Of a DNA stretch of 64,000 nt, positions 1 to 64,000 are shown in pieces (within the stretch, counting starts at the first letter, position 1; the number at the start of each line of letters is the position of its first letter). This DNA is from Curvularia clavata (taxonomy: Eukaryota): contig CP089274.1 in the NCBI GenBank assembly GCA_023920165.1, positions 4,526,001 through 4,590,000 on the forward strand, read 5' to 3'. Made by a program: the position numbers and the translations under genes. Under the pieces are notes generated by a model that saw only the letters and a program-made list of their open reading frames with translations, was not told where the DNA came from and did not search any database.

Positions 1-1222
1 TGGTGATGCTGGGGGAGGTGGTGGCGGTGCAGCAGGCGACGAGCGACCATAGGCATTTCGAGCCGCCGTTTCTGCGAGCGACGGGGCATGTCCGTTTGGA
101 GGCGGAGGGGGCGCAGGTATTGATGGCGCGTGAGAACTGTATCTGTAGGGATCGTACTCGTCGTCGTCCGTCGGGTTCGCTGGCGGTGGAGCTGAAGGAG
201 GTGGAGGTGGAGTCGATCGCGCCGGTGCTCGAGGCGCTGGTGAAGGAGGCAGAGGGGGTGCTGGTGGGGCTCCGGTAGGCCGAGGAGACGTTGAAGTAGG
301 AGGCGGCGGCGGTGGTGCAGAAGGCGTGGAAGTTGGAGGTGGTGGTGGTGGAGCGGGTGGGGCGCTTCCCGGCACAGGTGGTGCCCGAGCTGGAGAGGGT
401 GCTGGCGGTGGAGGAGCAAGGCCAGACGGCTTTCGAGATGACGGAGGCGGAATAGGCGGCTTCTTTCCAATCGGCGGTGGAGGCTTTGGCTTTCCGCTGA
501 TACTCGATGCTACTGAAGAAGGTCGGGAATCGGCGCCTCGCAGGGCGTTGATGCCTGGGCGTATGCCCGGCACTGGCGGAGCCGGAGGAGCAGAAGGAGG
601 AGGGCCTGGTGGCTTTGGTGCTGCTCCTCGCGGCGGTGTAGGTACTGAGGCACGATTTGATTCGGGATCTGAGAGGTATGGCGCATGTTCTTGGTCTGCG
701 CCAGTCTTGACGCCGCCTGACTTCCTCAGCTTCGGCATGCCTCCAGCGAACAATCCCGCCAGCTGTGGTGCGGCAGCCATTCCGCCCCCTCCATCATTGG
801 TATCGCTGTTACTTCTCGCACGGTTTGCTCCCCCAGGAACTGGCGGCGCAAGTCCAGGCACCGCGGGCGGCTTGCCCATGCCAGGAATTGCAGGTGCTCC
901 CATAGGCGCCGCGCTTGGCCCGTCGCTCACCTTGCCTACGATTGGCGCCGACCGGTCGTTGATTTGTGTGACTTTCCTTAGCTTTGTGCCCTTGCTGATG
1001 TCTCCTAAGAGCGCTCCCTGCGGCCCATTAGCTGAAGCTCTTTGATGCCCAACTTGCAGAACCGCAGTTTTCGGTTCGTCTGCCATGAATGGAACATACT
1101 CTTCCTGCTCCTGAAGGCGGTTTTCCTCCTGGTCCTTTGCCCAGCATCGGGGGAGGTGGTGGCCCTCCAGCTCCTCGACCCATGGGCGGCATGGGCGGAG
1201 GCGGAGGGGGTGGTGGTGGCAT
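1..1222 (-). CDS. VRP1: Verprolin/WIP-like proline-rich actin regulator with WH2 domain (3' part runs off the window)
   Basis: ATG 1222 gives MPPPPPPPPPMPP. Intron 1018-1099 (GTATGT...GCTAAT...CAG) joins it in frame to the WH2 motif GALLGDISKGTKLRKVTQINDRSAP, followed by Pro-rich sequence. Confidence 0.88.
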
Positions 1223-1468
1223 GGTGGAATGGATACTGCGCTTCGATTCAGGTGTGTTCTCTGTTGCTGATTGTAAAAAGTCCCGTGTGTATATGCAGTC
1301 TCTGACTGCTTGGTTGTGTATGTCGGCGTTCACAAAGTGTCGTGATCAAGTGACGGTTGTGGTTGGAACATTCCGTCACAGCTTGGCATCTGGCACCCCA
1401 ATCCTCAGCCACCCACCGCTGCGTCACCCGAACTTCACTGCGCCCGACGTGGGATCGACCAACACCCA

Positions 1469-2773
1469 ATGCCGCCTGCAAAACTGCCGATGCGCGCCCA
1501 GTCGCGCCCAGTATGTCAATTGTGCGACTACATACTGCGGCAGCCTGGAAATCGCCGCGCGTTTCGGCTCACTTCAACCGTCAAGGCCCCCGCGACAAGG
1601 CGGCAAACTGCGCCAGCGTCTGCTCTAGTCGCCCAATTACCCGTCCGACGCATTACGACGACAGCCCGGAAGGCAGCAGAGGTTGAGAATGGCAATGATG
1701 AAAGCTTGCAAACATCGGAGCGGATTGCAGCGTTGAAGGCAAATTTGGCTGCGGTAGAGGCTCGAATTCGAGAAATATATGATTCACCAAAGGTTGAGCC
1801 GGAAGCAAAAGCCTTGGAGGCACTGGAGGGTTTAGCAGACATTGCTCAACAAGCGATAGCCATACGCTCCCAACAGCCCCTACGAACAAAAGCGCCAATA
1901 AGACAGAGTTCGGCTGGTGCAATACTATCTGGGCTCGGCAGCGATGAGGGCGAAAGAAATGAAAAGAAGACCAGATCGAAGCAACTAGGGCTTGACGCGC
2001 TCCCATCGCCGTCTTATCTTTCCAAGCTCGCGGAAGACTTCATAAGGCACGAAAAGGTTTTCCTCTCTCCGAATGTCCTAGCCGTGTACATCCACCTACA
2101 GCGACTTCTGGCTCGACCGAAGGCCATTCCGGAGGCCCTCTACCTCTATGCACACAAACCAGTCCCAGTTGAAGGCTCGTCGCCCCCCAAGTTCTCCAAG
2201 CCGTCTCCCAAGGCCGCAAAGCAAGCCATTCCTGCCGATCTCGCCGACGAAGCGCTCACGGCTGCAATCGATGCGAAAGACCTTGCCCTGGCTTTGGACG
2301 TAGTCGACCACACATACCGAACCCCGGCATGGCGGCGACACCGCATGGTCACAAAATTGGGACTCCCTGCAGTTTTGGCAAGCATCACCCCGCTCGCGCT
2401 GTACATGATAGCCCAGGAACTTTCCGTATACAGTGGCTATATTGATCCTTGGACTTTTAAGGTATACGCTTTCGCCGGACTGAGCACATATGTCATGTGC
2501 ACTGGCACACTGGGCTTTGTCGCGTTGACCACACACAACGACCACCACGACCGAGTCGTTTGGCGGCCTGGTGTTCCACTTTTAGACCGTTATCTGGGAG
2601 AAGACGAGCGTGCGGCTTTGGATCGCATAGCATGCGCGTGGGGCTTCAAGGAAGAATGGAGGCGAGGTGACGAGGAGGGTGAAGAATGGGAAGGTTTGAG
2701 GCAGTGGATTTTGCTTAGAGGCATGGTGCTTGACAAGCCCGACCTGATGCCTGGTATGAACCCAGGCAGGTAA
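1469..2773 (+). CDS. Conserved fungal hypothetical protein, probably mitochondrial membrane, 434 aa
   Basis: Single long ORF. Arg-rich presequence-like N-terminus, a coiled coil, two hydrophobic segments near the C-terminus, then RVVWRPG..L.DR.L...ERAALD.IACAWGF. Confidence 0.75.
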   Translation: MPPAKLPMRAQSRPVCQLCDYILRQPGNRRAFRLTSTVKAPATRRQTAPASALVAQLPVRRITTTARKAAEVENGNDESLQTSERIAALKANLAAVEARIREIYDSPKVEPEAKALEALEGLADIAQQAIAIRSQQPLRTKAPIRQSSAGAILSGLGSDEGERNEKKTRSKQLGLDALPSPSYLSKLAEDFIRHEKVFLSPNVLAVYIHLQRLLARPKAIPEALYLYAHKPVPVEGSSPPKFSKPSPKAAKQAIPADLADEALTAAIDAKDLALALDVVDHTYRTPAWRRHRMVTKLGLPAVLASITPLALYMIAQELSVYSGYIDPWTFKVYAFAGLSTYVMCTGTLGFVALTTHNDHHDRVVWRPGVPLLDRYLGEDERAALDRIACAWGFKEEWRRGDEEGEEWEGLRQWILLRGMVLDKPDLMPGMNPGR

Positions 2774-2946
2774 CGGCGGGCTATTCAACTATCAACAAAC
2801 CACTGTGTATCAATAATTGCGGAAAGATTGCATCTATTTTATTCCCTGCACCGTGATATTCCTTGACTACGTCAACATGTCTGCTTGAGAAGAAAAAAAA
2901 GCTAAGTCCGTCATTCATAGCATTGACACATATCCTGTGGAAACGC

Positions 2947-2954
2947 AAAAAAAA
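2947..2954 (-). terminator. RNA polymerase III terminator (T8) of the tRNA-Ser gene
   Basis: Run of 8 T on the minus strand, 11 nt after the tRNA 3' end. Confidence 0.8.
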
Positions 2955-2965
2955 TGTGGTTGGTG

Positions 2966-3064
2966 CGACACCTGTGTGATTCGAACACACGCTCCCGAAG
3001 GAACTGGCTGACTTTCCCGAAAGGGACTAGCAGGCCAGCGCGTTAACCACTCCGCCAAAGTGCC
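2966..3064 (-). tRNA. tRNA-Ser(GCT) with 18-nt intron (3010-3027)
   Basis: Acceptor stem GGCACTT/AGGTGTC plus discriminator G. A box TGGCGGAGTGG. Anticodon arm CTGGC-CT-GCT-A|intron|A-GCCAG. Long variable arm TTCCTTCGGGAG. B box GTTCGAATC. Confidence 0.95.
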
Positions 3065-3419
3065 ATAAGTTATAGAGAAATGAACTTGCAACACTTATAA
3101 TATCCATTTCGAAATTTCACATGCGCGATGTAAGTGTTGCCAAATCATCCGTCCTCACCAAGACAACCGCTAAGCCCGGCTTCTCAAATCAAAGTCCATC
3201 ATTCGCTAGTTTGACGACAGTGAGAGAAGTGGGGTTGATTGTGGCGCAAGCTACCCCGCCACCACTTTTACACTATTAACTTCACTCACATCTCAGTTCC
3301 CTCGCTCCCGTGATTTTATCTTGACTGTCCTGCCGAATCAATAGGTAGCTTTTAGCCATTTCAAAGATTTCTCAAAGTCAGAAAACCGTTCGCCGGCCCA
3401 GGCTGTCTTCATACCAACC

Positions 3420-3815
3420 ATGTCCGCGGACGCCGCCCCCATCACCTTCGCGCGATTCTCAAAAGCACTGGAGGATCTTTCTGTAGAGTCCCTCTACGCA
3501 AAATACTCGGAACTCACAAATCAACTCACACATCTCGAGTCAAGCAACAAGCAGCTTGAAGAGTTTGCGCGCGAACATGACGACAAAGATTGCTACGAGG
3601 CGCTCATGGAAAATAAGCAAGTCATGAAAAGGTTTGAAGAGAGGAAAGAGGCGATCAAGCACGAAGTAAGAGACGTGAGAGGTCTTCCCTGGAAGCCAAA
3701 GGAGGATGAGGACAAGGTGAATGGAAGTGCGCCAGCTGCGACAAATGGTGCGGCAACAGAAGAAACCAATGCTGCCGGAGTCCAAGACGAGGGCGAAGAT
3801 GGCGTCTATCTCTGA
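3420..3815 (+). CDS. TMA17: Tma17/Adc17-like small coiled-coil protein
   Basis: 131 aa, good start context (CCAACCATGT). Pattern F..AL.DL....L..K..EL.N.L.HL..SN..L and EAL.EN..V, then an acidic tail. Family recognised from memory. Confidence 0.6.
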   Translation: MSADAAPITFARFSKALEDLSVESLYAKYSELTNQLTHLESSNKQLEEFAREHDDKDCYEALMENKQVMKRFEERKEAIKHEVRDVRGLPWKPKEDEDKVNGSAPAATNGAATEETNAAGVQDEGEDGVYL

Positions 3816-6773
3816 AAAGACGAAAGTGTACCAAATGAAGTTTGACTGTAAGACGCTATGCGCTGTATTTGGTACGAAGGAATCATCGCCTCGGCCCGCG
3901 ATACGACTAGGGCAACAAATACAGTGGAAGTACGTATGCACATTCATTCACTACGTTACTCTGCCGAGATCAATGACATCCTCAGTTTCATGTTTTGCTT
4001 ACGTGGGTGGCAAATGTAGGGACATCCTCAGACGCCGGTGAAGATGCAGTCTGGCCGGATACAATCTCAACAAGCAACACACCACCGAGATAGCTCCTTT
4101 TCAGGTTTTCTAAGTATTGAGGAAGACTCTGGACGACACTTGAAACATATACTACGTCGATCTCAACGGGGGCCTTGGGTCACACCGGCTACTGCTAGAT
4201 CTCTCCCGGTTATTTCTAGATTTTCTGGTCGGTTTTGGTTGCGCGAGCAAGAAATGATCCAGCCGCGGGTGTAGTAATTAGCAGTCTCGTGTTCGCCTCC
4301 TTCCAGCTTGTCCGAGCTTATGTAGTCTACGAAATCAGTCCACCTGTGGATACGCAGTACAACTGCAATGAAAAATGTCACCCTATCCTAATGAGTAATG
4401 ATTTATTGGCAATCCTGGCACATGCATCACTGCCATACAAGTAAACCAAATCCCAACACGACGACACCATGTCATACCAAATATAGTAACGCAGCCAAAG
4501 ATTCATGACACGACAAGCACTCGAGGCATCGTTTCGGATTGTTCTAAATTGAAGGTCGGTGGTTGTTAATCCAGCGGCACGGTACTTGTCCAAATTAGCG
4601 AGTCGCTGCAGGAAGAAAGTTTAAATGGAAGCTAAGGGCCCCAAAACACAAACATCTGAGTAAGCGCGCACACAGGATTGCTGATCCGCGCCATCTGATA
4701 ATTGTCTCCGTATACCATGAATAGTCAGGGGTGGAAATACAGTGCAACACCACGTGATCGAATATCCAAATTTCTTGGCGTGTGTATCCTATAATTGTTC
4801 TGTGTATGAATGGGCTCTTGAACAAATGATAAAATTCAAAAACAGTGGCTCATGACAGCGGTTTAAACTCAAAAAACCACCAGCTTCGCGCACAGCTAAC
4901 AGTTTAAAACTAACTATGTATTTGTACAAGCTGTTGCCTTAGTACATATATATGATCTTATAATTGATTGCTGTTACTAAATGGTCTTGATGATAGCTTG
5001 TCTCAGGTGATAGCTGACTGTTTTGCTTTTCTAGTTGTACTAGTTTGACAAAAGACGGTGCTTATTCGATATCCTGACGCCCTTTTGAGAGACACGTTGT
5101 TCGTTGTTCAGGTACGCTAAATGCATGTCCAACAAACGGGACTGTAATTCACATCATTTTTCGAATAAAGTAGAATTCAAGAAGTGAACGAGTCAAAAAT
5201 GAAAGTTCTCACAAAACGGATGGAGCTCAAATCAGCCAATCAATGTCCTTTCGCATCAAGTTTTTAGTTGTGTTCAACTCAGAGACCACGACCCCTGCGT
5301 ACATTAAGAAAATAAATAAAAAGTCGCTGCTTTGTCTACACCACGACTGGCTAATCATGATGACCATTCTGATAGTGAAATGCACAATCAAGATCATAAG
5401 ACCATTGTTATTGATTCTTATAGATATGATGGAGCGAGTGGTTGAATTCATAGCCACTAGGCCAAATGGAACTAGTCGTGCATGAATGAATGCATGACAT
5501 GAGAACACCCCATGGGGAATCATACTGATAGTCATGTATTCTTCTCCATATCTGAGGAGCTTCTAACTTCGTCTTAGGGTCCCGCTCATATTCTGGGCGC
5601 CCAGAACTTAGCTTGTCAGTCAAAGGTTGATGTGGAGCAAGATGGACGCGATAACCCACAGGTTCCTCGCAGGATGACTACAGGCGTTCTCGGAAAATTT
5701 GGATCCTTCTAGCGGTCTAAGGACGAATGTCGGCCCTGAAGTGAATGTTCAAAAGCCGACGGACGCAAAAGGTTCCCATCAGCTAATATATCATTAAGCA
5801 CTAATTGATTTGGGGGATCTTATGGTCTTTTTGGATTGCTGGGCGGTGAGAATTCATTTTGGATAGATGAAATCAACGTGTAAACGGCACTCTGAGGATA
5901 ATCGAACAGCTCGCTCCTTGGGCACGGGGTCACTGAGGTGGGTCAGAGAACATTGGCGGCTCAAATCCGCCTTGGCGAAGGCAATGCGAATGATTCGAGT
6001 GCCCTTACTGCTTAATCTGTGCGGGCAGAGAATTTCCGCGAGTCGATCTAGAAGCTTTTCCTTCCCGCCTTCGCTCTACCTCGACGTCCAAGCGAAAGTC
6101 GGTCAGTGATGGTCAGCCTTCTTGTTGGCCAAGGTCCTTGTCGAGGACCTGGCAGCGTTGCGTCAGATACAGTTCCAACAATCCACTATGCAAGGCTATG
6201 GGGCGGCTCGTGCTCGGACCGGCAGCTTGTTGTGTCTCCCTGTTGTCTGGCACGACGAACGTATTGTAAACACCAGTCTGTCTGAATATAGCACAGAGCA
6301 ATGTTGACGTAGGGTCAATTTCTCGTGCCTGGCTGTCAATGCACCATCAAATAAGCAATGCCAAACCTCAAACCCGCTAAGTTCATGTCTTGACTTGTGG
6401 GCACTCCAGATATTTGCTTTTCCACTGGTGGCACTTTTGCGCCACGGACGCCCATGCTTCTAGATTCCGGCCACCGGGTGTTTCAAGGCGTTTGACGTTT
6501 CGTTCTAGTGCGCACTAAGCCCCGATAGGAACATGCGTGGAGTCTGGTAAACACCCGGTGGGAATTTTTTAAGGAATATCGCCGAGATTCGTGTCCAGGA
6601 ACGGGCGCAGTTGGGCCAGCCTCGTCGTCGCACAGCAAGTTTCGAAACAGGTTGTTTGCGCGCTGCGGTGGGTCGGGCTGCAGACGCAGTGAGTTGACGT
6701 TTAAACATGCTTGCCAAACATGCACTTTAGATGCAGATGACACCTGCATTAGGATTTAAGCATATTCATCGCA

Positions 6774-6779
6774 GGCTAA
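6774..6779 (+). promoter_or_regulatory. Candidate XlnR/Xyr1 site (GGCTAA) upstream of the GH62 gene
   Basis: GGCTAAG about 425 bp upstream of the ATG, with TATA-like TATAAG at 7091. A hexamer can occur by chance, but the context fits. Confidence 0.45.
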
Positions 6780-7200
6780 GCAACCTAGGAAACGCCCAGC
6801 CTCATTTGACCAGCGGCAATGGGTCTTTACCGGGCGTTCCCCGCATTACGGAGAATTCTAGTCCGTGCAGTCGCCCAACTTCCCTTGAAACATCATGTAA
6901 TTTAATATATCCACAACAACGGAACAATATGCCCTACCGAGAACAGACGCATAATGTGGGTGATCAATTTCCACGATCAGGGAATCTGAGGTCCCGAGGC
7001 CAACCCGAATCGTCCAATCCTCGGCAGTATGGGTGCTAGACATGATACATTGGTGTTGTTTGATTGGTAGGTCCGATACTATTGTTCCAGTATAAGTATC
7101 CTGTAGATGCCCATTTACTGAGGGCCATCCAACTTTACACACAGTCCACTCTTTCAACCACTTACCTTCTCTTCGGATTCCACTTCAAACTCCAGCAAAA

Positions 7201-8181
7201 ATGCGTTTCGTTCCTACCGACATCAGCTTCTCCGCGGCTGCGCTCGCGCTCCTGGCTTCGACTGCGTCTGCCCAAAGCTGCAAGCTTCCTACCACCTACA
7301 AGTGGACCTCCTCCGGTGCTCTTGCTCAGCCCAAGTCTGGCTGGGCTTCTCTGAAGGACTTCACTATCTCCAGCCTTAACGGCAAGCACATTGTCTACGC
7401 TACCAACCACGACACCGGCTCCAAGTATGGATCCATGAACTTCGGTGCCTTCAGCGACTTCAGCCAGATGGCCTCTGCCTCGCAGAACGGCATGAGCTTC
7501 ACTGCTGTTGCTCCTACCCTCTTCCACTTCGCTCCCAAGAACGTCTGGGTTCTTGCCTACCAGTGGGGACCCACCACCTTCTCCTACAGGACCTCCAGCG
7601 ACCCCACCAACGCCAACAGCTGGGGTGCCGCTCAGCCTCTTTTCACTGGCAAGATCACTGGCAGCAGCACCGGTGCTATTGACCAGACTGTCATTGGTGA
7701 CAGCAAGAACATGTACCTCTTCTTCGCCGGTGACAACGGCAAGATCTACCGCTCCAGCATGCCCAAGGCCAACTTCCCTGGCAACTTCGGCACTGCCTCC
7801 ACTGTTATCATGAGTGACACCGCCCAGAACCTCTTCGAGGCCGTCCAGGTCTACACTGTCAAGGGCGGTGGCTACCTCATGATCGTTGAGGCCCAGGGTG
7901 GAAACGGCCGTTACTTCCGCTCTTTCACTGCTTCCAGCCTCGATGGCGCCTGGACCCCCAACGCCGCCACCCAGGCCAACCCCTTCGCCGGCAAGGCTAA
8001 CAGCGGTGCCACCTGGACCAACGACATCTCCCACGGTGATCTTGTCAAGATTACCAACGACGAGACCATGACTGTCGACCCTTGCAACCTGCAGCTGTTG
8101 TACCAGGGCCGCAACCCCAACGCCGGTGGCGACTACGACCGCCTCCCCTACAGGCCCGGTCTCCTTACCCTCAAGAAGTAA
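7201..8181 (+). CDS. axhA: Secreted GH62 alpha-L-arabinofuranosidase (arabinoxylan arabinofuranohydrolase), no CBM
   Basis: Signal peptide. Motifs [69 protein letters not shown]. Intronless, with strong C-ending codon bias. Confidence 0.96.
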
Positions 8182-8395
8182 ACTGCTTTTTGCAGCTCTT
8201 CTTGCCAGGCCTTCTCTTCATTGTAAATGGACTTTTGTGTTGGAGATTTGTATATAGCAAACTTTTGAAGTGGAATTCGTACATATATTTTTCGAGCCAC
8301 CGGCTTGGGCTCTTTTCTAAAATCTACATTGCGTGAGCTATCAATCGATGCCTCTCTTTCATACCATGACTTGTTCCATCTTTCTTTTAGTGAAT

Positions 8396-10702
8396 CTACA
8401 AACTCCTTGCAAAGCATGCTTCGATAGCCCTCCGACCTTGAGCAACTCCCTGAAGGAAATCCGCCCGACGCTGCTGATGCTGGTAGACTTCATCTCTGCA
8501 CACCTCTAAGCCTGCTCTCTCCCTAGCCGCAATGTCTTGTAATATCGACCGGCTTGGAGGGGCCAGTAATTGGACTCCGCCCCCACTCCTCGCAAGGGCT
8601 TCGTGCGCTTCCATGAAGGCCCAGGCCATTCCAACGAGCAAGTCTCGATGCGCTAACCACCGCATACTCATCCAAACCATGAATTCTGAAAAAGCGACTG
8701 ACTCAGCGTCGCCCAACAACACTGCCTCCCGCAAATTAGACGGCTGTGCGATATCTGCATTGCGGCATATTTCCAGGCCCAGTTCAACAAGCCCAATGGC
8801 CTGGCCATCATCTGTCCGGTGTACCTCGTCCATACCGGCTACACCCGTCCCCTCAACGCTGAAACCAGACTGAGCCCGAATAACGCGGACGATGGCAGAA
8901 CCAAAGGCGTTCGCTGCGCGCACAGGAACGGCTGGCAATGCTTCTAGAAGCGCCGGGGAAGCGAACCATAGGGGGAGAAATTTGGCCAAGTCCAATTTGC
9001 TCAAATCAAGATTCTGCATGCAGTAGATCGTTGGATCGCTCGGTAGGTGCACTGCTGCAGGAGCCACGATATTCTCAGGGGAGAGGAAAACGGGATAGTC
9101 TGTAAGAACGTCCAAGCGCTCGACCCGCAAATCGACATTGCGCCCGGAGATTTGTCCGGTGAATTCCCAGTACACTTTTGCATCTTGATCCGACACTAAG
9201 GCGTTCGAGCCAAGTTCATCAATCCAGGCTTTGACAATACCCACTTCTTTTTCGGTGAAGCTACCGAACATCTTGCCCTCCCACGAGAGCTCTCGGACCA
9301 GTCTGCTTTGGTTGCTGTGGCCTTTGATTACCCAGGGCTTGCAATTACTGAGATCGTGGAGGAAATCCTTCTGCCATGCTGCATTGCTGAAAGCATTTGG
9401 TTCCAGCCAATCTATAAGAGAGCGCCTGCCAATTCTCAAGCGGCTGTTGCAATGAATTTTATGGGCAACAGAGCTCTTCGCTGCAAAGATGGTTATCAGT
9501 TGCGCTTCTGTGTCTGTGCGGGGGAACGGTTCGTTGGCTTCTGATTTGAGTGACGGGCTTTCCGGTGTCGTAGGCAAGCCCTCGGCGAGAATGTAACCAG
9601 CCTGTACGCGTTTCCAAGCGACATGTGCTGCTTTCTCTCCTTGATCTTGAGCAACCAACCTTAGGTAATCTGCCACTGCAGCCATAGCCATGGCAGCATG
9701 GCCGGAATCCGCGTTGTCGATGGAAATGTGCAGCTCGAAATAGTAGGGGTTCAGGCGCAGTTCACGGAGTTCCTTGACCGTCTTGAACAGGTGGAGAGGT
9801 AAGCTCTCGTACGCCATGTTGAATCCCAGAGCCTCCGGCAAAAAGTCATGCGGGAAAAGTGAAATTGCGAGTTGGGCCATGGCAGCTTTCCAGCAACGCA
9901 CTTCGTTCAAGCCATGGCGCGGATGGATGAAATCCTCCGAGTCGGCTTCAGGCAGTTTAGCGTCGATGTCCTCCATCAGCTCCCGATACACATGTACATG
10001 GTTCTTTGCAATATCACCATCTCCCAGCTCTTCGGACATGACTTGCCATGCATTCTTGGTAACCTGGCGATGCTTGAAAGGTGTACTGATCTTGTTGATG
10101 TGTCCGAGCCATGCACCATCAACATACTTGACAGGGGCAGCTTGCTTGAGCCACCATTTTGCTTCTTCTTTATCTCCAAATATCTCGCGCGCTCCTCCAG
10201 CCCGTCGGCGAGTGAGGTACTCTTCCCATCTGTTGGTGACATCGGCATCTTTTGCTGTGAGGAAACCCTTCAGCCCGTCTAATGAAAACTGTTCAACGGA
10301 GAGGATAGTATTTTCCGGCTCCTTTATTGCTTCTGCGATTGTCGATGAGAACAAAGCCAGGAGAAATTCGCGGCACTCAGAGATAATTTCGGGATGATAC
10401 TCTAGATTGTGTAGCTTGTGGTACAGTTGCTTCAGTCTTTCCAGCTCTTCTTTGGCAGAATCAGCTCCATAGGAATCAGGAGAAGTATCGAAACTGGTAT
10501 CCGGAATTGGCAACTTGATATCCCCGGCTGCAGGCCTGGTAGGACTGTGTGGTGTTTCCAGGTCCTTCTTTCTGGGCCAGTTTCTACTCAAACGATTCCG
10601 AACTTCGCTATAGGCAATAATAGCAAGAAAAGCCACCAAAACTGCTGTTGTTGTTTGGAGGATGTACATTGTGGCGTCGTAATGGTGTGCTTGGTATTTC
10701 AT
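8396..10702 (-). CDS. Heme-oxygenase-like diiron oxidase/oxygenase (iron-containing redox enzyme family) with N-terminal membrane anchor; start may be Met at 10669
   Basis: Intronless 768-aa ORF. Motifs APVKYVDGAWL, SEELGDG.IAKNH, EALGFNMAYE and YFELHISIDNADSGH supply the E/H/E/H/D/H ligand pattern of HDOs. Hydrophobic AVLVAFLAIIAY near the N-terminus. Confidence 0.88.
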   Translation of the reverse strand: MKYQAHHYDATMYILQTTTAVLVAFLAIIAYSEVRNRLSRNWPRKKDLETPHSPTRPAAGDIKLPIPDTSFDTSPDSYGADSAKEELERLKQLYHKLHNLEYHPEIISECREFLLALFSSTIAEAIKEPENTILSVEQFSLDGLKGFLTAKDADVTNRWEEYLTRRRAGGAREIFGDKEEAKWWLKQAAPVKYVDGAWLGHINKISTPFKHRQVTKNAWQVMSEELGDGDIAKNHVHVYRELMEDIDAKLPEADSEDFIHPRHGLNEVRCWKAAMAQLAISLFPHDFLPEALGFNMAYESLPLHLFKTVKELRELRLNPYYFELHISIDNADSGHAAMAMAAVADYLRLVAQDQGEKAAHVAWKRVQAGYILAEGLPTTPESPSLKSEANEPFPRTDTEAQLITIFAAKSSVAHKIHCNSRLRIGRRSLIDWLEPNAFSNAAWQKDFLHDLSNCKPWVIKGHSNQSRLVRELSWEGKMFGSFTEKEVGIVKAWIDELGSNALVSDQDAKVYWEFTGQISGRNVDLRVERLDVLTDYPVFLSPENIVAPAAVHLPSDPTIYCMQNLDLSKLDLAKFLPLWFASPALLEALPAVPVRAANAFGSAIVRVIRAQSGFSVEGTGVAGMDEVHRTDDGQAIGLVELGLEICRNADIAQPSNLREAVLLGDAESVAFSEFMVWMSMRWLAHRDLLVGMAWAFMEAHEALARSGGGVQLLAPPSRSILQDIAARERAGLEVCRDEVYQHQQRRADFLQGVAQGRRAIEACFARSL

Positions 10703-11289
10703 CCAGGTATAGATGAATTCCTATGTCGGCTATTAGGAATGTTATGGTTTTATTGTTTGTACTTGACGCGATTGTGGCGGTGAATGCACCAGCGGGCAAA
10801 TGCACCGCACAAATCATGCTGTCAACAGTGACGGTATACATTTGACTGGTACCCGCTTTGTGTCAAACCATTACGGATCTACAATATCGTAGACTAAACG
10901 ACATGTGGTTAGCTGACATGCACCCCACAATACGTCAGACGGCTGTTCCTGTTACCAATGCGATTTCCTTGCGTTAACAGCACCACGTTGCTGGTCGAGT
11001 AAATGTCTCTCGCAGAGATCAGGGATCACTTGCATATGTGGTACCGTCCACTTTCCGAATGATTTCCTTTGTCGTAGGCCAAGGCCCGAACATCATCAAC
11101 GCAAGCTTGGTAACAATGGATCAATACCAAAACACGACGTCACATTGACTCGTTCTATCCTCCGCGGCGCATGCGTCTTTCATGTCGCTCATCTAGACCA
11201 CGCATTTTTGTTTTAGACATGGCGGCGCCTCTGCGCATACTGTGTTTCAAAGACCTCCACGGAATGGCAATTGCTTTTCCCCATTAATT

Positions 11290-12415
11290 ATGCCGCAATC
11301 TACCGCTTACCAAGCCCTCACCCAACACTTGGCGAAGTCAGGTTATGTCTTTGTATGCCCTTCGCCTGAGACCCAAGGCAGAGTAGTCCAGAAAAGACGC
11401 TCAAATGTTTCGACAGAAGATGCGCAAAATGTAGTTGACTTCTTTGGATGGAATCTATCCTGTACAAGGCAAGTTGGATCCATGACAGGGGAAATTTAAC
11501 CTCAAATTATGCTAACGCGCTTTTAGAGAATCTCTCAAATCTATGATACCGGATGCAGTATTTGAGAAGCTTTGCGAAGATTCGGTCATCGTCCAGAACA
11601 ATGACAAGAACTACCGCTCCAAAATTCGCGTGTCGAACTTCTACCTACCAAACCCCCTGAGCCGCGATCCGGACGCAACCTCTTTGTACTACATCCACTC
11701 TTCGTTCCCAGCCTCGTCCGATTCTGTCTTCTTCGGCCCTGACACATATCTTTTCGTCTCCTTCCTCCAGACCATAACACGTCATCTCTCGCAAGAGCCA
11801 AGCTCAGTTGTAGATGTATGCTGCGGATCGGGGGCAGGGGCGATACATATGGCGAGAACGTACCCACAGGCAAAAGTGATGGGTCTGGATCTGAATCCCC
11901 AAGCATTGAGCCTGGGTGGCGTAAATGCACAGCTCGCTGGGGTCGATGTCGCATTTTCTGAGTCGAATTTGTATGCTGCTTTGCCTGAAAATACGAGTGC
12001 ACAGGGCTTAGATCTCATTGTGAGCAATCCGCCATACATTGCCTCGAGCGTCGACGGAAAGGACTTGCCCATCTACGCAGATGGCGGCGCAGGTTTTGGT
12101 TTGGACATCTCAATACGCATCGTCGAAGAAGGTATCAAACTTCTGTCTCCAAATGGTGTGATCGTTGTGTACACGGGCGTCGCAATACCTACTGCCGATC
12201 CCGGCCAGGACGCTTTCCTGCAGAAGCTAAAACAAGTAAAAGGGGGCGAGCTCGCCGAATACACGATTCTGCACCCGGACATGTGGCCAGAAGAAATAGG
12301 AAAGGGTGCTTACGCCGACGTATGCAGAATACAGATTGTTGGTGCTGTGCTGCGTCGCACTACTGAGAGCAAAGAGGATGTCAAGGCCGAGATTCGCAAG
12401 CAATGGGCAGTGTAG
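11290..12415 (+). CDS. HemK/PrmC-like class I SAM-dependent N-methyltransferase, 355 aa; exons 11290-11468 and 11527-12415
   Basis: Motif I VVDVCCGSGAG, GLDLN, DLIVSNPPY, YADGG..GL. N-terminal GYVFVCPSPETQ.RV, DFFGW and HSSFP...DSVFFGPDTY. A GC-AG intron (AG|GCAAGT...GCTAAC...TTTTAG) joins the two ORFs in frame. Confidence 0.88.
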
Positions 12416-12492
12416 TGAGCCCGTTTCGATCAAATTATCATGGCTATCGGCAAAATATCGATATTTGAGATACTTAATTAAAAGCACACCGA

Positions 12493-13684
12493 CTATTTGA
12501 ACTCAGCGTCAGGATGCATACCATCCGGAATCTCCAAAGCAGTCGTGTAAGCAGACTGACCGACCTGCTTTCCCCACGTAGCAGCAATCGCTGGCAGTAC
12601 CTTCCTCCCTGCGTGAACCGCGTTGGTGTTCGGAACAGGCCATGGTACGGAAGTATTCTTGTTGTTCAGCTTGCCAGCGTACGAAGAGTTAAAGTACATG
12701 TTGCTCAGCGGAACTTTTCCAGACCAAGGTCGCACACTATCTCCCGTTTTCTCAGCTACAAACTTGAAGACGTTGGCGCCTACATCCCAGCGTCCGAGGG
12801 TGTCAAGGCACCAGTTGGCTTGGACCGTAGAGATTTCGCTGTAATGATTGTAGTAGGAGTTGTCGCTGGTGCCAACCAGATTGGCGGGAACAGCATCGCC
12901 AAGCAAGATGCTGACGACGCGGTTCGGCTTGCCATAGGTATGGTTTTCATCAAAAGTGACCATCACAAGAGTGTTGTTCATGAAGTTTTTGTTTGTCAAC
13001 AGGGGCTCGAGGAACCTTTTTGTCCAGCTTCCTGCAACTGTTACGGTTGAGTCATGTCCTGTAGTATCGTCAGCGCATCTTCAGAAAATCTCTCAATATA
13101 AACGCGAATTTACCATCGCTAGTCATGTTCGGGGTAATGAACATCCACTGTGGCAACTGGTTCTTCGCCATATCATCGTTGAACATGGTCAAGGGTTTGA
13201 TCTTGGCCAACCTGTCCGTCTTCTGCGCTACCGAGTCGTACAGCACAGCCGGATTGTGCTTCCTCACATACATGTTCGCTCCCGTCTTGGGGTTCGGGTA
13301 TGATTTCCCTTGGAACCCAACAGATGGCATGTCTTCCTGGTACTCGCCCCAGCTGATTCCTTTGCTCTCCAACAGATCGACCAGTGTGGAGACGTTGGAC
13401 GGAATGGCAACCATGTCGTCATGGTTAATGCCGTAGTAGTCTCCTGATATCGCAGCCGCGTAGTTGGGCATGGAAGGGTGTGTAACGGCGAAGTAATTTG
13501 TCAAACTGATTCCCTTCTTTGCGAGCCACGCGAGGCTTGGGTCGCCAGCTGCGAGATCATAGTCGGTGTTTTCGAGCCATATGATGGCGATTCGGTCGAA
13601 TGCCTTGCCTTTGACTTTTGTCTGGCCAGTAACGGGGCTAAAGTTTGCCAAAAAGGCTAGCGAAAGAAGGAATGGGGTTTTCAT
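12493..13684 (-). CDS. Secreted phosphoesterase-family (phosphate-repressible type) acid phosphatase; intron 13059-13113
   Basis: Signal peptide. Motifs IIWLENTDY, THPSMPNY, YVRKHNP, FITPNMTSD|GHD (formed across the intron), VTFDEN, YNHYS. Confidence 0.92.
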
Positions 13685-14379
13685 AACGATTGTATCAGGT
13701 AGATCTGCGAATCTGTCAGAAACTAAAACTCTAGCTCTGAAGTACTCTACTCACTACGAAAAGTCACCAAGAGGAAAAGCGCCGAAAAGACAACAAAACA
13801 CTCTCACGAAGATGAGGATGGACCTAACCTTTTCTTCCATCTCTCTTCTTATTGCACTGCATCAAGCGGCTCACGCCGGGACCCTTGATGCACTGCTATC
13901 CCCTGTGTACTAAAATCGTACTAACCAATCAGCATGTTGACAATAGACTCGTGCTATACGACTAGAACAAGCGCCTCGGACGTATTGTACACTAAGCCAA
14001 GCTTTTTAGGAAGGTAGACAAGCTTCGGGTGGGTATCGGCTATGAACGTGCGGGGCTGATTGGGCCAGAGGGGTCGGCGGGTATGTGCAGCTTGCAGAAT
14101 GCACGGAAGAGCCAGGGGATGACATGCGCACGAGAATAATGGCTCGACCCCTCGGAGAACAAGTGAATGAAGATCCTTGCCTGTCATGTCGATCGTAGAA
14201 AAAGTGGCGAAGGGTCTGATGGACTTTTGATTCAAGGACCATGGGAAATATGACCCATCTTGGGCCATCTTTGTTTCGGCTCCGCCTGAGCAATGCTGGA
14301 CGTTGTCGTATCGCACTTTACCAAGATCGTTCTTTGCGCGAATCATTTTGCTGCCTAGGATTGAAGACCGGTACTCGCG

Positions 14380-16443
14380 ATGGGCCGCGGCCAAAGCTTC
14401 GACATGAAGGACTTGTCCGACGATGCCCCACAGAATGTACAGGAGCAAGTCGGTTTGTTGTACGGCTCAAAAGATCATAGCATAGACAGTGATGAATTCC
14501 TAGAAGGACAAGAGTCGAGTAGGGATGATAGCAGCAAGAGTACACAACATAAGCGGCGGCGGCATTGGATCACGACAATCTTCATGATCTCTCTCCTAAC
14601 ATGTACACTCCTTATCCTTACACACAAAGCTCTCATTAGCAAGACTGGACCTCGTATATCGGACGGAGCCATCGGTCCAGCACGTCTACGACCAGAAGAA
14701 GACTACATCCTCTCTTCAACATGGGATTTCAACGCGCCACCCACCACCCGCGAATACACATGGATCATATCTGAGCACATGCTCAACCCTGATAGTGTAT
14801 ACCGCCCGATGCTCCTAATCAACGCAACGTTCCCTGGCCCCCTACTCGAATGCAATGAAGGAGACGAGATCGTTGTGCATGTTCACAACCAGGCGAGCAA
14901 TGCAACCTCGATCCACTGGCACGGCCTGTATCAGAACGGCTCCAACTGGATGGATGGAACAGTAGGCATCACGCAATGCAGTATTGCGCCCGGTCACACG
15001 TTCACCTACCGCTTCCATGTGTCCGGTCAATCAGGAACCTACTGGTACCACTCGCATCTCAGCATGCAAGCTTCCGACGGGCTCGTTGGACCGCTGATTA
15101 TCCACGCGCGGGGCGAGGGCGAAGAAAGGAGCAAATTGCAAAAAGTACCATATGAACAGGATCGCGTGGTTTTGCTCTCCGATCACTATTATGATCTTTC
15201 TTCCCAGTTGCTGGAACAATACCTCGCGCCTGGCAGCGAGAATGACGAGCCTGTGCCGCAGTCTGCTCTGATGAATGGGCGTGGCTTGCGGAATTGCAGT
15301 GAGCTCCCTGGTCGAAAGTGTGATGCTACGCAACGGCGTAATGCGCTATTTACTCTGCCTCGAGAGAGCAACACAAGACTTCGAGTTATCAACGTGGGTG
15401 CATTTGCAGAGTTTGCGCTTCAGATTGATGAGCATGAGGTATTGGTTACCGAAGTTGATGGCACGGATGTAGTGCCAACGACTATTCATCGCCTTAACAT
15501 CAACCCCGCGCAAAGGTACAGTGTGATCATCACGCCGCCACCGAAGAAAAAGGGCGGAGAAGCAGAGCTATATTGGATCCGGGCGCGAATGGTCACGCAC
15601 TGCTTCGCGTACGAAGAACCCGAACTGCAAGAGGAGGTTAGAGGTGTTCTGGCCTACTCTCCTCCAAGCCCAGGAGACGGGCAACACACTCTGCTACCCA
15701 AAAGTAAAGACTGGCCCGAAATTATCGACGTAGAATGCCGCGACCTCAACACCTCACTACTAGAACCCGTTGTCGCTATCCCAGCCCCGGCCATCGACCC
15801 TCAACACACCCTGTACCTGCGCTCATCCTTTCAAATCCGCGACTGGAGACTCTCACGAGGCTACCTCAACGACAGTTCGTTCCGAACAAACGCCACCACA
15901 CCTCTTTTACAAACCTTCCTTTCGTCGCTTTCTAACGAGGAAGGCAAAACCGAAGGCCTCATCACCCACCATCCAGCAATCTCCCCAAAAACGCAGTCAA
16001 CCTACCAAACCTTATCCCCCTCCACAACCATCACGCTCCTGATCCAAAACCTAGATGATGGAAACCACCCGTTCCACCTCCATGGATACAAATTCTTCGT
16101 ACTCGCCCACGGACATGGATATCCTCCTCCCTTGAACGAAGGCCATTTCAATATGACCAACCCCCTACGCCGCGATACGGCGAGCGTAGAAGCGTACGGG
16201 TGGCTAATGATCAGTTTTGTGGCGGATAATCCCGGGGTGTGGGCGTTCCATTGCCATATCGGGTGGCATACAGAGGCAGGGCTGATGATGGTTTTTGCAA
16301 CAGCGGTAGAAGGGATGCAAGGGTGGAAGGTTCCACGGGAGGTGGACGCTTTGTGTGGGATGGAGGGTGTGGAGAAGGGGATGGGTCCGGGGGATGAGAA
16401 GTGGATTGGGTGGAGAGAGGATGAGAACGAGAAGAAGGCGTGA
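14380..16443 (+). CDS. Laccase-like multicopper oxidase (AA1), type II membrane-anchored, intronless
   Basis: Copper motifs HWHG, WYHSH, HPFHLHG and HCHIGWH (Leu at the axial position). About 60 hydrophilic residues, then a transmembrane helix instead of a signal peptide. Confidence 0.94.
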   Translation: MGRGQSFDMKDLSDDAPQNVQEQVGLLYGSKDHSIDSDEFLEGQESSRDDSSKSTQHKRRRHWITTIFMISLLTCTLLILTHKALISKTGPRISDGAIGPARLRPEEDYILSSTWDFNAPPTTREYTWIISEHMLNPDSVYRPMLLINATFPGPLLECNEGDEIVVHVHNQASNATSIHWHGLYQNGSNWMDGTVGITQCSIAPGHTFTYRFHVSGQSGTYWYHSHLSMQASDGLVGPLIIHARGEGEERSKLQKVPYEQDRVVLLSDHYYDLSSQLLEQYLAPGSENDEPVPQSALMNGRGLRNCSELPGRKCDATQRRNALFTLPRESNTRLRVINVGAFAEFALQIDEHEVLVTEVDGTDVVPTTIHRLNINPAQRYSVIITPPPKKKGGEAELYWIRARMVTHCFAYEEPELQEEVRGVLAYSPPSPGDGQHTLLPKSKDWPEIIDVECRDLNTSLLEPVVAIPAPAIDPQHTLYLRSSFQIRDWRLSRGYLNDSSFRTNATTPLLQTFLSSLSNEEGKTEGLITHHPAISPKTQSTYQTLSPSTTITLLIQNLDDGNHPFHLHGYKFFVLAHGHGYPPPLNEGHFNMTNPLRRDTASVEAYGWLMISFVADNPGVWAFHCHIGWHTEAGLMMVFATAVEGMQGWKVPREVDALCGMEGVEKGMGPGDEKWIGWREDENEKKA

Positions 16444-16725
16444 GTAGAGTTTCTAGTGCATGAAAAGTGCAGTTTTTTATGCTGCACAAGGGAATTCGTA
16501 GTAATATCTTACATGTCGTAATTTACATGGCTTAGAACAGAGCTGCTCTAGGCGAGCTTGCTGACTGCGATTCACTTCCTCGACCACCATTCTCATCCAG
16601 TGTCACCTCCATGATGACTCTGTCTACCCCATGCTGCTCATGATGCGGCGCCGCACCTTACTTCACCACAAATTGGTTTGGCACGAAATTCCGCTGTGCC
16701 CTGAAGACACAGCGAAACAGTCCAC

Positions 16726-17535
16726 TCACTCCCAGATGCCAAACCACCTCTTTACCCTCCTCCTGCGAATACCATCCTCGCCAATGTAATACCTTGGGTC
16801 CTCAACATATTCCTCGCCTCTCTCCTCTGCCTCTCTTTGCCTTTCCAGTCTATACTGCTTCCTCTTCTCGACCTCCTCGGCCTTCTTCAGCCGCTGCTGC
16901 TGATACTGCTGTGATGTGTGCGCAATGTGCATCTTGTAGACCTCAATGAAGCGCCGTGTCGACTCGATAGGGTGATGAATGAAATCCTTGCGTGTGGGAA
17001 GCAAGTTCCCGAAAATAGTCTTGGAAATGAAGTCCATGTACCAGGCTGCTACTGCAAGGGAAACGAGAATGCCCTGTGAAGTGGGGTCAGTGGGGGTGCA
17101 TTCTCAAAACTCGCAACGAATGGGAACACCCACCATTGTTATCCATATGTGGATTGCGCGGTTGTGCAAAAACCAATGTGAGAAGGTGCCCTCGGGACTC
17201 ATCATGTTCGGGTACTTTTTGGTTGCCATGCGCTTGCGGTCCTCCTCCGACACGGGCGGTCCATAGACTCTGTTCTCCAATTGACGGTTGGGAAGGCGCT
17301 TGCTATGTGACGGCGGGCGGTATTTATCAGGTTGAGGAATTACAGGTGTGCCTCTGGCTTGCTGAGCCTCTCGTCGTCTTCGAAATTCCTCTGAGAGGCC
17401 TTTGGGTGAGATTGACGACGCATGGCGGCTGCTGCTGACCGAAGGGACTGGTTGGAGAAATGCACGCGGTTGCGGTCGCAGGAGGAGAGGCCCCCGTGGA
17501 AGGAGGAGGCGCGGTATCGACTGGAGGGTTGCCAT
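16726..17535 (-). CDS. Conserved fungal hypothetical protein, likely mitochondrial single-pass; intron 17074-17133
   Basis: Presequence-like MATLQSIPRLLLPR. PDKYRPPSH, YP.MMSPEGTF.HWFL. Transmembrane segment IHIWITM|GILVSLAVAAWY spans a canonical intron. C-terminus RVKRWFGIWE. Confidence 0.8.
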
Positions 17536-17794
17536 TGCTTGTGGTGATGTTGGTCGGCCGTCTCGGGAGTCCGCAAAGTGTGGTTCCAAAGATCTTCAGA
17601 TGCGCGGAGAAAGCTCGGGCCAGCTCTTGTTCGTGCTTTATTCTTCCATTCCTTTCTTTGTCTTGCACATGACGATTGACCTACTCATCGCCTATATTTC
17701 ACGGACTATATTCATACCCGCGACTTGTTAGTGATTGTGATTTGACCACTAATCACAGGAGCACAGTTCTGACACCAGCCACTTCCAGGTTGCA

Positions 17795-18658
17795 ATGCCT
17801 CCCAACCCACCACCCTCATTTGGATCCCAGGCCTACTGGGACAAGCGCTTCACATCCAATGCAGATCCGTTTGAGTGGCTCGAAGAGCCAAATGCCCTGG
17901 ATTCGTATCTGGCCGATGCTCTGAATTCCTGCCAGGCGGATAAACCCGAGATCCTACATATAGGCTGCGGAACATCATTGCTCTCTTTTCACTTGCGCTC
18001 TCACGTAGACCGCCCAGGCCAGATACACAACCTGGACTATTCGGACGTTGCTGTACAGATTGGCAAGGCGCGCGAGGAAGAGATCTACCAATGTGAAAGC
18101 GAGCAATCACGAGGTACTACTGGAGTCGCCGATACGCGTTGCATGCGTTGGGATGTAGTAGATCTTCTCGACTACAAGTCAGTGCTACGTACATGCAAGC
18201 GTGCTTCTTATGCTGTTGTAGTCGACAAGTCGACGGCGGATGCCATTGCCTGCTGCGAGGACATTCCTGTCCAATTGCCGTATCCTGTTGCAATCCGTTC
18301 CTATGATCCTTTAGAGCTGGACTCGACTGAACTCAACGAACTTATACACCCGTTGGCGGTCATGGCGGTCAATCTAGCGCTTGTGACAAAGCCTGGAGCC
18401 CGCTGGATAGCTTTGTCGTACTCCAAAGAGCGCTTTGATATCCTTGATACATCATCTGATATGGTTCCCAAAGGTATAGCGTTCCCACATCCTGCTGACT
18501 TGTGGCGCCTGGTTCAACGGGGTGAGATTGAAGATGTAGAATGGCCAGCACAGGCTGAGAAGGATGTGTCTGTAACGCACAGGCCAAAAGTATGCAACAC
18601 TGTGTATGTCTTGGAAAGAACTGATACTCCGCTATTTATTCGTGGAGAGCACATATGA
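17795..18658 (+). CDS. Class I methyltransferase, EEF1AKMT4/METTL13-like protein-lysine methyltransferase family
   Basis: SFGSQAYWDKRF...FEWL, ILHIGCGTS, NLDYS, VVDKSTADAI, KPGARWIALSY. Confidence 0.8.
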   Translation: MPPNPPPSFGSQAYWDKRFTSNADPFEWLEEPNALDSYLADALNSCQADKPEILHIGCGTSLLSFHLRSHVDRPGQIHNLDYSDVAVQIGKAREEEIYQCESEQSRGTTGVADTRCMRWDVVDLLDYKSVLRTCKRASYAVVVDKSTADAIACCEDIPVQLPYPVAIRSYDPLELDSTELNELIHPLAVMAVNLALVTKPGARWIALSYSKERFDILDTSSDMVPKGIAFPHPADLWRLVQRGEIEDVEWPAQAEKDVSVTHRPKVCNTVYVLERTDTPLFIRGEHI

Positions 18659-18810
18659 CATAATAGATATTTAGACAAAAGACACTTTTTATCGTATTGT
18701 TTTTTTGTGCAAACATGTTATAAACTTCCACATGAGCTGAGCCCCGTTCTCGTCGCAGGCTTTGTACGCGGAGGCACGAGCTCTTTCAAACTTAAAAAGA
18801 AGAAATTAGT

Positions 18811-19663
18811 TTAATCCTGCTTTGCCAGCCATGGCTCGCATGCACTGTAGACCTTGGGGAAGGCCTCGTCAAGTGCCATATACCGCTTGAACACGTCCTC
18901 ATCGACGCGCTTGAAGAACTCCAGCATCGACACGAAAATAAGATCGGCATACGACACTGCACATTCTGTTAGCCCCAAGCAACACATTCAGATTTCACTT
19001 CATTCGCAACTTACCAGTCTCACCCAGGAAAAATGGACCCCCATTCTTCCTCAACAAATCCCCTGTCTCCTTAGCCGGCGCCTTTGCATCCTCCCAACAC
19101 TTCTCTACATCCGCATCCTTCTCGACCTGCTCCAATGGCTTCCCAAACGACTGCTCTCTCGTCTCAAGAAAGTACCCTGCGCTTTGCTTATTCAGTATCA
19201 CACGCGGAATCTTTGGGATGACCAGGTCTCTCAGCGGGGTGAGCATATCCTTAACATGGTCTCTGATCTTGATCACAATGGGGTCGTCGAGATGCAGAGA
19301 CGGAGTTGGATACTGCTTCTCAAGCGATTGGGCAATTGGCCACGAGTCCATCTGGTAGGTGCCGTCGGCATATTTGATGGCGGGGATGCTGTAGTCGGTG
19401 AAGCGGCCTGGGGCGTCCTCGGGGTTGGGAGGAATGCCGAAGCTCTTGAGCTTGGGCGCTACATCTGGGTATTCGATCCATTCGGTTACGTAGTCGATCT
19501 TCTTGTAGTTGAGGATCATGCGGGCTTTAGAGGTTCATTAGCATGGTGTTCTCTGTTGCGTGCAGCTGAATGTGTGCGGTGACGTACTTTTGAAGGGGTT
19601 CAGGGACCACGCAGTGCCTTGTTGGCTGGGAAGATCGAATAGCACGACTTTGGAGGACGACAT
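18811..19663 (-). CDS. Glutathione S-transferase-like protein (fungal GSTFuA/UstS-like type); introns 18957-19014 and 19525-19587
   Basis: Spliced product: MSSSKVVLFDLPS...WSLNPFK|TRMILNYK.I.Y.TEWIEYPD...YSIPAI...DSWPIA..LE..YP.P...GPFFLGET|VSYADL...CEPWL. Confidence 0.9.
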
Positions 19664-21306
19664 GGTTGCTGTGGTTGGATGGATAAGGGTGCAAGATCAG
19701 TAGCAGTGTAGAGGTTGAGGATTGTCAAGTTATACGCATTGAACTATGCAGTATCACGCCCTATGTTATACATCTTGTCCCCGCATATTTGTCATCCGGT
19801 GCTAACAGGTGGGGAAGATGGGATGTGATGTAGTCGCCCACGGCCTCGGACAATCGCTGTAAGCTTTCTACGCCGGTTCGTTCTACACGTAGTATCTCGC
19901 TCTAAACTCACATAAGCACAGGAAAACCAAAACCACGACACGTGATCAAGTTAATTGTTTATGTAGACTCTTGATCTCGTTGTTATGGAAGTCCATAGAA
20001 AAATAGGTAGCGAGTGGGCTGGTCCACTTGATCCAGAAATCTCCGCTCTACCGGCCGAGAGTGCCTTGTGTCGTCACGCTAGCACCACCTCACCTCTACA
20101 TACAGATTTCGAACAGGGGTAGGTACCAATCTATTTGCTGTACAATAGTCATGCTCAACGTCCCAGGGTTGCAGAACGCCTTATGTGCGGTACCGGTACG
20201 CGAGCTGCTTGATCCTGTGGACCCACCTCGCCAACATCTTCGTGCTAGGCCAGCCTTGTCTACAGTTTCCTGCATGAATAAACCCGCGATCTTGGCAAAT
20301 CAAGCTTTGCTGATTTACATGTAGGATGCAGATACTCACAGTTTGACGTCCTTGTTCAGGACACAGTCGATACCTGTACGCACACGGAATGCCAGTTCCG
20401 CCCCCCAACATTCGGGAATCATGGCAGCCTTCTCATGACGACCTCTGTTCTTCCAGCCGCCCCAGTTCCTCCCTTAGTAGACCTCCCCATCCTCTCAATA
20501 CACCGACCTGTCCCAACATAGCTCTTTCCAACCATGCGATTTCTCGTTGTCGCGTGAAGCGACAGTTTCCGCCCCCACACTTCCGTAGCGTGGCTTCGCA
20601 CCACACGACACTACACAAGCACGACGGCAAGATCCACCAGGACAATTCGCCTCGTGGCTGGCAGATTGCGTGAACTAACAATAACAATACCCGTTGCACG
20701 GCTAGCTGCTTCTGGGATATGATTCAGCCTCCTAGATGATGGGCTGTAGCTTTTCCGTGGAGGAGTATAGGCTCGATCGTCATCGCACTGGTTGATGAAA
20801 GCAGTTCCACAAGACGTCAGCTTTTGATGATATGAAATCTCCTTCTATCATCGTTTTAGTAACGCGTAGTCCAGTATTTATAGGTATGCTCGTTTTGCGC
20901 TCACTGCAAGTCGCACTGCTCAGCCTGCTGCCCATCGACGAGCGAAGAGCCTTGTGAGTGCGCCTCCTCAGGCCACCCGCGCGTCTTTCAGCCCCCAATC
21001 CGCCCCGGTACTACATTCGATAACCTGTGGAAAGTAACCAAGCGATAAGAGTGGCTTGCTTTGTTATAAATCATGTTCGCCAGCGTTTTTCTGTCTCTTG
21101 GGCTAATGCGACACGTTAATCTGAGCAGTCCTTTGGACGAGGCTGCATTTTTCATTTTCTGATCTATCCCACCTTCTAGTCCACGAGGCTGGATATCCTA
21201 ATCCTGTTTTAACGTATATCCAACTGTGAATCCGCACAAACTTCAATATCAACCATCAAACTGGTAGCTTGAGCCCCAAGATTACAGCGCCATCTCTGTG
21301 GACAAG

Positions 21307-23322
21307 ATGGAGCGCAGTCGCACAATCCAGAGCGTCTACGACGACGACACACCCTTAATAACCTCCCCCGAAGCCACCAGCTACGACAGCGGCAACGTCG
21401 CCATGCACCCGATTTCCAGCTCACCCTTATACTCTCCACCCATGGTAACTTCCCCCGAGATTATCGAAACCAAGAGCGGAGCGTACGCAAAACTCAACAG
21501 CCCACCCCTAGATGTCGAAGACGGAATCCTATTCCCCAAACCGCGGGAACATGCCCACCACGCCAAACGCTTCGACCACAACGAAGCGCGGAAAACCCTC
21601 CTGAAAACCGGTGCTGGACGACTCCTCATCACACTCTTCTTCAGCGCCGCAATGTGCATCACGCTCAAAAGCTGGGAAGGGTTCCGACATCCCGTCGTGC
21701 TCTCGAAAATCGATGTTCGAATCTTCAACTCGATCACCATCGGTATTTCGCTGTGCTTGGGTCTCAACCTCCTTGCTTCACTGAAGCACTACGCCTCATT
21801 CTTCCGGTGGTCATTTCTCGCGCGGCGCTACGTCAGTCTGGAAGTATTCGATTTGATTCTGCACTTTAGCTCGCTGGCCAAAGTGACCAAACTGATGGTA
21901 ATTTCGATGCCGGGACTACGGGGCAGGAAATGGTTGCGGCGATTCCGATGGTTCAAAGATGTGCGAGACGACGGCACAAAATGGATGTGGCTTGCATGTC
22001 TCGTGTGGCTCTGCATTAACATTGGATCTCAGATTCTCGTTGCACTGCTCAGTCTCTTCTGGCCCATGAACAACTCTGCGATCCCGCTCTTTCTCCCCGG
22101 CAACGTCAGCGTCGCGAATTTGAATGCGTGGCATATTGATGAGAATCCACCGGAAGACGATATCAACAGTCTCGTGAACCAGACGTCGCTCGAAGCAGCA
22201 TGGACTTTCGGAACGGAAGCAATGGCATACCCGGTTTTCAATCTCAGCAACATCCAACTCGATCTCTCGGGCCTAGCAGGCACACCCATCTACGCCGAAA
22301 ACGGCGCGTATCACTATCGCTTCTTCAACCGCGACCCAGCACGCCCTTATACAAACTACCTCAGCAGCTCCCGCAACGTGACCGCCCGAGCAACCTGCGA
22401 GCGACTTGAAGTCGGCGACAACGGCACCGTATTCGATCCAGACGACGGTCCCCTATACGTCAACGCCCGCCGCCATGACGAACAAAACTGGACACAGTAT
22501 ACCATCCCCGAAGCAGCCGGCGGCTCTGTAACCTGGACCGCCGCCGTCCCCATGTACTGCGGACCGCGCTGTACAAACTTCACTGTGCTGCAGAACAAAG
22601 GCGATCGCGTCACCGAGACCTCCCTCTTCCTCTGCAACAGCACCTTAGGTCCCATCTCCTCCGTCGCTGCTGCTGCAAACGACATTACTGTTCACAGTGC
22701 CGCCGACGCAGCAGCCGTCTACGGCACTGACACCTTTGCGCGCATTGCCGCCGGTGCAATGGGCTGGACAGGTATACCGTGGAATTCGTGGCTGGATCGG
22801 CAATCCCGCTCGTACAGTCAAGGGTCGAAGTGGTCGCCTCCGTCCAATATGAACGCCTCCGCGGTTGAAGATCTGCTAATGCGGTTTACTATCGGTGCAG
22901 TTGCTGCGTTTGACGATCACGGTATCAAGTACAACGTTAGTCGGCAAAACGTCGTTCCCTCGCAGGGCCAGCAGCTCGATGTCGATTGGCCATACGTGCT
23001 GGGTATCCTGGGCGGCATCTGTCTGATTCAACTGCTGGCGCTGTGTCTGCTTGTGCTGTTTGCGAATAGGACGATTGTTCGTGATGATAGCTATTTTAGC
23101 ATGGCGATGCTGTTAAGGCCTGTGGTTATGAAGATAGGGGAGGGTGAGGGATTGAATATGAGTGGCGAGGAGATTAAAGAGCATAGAGCACTTAGGTGGA
23201 GGAGGATACGGTATGATTATATAGAGGGGAGTGAGGGAAGACCGAACCAAGTGACGATTTCCTGGGAGGGACGGGACAAGAGGGAGAGTAGAGGGAGTTG
23301 GGCAGCGGGGAGGTACAGTTGA
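21307..23322 (+). CDS. Uncharacterised fungal multi-pass membrane glycoprotein, about 671 aa
   Basis: Intronless ORF (first ATG 21307). Three or four N-terminal hydrophobic helices, a long loop with many N-x-S/T sites and Cys residues, and one C-terminal helix. Confidence 0.8.
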   Translation: MERSRTIQSVYDDDTPLITSPEATSYDSGNVAMHPISSSPLYSPPMVTSPEIIETKSGAYAKLNSPPLDVEDGILFPKPREHAHHAKRFDHNEARKTLLKTGAGRLLITLFFSAAMCITLKSWEGFRHPVVLSKIDVRIFNSITIGISLCLGLNLLASLKHYASFFRWSFLARRYVSLEVFDLILHFSSLAKVTKLMVISMPGLRGRKWLRRFRWFKDVRDDGTKWMWLACLVWLCINIGSQILVALLSLFWPMNNSAIPLFLPGNVSVANLNAWHIDENPPEDDINSLVNQTSLEAAWTFGTEAMAYPVFNLSNIQLDLSGLAGTPIYAENGAYHYRFFNRDPARPYTNYLSSSRNVTARATCERLEVGDNGTVFDPDDGPLYVNARRHDEQNWTQYTIPEAAGGSVTWTAAVPMYCGPRCTNFTVLQNKGDRVTETSLFLCNSTLGPISSVAAAANDITVHSAADAAAVYGTDTFARIAAGAMGWTGIPWNSWLDRQSRSYSQGSKWSPPSNMNASAVEDLLMRFTIGAVAAFDDHGIKYNVSRQNVVPSQGQQLDVDWPYVLGILGGICLIQLLALCLLVLFANRTIVRDDSYFSMAMLLRPVVMKIGEGEGLNMSGEEIKEHRALRWRRIRYDYIEGSEGRPNQVTISWEGRDKRESRGSWAAGRYS

Positions 23323-23395
23323 GTGTTTTTTTGCGAATTGATACGTATGATTTCCATGTAATTTATCGATTTTTTTCCTCTTCTTCTAAAGGATC

Positions 23396-24514
23396 TCAAG
23401 AACGACCTTTCTTCCCATCCAAATCCTTATAAAACTCCCAACCAAATCCCTCACTTGGATCATTAAATCTGACCTTCCTATCCAACCCTGCAATCCTCTC
23501 CACGTCCCCCTTTTCCAGCTCAAAATCCCCCTCTAGATTCTCCAAAATCCTCTCTGGCGTCTTACTCTTTGGAATCACACTTCTACCCTCGCTAATCCCC
23601 CACGCCAGCGCCACCTGCGCCCCAGATTTGTTATACTTTTTCCCAATCTCCTTTAGCACAGGGTCCTCAATCAGCTTCTCCATGTGCTTGCCAGCATCGT
23701 AGACAGCATTCTGGTTCCCAAATGGCGAGTACTGCGTCACGTGGATTCCTTTCTCCCGGTGGAAAGCAGCGAAAGAGCGCTGCTGTAGGTACGGGTGGCA
23801 TTCGTACTGGTGGACGGCAGGTACAAGCGAGGTATTTGCGAGCAGGCGCTCGAGTTCGGCGCGGCTGAAGTTGGATATGCCGATTGCACGCGCTTTTCCG
23901 CTTTTCACACAGGCTTCCATGGCGCGGTAGGTGGAGACGTAGTCGGTGTCGCCAGGTAGCGTTTTTCCTGAAGAATCTTTTGGGAAGAGGGACTGGCTCC
24001 GTGCGAAGGGAGAAGGCCAGTGCATGAGATATAAGTCGACGTATGAGGTGTCGAGGTCGCGCAGGGAGGCGTCGAGCGCGGATTCAACATCGTCTGGATG
24101 GTGCGAGTTATTCCAGAGCTTAGTAGTGATGAAGAGTGAGGAGCGCGGAACCCCGGATTTTTTGATGGCAGCGCCCACCGCGGGTTCGGTGCCGTAGACA
24201 CGGGCAGTATCGATATGACGGTAGCCAGCTTTGAGGGCAGTGGTTACGGCGCTGGTGGTTGTTAATAAGGTGTATATATACAAACAAAATCACGGTCGCT
24301 GGAAGTTGTTAGGAAAAGTCAAAACATACGGCTCCTGGGCCTCCTTGTCTTGCCATGTCCCGAACCCAAGTGCAGGAATATCTGCTCCTGTGTTGAGCTT
24401 AAACGTCGTGCCATTGTGGGCCATTCGGCGCTGCTGGGCTTGCACGTGTTGGGTCACTTGTGCGAGTCTGGTCGACGCATTGCGGAGTGAGCGAGCAGTG
24501 GTTGGGACATGCAT
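23396..24514 (-). CDS. Aldo/keto reductase (Gcy1/Ypr1-like); intron 24252-24329; starts at 24424 or 24514
   Basis: FKLNTGADIPALGFGTWQ, GYRHIDTA..YG.E, LFITTKLW, YVDLYLMHWP, IGISNF, ECHPY, YSPFG, VIPKS. Confidence 0.95.
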
Positions 24515-24922
24515 CTTGACCCCGGTGTTCTATGCGTACAATTGAGTAGTACAGCAACTCTGCTCTTGGGTGGGTGTGGGTGGACTCACGACATGAGACG
24601 AAAGCTGCATGTTCTGTCGTCATGACAGCGGCCCGTCCCACGATTGGATGATGATGTAACAGGGTCAGAGAGAACCATGACAGCATGGGTCCCCACGCCT
24701 CGAGTTGACATTTACAGCCAGTTACTAGACACATGCTCGTCACACATGCTCAAGACCTATAACCAGACTTTGGAAATAAAAATGCGGCATTGACCCTCAA
24801 TGTCACCATCACGTTCTCCACATGTCCTAGCACATGCTAGCCTTACACCCCAGGCCCAGAAAGCAACTCGACCCTGTATTGATTCCGCAAATTATAAATT
24901 ACTGTCACAGCTAATTACCCAA

Positions 24923-25947
24923 TTACTGAAAAACAAACCCGCTAACCACAAAGTCATTACCAAAATTCCAGTATGGCTGCGCTTCGAGCACCTCGTGGTC
25001 GCTATATACGCGCCCGCCGTGGACCAAGCGGATCTTGGTCGAAGGATCAAGCTGTGTAACTGTTAGCCAGTCGATTTGGTCATCATCAGAAGAATAAACA
25101 TACCTTTGCCTTGACCTTGACCTCCTCCACAATCTTGGCAACAACATCCTTCCTTTGAATCTGCACTAGCACGTCCCTTGAATCATGACTGGTCCTGATG
25201 CGCACACTGAAAATCTCACTAGGGGTATCATCCTGATTTGCCATTCCTGGCTCTACACTCGCGCTCCCATTCTGCTCCTCTTCTTCCTCTTCAACAATGC
25301 CCTCTGGCTCCACAACTACCCACTCGGGAACTTTATACTGCACGCCTGTAGCATCAAATACACCGCGCCAGACCAGTCCCGTTGGGCACGTACAGCCAGT
25401 GACGTCCAGCATCGTCTGTGCCTCCTGCATTTCACCTGCTTGGAGGTGCTGCGTCGCAAGGCGGATAGCACCCCATATCTCTTGCGAGCCCGTAACCTGC
25501 GTGTCCCACCAGTCCTGGCGCTCTTTCTCCAGGCGGGCGCGCGTCCATGTACGAGAGGTGGGATCCGTCAGGGGCTTTATGCGACTGCTGCTGCTAGCTG
25601 TAGTCTTGACAGCAGCAAGGGTATTTGGCAGACGGGAGCGCTGTGCAGGTTGAATGGGTTTCAGAGGCGTATTAGGGCGCTCGATGGCATCGGGACGGTT
25701 CCGCGACGACGATGAAGGAGGCGCATGGTGTGCCTGCGAGACGTGGGATGCGCGTGGCGAAGTGACAGAACTTGGTTGCGTCGATGGCGCCGTGATGTTG
25801 CGCGATGACGACGAATGCGCCCGTACTGCGTCTGCACCGTCGTCACTCTGGCGAGATGCGCAGCAACCCTAGAAAACTCTCAGATGGATACTATGGTAAT
25901 CGCGCAGACAAGACTCAGTGCCTCGCTGGCTGGTGCAATCGTACCAT
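24923..25947 (-). CDS. DC-UbP/UBTD-like ubiquitin-binding and ubiquitin-like domain protein with MGCC acylation motif; introns 25052-25103 and 25869-25944
   Basis: ATG-only first exon (ACCATG|GTACGA) spliced to GGT TGC TGC. WTRARLEKERQDWWDTQVTGSQEIWGAI, TCPTG....GVFD.TG..YKVPEWVV, C-terminal Ubl-like IRLVHGGR. Confidence 0.88.
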
Positions 25948-27018
25948 GGTGAATAAGTGCCCTTGCTACCCCTCAATCCGTGCCTGAGCAGGCATTCATT
26001 CGTACCATCTAGCAAGCAATGCACAGGAGCGAGGGAGTTTGCAGGTATCACTGCAGCAGCAACAATAGGTCTAGTGTGTGGAAATTAGACAATGGTCGCA
26101 TGCGCATATTGGCTCTCGAGCGAGAGAAGGTAAAGAGAGAGAGCTGGACTGGCCGAGGCTGTGCGAGGCTACAAGCAGGCGAGAATCGATCGAGGAAGCC
26201 AGCTGGGGTGATGCCACGGTCTTTCTGCCGTTTGCCCCGTGACGAAAAAGAACCTTGGACCTGCTTACCCCAAGACTTGCCATACGTGTATGTCGATGCA
26301 TAAGGGAGACGGCCCAGGCCGGCCGAATCGGCAGCATGTATAATAGTCTGCAAAGTGTGGTTGATACCCCTGGCCAACCAGTGTAAGTCGAAGTGGGCAG
26401 TTATGCACCGCCGATCGACGACGCGTACAGTCGCCTTTCTCGGCACGGCTGGGCGGCTCATGGCGTCACAAGACCACGACATCACGGCCAAGACAATGAG
26501 CAGCTTCACATGCAAATCAATCACGAATTAGAGCAAACGACAGTGTATTAGAGATTATTACGTCGATGTGTGCCCTAGTGGCCGCTTGTGTACACCTGAC
26601 AAGGCGGTACGCAGAGGGTATCCGGGGTATTGCGCGATAAAACAATTGCGACCAAAAAGCCAATGGTATCAAAAAGGAGAGAAACAGAGGAGTGGTATCA
26701 GTCTAAACAAGCAGTGGGCATGAAGCAAAGAACAGCCAAAATGGACGCCTCCAACATGTCAATGCCACACAGATGGTGATCCACGTGAAGGAGTGACGAG
26801 GAGTTGGTCCAGATGCAAAGAAATGTCAATAGGAGAGGGAATCAAAGAAAGATTGATCCGCATGCGATACCTCAAATCTAGTCAAAGACCAAGGTAAACA
26901 CATGCGGACGGGGTATCGGAGTTGGCCGTACGGTCAAACAAGGGATTTACGGTGTCTTTGCTTTTCCGTCATTCCATCGTGGCTGTCGTTGCAGAGGCTG
27001 ACATCTTCCCACCAAACT

Positions 27019-29145
27019 TTACGCAGTTGTAGCGACAGTCGGGTTGGCGCTTTTCGAAGCATCGCCCACACTGGTCTCAGCGGGGATCTCAGCGACGGGG
27101 GCAGCAGGAGCGGCAGTCTCCTCCTTCTTCTTCTCCTCCTCGGCAACGGGAGTGACGGCAGGGGCGGTCTCCTCCTCAACAACGGGAGCGGGGGCAGCAG
27201 CAGCCTCCTTCTTCTCCTTGGCCTGGTTCTTGTTACCAGCAGCCTTGCTCAGAGAGCGACCAAGGTTGCCAAAGAAGGACTTCCTCTTGTCCTGCTTGGG
27301 CTCCTCAGTGACCTCTGGCTTGGTCTCAGTGGCGGCCGGGGTGACCTCGGCGGTGGCCTCAGTGGCAGGGGCGGGAGCAGCAGCGTCCTCGATTTGAGGA
27401 GCAGCAGTCTCAGCCTTGGGCTCAGGGAGCTTCTCCTGGGCAGCGGGCGACTTGGCGCGGTCCTTGGAGCCGAAGAGCTTGCCGAAGCTGAAGTGCTCCT
27501 TCTCCTTGGAGGGGGTGCTGGTGGCAACGACGGGCTTGGTCTCGTCCTTGTTCAGCTCAGTAGCGGCAGCCTCGTTGGCGGAGGGAGCAGCAGCGGGAGT
27601 AGCCTCCTCAGCCGGCTTGGCAGCGTCGACAGCAGGAGTCTCGTTCTCCTTGACGGCGGGGGCAGCGGCAAGACCAGCCTCAGCCTCCTTCTTCTCGGTG
27701 GTAGGCGACTTGAGCTTCTCGACAAAGGTGCCGAAGATGGAGGCACGCTTGGTGGGCTTGGGCTTCTCGGGAGCAGCGGCCGCAGCGACGGGCTCCTCAG
27801 CCTTGGGTGCCTCCTCGACGGGGGCAGCGGCAGTGGCAGGAACAGCGGGCTCGGCAGTGGTCTGCTCGGCAGGCTTCACAACCTCGTTGGCGTCAACGGG
27901 AGCGGTGGTGGGGATCTCATCGAGGTGGGGAGCAGTAGCAGCGGGCTCCTCAGTCTTGGTCTCGGGCTCCTCCTTGACGGCCTCGCTCTCGGTCTTGTGC
28001 TCCTTGTCCTTCTTTCCGAGGAGTCCACCGAGAATGCTGGCGCGCTTTCCACGAGAAACGGAGCGAGACTTGCTCTTGGCCTTCTTTGCCTTGGCCTCGT
28101 CGGAAGAGGAGCTGGAAGAAGAGCCAGTGCGGGCTGGGGCAGCGGAAGCCTCGCCAGCAGCCTCTGCCTCAGCGAGCTTGGGGGCAGCGTCCATGCTCTT
28201 CTTGGGGGCGGCGGAAGCGCCCGCTAGCGCGGTGGGCTTGCCTGTGCAATGTTAGTGTTCTGCAGGTCAAACGGCTAGATCGCCCACTAGTGCCATCGCG
28301 TCGCGAAGGAAGCGAGAACACGACTCGTCACGTACCAATCTTCTCCTTTGCCTCCTTGTAGCCCTCGCTCGACTCGATGGTGTCCTTGGACGCCTTGGCC
28401 TCGGTGATGGCCTTCTCAACAGCAACAAACCAGCCGTCGCGCTCGGCCGTGGTCTGGGCCTCAAAAGCGTGCTTGTGGCCGGAGAGCTTGAAAGCAAAGG
28501 CGAGAGCGCCGTCCTTGGCCAGGTCGGTAGCGTAGGCCTGTGGATGTGTTAATTGCCGTGCGTGGGCGCATTTGTGGGCTGCAAAGACTTACCAGGTTGA
28601 GGACACCAGCGGGGTGCTCCTTCTTGTCGGCGTGCTTGACGAAGAAAAGAAGGCCCTTTCCAGTCTGGCTGGACCAGGCGACGGTGGGGTGAGCGACCTC
28701 GGGCTTCTCGCCGCGAAGGTACTCAGCGAGGTTCTCAGCAGCAACGGGCTCCTCGCCGAACCAGAAGTACTTCTTGGCGAAGCGGAAGGCGCTGTAACAA
28801 TGGTGGTTAGCATATTGTAGAGTGCTGGCAGATGCGGCTGGCAACTTACTTCTTCAGACCAGGCGCCTTGTAGCCAAGAGCACCGCTGTAGATGGGCTCG
28901 ACAACCTTTGCCTCCTCCTTGGGCTCCTCCTTGACAGCCTCCTCGGCCTTTGCCTCCTCCTTTGCCTCCTCAGCGGGGGCAGCGGCAGCAGCCTCGCCCT
29001 CAGCCTTGGGGGCAGCGTCGGTCTTGGGCTCCTCGACTGGGGCAACGGTGTTGTCGGCAGCCAGGACGGGGGCGGGGGCAGCCTCAGTGGTGCCAGCGAC
29101 CTCTGGCTGGGCGACGGTCTTTGGTTCCTCGACGGCGGCAGACAT
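27019..29145 (-). CDS. Meu6-like PH-domain protein with Ala/Glu/Lys/Pro-rich low-complexity flanks; introns 28242-28335, 28538-28592, 28792-28849
   Basis: G.LGYKAPGL..., KKYFWFG, VAWSSQTGKGLLFF, PAGVLNL|A, HAFEA...ERDGWFVA. All three introns keep frame. Strong codon bias. Confidence 0.85.
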
Positions 29146-32100
29146 GGTGTGCGTGTGTGTGTGGTGTAGAAAAAATGTCTAGGTCAAGGGGGTATAGGTG
29201 TGAAGGGATGAGGGGAAGAGAGGGCGTGATTGTTTTTGGTATTACAAAAGGCGTACAAAAGGGAAAGCAGGTACCAGGCTGTGAGTGCGCAGGGCAGACA
29301 GCAGGTTCGGGCCTTGAATAAGGGAGCGAACAGCGGTGTGGGAGGAAAGAAGGATAGGAAAAGTCGTGGGAGGGTTGGGGTGGGAGAACTTTAATGTGCA
29401 GAGCGGTGTTGCTAGGTAGGGGTCAGGGAGCAGGCGAGCAGGGGGGGCAGCCTGCGAAATTGGAAGTCGCGGCAGCACGTCCACTAGGCGGACCCGCCTG
29501 CACCTAGCCTGCCGAATCGCTCCCTTCACCAATGTTATGCAATGCTCACCCTCTGAAACAGCGCTGTGCACGCCGCCCACGACCGTCAGCGCCAGACGCC
29601 AGCATCTACCTACTACTACAGTACCGCATTCCCAGCGGATGCCCGGATAGGTGGGGTGACGGCCAGAGACAACGGGCGGCCAGAAGAGGGGGAGGGGCAT
29701 CTCGTCCTGTTGGGCCACACATGATAAGCTTGGGTGGCCAAACAACATGGGCGTACGCAGGTCGCATGATCCCGCTGCCCCTCCTCTCCAGCTTGCCTCG
29801 AGCAATGGGCCAACCGCCGCCGTCAGGTTTTTTTTGTATCGCTCACGAGACCAGGCTGAGCCTGCAACGAGCCTGATAGCCACTCCGGACTGGCGGGCGG
29901 CACTGCGCCGTTGCATCATACAGCACATGTCGTACTATGCCATGTACATGCAGAGACAGAGAGAAAGAGGTACACACAGGTACGCATAGTACACGGTACA
30001 TGAGCATTCACTCAGCACACAGCACACTCGCCATCACCAGCCACGTGCAACACCATGACAATCACATCACGCCCTCGACCGCTGCACAACTCGAACCTTG
30101 ACGCGCCATTGCCAAGCCACGTCTGCGCAACGCCGGCTCGATGCTTCTAGCAGCCAATCCCACGCATGCCGCCCTCGTCCAAGCGCTGATCCCCGTTTAC
30201 AAAAGCCCATAAAACACCCTGGCCGCCAAATTGGCTGCTCTGTCGACCAGGCCAGTGCTGCCGAACAAGAGGCTACCTGCCGCCGCCAACCATCCCAACT
30301 CAAGCACCAGCCCCTCTGACCTTGTCTTGACTCGACCCCCACTGCCACAGGTCAACCACTCGCCAGCCAGCGCGCCACACTGCTCTACTACCACTCACGC
30401 CTCTATATTGGCCCATCGTAATCGAGATTACCTGATTCAGGTCCCCGCACAGAAGCGGGTGCGCTGCAAAATTGCAAAAAATCATTTCTGACTCTTAGCA
30501 CCACATGTGTCCCCTTCGCACCCCCCTCTGATCAGCCCAAAACACCTGGCCCATGTGACTAGGGCCATGGTCCGGCTTATTTCATCCAAAGGGGCACCCA
30601 CTGCGACGTGCAAACTCTCGCTCGACCAGCACCAAATCAATTCCCGGATATTTGCCTGCGTGTCAGGAAAAGCACAACGGGTCGAGACTCTGCAATTCCC
30701 ACCATACATGCGTGATACTGCAAAAATCTGTCACCATGCATCCAGCCAATTTGGCATGATCTGCACTCGTCCTCCTTTCATCTTGCGGCTCACTCGCTCT
30801 CCCTCTGGCCCTCTCGGTGTCCCTCCTAATGGTCCCGTATCCGCGGCACGCACAGAGCACTCGATATCCTCCGCAATGGAGATCTTCCAGAAGCCAATAA
30901 TCTATAGCCCGTCAAGATACGCCCACCCTTATTTCCTGCCTCTGATCTGACCACATGTACCTGCCTCTCTTCACCGCCACACCTGCAGAAATGGTCCATG
31001 TCGTCGGGCGCAAATTTTTGGCGACAAGATGCCTTATGGTCTGCGCCGTGCAAGAGCCTCCCTGTTGTTTGACCCTCGCCATCCCCGCTATTACTTGTTC
31101 AACCTCCTGCATGCACGTTCTGCTGCCGCCGACGACGCCCGATCCATTGGTTCCATAGCACCTGAAACCATCGCATAATATGCCCATGGCAACACGAACC
31201 ATGCTTCGTTTTTTTTCTCCATTTCTTTTGCACACTCTGCCCCTGTGCGTCTAAAAACGTTATATTCACCCCCACACCCATTCCTTTTCCCCATCAACAT
31301 TCTGCACGTAACACAACGTCGCGACATCGTTGTCGTTGTCGTTGTCGTTATCGTCAACAGCAGCAGCATATCTCACGCTTATGCCGATACTAACTCCCGA
31401 GCACAAATAGACAGGTACCACATCTCGATCTTAGACATGAGGCCGCCGCCGCCAGCCAAACCTTGATGGATTGAGTTTTTGCGGCTCAAGTAACCCAAGC
31501 TAACTTATTGTGGATCCTTCCTACCCCTTCCCTCCGCTCTTACGCAGGGTCCCTGAGCCTAAACCAAACTAACATGTCAACCCAACCCTAGCTTCTTTTT
31601 TTCCTTGTTCTTGTTCTCTCCTGTTCGTGCATCGCTTCCATTGGCGAGCGCACGTGTGCGTCCGCATGCAAGGAGCCAAAGTGTTGCTGTGCAGACTGAT
31701 GACGGAACCTTGTGAAATTCGCGGTCGCAATACTTGACACGCGTGGCACTTACACTTTTGCGTCAGGCAAAGAACAAAACATTGTAGCGTGATGATGCTT
31801 CTTTCGCCCCGTGGGGTAAAACACCAAAACAAACTGCTGTGAAAAGCACCAAAGCTATCGACAAATTTGACTAACTTGTTTTTTGTTCCACTAGCCGGAT
31901 ATCCCAGACATCCGTTTGAAATAAAACGAGAAAAGACACTGCAACTCAAACAAGTGTCAAACACACATTACTACTACTACTATCACGAAACATCCCCTAT
32001 GTAAACTTACCCCACCTTAGACGCCTATAAATCTACTAAAATATTACAAACCCCCTAAAACACAGGTACCTGCCAGACAAAATAACCTAAATATCTATTC

Positions 32101-32645
32101 TTGGTTTTTGAAGTATCCACAGGAGCCTTTAAAGATGACAGATTAAACTAGGATTAATAGTTACTCGAGTATCTAGGTAGGCCATTGAAAGTATGGGCGT
32201 TTGAGGAAAATAATATAATTGTCGAGGGAAAGTATAAGGCGTTTCCAGGCCAAGCTTGTTTGATTTCTAGTCTAGCAACAGGTAAAGAAAGCGTAAAGAT
32301 GACAATAGTTTATTTGCGAGGTTTGAGACTTGACATAGCGTTGAAGCGTAAGCGTGCGATATTTTTTTACGGATAATATCTATCCGGCGCCACTGAGGCC
32401 CTAGGCAAGTATATGGTGGGATTTTAGCATGCGTGGAAGAAGCCTCGTGGTCATGAAGACAGTTAAACAACAGGCTAGAGGATTTATGTTGTTTCGCTGT
32501 TTGAAGCAGATGAAAAATGGTGGGGGATATTATGGAGTTGACGAGTAAGGGGCTTCAATTATACAGTAAAAGAAGGGGAATATTTCGTCATGCCCAAGTC
32601 ACGACTTCTCTTACTACCTACCCTCGGTCACCACCACACCATCTA

Positions 32646-34760
32646 TTATTTTAAACTCTGTCTCCCACGTCTCCGTCCATCAACATGCCCCACCACCCGC
32701 TCACCCCCAACCCCAACCTCACCACCACCACCGCCTTCCTCCCTCTGCTTCTTCCTCTTTGACCTCGCATTCTGCACCCCCACCTGAACAGCCACCTGCT
32801 TCTTCTCCTCAAACACGACATCCTTCCTTGACAGACCGGCCGCAACCGTCTCTCCCACAGCCCTATCCCCAAACTCAATCTTCTTATACCTCACGCTCCA
32901 CTCACACACTCCCTCGGGCGCCCCGAAACCATCAACCCGCACGTCTAGCGTCGGGAAACCGACTAGCGTCTCCAAGCCAGTGAGATGGTCTTGGCGGAAC
33001 ACGGCGGGCAGCGTGTAGCGCACGTCAGATGGCTGGACCAAGTCCAACGCTGCGAGGATGAAGCGATATGGGCGTGTACGGGTTGCGTCGAGCATGTCGT
33101 CGCGGTTCTGCTGGTACGTGGGCAAGTGGTGAGTGTCGGCTTTGGTGAAGATGCGCAGGATGAGGTTATCCTTTTGGAGAAGATTGTGAAGTCGGATCCA
33201 GTACCGGCCGTCGAAGAGACGGTATGTGTCACTTCGCGAAGGACGAGCGCCTGCACATGGCGGATACACGATGTAATTTGCAGCGTCTTTGCGCTCGTTC
33301 ATGTCGAGTGGCTGCCGTGTGAGAAGCCATTCTCGCGGGTGCGGCAATGAGAGGTTGATTCCGTGCTCTTTATGCTCAGGGAAAGGTGTAGGTTGGTCCC
33401 AGAATCGCCACCATACGCTATAGACGCTGAAGTTTTTCTTGCGGATTCCGTTCCAATGGCCTGCGTCGTCATCTTCCAACTCCTCCAGCTCCGGATAGAT
33501 GCGGTGGACGGTTGCTGCAAGCTGGCCTAGAGGCGCTTTGGCTCGTGGCGTCACTAGTTCCGCGACGCGTTCTAAAAGGCAGTATGCCGTGTTCTTTGCC
33601 TCGATCCTGTCGGAAGTAGTCTCAATTGGACGTGGAAGGAGGTCAGAGAATGGCGGGAATCGGACGATGAGACTGCCGGTTTGGATATCGAGCTTGATCA
33701 AGCACTTCTCAAAAAGCTTCTTCCCGAGCTCTTTATGTTTCTTGACACGTTCCTGCATGTGCAATGAAACATCAACCAACGATCGAACTCCAAGTGCCTC
33801 TGGAAGTTTGTGGTTTTTGTAGATGTGACGTATGGCGTTGCGAGACGTGAGCGTCTGGATCTGGTTCGTCTTGTCCTCCGCCCAAGCGATGCCCTTTTCC
33901 TCACACGTCGCAATCAATCGCGCTTTTTCGAACCCAAGAAGCGGCCGCAGAATCTGAGTGCCTCCCTGCTCAATCGCAAACGGTATCCTCAGACTAGGAG
34001 TGGGCTTCAGCGGGCTGCCGCTATGGTACACTCCGTAAATGCCCTCACACTCGGGAATCCACTCTTTGCGCTGCATGGCCTGAAGACCTGATCTAAGCCG
34101 GTTGTTTGCCATTCTCATCATGACAGTCTCGGCTTGGTCATCGGCGTGATGCGCCACCATGAGTCGGTTGATTCTCATGTCTCTGCATGCTCGACCTAGC
34201 GCCTGGTACCGCAGTGTGCGTGCCTCGGTCTCGAATCGCTTGCGATCGTGGGGATCAAAGTCGCTGGGCCATGTGAGAGGAATCACGGTGGACTCGATAC
34301 CAACTTGTCAAGTCAGTACTTGCAAAGCCGAGAGGATTCTATGTGCCTACGCTTGGAGCGCAATTGCTCTGCTACCCAGCTGGCTTCTTCTGTGCTCTCG
34401 GGACGCACTTTGTGGTCTACGATGAAGCCATAGGCCTTTGGCGCGAATGAATTTTCTTGCTGGAACTCTTTATACAGGGCAGCCAGGGCCATTGAGTCTA
34501 CGCCGCCGCTTATAGCAATGCCTATCGGACGATCAGCCAGTCATTCCTTGGACTACTTTAAAATACCCACCCAGAGCCTGCTTGTGAGAAAAGGTTCCCG
34601 GGACCTCATCCAACAATCCTCCGCCCAGAGCTCGCTTGAACTCGTCATTAGTAATTGGTAGGCTCTTTAAAGAGCTATACCATCGCAATCCTCTTACTCC
34701 ATGGCTGACTGACGCAATAGAGGAACAATTCCTCAGCCCGAGGACATTGCTTCTCCACAT
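32646..34760 (-). CDS. tilS: tRNA(Ile)-lysidine synthetase-like PP-loop protein, likely mitochondrial; introns 34304-34350 and 34522-34570
   Basis: Spliced GIAISGGVDSMAL, IVDH.VRPES.EEA, E..AR.LRY, VAHHADDQAET, RPLL, W.ED.TN...RN.IR. Presequence-like N-terminus. Confidence 0.9.
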
Positions 34761-34916
34761 ATAGGCACCAAGTACCTACGTCCGTCCCGGCAGCCGACAA
34801 TCAAACAAAGGAGCGAGTCTCGCAAGCAACGAAAGAAAGAAAAAATTACTGGTTTTGGTAATGCACGAGATGGAGGTGTTTCCGCAGCGGGATTCCGAGG
34901 TAAGGTGCACGGACAT

Positions 34917-34931
34917 GGAATTTTCTGGAAT
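34917..34931. promoter_or_regulatory. Perfect heat-shock element (nGAAnnTTCnnGAAn)
   Basis: gGAAttTTCtgGAAt about 125 bp upstream of the HSP10 ATG. Confidence 0.75.
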
Positions 34932-35055
34932 GCAAAGCACAACATCTTTCAACTGTCTACAACATCGAGTTCTGCCCAATTCCTCTCTTCACCAACCGCC
35001 AGCCGTTCCAATTTGTCGTGATATACCCCCGCTATACTCACTCTAATCCGCCACC

Positions 35056-35504
35056 ATGGTAAGCTCCTCCGATGCACTCCATGTCCTTGTAAAACCATAC
35101 TGACATGCTCGCTCAGTCCACCATCAAGTCTATCCGCAGCATTGCGCCCCTCCTCGACCGCATCCTCGTGCAGCGCATCAAGCCCGAAGCTAAGACCGCA
35201 ACCGGCATCTTCCTCCCTGAGACAGCCGTCAAGGACCTCAACGAAGCAAAGGTCATTGCCGTCGGCCCCGGCGCCTTCGACAAGGACGGAAAGCGCGTCG
35301 CCCCCAGCGTGCAGCCTGGCGACAAGGTTCTGATCCCCCAGTTTGGCGGCAGCCCGATCAAGGTCGGCGAGGAGGAATTGAGCCTGTTCAGGGACCATGA
35401 GTAAGTTTTACGTTCTTTGGGCACTTGCCCGCGCAATTGAAGAGAAGAGAGAGAGAGCTGACTGGTGAACCCCTCACAGGCTCCTTGCCAAGATCAACGA
35501 GTAG
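35056..35504 (+). CDS. HSP10: Mitochondrial co-chaperonin Hsp10; exons 35056-35058, 35117-35400, 35480-35504
   Basis: PLLDRILVQR, KTATGIFLP, VIAVGPG, GDKVLIPQFGG, FRDHE|LLAKINE*. Canonical introns. Confidence 0.97.
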
Positions 35505-36101
35505 ACGTAACAAACGTAACGTAGCGCACTGCGAGTAAATCTTAATGAATTTGCTCGTTACCTCTTGTATCAATACCCACCTCACCAACACCGACTGCCT
35601 CTCCGCCCGCTTTCCGCCTTTTCTGGATCCACGCCTACACCCTGTAATTTCACGCGAAGCGCTAGCATGACTGCTGGGGTTGGCATGTGTATACTCTCTG
35701 TGGCTTGGGCAAAAATCCTTTTTTGATGTATTTGGAAAGCGTTTCTTCAATGCATGTATTTACAAAAACTACTACGGGTTGGGAAAAATCTGAGTGGGCG
35801 GGGAAATGTGAACGCAGAAACGAAAAAGGACGATGACGAAATGAATAAGAATCTCTGCTCTAATTGCATTCAAGGTCTGTTGTCACATTGCAAATGATTG
35901 TGCTGAACTCCTTGTGGGCTGGACCCTTTTTACGTGCTCAGATACTGAAGCAAAGTGCAAGTACTGGTTTCTAGCACTACTCATAAGAGGCAGAGAGCCT
36001 TATTTACTACCGCTCACCCATATGGAAAATGATACCATGACCCCTTCCTGCAACACCATCCACCTGGATCTTCACACCCCTCGGGTATCGATATGAAACG
36101 C

Positions 36102-38767
36102 CTACCAAGCCGAATTGCCGCCTCCACCTCCCCACTGCCTTCCACTTCCTCCCGACTGGCCCTGACCATACGAATCATACGCGCCGCCCTGTCCATACGC
36201 GCCGTAACTGCCTGGCGGTGGCTGCTGTTGTTGGTGCTGCTGTCCATACGCAGGAGCCTGACCCGGAGGAGGACCATAATTTTCATAACCCTGCTGATAA
36301 TTCGTGGGGAAAGCATAACTCGGTTCTTGGCCCTGACCGCCCGTGTACTGGCCGTGAGACCATCCGTAGCCGCCGGCGGGAACGGCGTTGCTGTACTCGG
36401 CGGGGGGCTGGTACGCTTCGCCGGCGTGGGAGGACTGGTAGGGATGGAAGTTTGCCCACTGCGGGGAGGGCTGGGGGGAGGGCGAGAAGGGACCTGTTGC
36501 CCCGTGAGGGGAAAAGGACATGTCGTCGCCTCCTTCACGGGACTGGCCGGAGTTGCTACCACCAAGGCTGCTGAAGATGCCGCCGAGGGGTCCGGGAAGG
36601 TTGCTGCCTAGAGAACCTAGGAGGTTGTTGGATCCGCCGGATGGCTTGCTGGATTGTCCGCCGCCGTGGCTGTGGCTGTGGCCTTGGAAACTGGATACGC
36701 CTGCCGCGCCGTGTCCGTGTCCTGAGGAGTGGTCGTGGGAACCGCTATGGTTGTGACCCGCCTTTACAGATTCAGATGAAAGGACATCGTTCAGGTCTTT
36801 GCCGTGGTAATTGTGCGCCCAGTTCTTGACTACCTCGAACATATTGACGTGGACTTCGCAGTGCGGGTCTCGGAGAACGGGATGGTGGAATACGCGGGCT
36901 ACGTCGTTCAGGACTTGGTCGACGGGAACGTCTGGGTGGTCCCAGGCATAGATAACGCGGGGCGCGACATATTGCAGAATTGCTACGGCAACTTGACCAG
37001 CAGGTGCGTTGAGGATGTTGGAGAAATGGTCCTTGGACAGCATGCTGTGGGTGGGGTTGGTGGACGTGGGATCATTCCAGACTTCGAACTGGTGCTTGGC
37101 TGCCGAGTCGATGACAGCTGAGGAGCCGCTTTTGAGCTGGCCTGATGCCGTCTTGATGATCGGCAGGATGAATGGAGCAAGCAGTGACAACACGAAGATG
37201 GTGACACGCTCCGTGATGGTCTCGATCAACTTCTCGAGTCCCGGAATCTTGGAGATAATGTTTGAGATACTCCGGACGACGTTATCCCTGAAAACTAGGA
37301 TAGGGTAGATCTTTGGAATGATGGCCGCAGGGTCAGTGTTTGTGCCTGGGATGTCCGGCCCTGGCGGTCCACCAACAGAGCCAGGTGGTGCATCAAACTG
37401 GCCGGGTCCAGCTCTGGACGAGCTGTAGTCGCCAAATCCGGAGCGGGCATTCTCTGCGGCTTGTGCATCTGATGAAGCCTGTAAACTCCTTGCTTGGCTG
37501 ATGAGGTCGCCAGTACCCGGAACCATGTTCAAAGCATCTATCAGGCCACCGCAGGGATCGGATCCTCCTGGCCCAGACCTCTTTCCACTACCTGAAACTG
37601 CGTCTACAAGGGCAGTGTTTACTTCGTCAATCTCGGTTTGTGTGATATGGTCGTTTGCCTCTCCGAGAACAGAGTGGAAGAAATCAACACCACCAAATGT
37701 ACCAGTGACAAGTGGGTAAGTGTGCTTCCCGTGTAGGTTAATGCCAGTCTGTACACCCGTATGGGGGAACACATTAGTGTATCCGAGCTCGCGTAGTACC
37801 AGCTCGGTATAGTTTGTGTGCGCACCAAAGTCTTCTAGACAGTGCAGTCCTTGGCCGAGACAGCGAAGCGCTTCTGCGAGGTCCTCCTCTCGTCCACGTT
37901 GGCCTGATGGACCATGGGTATACAGACGGCCAAAATGAATAGCTCGTGCAAAAGAGTATTTTACGTATCCCGAAGACGTAGCCCAGTTACCATGTTCGTT
38001 AGCAATGTAATTTTTCATTCCTGTATTAGGATCGACAGCCAGCTCAACCTCTGATACTGGACCACGGAGACGCGGATCATACTTGCGAGCATCTTCATTG
38101 TCGGCATAGTCTTTCTGTAAGAGTATTAGAACCAACGTATTTTTGTTTGCATCTTGTACAGCTTACGGGGTTGTCTGTCTACTTGTTAGCATTTCCACTC
38201 ATGGCTTGGCTGGCTTTGCTTACCGATGTGTTCTTCGGGCCTGTACACACCCAGTCTCTCGGCTGTGACTTCGAATTCTCCAGTCGCATAACCAAAGGAC
38301 ATGAAAGAAAGGACCCAGACCAGAACGCGAATAGTTTCCGCCTGGTTACCGTCAGTATGCTGTCACGTGTTTCAGCCATGCTTTTGGCGTACCTGGACTT
38401 TGGCCAGCGTGCCAACATCAACAGCCTTGGAGAGTCAGTAAATTTCAATCATCTTCAGTCTGTCCAGCTCACTTGTGAGTAATCGCGTAACCAGTTGCCA
38501 AAGTACACACGCTACGCCAAACGTCAGTGACTACATTACAAGGCCGTGGCTGCTTGCTCCCACCTTGATCATCTGGCTCTTCCATTTGTGTCCTTTTAAG
38601 CAGGCGACCGTCGCAAGCATATCCTCAATATCTCCATGGCGCCAGTTCTTGCCCTCAATCTTGGAGATGGATGCGATATTCCCCGCGCCAAAGGCTTCGG
38701 CGCTAGTGGGCAGCAGGACGAGGATCGCGAGGGCGACGAGCAGCACGTATTTGGATGAGATACCCAT
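36102..38767 (-). CDS. het-c: Het-C family heterokaryon-incompatibility-like protein with signal peptide and Gly/Tyr/Gln-rich tail; introns 38115-38166, 38175-38223, 38342-38392, 38426-38472, 38512-38563
   Basis: AFGAGNI...NWRHGDIED, RVYFGNWLRDYSQAVDVG, LGVYRPEEHIDNPKDYADN, LHCLEDFGAHTNY, PLVTGTFGGVDF, PTHSMLSKDHF. Confidence 0.95.
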
Positions 38768-39264
38768 GGCTGGAACAACAAAGGGAAAAGAGAAGGAGCG
38801 GGGTCTTGTAGGAGAGTTGAGTAAGAATCTTGGAGGTGCTGACCTCTTATCCGCTACGGTCAGCTGTTAACGTCGACGGATAAGGCGGTGCAGGAATGAC
38901 GCCACACGTCACCGAAGCCCACTCAGATCAAGAAGAACAAAAAAACACCGTGCCTGACTTGCCAACCACGGTGTGCATGGGATTTATGTGAGTAATCCTA
39001 GCTCAAAATACCCACCTTTGGCGAGGCTTTGCTGCCCGATGCAACGTTGGAACCGCTTGCGCCACAGCTGCCCCACCTCGTGCCCAGTTGATGCTGTGAA
39101 GGGGGGCCCTATTCAGCTGAAGCCACTCCCCTCATCTGAGGCGTAGCTAGCCAATCCTTGACAGAGCGCAATGCTGCCTGCTGACAACATTGCTGCCTGG
39201 CGAATATGTCGCTGGCATCGACTTATCTCTCGCCGTCGCATCCTGACTTTCCTACATAACAGTC

Positions 39265-42163
39265 ATGGAGCGTGATCGGAACATGGAAGAAGTATCTGAG
39301 TCGGAGCCCCATGTCTCAACACCAGCTACAATGGAAGCCGAAACACAATCAGAACGAAGCGTGCATACGCCTGATTCATTCCAGCCGCTGTTCTCGGACT
39401 ACAAGGAATTCTACAAGGCCATCGTACGCGGAGAAATCGAGACGGTCAAGTCCATGCTAGACGCTGGTGCAAACATAGAGCGCAAAGAAGGAGGCGATGG
39501 CGCTACACCACTGGTCCTGGCCATCTACAAGCGTCGCGTCGACATGGTAAAGTTCCTGTTGGAAAGGGGCGCAAATGTGAATACTACAGTCTCCTTCTCG
39601 CCTCCCTTGTTCCACGCAAACGCAGCAGGTGAGGACGCGCCTCGCATCCTGCAGCTGCTTCTTGACCATGGTGCCAACATCGAGGAGATCGAGCCGTCTT
39701 CTTCCCTGAATGTCTTGCACGTGGCAGCTGTCCACGGTGATATTTACGCTGCCGATTTTCTTATCAGCAAAGGCCTGGATATCCATCGGAAGTGCGAACA
39801 TGGGAAAACACCGTTTCTCCTTGCCGCCGAGAAGGGACAGACAATGATGGTAAAACTACTCCTTGCAAAAGGGGCTGATCTACATACACGAAGTGGCAAC
39901 GGTGCTACTGCATTGATGTGGGCTGCGCACACCGGACAAGTAGAGACCGTAAAGTTTTTGCTAGAAAAGGGTATGAATCTAGAGGACCGTGATGAAGATG
40001 GATTGAGTAAGTACAAGTGCCATGTTGAGCCATTACAGGATGCAACTAACAATGTCAGCCGCGCTTTCAGTGGCTAGTCGCGCAGGTCACAAGGAGATTG
40101 TGGAGATGTTGCTCGAAAAGGGTGCAGATATCAACGTAATAAGTACTGAGCCAAGAGAGACTACTCCCGCCATGTGGGCAGCGATCTATGGACACGACCA
40201 AGTGCTCAAGGTACTGATCGATCACGAAGCGGACCTTTCGATCTTATCAGACGACAATGAATTGAACATACTTGAGATTGCTCTGAGAAGAGGCCATGCT
40301 AAATGCGCGAAGATGTTGCTAGAAGCCATCGGAGGACCTGACCACCCAACCAACAGTGCTGCGCTCCAAATCGCCCTAACAAAATGTATGGCTGAGACCA
40401 GACCCGTTGTAAACACCATATCCTCACTCATGCCACACATCAACTTTGATGGTGCTTCTTCAGGGAAATGGGGATGGATTAAATGGGTGCTCGACCACGG
40501 TGGTGAGCTGATCCGACCAAGGGCAACGCTCAATCTGCTGCACTTTGCGCTGCTTGAAGACGAGGTTGGTGCGCTTGCTGAGCTACTCAGACTGGGCGTC
40601 GACCCAAATACGACTGTGTTCGATGGAGATACACCACTCCACGCTGCTGTGGGCCGCGACAATATAAAGCAGCTCCAACTCCTGCTTGATTCCGGTGCGG
40701 ATCCAGCTCGACCGTCACAAGACCCTGATCATCTCTCGATCACCCCATTACACTATGCAGCGATTCGACTGGATGGTGACGAGAAAAAGGATACATCGAT
40801 CATCGATGCCTTACTTGCATCAGGGCGGTGCAAAATCTTGTACGGCGACAGCCTGGACACGACTGTATTCGCATACGTAATGAACAAATTCGAACGCTGG
40901 GAGAACAAACTAGCCGATAAAATAGTAATCCGCATGATCGAATGCATACCGGATGTTAACGAGGAACGTTCTGGGGAGGGTGCTACGCTGATGCATGCTG
41001 CTGTGTTAAGCCGAAACCATGAGCTCGTCGACCTCCTCCTGCAAAAGGGGGCTGACATGAATTCTAGGGATAAGTACGGCTTCACACCTTTCATCATAGC
41101 TTGTCCCACCCCGCCAGAAGATTTTGACTTTATAATCTCACGGGGTGCTGATGCATTTGCTGTTGATCGCCTTGGGCGATCAACCCTGTATCACGCCGCT
41201 GCCCACGGGTCAATGGAATCAGTTCGATATCTTCTCGACCTAGGCGCTGCCAGCGACGAGAAGAACAACAGCCTGAGCATTGAAACTACAGAACACAGAG
41301 GCTGGACCCCTCTGATTGCGGCCATTACAAAGAAGCACGAGGATATAGCATTGTACTTGCTCGAACGAGGCGCATCAGCTACGCACTATACGAACGACAA
41401 GAAACGGACTGCTCTGCACTACGCGTCACTATACAGCATGCATAAACTGGTCGACAAGATTCTCTCCGACCCCACCGCCAGCGAAATCATCAACTCTCCG
41501 GACGAAAAAGGCTGGACTCCTCTCTCCCTCGCCTGCCTTGCGCCTTCCCCCACTGTCGTCCCCCAGCTCCTCTCTCACGGCGCAGAAATCAACACCCGTC
41601 ACCCATTCACATCTGACACGCCTCTGCACACGGCCTTTAAGCGCCCCTTTAGCTTTGGTCCCCGCGACGCGCGCTGCGGTGATCCAGCGCTCCTGCTACT
41701 CAAACACCCCTCTATCGACCTTACTATCCGCGACGCCCAATCCCGCACTCTCCTCCACTTCGCTGCTGAATTCCACAATTTCCCCGCTGCCGAGCTCCTG
41801 CTCTCCAAAGGCGCATCCCCAAACGACGTCGACGCTTCTGGAAAAACGCCCCTTGCACTCTGCTCGCGCCCAGACACCGTCGAAGCATTGATTCAAGCCG
41901 GCGCGGACGTCAATCACGCGGAGCCGAATGGCTGGACCCCTGTGCACCACGCCGTTCGTAGGTGCTGGGTTGCTGCGTATGCAGTGCTAGTGGAGCACGG
42001 GGCGGATGTGGAGGCGAGGACGGCGGATGATGGCATGAGTGCGAAGGAGAGGATGGAGAGGATGGGTGGGGAGAAGGCGTGGGCGGGGAGGGAGCCGGAC
42101 TTTATTGCGGAGGATATGGAGAGGGAGAAACGGAGGGAGAAGATGATGAGTGATATGTTATGA
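39265..42163 (+). CDS. Large ankyrin-repeat protein, about 948 aa; intron 40007-40058
   Basis: Roughly 20 repeats of G.TPLH.A...G...V..LL..GA.VN type along the whole length. Intron A|GTAAGT...ACTAAC...CAG joins the two ORFs in frame. Confidence 0.92.
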
Positions 42164-42566
42164 TCTGGACATGTCTGAGGTGGAGTTTTTGGTTTGGAAT
42201 TCTGTTTTATGAGATAGGAAGGCGTTGGATAGCTAGATATGCTGGGTCTTGTGTATGAGTTAAATTAGTTAATGATCCAATATGGCATTGTGTTGCTGAA
42301 GAACTTGTATCGTCTTAACTGAGGTGGTCTGACATCGGAAGTTGACGAAGTAGTGGAAAGCTGGTAACACTGGCAACATTCACAGATGAACATGTGCAAA
42401 ACAGAGCAGTACGAGAATGAATATGTCATTGGAACATTATAAAATAGCTGATCGTATTTTCTCTCAAGCTTCCTACCCAAGAACGCGGGCGTTGGGTTAT
42501 GTAGCTTCTTCCTCATGCATCAAGATGGGCAAGTATATTCTCTCTGCCTCATCCTTCTCCTCCCAT

Positions 42567-43055
42567 CTAGTGTCCAGGCTTAACCTTCTTCGACTCCTCC
42601 TGCAGCTCCTTAATCTGCTCCTGGGTATCCTTTCCTGTCTCGGATCGATCCGCCTTAATCTGCGCATTTTATTAGCCAATTGCTCTTCCATTGCCAATTG
42701 CATCCATATAAATGTATGACTCGATGCAGGGGTAAACATACGGCGCTCTCGCTGTCACTGGCAAGCTGCTCCTCCCAGCTGGCCTTGCCCTGCTTCTGCG
42801 CGTTCAGCTGCTCCTGCTTCTTCTTCTCGACTTCCTCAGCACGGTTCTCGCTATCTGTCGGATATTTGTTAGCTTCAATTATATGTCATCGCGTTATTTA
42901 ACACCAGAGCTGTTATGGTGCTGGATAATGAACGGAGCACACATACGAAGAGCAGACTCCTTGCCAGCGGAGCGAGCTATTGACTGCGAGAAAGCCGCAC
43001 GCTGGACAAAGGGAATAGGAGCGCGGCGGATCGCAAAGGCACGGATAGCAGACAT
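42567..43055 (-). CDS. Small (104 aa) mitochondrial hydrophilic coiled-coil protein with W...LASDSE...KADR motif; introns 42660-42741 and 42855-42946
   Basis: Presequence MSAIRAFAIRRAP..QRAAFSQSIAR. Two canonical introns give an open frame ending KKVKPGH*. Function not assignable. Confidence 0.8.
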
Positions 43056-43310
43056 GGCGAATTCGGTTGTTGAGTAGAAGTCGGTTGGGAGTTGATAGTT
43101 GTTGTAGAGAGGGGTTCCGAAAGGTCGAGCTTTCACGTGTCAATTCGTTATATGGACACTTTTCAACGAAGAGAAAAAAGAACCGGTCAAATATATACCG
43201 ACAACAAAAGTAAAGACGAAGCTGGATACTGGGTAGGCTCAAGAAGAAAGGATGGATTTGCTGGAGAAAACAGAGGTTCCTCGGTTAGTGGCCAGCTAGC
43301 TTGGGAGAAG

Positions 43311-43326
43311 ACGTCATAACGTCATA
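43311..43326 (-). promoter_or_regulatory. Tandem ATF/CREB (M26-type ATGACGT) sites
   Basis: ACGTCATA-ACGTCATA direct repeat about 260 bp upstream of the small mitochondrial protein gene. Confidence 0.5.
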
Positions 43327-44582
43327 GCTGCCCCAGCCGGCAATCACCATTACGACGATTAGCCCGGCGTCCAGCCGCCCAACAGCAGCAGGCTTGTTAG
43401 TCATGCTGTTTTGCTTTTGCGCTTGTGAAAAGGCAACGAGGCCTAGATCCGAAGCCTCTTTGGCTGCTTGTTGTGGCTGCAGGAGGTGCGCAGCTGACCA
43501 CTCTCTACGCTTGGGAACTCATGTCGGCCCAGTTTCCCCTTGTGCCTGGACTCGTTCAACGTGGCGCACGCGGTCCGTCTCCACGGGGTAGCTTCTCACT
43601 ACCAATGGCGGGGATGAGGGGGTGAAGCAGTCTGTTTGCATTAGATGGGCCAGAGACATGGCCTCGTGAGATGGCCTGACAAACGGCATACCAACAAACC
43701 AATTCGTCTCGAACAACATCACCTCATGTAGCACAAGTTCAAAAGCATATGATGTGAACAATTGCGTTTCCATTCCTAGGATTCACTGCCCTCGAATCGA
43801 GGCGTGTAATGTATGAGGAGAATCGAGCTCCTGAGGGAAAGATAAGACCAGAAGATCAAAGAAGAGATCGCAACCGCCCAGTTTAGGGCGTCGTATAAAT
43901 CCTCATACAATGGAAAAGAACAGAAAAAAGGACAAAGAGAAGAGAGCAACGAAAACGACCCTGCGCCAATGACTGCGTAGAATCATCCCAGCGTCGTACA
44001 GATGTTAATGCACCCAAGAAACCGATGACCCACAACACGCTTTGACACCGCCGCTTCGCAAGATCGCGCCAACAATGGTATATACCGACCGCTTGAAACC
44101 GAGAGACCAACCGTACATAGGAAATCTACCCTTTGATAGGGCGCCATGATAATGGCAGCCGGGCGACCAAGTGTCCGACAGCAACGCTATAGAACACCTA
44201 CGCCAGTAACCAAAGGTTTTCAAAGTTTTTGAAAGGTATAAGAGTAACCGAGAAATGCGACCCAAGAAAGAACACCAGTATATGTGCAGACCGCCGTGAA
44301 TGCGTTAGCGCTCAAAAGCAAGAGACCAAGAGCGCTCTATCGGGAAATCATGTTTGCTACAATTGCAACGCCGTCGCCGGTTCAGTGGTAAACCCAAGAT
44401 GTCGAAGAAGATATCGTAATTTATACAGGGAGAGTCGATCGTGTACAACGGATGAGGCTCCGGTGGTGGATATCAGGAAGAAGAATTGTAGTAGAAGTAG
44501 ATCCAGGTAGCCACTAGCCCAGTAACAGATGCGCCGCAAGGATGACCGAATAGATGCTTGGTCTCGTGCCAGCACGACTTAT

Positions 44583-45247
44583 TTACCAGCGTCGCGACAT
44601 GAACTGTTGCTGCATCTGTCGGTTAGGAGAGACGCTTGGTGGGGGGCTGGCAACAGTGCGTGTGGACGGGTCAACAATGGGGATGGCGTTGCGCGTGCGC
44701 TGGGCTAGTGGCTGGTGGAGTTTTGTCTGAGCGTTGTTCTGCTGGAAGCCGACGGGTGTGTACGGGTTGGGAGCAGAAGACAGCACAAACGAGGGAGTAG
44801 GCTGCAGCTGGTGCTGTAGAGGAGACTGCTCGGGCGATCCGCTGGAGAGCGAGGAACGGTCGGAGCCAGATGAGTGGATGGACTGCAGCTGTTCATCGAG
44901 TGTCAGCGCCTGTTGGGGGCGGATTCGACGACAGGGGATTGTGGGTGGCAAATATCGTGAGGCGAGCGACTTACATCATCCTCAGTGAGCAGGTGGAAGG
45001 GGCAGAACATCTCATCGTCTTCAATGTCAAAGGAGCGGGCGGCCTCAAAGTCGCGCTTGTAGGCGATGAGGGTGGGCGGCTCGACGTTGAACTCCTTGGG
45101 GGTGCGGACTTGGCGGAACTGCTTGTTGTGCTGCTGGGCCGAGATTCGGGGGGCCCTTCGCGAGCGGCCGCTGTGGTGGTTATGCGAATGGGCGTTGAGG
45201 TGCTGAGCGTGGTGCTGCTGGGCACCGTAGTTGAAGAACTGCGACAT
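44583..45247 (-). CDS. Conserved fungal hypothetical, largely disordered protein; intron 44889-44974
   Basis: GRSRRAPR, QFR, FEAARSFDIEDDEMFCPFHLLTEDD|LQSI, SDRSSLSSGSP..SP, RNAIPIVDP. Phase-0 intron GTAAGT...GCTGAC...CAG. Confidence 0.85.
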
Positions 45248-47339
45248 GATTACGCGGCGGGTGGGTGAGAGTTCGGATGAGATGGTTGGGTGAGGGGCTG
45301 ATTGTGATGGTAATCCAGGGAGTTCGACCACAACAATGGTAGGACAAAGAGGATTAGCTCGGAGATGTTATGGGAGAGGTGCGGAGATGTAACAGGAAGA
45401 TGTTCGGTCGAGGTGGAGGAGCGTGGAGTATTAACTATGGATATTGCGATGCGAGGCTGAAGAACGGTGGGAGGCGAGAGAAGAGCGAAGAAGAATGGGC
45501 GGCGGCTGGGTCAGACAAGAAGACGGACGGCTGGTCGACGACAAGTGGCCCATGCGCCGTCCACTTCATGGGTCGACTTTGTCTCATTGGCCATGGGCTT
45601 TGCCACACGCACGCGCGCTTTACTCAATCCGAGCGCACGAAAGTTAGGGGGCGTCTGTGTGGTGTCAAGCGCCGCCGGGCGGCCCAACCACTCGTCCCCC
45701 AGCGCTGCACACCAGCGGCGTGAACAGCGAGCAGCGAGCGTCGACGGTCAATCAAGAGCCGCCCGGCTGCAGCGAGCTTCGAGGTCGAGGTCGAGGCGAC
45801 CATGGTGGTCGTGGGTGTGGCCGTGGGCGAAGGCGCGCAAGAGAACAAGCCCCCAGTCGCCCGCCCTAAAGCGGCGCATTATCAAACAACATTATGCGAC
45901 GCCTGTGTGCGCTAAGAGTTGCCAGCCCAGCGAGCGAGGCTGTGAGTTGGCGGGCGTGACCAGCGACCTGCGCCTGCGCCCTGACCGCTTCTTCCGAGCC
46001 TGTACCGTCGCCAGGGGAATGCATGCCTTGAGCAGCTAGCCCTATCAGTGCTGCGAGCTCCCCGACGATGCGCTGTCGGCAAGGGCGGCCGCATCCCAAG
46101 GGCGCATCCCGCAGTCCTCTTGTCGTCTGGGTCGTTGTTGTCGTTGCAGCGCTAAGGCAAAGCCATGGCTGTGCCTGTCGCCAGCCAGCCAGCTCGCCAT
46201 GGTGGTTGAGGGGCTCCAGGGATCCGCGAGCCATGGCCCGGCGGATACCGCACATCGCTTCCTTGTCGGGACAGCCGGCCTCTGTTCTGGAATGACAGCC
46301 ATGTGTTGTGATGTCGATATGGCCGTCACCGGCAGGAGGGGCTTCGTTGACGGCCCATGGCGACAACTCTGCGACCTCTCTCATCCATCTGGCGCCGTCG
46401 TGGCCCCCTCGACCGCCCTCGACCTCGACCGCCAGCACACAGACGGGCCTGCGATGCGAGACATTTCCTTCTGCCAGTGTTTCCGAACACGCCCGGGCCC
46501 GCACCAGCACGAGACCAAAATAGCGCTCACTCTTGGTTCTCTCCGGCCCGGGCGCCCAGTGATCGGCACCCTCCACCACCTAGGCCTTGTCCCAGTCCTG
46601 GTAATGGATGTTCGCGCATTCCGTCACTCCATCTTCGCATGATGCACTATCGCCACGATGCTCCCACCGTTGGCTGCGAATCGTGCTGCTGCTTTATCGC
46701 TCCCTCGGCGGCCGTTCCCCTCAAGCAAAACATGTCTGTGACAGGCCAAGCCCGGGCGCATGAAAGGAGCCCTACAAGCTCGAAACACGCTCATTTGCCC
46801 ATCTGCCCGCCCTCTGGGGACGGCAACTCGACGCGCCTGTAGTCAACACACATGTGAAGGCAGTGGCAGCAAGCTCCGGCCTATTGAGCGCAGAGCTACG
46901 ACTAGTCGCTGAGCGCCGCCCTGTAATACGCCTGCTGACTGTCGCTACTTTGGGTGCTGACCACCATAAATGTCTTGACCTTTCAAGGCCCTGCACGCAC
47001 CGCGCCGGGTGGCACAGGGCAGCAGTTGCTGCTGAGGCGCCCTGCTGCGCCTTCGTGGCGCATGGGCATGGGCACGCTTGCCCTCTGTTTGGAGAGTAGC
47101 ATTACCCATGCCCACCGTTGACGCCATGTCAAAGACACAAAGCCATCGGAAACGGTGGTTAAGCAGACGATCCATGTTGCTGTAGCCACTGCTCAACATG
47201 ATTAGCTGGCGCCCATGTTCTGGGGTACGGAACGTCAAACTTCTCTGCATTACCCAATGACCGTGTTCCAATGGTACCATCTATATCCGATCCCAAGCAC
47301 TGAACTCCTAAAAGCGAGACCGAGCGCAACGGCACGTTG

Positions 47340-48308
47340 CTATTTGTCCAGGCCTCTAGCCTTGACGAACTTTGCAATCTGGTCCTTGCACGTCTTATCG
47401 GTATAGGATTCCCAGACTTCGTATAGCGAAATCAGCTCTTGCGTGCACTCAACAACAGCCTCAATATCCACATTGCTCTCTGCGAGCCAGTCCACCAGCT
47501 TCTGTATCCGCGCCTGCATGCCCTGGCCGCCTCGCGCGTTGCCGAGCGTTTGCAGTGCGCTGCTCATTCCCGCTGCATTGACCTGCGAGCCAATGGGTTT
47601 CAAGACGACTGCTAGGAACATTGCCGTGATTGCAATCACGTGAGGAGCGTGGAGGAGAGGGAGATCAGTGAGATAGTGGTCGTTAATGATGGACCATGCC
47701 AACGCATTCTCCTCCTGCGTTAGTTGAAACTGAGTCTGCAGTTCGGCAAGGCTGCGGTATGGATGGTGGAGAATTAGCTGCGAGTTCATTTCTGATATGA
47801 GCGAGAACTCGCATTCACCAATCTTGGAAATATCGTTGAATGATGTATCTGTAGCCTAGTTAGACATGTTTGATACGCGTTTGGCCGTGTTGTTCACCCC
47901 AGCAGTGGCGTGCCTCGGCCAGCACCATCCTAATGTGCTGCGGGCATTCCTCCATCTTGCAGGCTAGGTACAAGGCTGTGGCCAGCACCAGTGCCGGGTT
48001 CGTCCTTCGAATCTCAACTTTCGTATAGAAGCGCCGTACGTAGACCTGCGCAGTAGCCAAGGCCTGTTGTCGGACGCCTAGGGGCCTAGCCATTTTCGAC
48101 AGTTCTGTCTGTATTAGCTGGGTCACAGGACTGCTACACATGGCTTACGGTGAGAGAAGTAGATGCTGAGATGCCTTCGATCCGGAAGAGGATACAGGTT
48201 GACGAGATTGCGCTCTGCATCTTCCATCCGCTTGCGTTCAAGAGCCAGGTCTTGCTTGGTGAAAGTCCAGAACTTGCGCTGGGTAGACTCCCAGTAGCTG
48301 GAAGACAT
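47340..48308 (-). CDS. SSN8: Cyclin C, Mediator kinase-module subunit; introns 47849-47897 and 48105-48148
   Basis: YWESTQ...[66 protein letters not shown]. Confidence 0.96.
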
Positions 48309-48869
48309 GTTGGCGGCCTGCTCCTTCTTAACACGTTCGTTGGTGTTTGATGGCGGATACCAGCCGTCTATCGCGTGCTATCTATACTTATTTCTTTCAA
48401 GTTGTTTGATCTGTGTCACGAGTGAGGAGGAATCGTCTCCGGCGGGTCGTTTGATGAAGTCTCAGGCTAGTGCAATGATAAAAAGGAGACAACCTGCCTG
48501 CAAAAGTAGACTACAGCTTGCACAAGCGAAGGCTCTGGATAAAACTAAGAGTTACGGTTGTTGGAAAGCACAGAAAGGGACAGAAGGAGCGGGTAGTTGT
48601 CTAGCCCAATCATATGCAAGCGAATGCCGCTGTCGTGGTTGCAGCTTCCACTTTCCTCGGCGGTTGCGGCATGGCATCTAGGACTAGCCTCTTTTAGCCC
48701 GCCTCCAAGCTTTCAGAGTGACTTCATACCCCACGTCCCAGTCCCTACGAGCTTATATCCTATCTGACTGCCATTCTACCCGTACTCCGCCTCGTCCCGG
48801 TGTCCGCAGCCGCCCTTCCCTCGCGTGTCGCGACCTCAGCCATGATAGACCGAAGATAGCAGGACGACA

Positions 48870-51027
48870 ATGGACACACAAAGCGCAAGCGTTACCGACG
48901 CCAGGGTGGACAAACTATGGTCGACGCTCGACACGCGCAAACAGGGCCACCTCGATCTTGCGGGTCTTAAAAAGGGTCTGCGCAAGCTGGATCATCGTAA
49001 GGATAGACACGCTTCACATTGATTGCTGCGCTAACAGGACACGGTAGCCTTGAAAAATGCGGACCAGCTGCTTGATGAGGTGATGGAGGCTGTCGATACA
49101 GACGGAAATGGGAGAATTTCGTACAACGGTGGGGTGGTTTTATAAAAGTTTGCTGAATCCCCGCGCCTTGCTGACACTTGGCTATTCAGAGTTTCGTACC
49201 TTTGTGCACGAGACCGAAAAGGAACTCCTCCGCCTCTTCCAGAGCATCGACTACAACCACGACGGAAAGATATCCAAGGAAGAGCTACGCGCTGCGCTGA
49301 GGACTGCCGGTCTCACGGTACCCAACAGCAGCCTTGAGAGTTTCTTCGCCGAAGTCGATACGAATCATGACGGAGTTATCAGTTTTGAAGAATGGCGGTA
49401 CGTAGCGGAACATGTGTCTACGGAAAGCCGGCCTGGCATCTTGTTCTTCGCACACTCTTACACAACAGTGCTGACCGACTCAAAGAGACTTTCTCCTATT
49501 CATCCCCGCCAGTGCACCGTCACTAGGCGCGGTAATGTCCTATTTTTCTGCGACGACAAAAGTAAACCAGGAGGGGGATGTGCTCATAAGTGACGACACA
49601 ATCCAAGGCCTAGGTACTGCACAGCGTTTTCTTCGTTTTCTATTTGGTTCCCTTTTCCTTGTAGCGTACACTCCGCCCTACAAACCCCTTCCACCAGAAC
49701 ACCACGCGCCGCTCGATGGGGGATCAACTTCCAACTCGGCGCTTGCCTTTCAAGGTACCCTCCCGCCACGATCTGATGAGGAGAAGACCACATCTTCTCT
49801 CGAAGAGATACGGGCAGGAATCATAGAGAGCTTAGGAACCATGCTGATTGCTTGTGTTCCCAATCCAGGCTATTTCGTGGCGGGAGGCATCGCAGGCATT
49901 GTTTCTCGTACCTCGACTGCACCCCTCGATCGTTTGAAAGTCTACCTCATAGCCCAGACGAGTGTGGCCGAGGAAGCTGTTGTCGCGGCGAAGCATGGCA
50001 ACATTGTCCGGGCTGCCATGAACGCTTGGAGACCGCTTGCTAAGGCCACCAAGGAGCTATGGCAGGCTGGCGGTATGCGCAGTCTCTATGCTGGTAAGTG
50101 TTTAGCTATTTCGAGGAGTTTTTTTTTCAGTCTGTTGGGTTGGTTTAGACTGACTAGGGTGCCAGGCAACGGCTTAAACGTGATCAAGGTGATGCCAGAA
50201 TCGGCTATCAAATTTGGTTCTTATGAGGCAAGTATACTTGAGAGTGAATGCAGCGCGCTTCTAACATTCCCAGGCTGCGAAACGGATTTTTGCTAAGATT
50301 GAAGGTCACAACGACCCTGCAACTATACACTCGTGGTCGAAGTTTGTTGCAGGAGGTCTGGCTGGTACGTGGTATAGTTTTGTCTCGTGGACACGAGTGC
50401 TAAAGACGTGTAGGAATGGTCTCACAATTCGCGGTCTATCCCATCGATACATTGAAATTGTAGGTAAAGCTTGTTTTTCGGTGCTACACCTGTCTAACTC
50501 TGTCTAGTCGCATGCAGTGTGAAACTGTCTCTGGCGGTTTACATGGCAACCGCTTGATTTTCGCCACCGCAAAGAAGATGTGGAATACAGGAGGCATTGC
50601 CGCATACTACCGAGGATTACCCATGGGCATTTTTGGCATCTTTCCCTACGCCGCACTCGACTTGGGTACATTTGAGTATCTCAAGCGCTACGTGGCCCGG
50701 CGTAACGCGAAGAGGCTCGGGTGCCACGAGCAGGACGCAGAACCCGGTGGCTTCATGACGGCAGCTATTGGCGGATTCTCTGGTGCATTCGGAGCCAGTG
50801 CCGTATACCCGCTCAACCTCCTTCGGACACGGTTACAGAGCCAAGGCACAGTACTGCATCCCAGGACTTACACTGGCATCATGGACGTGACGAGGCAGAC
50901 GATTGCTGGTGAGGGCGTGAGGGGCCTGTTCAAGGGCCTCACGCCAAACCTGCTCAAAGTAGTTCCTGCCGTGTCGATTACCTATGTCGTATACGACAAG
51001 TCGAAGCGAGCCATTGGTATACCGTGA
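48870..51027 (+). CDS. SAL1: Ca2+-binding mitochondrial ATP-Mg/Pi carrier (SCaMC/Sal1), multi-exon
   Basis: EF-hands DTDGNGRISY.EF, DYNHDGKISKEEL, DTNHDGVISFEEW. Carrier motifs TAPLDRLK, KVMPESAIKFGSYE, YPIDTLK, YPLNLLRTRLQ, PNLLKVVPAVSI. Confidence 0.95.
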
Positions 51028-51714
51028 GCGGCTATGTGGAAGTGTAGCGTTAGGTCCCGATACAGCGGGGTGGCTGACCACGTATACATGGCCAGGCTGT
51101 CGTACATGAACAACATGCCGAGTCTGTGCTAGTCTAATCGCATGCTCGGATGCTTGGATCCTTTGAGAGACGAGAGAGAGCGCGACTGTTTTTCGTTTGC
51201 ATATACCAAGACAATGATACCCCCTCCGCAAGTGTGCCCGAAATCGAGAAGAAATGCATGGTTATTGTATCTACTGAAGGAGCAAAAAAAATTTAAAAAT
51301 GTACTTGCGGTTGAGTACGTGTCAGCATGGAGTGTTTCGACAACTTGAGCATTGTTGGGTAGGTTCGGCTGTTGCTGGGTTTCTATTTGCATGCAGATGA
51401 TGCACAACCCACGACAGAGACAACGAATGACGAAGAACAAGAAGAATAACACCTTTTTTACACCTGTATTATATCTACAAAGAGGCAAATGCAGTATAAT
51501 CAACTACTGCAGAAAAATAAAACGAAGCGCTCAAGATACACAAGTTGTAATGATGGTGAGATGGATAATAGTGTAACTCTACCGCCTCCAAAAAAAACGC
51601 CATGACATGCCATTAGTATTACAGCGCCCGCTTGTTTCACTATGGCTCCCAAATCCCAAAATGATAATAATCAAGTGGAAAATAACTTGAGAAAAAAAAA
51701 ACGAAGCAGAAATC

Positions 51715-52566
51715 TCACTTCGTAATGACAATCAACAACACCAGGATGATGATCAGAACGACAATAATCGTCAAACTCCAATTATCCTTGGCTTTTCTAG
51801 AAAACCTATCCAGACGGCCACGGGCACGACTGAACTGTGCTTGATGGCGATCGACACCCTCCTCGACATCGTCAAGCAACATGACGTGGTCATCTAGCTC
51901 GTTGCCTATCTGCATGCTGAGTTCGCGCTGGCGGGAGATACTTTCTCCCAAGCGGTCAAGCTGGTCATCCTGGTCGCGCAGAACCTGGCTGTGGTACTCG
52001 TGAATCTGCTGGTTGTCGAGGTGCGATTGGTCTGGTGAGGCCTCTGGGTCCTCTGGGTTGTCGCGGTAGGGGAACAGGGCGGAGCGATTAGCAGCGTCAT
52101 CGTCCGTGGGGTTGTCGCTGAAGCGTACGGATTTGGATCTGCTAGTGCTGCGGATACTGCTGTTCTTGTTCGTCTTCTGTGCGGCGCTAAAGTCTGCGGC
52201 GAGAGATGGGTCGTTGGGGGTGGTCAGGGTGGGCGACGAGGGAGAGGCCGAGTGGTCGAATTGCGCGCTGAGTTCGGCTAGTTGGGCGCGCAGGCGGGGC
52301 AGTTGCGAAGTTATGGATCTGAGAAGCGTGTATGCGTTGGCAAAGGGGAATGCATATATGTGTGTGGTGGTTGCTTACTCGTCCGATGTGTCTTGGACTT
52401 GGGACTCGAGCGATTCAATGCCCGACCGCAGTTGCTCGAGCGAACGCGAGATCTGGCCATCCTGGCTATTGGAAGGAAGGTTGAGCGACAGGGCGCGCTG
52501 CCGCTCGAGCAGGGAGAGCTTGATGTGGTCGGCGAGAAGGAATAGTTGCGGGGGGTTGGTCGTCAT
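51715..52566 (-). CDS. SYN8: Syntaxin-8-like Qc-SNARE; intron 52319-52378
   Basis: LFLLADHIKLSLLERQRA, KSVRFSD, SNARE motif QDDQLDRLGESISRQRELSMQIGNELD, C-terminal transmembrane helix. Confidence 0.92.
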
Positions 52567-53034
52567 GGCTGCGGGTGCTGGTGTTGTCGTGGTGGTTGGG
52601 GGATGGGCGGCTAGATGAATGGATGCGGTAGGGTAGTGTACCAAGGACAGGCAGTCCGGAGCCAGCGACGGCGATAATGCCGCGGATATGCAGTTCAAGG
52701 ATCCGGGCCAGTGTATGGAGGATGCGGATACACGGGGTGTTGCAGCAGCTTGGGCGGGTGTGGAGACGGGACGTCTGCAAGGCTGGAGGTGACGACAAGC
52801 ACTCCACTTACTACTTGCACGTGGGCCGATTGGCCGAGAGGGCATCTAAGAGCCGGCTGCAGGGCGACTCCAACATGCCGCCTGCGCTGCTCTACTTTTG
52901 GGGCCATGTGCATGCCTGACCGCCCTACGTTCCCCATATTTGCTTCTGGCGCTCGTCTGCTGCCAGAATAAAACGACGCGCCAGGCCTATCATTGATTCC
53001 CCCACTATCTCTCTCTCCTCCACCTCACCACCAC

Positions 53035-54604
53035 ATGTCGTCTCTCGGCCCCATCCCGTTTCCAGCCGACCGCCGGTCGTCGCGCTCCTCCAGCGCCGCT
53101 AACGAGCACGATGAGAGAATGACGGTCGGTGGTCCTCCTGGTAGCCCTTCGCCGCTGGCTCTGCGTGTCTCAAACTCACCTTCCTCCAAGCGTCGACCCA
53201 GCCGCCTTGTCAAAGTCCCGCCCGAGTTCCAGAACCTCGAGTACCTCACCGAGCCTGACAGCAACCTCGTCTGCCTCATCTGCCATACACCCTTTGACAA
53301 GCCAGTTCAGCTCGCTTGTGAACACTACTTTTGCCGCGAATGTCTCGACCATGCCTGGGCGCCCCAGCCACACGGCCGCCGAACCTGTCCCACATGCCGC
53401 CGTGCTGTTGAAACCGACGACGACATACGCCCGGTGCCCAAGATTGTCGAAACTATGCTCGACGAACTTGTGGTCAAGTGTCCAAACACAAAGGCTGGTT
53501 GTAGCTGGCAGGCCCAGCGAGTCAATGTGCGCGACCATGTTATGCTGTACTGTGAATACACCCCCGTCATGTGCTCATCGGTAGACTGCCGCTTGCCGAC
53601 AACCCAGAAAGATTTCCACAAAGGTTGCCTGCACTACACTGTGAGCTGCGAAGACTGTCACACTTCACTCATGAAGAGGGATCTCGAGGTAAGCTTGGTC
53701 TACAACGATGTGTGTACAGCGACTAATTACTGCTATGACGTAGGAGCACCAGCGAAGTACCTGCGCAAACCGCCTAACTTCCTGCACACTTTGCTCCGCC
53801 GAGGTACTCCGTCTAGACCTCAAGCCACACATCAATAACGAATGCCCCAAACATGTCATCTCATGTCAGGGAACTATTGTGGGATGCAAGTTCCATGCCG
53901 AGCGTGCCCAAGTCATGGCTCATGAAACTACTTGTCCAATGGCGACAATGGCGCCGCATTTCCGTGAGCAGCAAGCCCGGATCGAGAGGAGCGAAGCGCG
54001 CATGGAGCCCCTCGCAAGGAAGGTTGGCATACTCGAAGACGGCCTTGCAAATATCACAAACTACCTATATCCGGCCAATGGAAACGACGCTTCCTTCCCT
54101 GTCACCGACCCCTTGAATGCCAACGACGCTGACCCTCAAGCGCCAACACCAGACTTCCGCCTGCCACCAGCTTCATTTCCGCCTGTTCCATCAACAAATG
54201 ACAGCAACTCTGCTCAACCGCCTTTCGACTCGCAGATCCACCATCTCCTTACGCTGCACGATTCCCTTCGGGAGGAAGTCTCTCGCATTGCCAATGCCCT
54301 TACTGACCTGGATGGACGCACTAACATGATGATCATCAACGAGAGCCAGCGCGCCAAAGACGAAATGCTGCACGTCAATGCCGCCATCAGCAACATGCGC
54401 ATGCATCTCCAGTGGGTCGTCAGTGCAACCCTCCAGCAACGCTCAAACGCCGCTGGCAACTCCCGGACTCCAGCCACAACGGCCGCAAGTGTAAGCGGCA
54501 ACAATGCAACACGGGCCAGTGGCGCCAGGCCGGGACCCAGCGTCATGTCTCAAGGGCCTTTTCGACGTCCGAGTGACACCAACAGGCAGGACACCAAGTT
54601 GTAG
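53035..54604 (+). CDS. RING + TRAF-type zinc-finger protein (probable E3 ligase); intron 53689-53743
   Basis: C3HC4 RING CLIC...CEHYFCREC...CPTC, L.VKCPN...GC.W......H....C, further Cys/His fingers, then a coiled coil. No MATH domain seen. Confidence 0.9.
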
Positions 54605-55926
54605 TCTGTCAATTTCTTCTTCTTTGTTTAACCATTAACCGCAGGTTTGTTTATGACATGACATGAATATCACGGAAAGTAGAATCCGAGGCGTTTTTTT
54701 CTTCTCTTCTTCTCTAAACTACAAAAGAGCATGCTGGACAGTGGTGGTGCTTGCAGTGGACCTGGTGTTCACCTATACTATTTCTATCTTCGTCGAGGAG
54801 TTTAACGGAAACCAGGCTTACAAATATGGAATGTAGATATACCCCCCTTTTCCTCCTCTATTGGATTCTACACGGGAGATGCGTAGGATGGAGAGTGTAG
54901 TAGAGAAGACGACGCGTTGGTAAAGGTAGAATGAGATGAAATGAGAATACTATGAATATGAGCCTCTCTTGGTATCCTGTTTCAAAGCGTGAGAATGCTG
55001 ATGCTAGAGCTTGCTGAAACGATCAGATTAGGTGACCATATCAAAGGTACATCTTGGAACTGAACATATGTATAGTAACCACAGAGAACTTTCGTTTACT
55101 ATCAATATTAACCAAGGACATTGTAGCTTTGAGTACCGAAGCAGACCGAGCTCACATCACACTCAAGCAAAAACCAAAAATCGTTTTAAAAAACACTCCG
55201 TTCCACACACGTGCCCTTGTCGCAACAATAACTCATACAAAGTCCAGAATCCTTCTACATCATTAACAACGCCTCCGCTTCTAGAAACAGGCTCCATGCC
55301 TTTTCACCTCCTTGTGATTGTATCCCATGCAAGTCTCTGATTCCTTTACCAAGCTCTTCTACCTCTTTGTTTAGTACCTCTCGGGTCTTCCTCATTTAAA
55401 TTACTGTTTCTGAAGGCGGCCATACTACTCTCCCCAAAACCCTCTGAAGTGAGATTTTGGGAAACTGGTATTCTGGAAACAGCAGGTCCGGTAAGATTGG
55501 CTGCACAATCTGGACGCATGTAGGGTGACTGCAGCTGTTCATCTCTAGGCGTTCGTTGTATATCCTGTTGACTATGCCCAGAAGCAAAGCTTCTCCAAGA
55601 GGTGGTCTTCCATCGACGATGTATTCTTCTTGACATGCATGTTTGTGCAGAGGAAGCCTCAAAGACGTGAAGTTTCGAATCGATTTCGGTTTTTTCTTAG
55701 GGCGGATTCTCTGATCGTGTTGCTCCGGCAATTGTCGATTTCCCTGGAAGGTGTGTTTGTCCCTGGGAGACTGTATGAATGAATGTCTCCTCGCCCAGAT
55801 ACATTGGAAGGACGTCATTGCGTCCCACGGGTTCGGCTATCGCCACCCGACTTGGCCACCAGGAGGATGTCAGAGACGTCAGTTCTGCGCCCAGAGACAT
55901 TTTGGCACAACATAAATGCCACAAAC

Positions 55927-56804
55927 TCATGTGGATGGACCGGCTTGAACGCTTCCATAACCTCCCCTATTCCCAAAGCCCCGTCCACCGCCCCGAGCAG
56001 GCCCTTGAGGCTGGCGGACTGGCTTCTCTTGCGTGTTTGGCGTTGACGGACGACTCGTACTAGATTCCTTCTTTTGAAGGTGGACAGAACCCGGCTTGGG
56101 GGTGTAGCTAGGATTGAAGAGCTGGCGTGCGGGAGCTGCTCCTCGTGCTGGAGACTGTTCGTTGCTCGATCTGGGCTGGCTGTCCCTTCCGCCACGTCCT
56201 CGGCCCTTCCCTCTTGTGGGCTTACTCGGTGAGTTGCTGCGCGAGTCTTCGGTAGCAGAGGCAGCGGGCGAACCGAAGATACGCTCGCGTGCTTCGGCGT
56301 ACTTGCGCTCCTTTTCTGCTCGTTCTCTCTGTGCGCGTGCCTTGCGCTCCTCAAAGTCTGCTTCGGCCTTTTTCTTACGCTCCTCTTCGCTGTCGTCGTC
56401 TTCGAGGTTCATGCCCGCCATGTTGCGAGAAAGAACCTGAGGGGAGGGCTTGCGCGCGAGCATGGTGACCTTGGGTTTGAAGGTCGCTGCGACGGGTGCG
56501 GGACGTACTTCGGGGTACCATTGGGGCTCAGGATTCTCGCTTTTTCCAGATAGTCGTTAGTTGTGGATGTCGTGACGGCAGAGGAAGAACCTACGCTGCC
56601 TGCCAGAGCTGCTTGTTGAATTCGGCATGCTGGGCCTTAAGCTGTGCCTTTGTGAGTTTTGGCTTCGGCTGCTCTTCGGCTGGCTTCTCTTCTTCTTTCT
56701 ACAAGGCGTGAGCGAATGCATGCAAGGAAGAGGGGCACATGTACATCAGCGAGAGATTCCCAGTCGTCGTCCCAGGCATCGGCGAGCGCGTTCTTGGGTG
56801 CCAT
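55927..56804 (-). CDS. SUZ / SUZ-C domain protein (SZRD1-like); introns 56540-56594 and 56699-56744
   Basis: DAWDDDWE, LWQAA|ENP, PKVTMLARKP, EKERKYAEARERIFG (SUZ), PVRQPQGP..GGRGF (SUZ-C). Confidence 0.85.
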
Positions 56805-57106
56805 CTTTTGTGAAAGATTTTGTTGTTGTAGCTGTCAGGAAGAGCAAGAGGGCAGTGCTGTGCGCAAGAGTCGATTTGTACAAAGAGTTGTTCGGGTGTA
56901 CGGTTATGATGTCGCAGTCGGCAATATTTCGAAGGCTCCACCTTGGGGACCCTGGTCTGCAGCGGGAGCTAGCCACCACATCCCGCGATTAGATAGCTTC
57001 CGTCCTATGTCATTTCACTGTTGCCTCGCCCACCTGCAATCCCAGTGTTGCAGACGCCTACGCTGTCGCTAGACTCGGCTGCTATAATCTCACGACGCGC
57101 TCCACC

Positions 57107-57675
57107 ATGTCTGGTAAGTTATTCCCTCCTACACTCACCCAAATGTCTGTCAAGCGACAGCGCATAGAGCTAACGCTCCCAGACCGCGATGGAGACTCCA
57201 CCATGCACTCGTCCCCCCGCAATGCCTCGGACGACGAAATGTTTCCTGACGAGGCGCTCCCAAATCCTGCCACACCCCACAACACAAACCTCGCTGGCGT
57301 GAATGAGATCTCACCGCCAAACTCTCAGGCCCAGACTCGCGAGACATTGGGTGTAAACTCTAACGGCAAGCGCCCTTTGTCTGGCGGTGCAATGCAGTCC
57401 TCGGTTACCAGCGCTCCGGGCGCAAGCGGTACACATCACGACCCGGAGACAGGCTACCAGTGGAGCAAGCAGGAGGACCAGCCCGGCTTTGAATGGTTGA
57501 ACACAAGAGCGAGGGAAGAGGAGAACAGAGCGCTGGAAAACATCGTCGACAAGGGATACATGATCAAGCGTGAGTGACATGCTGTGAATCCAAGCAGAGC
57601 CGGTTCGCTAACATCTAAGTAGTGCGATACGGCGATCCACTAGATGCGAGTGTGACCCCGAAGCCGAAGCGTTGA
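57107..57675 (+). CDS. Small conserved fungal hypothetical protein; introns 57114-57182 and 57570-57622
   Basis: CACCATGT start, SPPNSQ, PGFEWLN.RAREE..RA...IVDK....K|LRYGDPLD. Canonical splice signals. Confidence 0.75.
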
Positions 57676-58013
57676 AGCAGAGCGTGAAGTCATGGTGCTC
57701 AACGAAGTGAACAAAAGGCTGGATTGTGGGTATTCGATGTACGGAAAGAAGAGGACCGGTACCGTTAGAGCGACGCGAACCCCGGTCACATTCTAGCGCG
57801 TTGTTACGCATTGAGCCATACGCAGAAGTATAGGAAGCATCTCTTCTATGAGCAGGTGCAATATGCCACCCAGATAGCTTTATGCTTCCCTTCATGAACA
57901 AATGTCCTGTTCAACCAGCTTTTCTTGTAGGTCCGTCAACTGTTGTTCAGACTTGTCCGTTGAAATGCCCGCCCCATGCAATGATATCTTAACGACAACA
58001 CTGAGATACTCTC

Positions 58014-58874
58014 TCAGTCACTGTCGTTGCCATCGTCATCGTCGTCATCTTCTTTGTCCTCCTTCTCTTCGAGCGGATCCTCCACCAGCCGCTCCTCCTC
58101 AATCTCCTCCTCAATCTCGTCATCCTCAACTTCCTCGTCTTCAACGTCCACCGTCTCGTCCACCTCTTCCTCCGTAACGTCTCCGTCCGCATTTTCCCCA
58201 CTCTCTCGCCTTGCCCTCTTCGCCGCCCTCTCTCCATCGTCTTCCGCCCCCTCCATGACAATATCTCCATCTGCTGCCACTTTCGTAGGCGTCAATGTTT
58301 GCGCACCCCCAGACGATGACGCCTTCTTCTCCTCGCGCACTTTTTTCCTGTACGTGTTGCGCTTATCGGCCTGTATGCTTGTGAACTTTGTGACTTCGGC
58401 TTCGAGGCGGGGCAGCATGAAGGCGAACTCGAGTTCCTGCATGGCATCGAAGACGTGGTTGGGCATGACGGTTTTCTTGCCGCTGCTGAGGGCCTTTTCC
58501 GCGGCGCTATCAATCGTCCAGTCAGTGGTTGCTCAGTAATACCGCATGGCATAAATTATAGCCATGGCAGCTGAAAGTACAGAGACATACCATGATGTGA
58601 TGTAATTCACGAATACAGTCGCACTCTTGCTCATCGCTAGTAGCGCATCTTTCTGTATCTGTGTATTCGGTGGCAGTACGCCCTTTGCCAGACGCTGCAC
58701 TATGGACTTGGGCAGGTTTAGATCCTAGAATCGCGGTGTCAGTCTGGTGCTTAGATTCTGGCTCTCCATGCGCCGCACCTCGACACCCAGACTGTCATCT
58801 CGTGGCGCTGATCTTGGTGCTGCGGGACTGGGTTCGTTCGACACGGGCGCTGCGTTGCTTTTCTTGGGAGGCAT
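58014..58874 (-). CDS. DPB4: DNA polymerase epsilon subunit D (histone fold) with acidic tail; introns 58507-58590 and 58725-58778
   Basis: GVE|DLNLPKSIVQRLAKGVLPPNTQIQKDALLAMSKSATVFVNYI, KKTVMP..VFDAM.ELEF, Asp/Glu-rich C-terminus. Confidence 0.94.
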
Positions 58875-60171
58875 TGTCCACTCAAAATCGTCGCTGAAAG
58901 AGAAATCGGGTATTGGGACGTATTCGTAAGCTATGCGATCCTGAGGTGGGTGGGTACGTTGATTGGAAGCGGTGGGTGCGAGGATGTGATGCGATAGTTT
59001 TAGTGGGATCGTGACGCGACGCGTTGCAGTCTGAGCGTGGGTATGGCTTGAGCAGCGTACAACCCTGCAACGCCGCCTGTGTGCTGGATATTGCAAATCG
59101 TCATAAATAATATTTGGCATAAAAGATAATATTTACTATAAATAATTGTCCCCCTATATATAAATGTCCGAGTTACTTGCATTTTATGCCCATTTAGGTA
59201 GGGGTTCAACAGTCCAAATAATTGATTCTCGTCTTCTAGAATTCTATTGGGGTATCATGCCGATTGTAGTACAGCACGAGATGGCTCAGGATAAGTGATG
59301 AGCAAAGAGTCCTATTCTCACGAGACGAACCACTAGTGAACTACTCTAGTGATTGTCCACTATTCATGTATAAAACTAGCCGCAGGATTAGCCTTAACTG
59401 GCCGAGTCTTGACACTGGCCTAATAGGTAAACTAAACGGCCTTTTCTAAGGATTATGATTAGAATTCATGTCGGGCAGCCATCACTGCCCCACTATGTGA
59501 TATATACAGATGCCGGTTCTTCGGCACGGTATCTTGGAATATGTCCTGGGGATCAATCTAATATCTGTAACAATACTCGCTCTTGGTCAACGGTAATTTT
59601 CAGCTGTGAAGCTAAATGCCTAGTATCCAGCGCTTTTGGTGATTAGATGGTGTCTATGTATACACCAAAGTCATTCCTACCTCGTAGGTTGTTAGTTGTA
59701 AGAGTTAGTTGATAAACCCAAGCGGTAACTTTACTTGGGATTTTCCTTTAGAAGTACCACCCTGAGGGTCTACGAGGTAGCATGTTCGTATGCTATCTAT
59801 ACTTGATTGCCAGACGGTACCCATAAATCATGAGTACGGTATAGACGCACGTCATTTCTTCCACAGCTTAACACAAGAAATCCGGTCTAAAAAACGAACT
59901 TCTCTACAAGATTTGAAACTCTTCTGCTCTATAGTCAGTACGCAGTATCACTACTCTTATCTGATATAGAAGACGATGCACTTCCGACAAACTCGTTCCT
60001 TCAGTACCCGTTCAGCGCACGTGAAAGCACAGCAAGACAAACCAAGAGCAAAACGAACCCAGATGTCTTACTACGTATTCCTACGTCAGTCCCATCTTCA
60101 AGCACATGAAACCCAACCAAACAACCCCGCCTGTCATAACCCCACCACCCAGGGCAAGCGCGGCTAGTCGC

Positions 60172-60185
60172 GGGTGACGTCACCC
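60172..60185. promoter_or_regulatory. Full CRE (TGACGTCA) inside a 14-bp palindrome
   Basis: GGGTGACGTCACCC about 270 bp upstream of the I78-like gene. Confidence 0.55.
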
Positions 60186-60451
60186 CACCAGCCCACCAGG
60201 ACAACCCACGCACCCTATCTCTGCCGCCTAGTCTACGCTCAAACAGCCAAGTTTGGACCTTCCAAAACAAGTCGTTGAAGAACAAGGGTACCAAACTACT
60301 CTGTTGCATAAGTAGCCTTTACCTCTTCTTCTCCCCACTTCAACTTTCCACTCCCTCGAACAACCACCTCGTTTGCAGAACGAATACAACTACGCTGTCC
60401 CTCCGTACCCTACTCTCTAGAAGACTTTACACGACTTGTCCAAAAGACAAA

Positions 60452-60850
60452 ATGCCTCTCGTAGTCCCCGGCGTCCAGTCTACAGGCGGTGGCTCAAAGG
60501 AAGAATGGATGAACAAGCTTATGGGCAAGAAGATTGGAGATCAGCATGATGAGGTGGTGAGTTCCTGTCCTCGGTTTCCCTTGTTCCATTTCTCTTACCC
60601 TTTACCCCATCTTCCCTCCCCCCCCTTTCACTCGCTCGCACACCATCTTCTACGCTGCCCCACACGGTTCTCTCCATTGCATGATAGACTTTGCTAACGC
60701 TCAGCTACCCAGACATTTGCCAAAACCGATCTCCCTCAGGAACACCGCGTGCTCAAGCCAGGCATGATGAAGACGATGGACTTCAAGCCCGACAGGCTGA
60801 ACATTCACGTTGATGATGATGGCACGGTTAAGGAGGTTACCCATGGTTAG
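60452..60850 (+). CDS. Small peptidase-inhibitor I78-like protein, 80 aa; intron 60557-60712
   Basis: MPLVVPG...EWMNKLMGKKI....EV|TFAKTDLP..HRVLKPGMMKTMDFKPDRLNIHVDDDGTV..V..G*. The T.D..P.RLN..VD..G.V pattern is typical of the I78/potato-inhibitor-like fold. Confidence 0.85.
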
Positions 60851-61419
60851 ATATGAAAGTATCGGTGGGACGCTAGGCAGGATATAACACTAGTAATGAA
60901 TGGAGTTTATACAGCCAAGGGAAACATAGACATGATTGTTGTTCCTGAATACGATGCAGTCTACATGTGCAGAAGTGAATGTCGCAATCATATAATGAAT
61001 GTTCCCATAGGAAAAAAAAACGAAGCAGCGAGACAAGAAAAGACAAAGCGCTGTCCAGCTTCACTCTGCTCATTTTGCCCCCCAGCTTGTTTTTTTACCT
61101 TATCTGCATGTGGCCACTCTGACGAAGAAAAAAAAAAGCCAAACGCCCCCCCTTTGCTACCATATACTACATTGAACCAACATGGACAAACAAGTATAAA
61201 CACTCGAAGAGGAAATACAGAATAAAGGTGGCGACTAAATCCCACTCCCGCTTTTTTCCGTTTCTCCATTGCACCTCCATATCTTGGCAAGCCTCGTATC
61301 CTTCAGCCTTACCACGCACGGTCACCCTCCGCTCCCTAAAAACTTACACTATCGCCACTGTGGAGACGGGAGACCAAGGGGAGAAAAAAAAGCTTATTGT
61401 AACGTCCCTTCCCGTCTTG

Positions 61420-63658
61420 TCACGCCTTCGTCCTCTTCCTCGCGACCTGCGCTTCATCTTTTTTATCCAGCGCGTCCACAATATCCGTCATTTTGAGCAT
61501 TGTAGCGTGCATGGCTTGCGGGTGCTCGAAGCACAGCATGATGCATGCGCGGATAGTGAGAGCGGAGTAGTATCGGCGGATGAGCTTGTCCTTTTCATGG
61601 TGGCTGGCGGCGCCCATGACGAGGCCGATCCAGAGGAGAATGCCGGCGAGGTCGCCCCAGCAGTCGGAGAGATTGGATTTTTCGAGTGCGTCGCGCACGT
61701 CCGAGAGGGTCGTGTAGCAGCGGGAATGGCTGGCTGAGGAGGATGCTGAGGAGAAGGAGGGGTAGTGGGAGCGTGTTGAGGCGTCAGAGGGTCGGTGGGT
61801 AAAGGGGAAGCCAGGTTGTTGTGTCGATTGGCCGAAGTTGAATGAGCCACGGAATGATGGGCTCGTCGAGTATTCGGTATCGGGTGTGCTGTATGTCATG
61901 TCGAGGGGTGAAGGGAGAGACTCGCTGGAATGTGAGGCCAGCGACGATGCGTAGACTGTTGATGGTTTTCTCGTTGGACATGCATGTACAATGGCATCTG
62001 ACAGCTTGGTCCGATGGTTCATTGCGTGTGCTAGGACGACAGCAGTTATGCGTATCGCTTCGTATTTCCAGTCTTCTGCTGTAAGCACAGTATCCCTGGG
62101 CATTTGATGTATGGTTGGGTATTGGGCAATGTGGCTAAACATGCCCGCGAGCTTGTCCGGGTTCCGCCGGGGGTTCCTCGACTCCTTGAGGAACTCAGCA
62201 ATCATTGCTCGCATTTCATTTACGAGCTTCAGTGTGTTGGGCTGGTACTCGACTGATCTTGATCTTTCAATCGTCACATATTTTCCACGAGGACAGTATA
62301 GCGGAGACTCTGGTACAGTGGCGTTAGGCGGGTACTCTTTTGTCGAATTGGCGATGCAGTATTCGACATACATTAGTGTTGGTGTCGATTCGCGTAGGAC
62401 GGCAGTGGCGAGGTGTGCCCAGGAGACTGCAGATGCGAGAAGACCGTTCATGCCCAATTTGTTCAGCCCACCACGCTGCCTGATCATTCTCTCAATACCG
62501 ACTTGGTGAAAAGTCAGACTTGTTTCTGTCCTGCCAATGACTTCGCCAAGGATAAGCTGGCTGACTGCAATGATGTTGGCATCATCCACCATTTTGTCAG
62601 GATCGGTCAGGTTCCCTCCGACAAGATGAATGATATCCTGACGCAATGCTGCCGTTTCAAGGCTCTCAACTTCGCGCTGCATGATGACATCCTCATGTAT
62701 AGCTGCCATGAACAGGGTACTGAGAAAAGTGTGGGGATGGTCAAGACACTTTGGAATCCATAGCCTCCCGAGACTTCGTGTTCCAAAGTAGGTTCGGCAG
62801 TGGTGCTTCAGTTTCACGACCGAAACTCGTGGATTGTTGGACTGGAACATGGTCCGGAAGGGATCCAGGGACTCGCCTATGGATACCAAGGGCGGCATGT
62901 TGTGGTGGTCAAACGGATAGTTGATGTCCGGCATTATGGGCACAACTATGGGGGCTTGGGGGATAGTGGACTGTAATGACCTTCGGGCTACCCGGGTATC
63001 AGAAACTGGTGGGCTATATTCTAGGGTCTGTGGTGTTGAAGATGTGTTGGGCGGAGTTGACTTGTTGGCGTTGTTGGTGCTCTTCTTTCTGGGTTGGCGA
63101 CTTTGCGACTCTCCACCTGACTGGGGGGATGCTGCGGAACCCTCACTACCCGCCCTTGACTTTGCATTCTCCTTGCTTTTTTCCGTCTTTAGATAACTGA
63201 CCATGGCAGTTTTGCGCACCTTGTGCATGGTGTCTCTGGACTTGAAGTCAGCGGGCGTGCCGCCGACGATCCAACACAGGCCCTCATTTTTGGGCGGTGC
63301 TTCAGTCGGCGAGACGCTCGATGTCTTTCGCGGACGCAATGCTACAGCACATGGTGTCAGTGTATGCGAGCACAGAAGAGACGACTAGGAGGCATGTGGG
63401 CGTGGCTGGTGCAGCATCGACCAGCCATGTCGGGTGGCTGCGGCAGGCCCTGGTGGAGGTCGGGCTAGGCGGCGTGTGGAGTACACAGATGTTCAGACGA
63501 AGAGAGCTTCGCTTACATTTTGAATCGGAGCGTGGCGACATCGGGGAGTAATGTGAGGTGGTGTCAGAGTCAACGGTGGATGCAGGTGAGGGATAGGCGA
63601 AATGCAAGGGAGGAAGGGTGGCGGCAAAGAAGGAGAGCTCAGCAGGAGGGGCAGTCAT
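61420..63658 (-). CDS. Fungal-specific transcription-factor-domain protein without a Zn2Cys6 cluster; intron 63342-63516
   Basis: WIVG.TP.DFK.......VRK.AM..YL, LDPF, FH..GI..MI..RGGL..LG..G.L, YEAIRITA, W....GILLWI.LV. The upstream exon joins via T|GTAAGC...ACTGAC...TAG. Start codon uncertain. Confidence 0.78.
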
Positions 63659-64000
63659 TGTTGTCGACGGACTAGCTCGATGCTTCAAGGGGGTTCGCCC
63701 AGCACAATCAAGTCGACGAGATGTTGCAGACAAACGGACCATGCCTCGATCGGAACCAGCACAGGAGTAGTGGATCCGCACGAGGAGCGAGGAGATCGGT
63801 CAGATTCCAGGTAGGGCTGAGAGGATGGGGGCCATATGCATATATAGGCGGCCTGGTGCTGGTCCTGGTCCTGGAGGATGCGTGCAGGTGTGTGGGTGTG
63901 TGCCTTGCCCGTCAGGCTGAGCCCGCGCTGCACTCGCCGCGCACCTCGAGGCGGTCTAACAGTCGCCCTTGGTCGCACCGTCGCGCGGCCAGCACGCAGG

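Follow-up and report, generated by a model that had tools for sequence, protein, structure and literature searches.

A head-to-head gene pair for a diiron oxidase and an NPPY N-methyltransferase in Curvularia clavata, linked in fungi and in bacteria

The window analysed here (64,000 nucleotides of Curvularia clavata contig CP089274.1) carries two genes that diverge from one intergenic region (Table 1). One encodes a heme-oxygenase-like diiron oxidase (HDO) and the other an NPPY methyltransferase. The head-to-head arrangement, which an earlier note had read from the sequence alone, is confirmed. The HDO gene is the longest open reading frame of the window: from the in-frame ATG at 10702 it occupies 8396..10702 of the reverse strand and encodes 768 residues. 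The window's own protein-collection record of this protein has 757 residues, and aligned orthologues begin at M12 (10669), with MYILQ. The ATG-to-ATG spacer is 587 bp (10703-11289), or 620 bp with the M12 start, in keeping with the first estimate of about 590 bp.

Table 1. Features of the divergent gene pair (positions in the window)
Feature	Position	Strand	Details or basis
HDO coding sequence	8396..10669	-	757 aa from M12, stop included, no intron
HDO N-terminal hydrophobic helix, residues ~13-33 (YILQTTTAVLVAFLAIIAYSE), basic residues after	10604..10666	-	sequence and AF2 model
HDO catalytic heme-oxygenase-like helical core, residues 79-387	9542..10468	-	VIA-align structure matches
HDO predicted metal-ligand codons D195, E225, H235, E299, H325, D329, H335	9698..10120	-	alignment
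HDO family-specific subdomain, residues 388-520	9143..9541	-	alignments and conservation across 80 long eukaryote-type forms
HDO C-terminal helical domain, residues 555-768	8399..9040	-	confined to long eukaryote-type forms
Divergent intergenic region, both 5' UTRs and shared promoter	10670..11289	.	sequence
Methyltransferase exon 1, residues 1-59 and two bases of codon 60	11290..11468	+	GYVF..P.T..RV and DFFGW motifs; homologue alignment
Methyltransferase intron, 58-nt GC-AG, phase 2, CTAAC branch site	11469..11526	+	sequence and spliced contigs
Methyltransferase exon 2, stop included	11527..12415	+	HS.FP....VFFGPDTY, Rossmann fold
SAM motif DVCCGSGAG	11813-11839	+	methyltransferase exon 2
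NPPY motif	12026-12037	+	methyltransferase exon 2

Both genes are covered by contigs of public runs (4 runs, 3 studies). A single contig of run X1 spans 8300-10894 with no joint, so that the HDO gene is indeed intronless, as first described. Methyltransferase contigs in all four runs skip 58 nt at 11466->11525, which within an ambiguity of 2 nt is exactly the tabulated intron. The X1 contigs end at 10894 on the HDO side and begin at 10978 on the methyltransferase side, and these contig ends are not to be equated with transcript starts. Among 27 long open reading frames of the window, Pfam detected neither a domain of a backbone enzyme (PKS, NRPS or terpene synthase) nor one of cyanophycin synthetase.

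The HDO matches Pfam PF14518 over residues 182-370 (E 9e-35; 120.5 bits, the cut-off being 28.9). All motifs quoted for it earlier are present (YLTRRRAGGAREIF, APVKYVDGAWL and LPLHL..ELRELRLNPYYFELHISIDNADSGH), and so is the full iron-ligand pattern. Six of the seven ligand positions (E225, H235, E299, H325, D329 and H335) do not vary across 49 fungal and bacterial rows, and D195 is conserved at 90% or more. In a profile alignment to SznF they fall on E189, E215, H225, E281 (one position off), H311, D315 and H318; the ligand lists for SznF and RohS are those in PMC13133933. These residues mark the HDO as a diiron enzyme that activates O2, with a predicted 3-His/4-carboxylate (3H/4C) site, a configuration that was seen first in the N-oxygenase SznF (PMC13108848 and PMC13133933). 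Its core alpha-3 motif is H-x3-D-x5-H rather than the usual H-x3-D-x2-H, and its seventh ligand is Asp, not Glu.

The regions around the core differ in their distribution. The AF2 model begins with a helix (residues 2-41) followed by a disordered stretch (41-77). This helix, probably a membrane anchor, is present in the window's HDO and its Pleosporales orthologues and missing from the alignment rows of bacterial homologues. The subdomain behind the core is common to the bacterial homologues, with K409, H417, W432, SR.W, MFG.F, E486 and W493. The extra C-terminal domain of the long eukaryote-type forms is helical and non-catalytic. It is modelled with pLDDT mostly above 80 as a second heme-oxygenase/TenA-like bundle, and for a helical bundle its match to the TenA homologue 1rtw (Z 9.7, 174 aa) counts as weak. 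No metal-ligand pattern is conserved in it across 80 long eukaryote-type forms; only P593, R609, G613, G623, D625, L689 and G691 reach 90% conservation.

The three best structural matches of the HDO core (model residues ~79-387) are all N-oxygenases: RohS (9pfw, VIA-align Z 19.3, 252 aa, rmsd 3.1), HrmI (9nh9, Z 16.8) and SznF (6vzy, Z 15.4). They stand 3-7 Z units above the remaining HDOs, among them FlcD (12.5), CADD (11.8) and BesC, UndA and PolF (~10-11). In these model comparisons such a ranking (Z 15-19 versus 10-13) does not prove N-oxygenation. The HDO might instead catalyse desaturation or C-C cleavage (UndA, BesC, MboA), C-N cyclisation (PolF) or self-sacrificial cofactor synthesis (CADD), with the methyltransferase tailoring its substrate or product. 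We consider this unlikely, because N-oxygenases score so much higher and because the seventh carboxylate is present, which so far is reported only for SznF and RohS and is tied to substrate-independent O2 activation (PMC13133933). Yet the fold and ligand set are common to all these enzymes (Z 10-12), invariant Y320, Y321 and K192 lie close to the ligand motifs, and HDO reactions are described as diverse and hard to predict in PMC13108848 and, for MboA, PMC13185094.

The spliced methyltransferase has 355 residues, and its exon 1 aligns with full-length fungal and bacterial homologues. The earlier note had called it a HemK-like NPPY methyltransferase; it is indeed an NPPY N-methyltransferase, depends on SAM and belongs to the HemK/AerE/GenN type. 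The Pfam MTS match has an E value of 3.5e-12; PDB sequence matches are HemK (E 4e-8), 7rc3 of the AerE family (E 4e-6) and N6AMT1 (E 6e-6). A model of its orthologue P0203 matches four N-methyltransferases: AerE (7rc2, Z 24.1 over 314 aa, N-terminal domain included), HEMK2 (Z 22.5), GenN (21.8) and PrmC (20.2). Its NCBIfam PrmC score of 82.5 bits is under the cut-off of 199.1, and its PrmB and HemK scores are likewise far under their equivalog cut-offs. It is therefore no orthologue of either the release-factor or the L3 enzymes. The motifs quoted for it earlier are all found (GYVFVCPSPETQGRV, DFFGW and HSSFPASSDSVFFGPDTY), and fungal and bacterial members have in common HS.(F/Y)P....VFFGPDTY, Y..GG...G...S and PD...EE. 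Like the HDO, it belongs to an uncharacterised family. The nearest sequence relatives of the methyltransferase act on proteins or peptides, not on free amino acids.

The two genes keep company far beyond Curvularia. Scoring adjacency, as the earlier note had proposed, gave linkage in 61 of 80 bacterial HDO loci and 11 of 14 fungal contigs. The bacterial methyltransferase homologues are full-length (query residues ~3-331 of 355, 30-37% identity, E 1e-30 to 1e-49). They lie directly downstream on the same strand in 52 loci, as convergent neighbours in four, divergently in one and ~5.9 kb off in four; in most loci the gap is too short for a gene between. The side-by-side pair claimed for proteobacteria is thus real, with Pseudomonas and Stutzerimonas among them, and around either gene nothing is conserved but the other. 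The other 19 loci have no methyltransferase nearby, two of them for want of flank. When five such genomes were searched whole, a family-type methyltransferase was wholly missing from two, so that the HDO can exist alone.

In fungi the pair is kept head-to-head in the 11 contigs, which are metagenome loci of related fungi, and has consecutive locus tags in eight annotated genomes; the linkage in named genomes covers Pleosporales. The conserved divergent pair claimed for fungi is therefore borne out. In the nearest loci the GH62 and phosphoesterase genes that flank the pair are shared too, and plain synteny thus accounts for part of the fungal conservation. Loci L089, L090 and L092 showed none of the window's flanking genes over several kb of available flank. 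One fungal locus further off in sequence, L094 (47% identity), lacks a methyltransferase within 13.9 kb. Could the linkage as a whole be inherited synteny round a bidirectional promoter, with the enzymes in unrelated processes? The shared flanks fit that idea, as do the HDOs without a neighbouring methyltransferase in some bacteria and at the one fungal locus. We nevertheless regard it as extremely unlikely, because adjacency recurs independently in fungi and in bacteria, where the two are immediate neighbours in 57 of the 80 loci and in three orientations. Moreover, Abditibacteriota carry both as adjacent genes; their HDOs nest within the proteobacterial clade, and their methyltransferases lie inside the bacterial clade, in a poorly resolved part of the tree.

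The earlier note had raised horizontal transfer as a possibility, to be checked by whether the fungal copies nest in bacterial clades. No such nesting is seen for either gene: both trees gather the sampled bacteria into a single clade (SH-aLRT 100) that no fungal row enters. The eukaryotic HDO family includes Ascomycota, Basidiomycota, Chytridiomycota, Blastocladiomycota and an amoebozoan, and its chytrid group separates from Dikarya as in the species tree. With four fungal phyla and an amoebozoan represented, the spread suggests that the family is old and was inherited mostly vertically. Recent acquisition from bacteria as a small secondary-metabolite cluster would suit the intronless HDO gene and the one short intron of its partner, the operon that the same pair forms in bacteria, and the ESM Atlas, where the methyltransferase's nearest large clusters are all bacterial (with actinobacterial clusters among the look-alikes). 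It is very unlikely all the same, given the two trees, the phylum-level spread and the best 150 of 964 representative HDO clusters, nearly all of which are long eukaryote-type forms. An ancient transfer may have occurred, in either direction.

The bacterial neighbours offer hints to the substrate. We surveyed 115 proteins from the bacterial loci (two being the pair itself), a set that takes in each of the 79 neighbour clusters found in two or more loci. None is a YbdK/GCS2-type ligase, contrary to the carboxylate-amine ligase partner of the earlier note; the recurring ligase is cyanophycin synthetase. With or without cyanophycinase, it adjoins the HDO or the methyltransferase in 15 of the 80 loci, in five arrangements (Duganella, Massilia, Orrella, Piscinibacter and MAGs), and both enzymes score above their NCBIfam equivalog cut-offs. 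This association belongs to Burkholderiales-type loci only and is missing from the other 65. Transporters recur as well (auxin-efflux-carrier family, LysE, amino-acid permease, MFS and TRAP), and the neighbours also include an amidase and a DAO-Rieske amine-oxidase-like gene.

Among known systems, streptozotocin biosynthesis likewise combines an N-methyltransferase, the arginine methyltransferase SznE, with an HDO, SznF. SznF is the best PDB sequence match of the HDO family profile (E 7e-4; fold match over 255 aa), shares the seven-ligand 3H/4C pattern and N-hydroxylates N-omega-methyl-L-arginine (PMC13133933). Unlike SznF, the window's HDO has a putative N-terminal membrane helix, a C-terminal helical domain, a 3-residue insertion in core alpha-3, an Asp as seventh ligand and, by Pfam, no cupin domain. 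The fluopsin C operon also holds both enzyme types (methyltransferase FlcC, HDOs FlcD and FlcE); it has additional genes, whereas around our pair only two are conserved, and FlcD is a weaker match than the N-oxygenases. For the L-lysine N6-oxygenases HrmI and BelK (9N1X, 9NH9) we know of no methyltransferase pairing. HrmI, an amino-acid N-oxygenase and the best Foldseek match (prob 1.00; VIA-align over 264 aa), is 12% identical to the window's HDO and is listed as 3H/3C, not 3H/4C, in PMC13108848. RohS, the azomycin N-oxygenase (9PFW and 9PFX, Z 19.3 and 18.3 over 252-259 aa), belongs to the same Pfam family (profile match E 8e-4) and carries the seventh carboxylate (PMC13133933). It is only 11% identical, however, is a single-domain protein of ~300 aa and oxidises 2-aminoimidazole in a dedicated pathway; methyltransferase has 0 occurrences in the RohS paper. 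AerE (aeronamide Asn N-methyltransferase), HemK/PrmC, HEMK2 and GenN are NPPY N-methyltransferases like ours at 17-22% identity. The window's enzyme is set apart by its own family motifs and by its partner, an HDO rather than a release factor or RiPP precursor.

The earlier note had foreseen an N-methylated and N-oxidised metabolite or protein modification. Such a product fits the closest structures (RohS, HrmI and SznF; AerE, HEMK2 and GenN), and metabolite and protein target are left as rivals. On the protein side, the HemK/AerE-like enzyme would methylate a side-chain amide (Gln or Asn) or amine of a macromolecule, and the HDO would oxidise the target or itself be target or partner. The best methyltransferase relatives are indeed protein Gln-N5 enzymes and the peptide Asn enzyme AerE, matched along its full length; no further biosynthetic gene is conserved beside the pair, and a long polymer is made next door in the cyanophycin loci. 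We find this doubtful nonetheless, since the PrmC, PrmB and HemK scores are so low, no small conserved precursor gene was noticed in passing, and the patchy spread (at least 560 relatives in a set covering 185,579 prokaryotic species) ill fits a core translation role.

The two enzymes form a real module, transcribed and conserved since ancient times, and because the genes adjoin in this fungus and in many bacteria, joint action on a nitrogen-containing molecule is probable. Our preferred reading, at a probability of roughly 45%, is that one common substrate derived from an amino acid, possibly arginine-related, undergoes N-methylation and N-oxygenation in consecutive steps; here we infer the N-oxygenase chemistry, step order and substrate, as well as the membrane topology. 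The methyltransferase would perform one N-methylation, and the HDO one or more N-oxygenations on nitrogens of the same molecule, in succession as SznE then SznF act in streptozotocin biosynthesis. Our best guess for the substrate is arginine or a guanidino compound (free Arg, beta-Asp-Arg or cyanophycin-type material). With a primary metabolite or a storage polymer as substrate, the pair would need no backbone synthase.

The heme-oxygenase-like diiron oxidase (HDO) on the minus strand and the NPPY methyltransferase (MT) facing it on the plus strand form a linked pair that recurs in fungi and in bacteria. Our preferred reading, reached by analogy, is that MT N-methylates and HDO N-oxygenates the same molecule; we put its probability at about 0.45. 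The earlier note had described both genes from the DNA, and that observation is confirmed: every motif it quoted is present in the two proteins.

Features of the pair and its surroundings (window positions)
Feature	Position	Strand	Remarks
GH62 arabinofuranosidase, secreted-type	7201-8181	+	PF03664, E 2.5e-160; tail to tail with HDO
HDO ORF	8396..10702	-	768 aa
MT ORFs	11290..11499 and 11543..12415	+	355 aa when fused across the intron
MT intron	11469-11526	+	58-nt GC-AG, CTAAC branch site, phase 2
Phosphoesterase, two exons	12493-13684	-	PF04185; beyond MT
Multicopper oxidase	14365-16443	+	beyond MT
Het-C heterokaryon-incompatibility homologue	36102-38162	-	E 9e-190
Long ankyrin-repeat gene	39247-42163	+	adjoins the Het-C homologue

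The gene models are supported by contigs of four public sequencing runs (three studies) aligned over 8300-12500. Contigs of all four runs skip 58 nt at 11466 to 11525 (ambiguity 2 nt), and the skipped segment is exactly the predicted MT intron. A single contig of run X1 spans 8300-10894 without a joint and holds the entire HDO gene, which is therefore intronless, as first described; a second X1 contig begins at 10978 and continues through spliced MT. We infer that the runs are RNA, though their index gives no RNA label, because the intron is missing, the promoter gap is uncovered and there are adaptor and poly-A loose ends; the contig depths give no ranking of genes. The sole intergenic part without X1 cover, 10895-10977 (~83 nt), has a CCAAT box and is a candidate bidirectional promoter core; transcript starts are neither defined nor proved by where contigs end. 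HDO probably starts at 10669 (M12), because its orthologues begin at M12 and the protein collection gives 757 aa for the window's own record. The MT protein has an MTS/HemK-type domain with a DVCCGSGAG SAM motif and NPPY. A Bipolaris sorokiniana protein is 76% identical to HDO, and among the best 120 HDO matches every named one is fungal, nearly all from Pleosporales.

HDO matches the full PF14518 profile (Haem_oxygenas_2, positions 1-177) over residues 182-370, with 120.5 bits (threshold 28.9) and E 9e-35. Its AlphaFold2 model, made from a 49-row alignment (pLDDT 83.6, pTM 0.76), has the seven-helix heme-oxygenase-like fold when compared by VIA-align. In the model an N-terminal helix (residues 2-41, hydrophobic at ~13-33) and a disordered linker precede the catalytic bundle (~79-387); there follow a subdomain conserved with bacterial homologues (388-520) and a C-terminal helical domain (555-768) present in the long eukaryote-type forms only. 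The top Foldseek matches are HrmI, RohS and SznF (probability 1.00, with E merely 0.03-0.1 for a 768-aa query). VIA-align gives Z scores of 19.3 and 18.3 for RohS, 16.5-16.8 for HrmI, 13.7-15.4 for SznF, 12.5-12.8 for FlcD, 11.4-11.8 for CADD, ~10-11 for BesC, HamA, PolF and UndA (UndA 10.3) and ~8 for PqqC. At the sequence level, the HDO family profile finds SznF (E 7e-4) and RohS (E 8e-4) in the PDB, and an ESM Atlas search with HDO returns solely its own fungal clusters.

The predicted metal site resembles that of the N-oxygenases. Three histidines and three carboxylates of core helices 1-3 (E225, H235, E299, H325, D329 and H335) are invariant across the 49 rows. By profile alignment, E225, H235, H325, D329 and H335 fall on the SznF ligands E215, H225, H311, D315 and H318, while E299 falls on E281 with an offset of one position. 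D195, in the VDGAW motif, is at least 90% conserved and aligns with the seventh SznF ligand, E189; it is a putative seventh carboxylate on auxiliary helix 2, in a site of three histidines and four carboxylates (3H/4C). The SznF and RohS ligand numbering is that of PMC13133933, and the available text of that paper and of PMC13108848 describes the 3H/4C set as first seen in the N-oxygenase SznF and common to RohS. HDO also differs from SznF. Its seventh position is Asp instead of Glu, core helix 3 reads H-x3-D-x5-H (a three-residue insertion) and not H-x3-D-x2-H, and SznF has a C-terminal cupin whereas HDO (768 aa) has no Pfam cupin and an all-helical C-terminal domain. Chemistry other than N-oxygenation is a rival reading that we think unlikely, since the best structural matches of HDO (RohS, HrmI and SznF) are N-oxygenases.

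The C-terminal domain aligns with the TenA-like bundle 1rtw at Z 9.7, a weak score under the safe level for helical bundles. We rejected it as a second metal site, there being no conserved His/Glu pattern; it is in our view a helical domain that resembles a duplicate and has no catalytic role. Seven relatives of 728-791 aa (P0427, P0432, P0437, P0444, P0447, P0448 and P0450) carry the HDO core in their C-terminal half (~460-750) and match over a second stretch as well; one of the seven is from a collection of microbial MAGs. They are possibly tandem heme-oxygenase-like proteins, a hint that duplication gave rise to the C-terminal domain of fungal HDO. A search for HDO-MT fusions among 21 HDO relatives of unusual length or arrangement yielded PF14518 as the only Pfam domain, and no methyltransferase domain.

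In MT, the catalytic motif NPPY (residues 227-230) and the class I SAM-binding motif DVCCGSGAG are invariant across fungi and bacteria. The NCBIfam scores are so far under the cut-offs (TIGR03534, 82.5 against 199.1; TIGR00536, 72.8 against 115.5; TIGR03533, 69.3 against 229.7) that MT is not PrmC, PrmB or HemK, and the bacterial partner MT likewise scores under the PrmC/HemK cut-offs. No curated NCBIfam model names either HDO or MT. For the structure we used a model of the orthologue P0203 (83% identical over exon 2; pLDDT 88.2). It aligns with AerE (7rc2) at Z 24.1 over 314 of 355 residues (rmsd 4.8, 17% identity), N-terminal domain included, and the modelled orthologue shares the two-domain AerE/PoyE-type architecture, as a resemblance only. 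Further structural matches are HEMK2 (Z 22.5), the gentamicin 3''-N-methyltransferase GenN (21.8) and PrmC (20.2); PDB sequence matches of MT are HemK (4e-8), 7rc3 (4e-6) and N6AMT1 (6e-6). All of these are N-methyltransferases for amide or amine nitrogens. The ESM Atlas search with MT returned bacterial MTS clusters exclusively. AerE methylates the Asn side chain of aeronamide, and this likeness would suit a pair that acts on a protein or peptide. Among ORFs of at least 90 aa, no conserved third gene adjoins the pair. We regard a protein or peptide substrate as rather improbable.

The same two genes lie together in bacteria, where proteins of 345-418 aa, found among the short relatives of the HDO domain, are ~35% identical to it and share its motifs. 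Their alignment, run against a single genome for each prokaryotic species, matched at least 599 stretches and confirmed at least 560 relatives. We analysed the best 80 loci, which come from Stutzerimonas, the Pseudomonas oryzihabitans group, Oxalobacteraceae, other Burkholderiales, Methylotenera, Abditibacteriota and Armatimonadota. With the spliced fungal MT as tblastn query, a full-length MT homologue was found in 61 of these 80 best loci (of at least 560); it aligns over residues ~3-331 of 355 with 30-37% identity (E 1e-30 to 1e-49). It lies directly downstream of HDO on the same strand in 52, is a convergent immediate neighbour in four and diverges from HDO in a fungal-like manner in one, which makes immediate neighbours in 57 of the 80; in another four the distance is ~5.9 kb. 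The adjacency that the earlier note suggested for proteobacteria, Pseudomonas included, is real. In the Abditibacteriota and Armatimonadota loci (L001, L002, L003 and L025) MT is the convergent neighbour of HDO wherever flank exists. No MT was found in the remaining 19 loci; two of these have less than 500 bp downstream of HDO, yet several kb upstream, and a six-frame profile HMM search upheld the absence in 11 of the 19. The whole genomes behind five such loci were searched: in three a full-length family MT turned up at another place (E 1e-117 to 1e-133), in the other two there was none. Fungal and bacterial sequences align end to end for both HDO and MT, with numerous invariant positions. 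When every ORF in the bacterial loci was clustered, HDO and MT were the only genes conserved side by side. In Stutzerimonas (L013-L016, L041, L054 and others) the pair stands directly after the flagellar export genes fliR-flhB-flhA, from which a small PilZ-domain gene often separates it, and an auxin-efflux-carrier-family transporter comes next on the opposite strand.

The pair recurs in fungi too. A metagenome scan gave 14 fungal loci (HDO identity 47-74%), and 11 of them have a head-to-head MT upstream of HDO. Of the exceptions, L082 and L093 have 287 bp and 781 bp of upstream sequence available; L094, the most distant locus (47%), has no MT in 3.7 kb upstream and 8 kb downstream, HMM search included. 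HDO and MT have consecutive locus tags in eight annotated Pleosporales genomes (Alternaria dauci, A. panax, Paraconiothyrium brasiliense, Plenodomus lindquistii, Ascochyta clinopodiicola, Didymosphaeria variabile, Paraphaeosphaeria minitans and Coniothyrium glycines), and many further HDO and MT matches agree in the length of their longest contig, an indirect sign that both lie on one contig. The closest fungal loci also keep the GH62 and phosphoesterase flanks. Three others (L089, L090 and L092) retain the pair, with the window's flanking genes not found within several kb of flank. Linkage without common function could be argued from L094 and from the MT-less bacterial loci; set beside a pair that persists through changes of neighbours and in two domains of life, it has hardly any credence with us.

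How old is the pair in fungi? One exhaustive search by HMMER with HDO residues 80-520 gave 964 representative clusters with E <= 1e-3, of which 283 reach E <= 1e-30, and nearly all of the best 150 of the 964 are 640-1030 aa long with the eukaryotic architecture. Named members come from Dothideomycetes, Sordariomycetes and Pezizomycetes (Geopyxis) on the ascomycete side, Tremellomycetes (Kockovaella), Exobasidiomycetes (Pseudomicrostroma), Chytridiomycota (Spizellomyces, Gaertneriomyces, Geranomyces and Phlyctochytrium), Blastocladiomycota (Sorochytrium), Hyaloraphidium and the amoebozoan Clastostelium. Of the 90 rows in a quick, unrooted maximum-likelihood HDO tree, 30 are bacterial (those left by a filter at 72% identity) and 14 deep-branching; the others take in every second long fungal representative. 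The tree puts the bacteria on one side of a single branch with SH-aLRT 100. A chytrid/amoebozoan group adjoins the bacteria and Dikarya lie beyond, so that the eukaryotic part resembles the species tree. The MT tree, also unrooted (21 fungal and 23 bacterial rows), splits as cleanly (100/100), with fungal rows essentially from Pleosporales only.

The earlier note considered horizontal transfer possible, one form of which would be recent acquisition of the pair as a small cluster. The fungal genes do not nest inside the sampled bacteria in either tree, so recent transfer is not supported, and we hold it to be very unlikely. An ancient transfer in either direction is compatible with the trees, because they are unrooted and sample the bacteria from the 80 best loci out of at least 560. 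Within bacteria, HDO of the four Abditibacteriota and Armatimonadota loci nests among proteobacteria, and MT of these loci lies inside the bacterial clade, in a part of the MT tree where the branching is poorly resolved. Since the two genes are also adjacent, this suggests that the HDO-MT pair moves between bacterial phyla as a unit.

Cluster finders centred on backbone genes would miss the pair. A Pfam scan of 27 long window ORFs found no PKS, NRPS or terpene synthase, in agreement with the first description. The nearest genes are those for the GH62 arabinofuranosidase, the phosphoesterase and the multicopper oxidase. One contig of run X11 has its poly-A loose end at 8361; this is probably the GH62 polyadenylation site, and it lies only ~35 nt from where the HDO reading frame stops. 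Synteny of phosphoesterase and multicopper oxidase extends to the closest fungal loci (L083, L085, L086 and L091) and not to farther ones.

Bacterial neighbours give hints of a substrate. No YbdK/GCS2 ligase, the partner that had been proposed, occurs among 115 proteins scanned from the 80 best loci out of at least 560; these represent all 79 neighbour clusters present in two or more loci, with most of the 273 singleton clusters outside. We had considered the mangotoxin mbo operon as a parallel for HDO, methyltransferase and ligase, and dropped it, as the available text of PMC13185094 gives MboA a reductase, two ATP-grasp ligases and a deiminase as partners and no methyltransferase. Cyanophycin synthetase adjoins HDO or MT in 15 of the 80 best loci (L036, L038, L040, L044, L060, L065, L066, L070-L072, L073, L074, L076, L077 and L079), often with a second CphA-like gene and a cyanophycinase. 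NCBIfam equivalog cut-offs are passed by CphA (1031 bits against 850) and cyanophycinase (239.8 against 126.6). The five arrangements are HDO-cphA (Massilia), HDO-cyanophycinase-cphA facing cphA'-MT (Duganella), HDO-MT followed by a DAO-Rieske gene, cyanophycinase and cphA (Orrella and a MAG), cphA-like-HDO-MT (a Burkholderiaceae MAG) and HDO-MT-cphA-like (Piscinibacter). The second CphA-like gene is without the N-terminal part; in Massilia the cphA operon appears to start with HDO, and MT is located elsewhere in the genome. Other recurrent neighbours encode transporters (auxin-efflux-carrier family in 16 Stutzerimonas loci, LysE, amino-acid permease, MFS and TRAP), the DAO-Rieske amine-oxidase-like protein and an amidase, besides unrelated flagellar and signalling proteins.

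Cyanophycin is polyaspartate with arginine attached, and the RohS substrate, 2-aminoimidazole, is derived from arginine. SznF acts on methyl-arginine, according to the available text of PMC13133933. From these three pieces of circumstantial evidence, the cyanophycin genes being restricted to Burkholderiales-type loci, we guess by analogy at a guanidino or arginine-type substrate.

If MT and HDO do N-methylate and N-oxygenate one molecule, MT would transfer the methyl group of SAM to a planar nitrogen held by NPPY. HDO would assemble a diiron(II) site from seven protein ligands and bind O2 to give a peroxo-diiron(III) species, as is described for SznF in the accessible part of PMC13133933. It would then hydroxylate or further oxidise a nitrogen of the molecule that MT methylates; we assign no order to the two steps. 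In fungi the N-terminal helix and the basic residues after it would tether HDO to a membrane so that its catalytic part faces the cytosol, where membrane-bound reductases could conceivably feed it electrons.

What stands of the earlier interpretation is the linked cross-domain module, without the YbdK partner and without recent transfer. Pairing of an HDO with an N-methyltransferase is already known, and the pair here is a new, uncharacterised version; spread across the fungi, domains specific to eukaryotes and a link to cyanophycin genes that recurs in bacteria set it apart. A literature search, with subscription journals mostly outside it, found no publication on the pair. The 2026 review PMC13108848 treats the HDO superfamily as bacterial, counts no more than about a dozen validated members in it, and nowhere uses the terms 'fungal' or 'eukaryot'. 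We describe a distinct HDO family widespread in fungi, from chytrids to Dikarya, with a predicted N-oxygenase-like 3H/4C site, and a dedicated NPPY N-methyltransferase tied to it in fungi and bacteria.

A more specific proposal is a long shot: an arginine or guanidino N-methylation and N-hydroxylation system common to fungi, an amoebozoan and patchy bacteria, with N-hydroxyguanidine-type products or modified cyanophycin-like Asp-Arg as outputs. If it were true, N-hydroxyguanidine-type products could release NO or nitrosate, and the fungal pair could be a candidate arginine-dependent NO source without canonical NO synthase; to our knowledge, such a source in fungi is still unsettled. The link to cyanophycin genes supplies concrete and cheap candidate substrates. 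The pair occurs in many plant-associated fungi and soil bacteria, and solving its reaction would provide a new HDO chemistry or substrate and a function for the pair.
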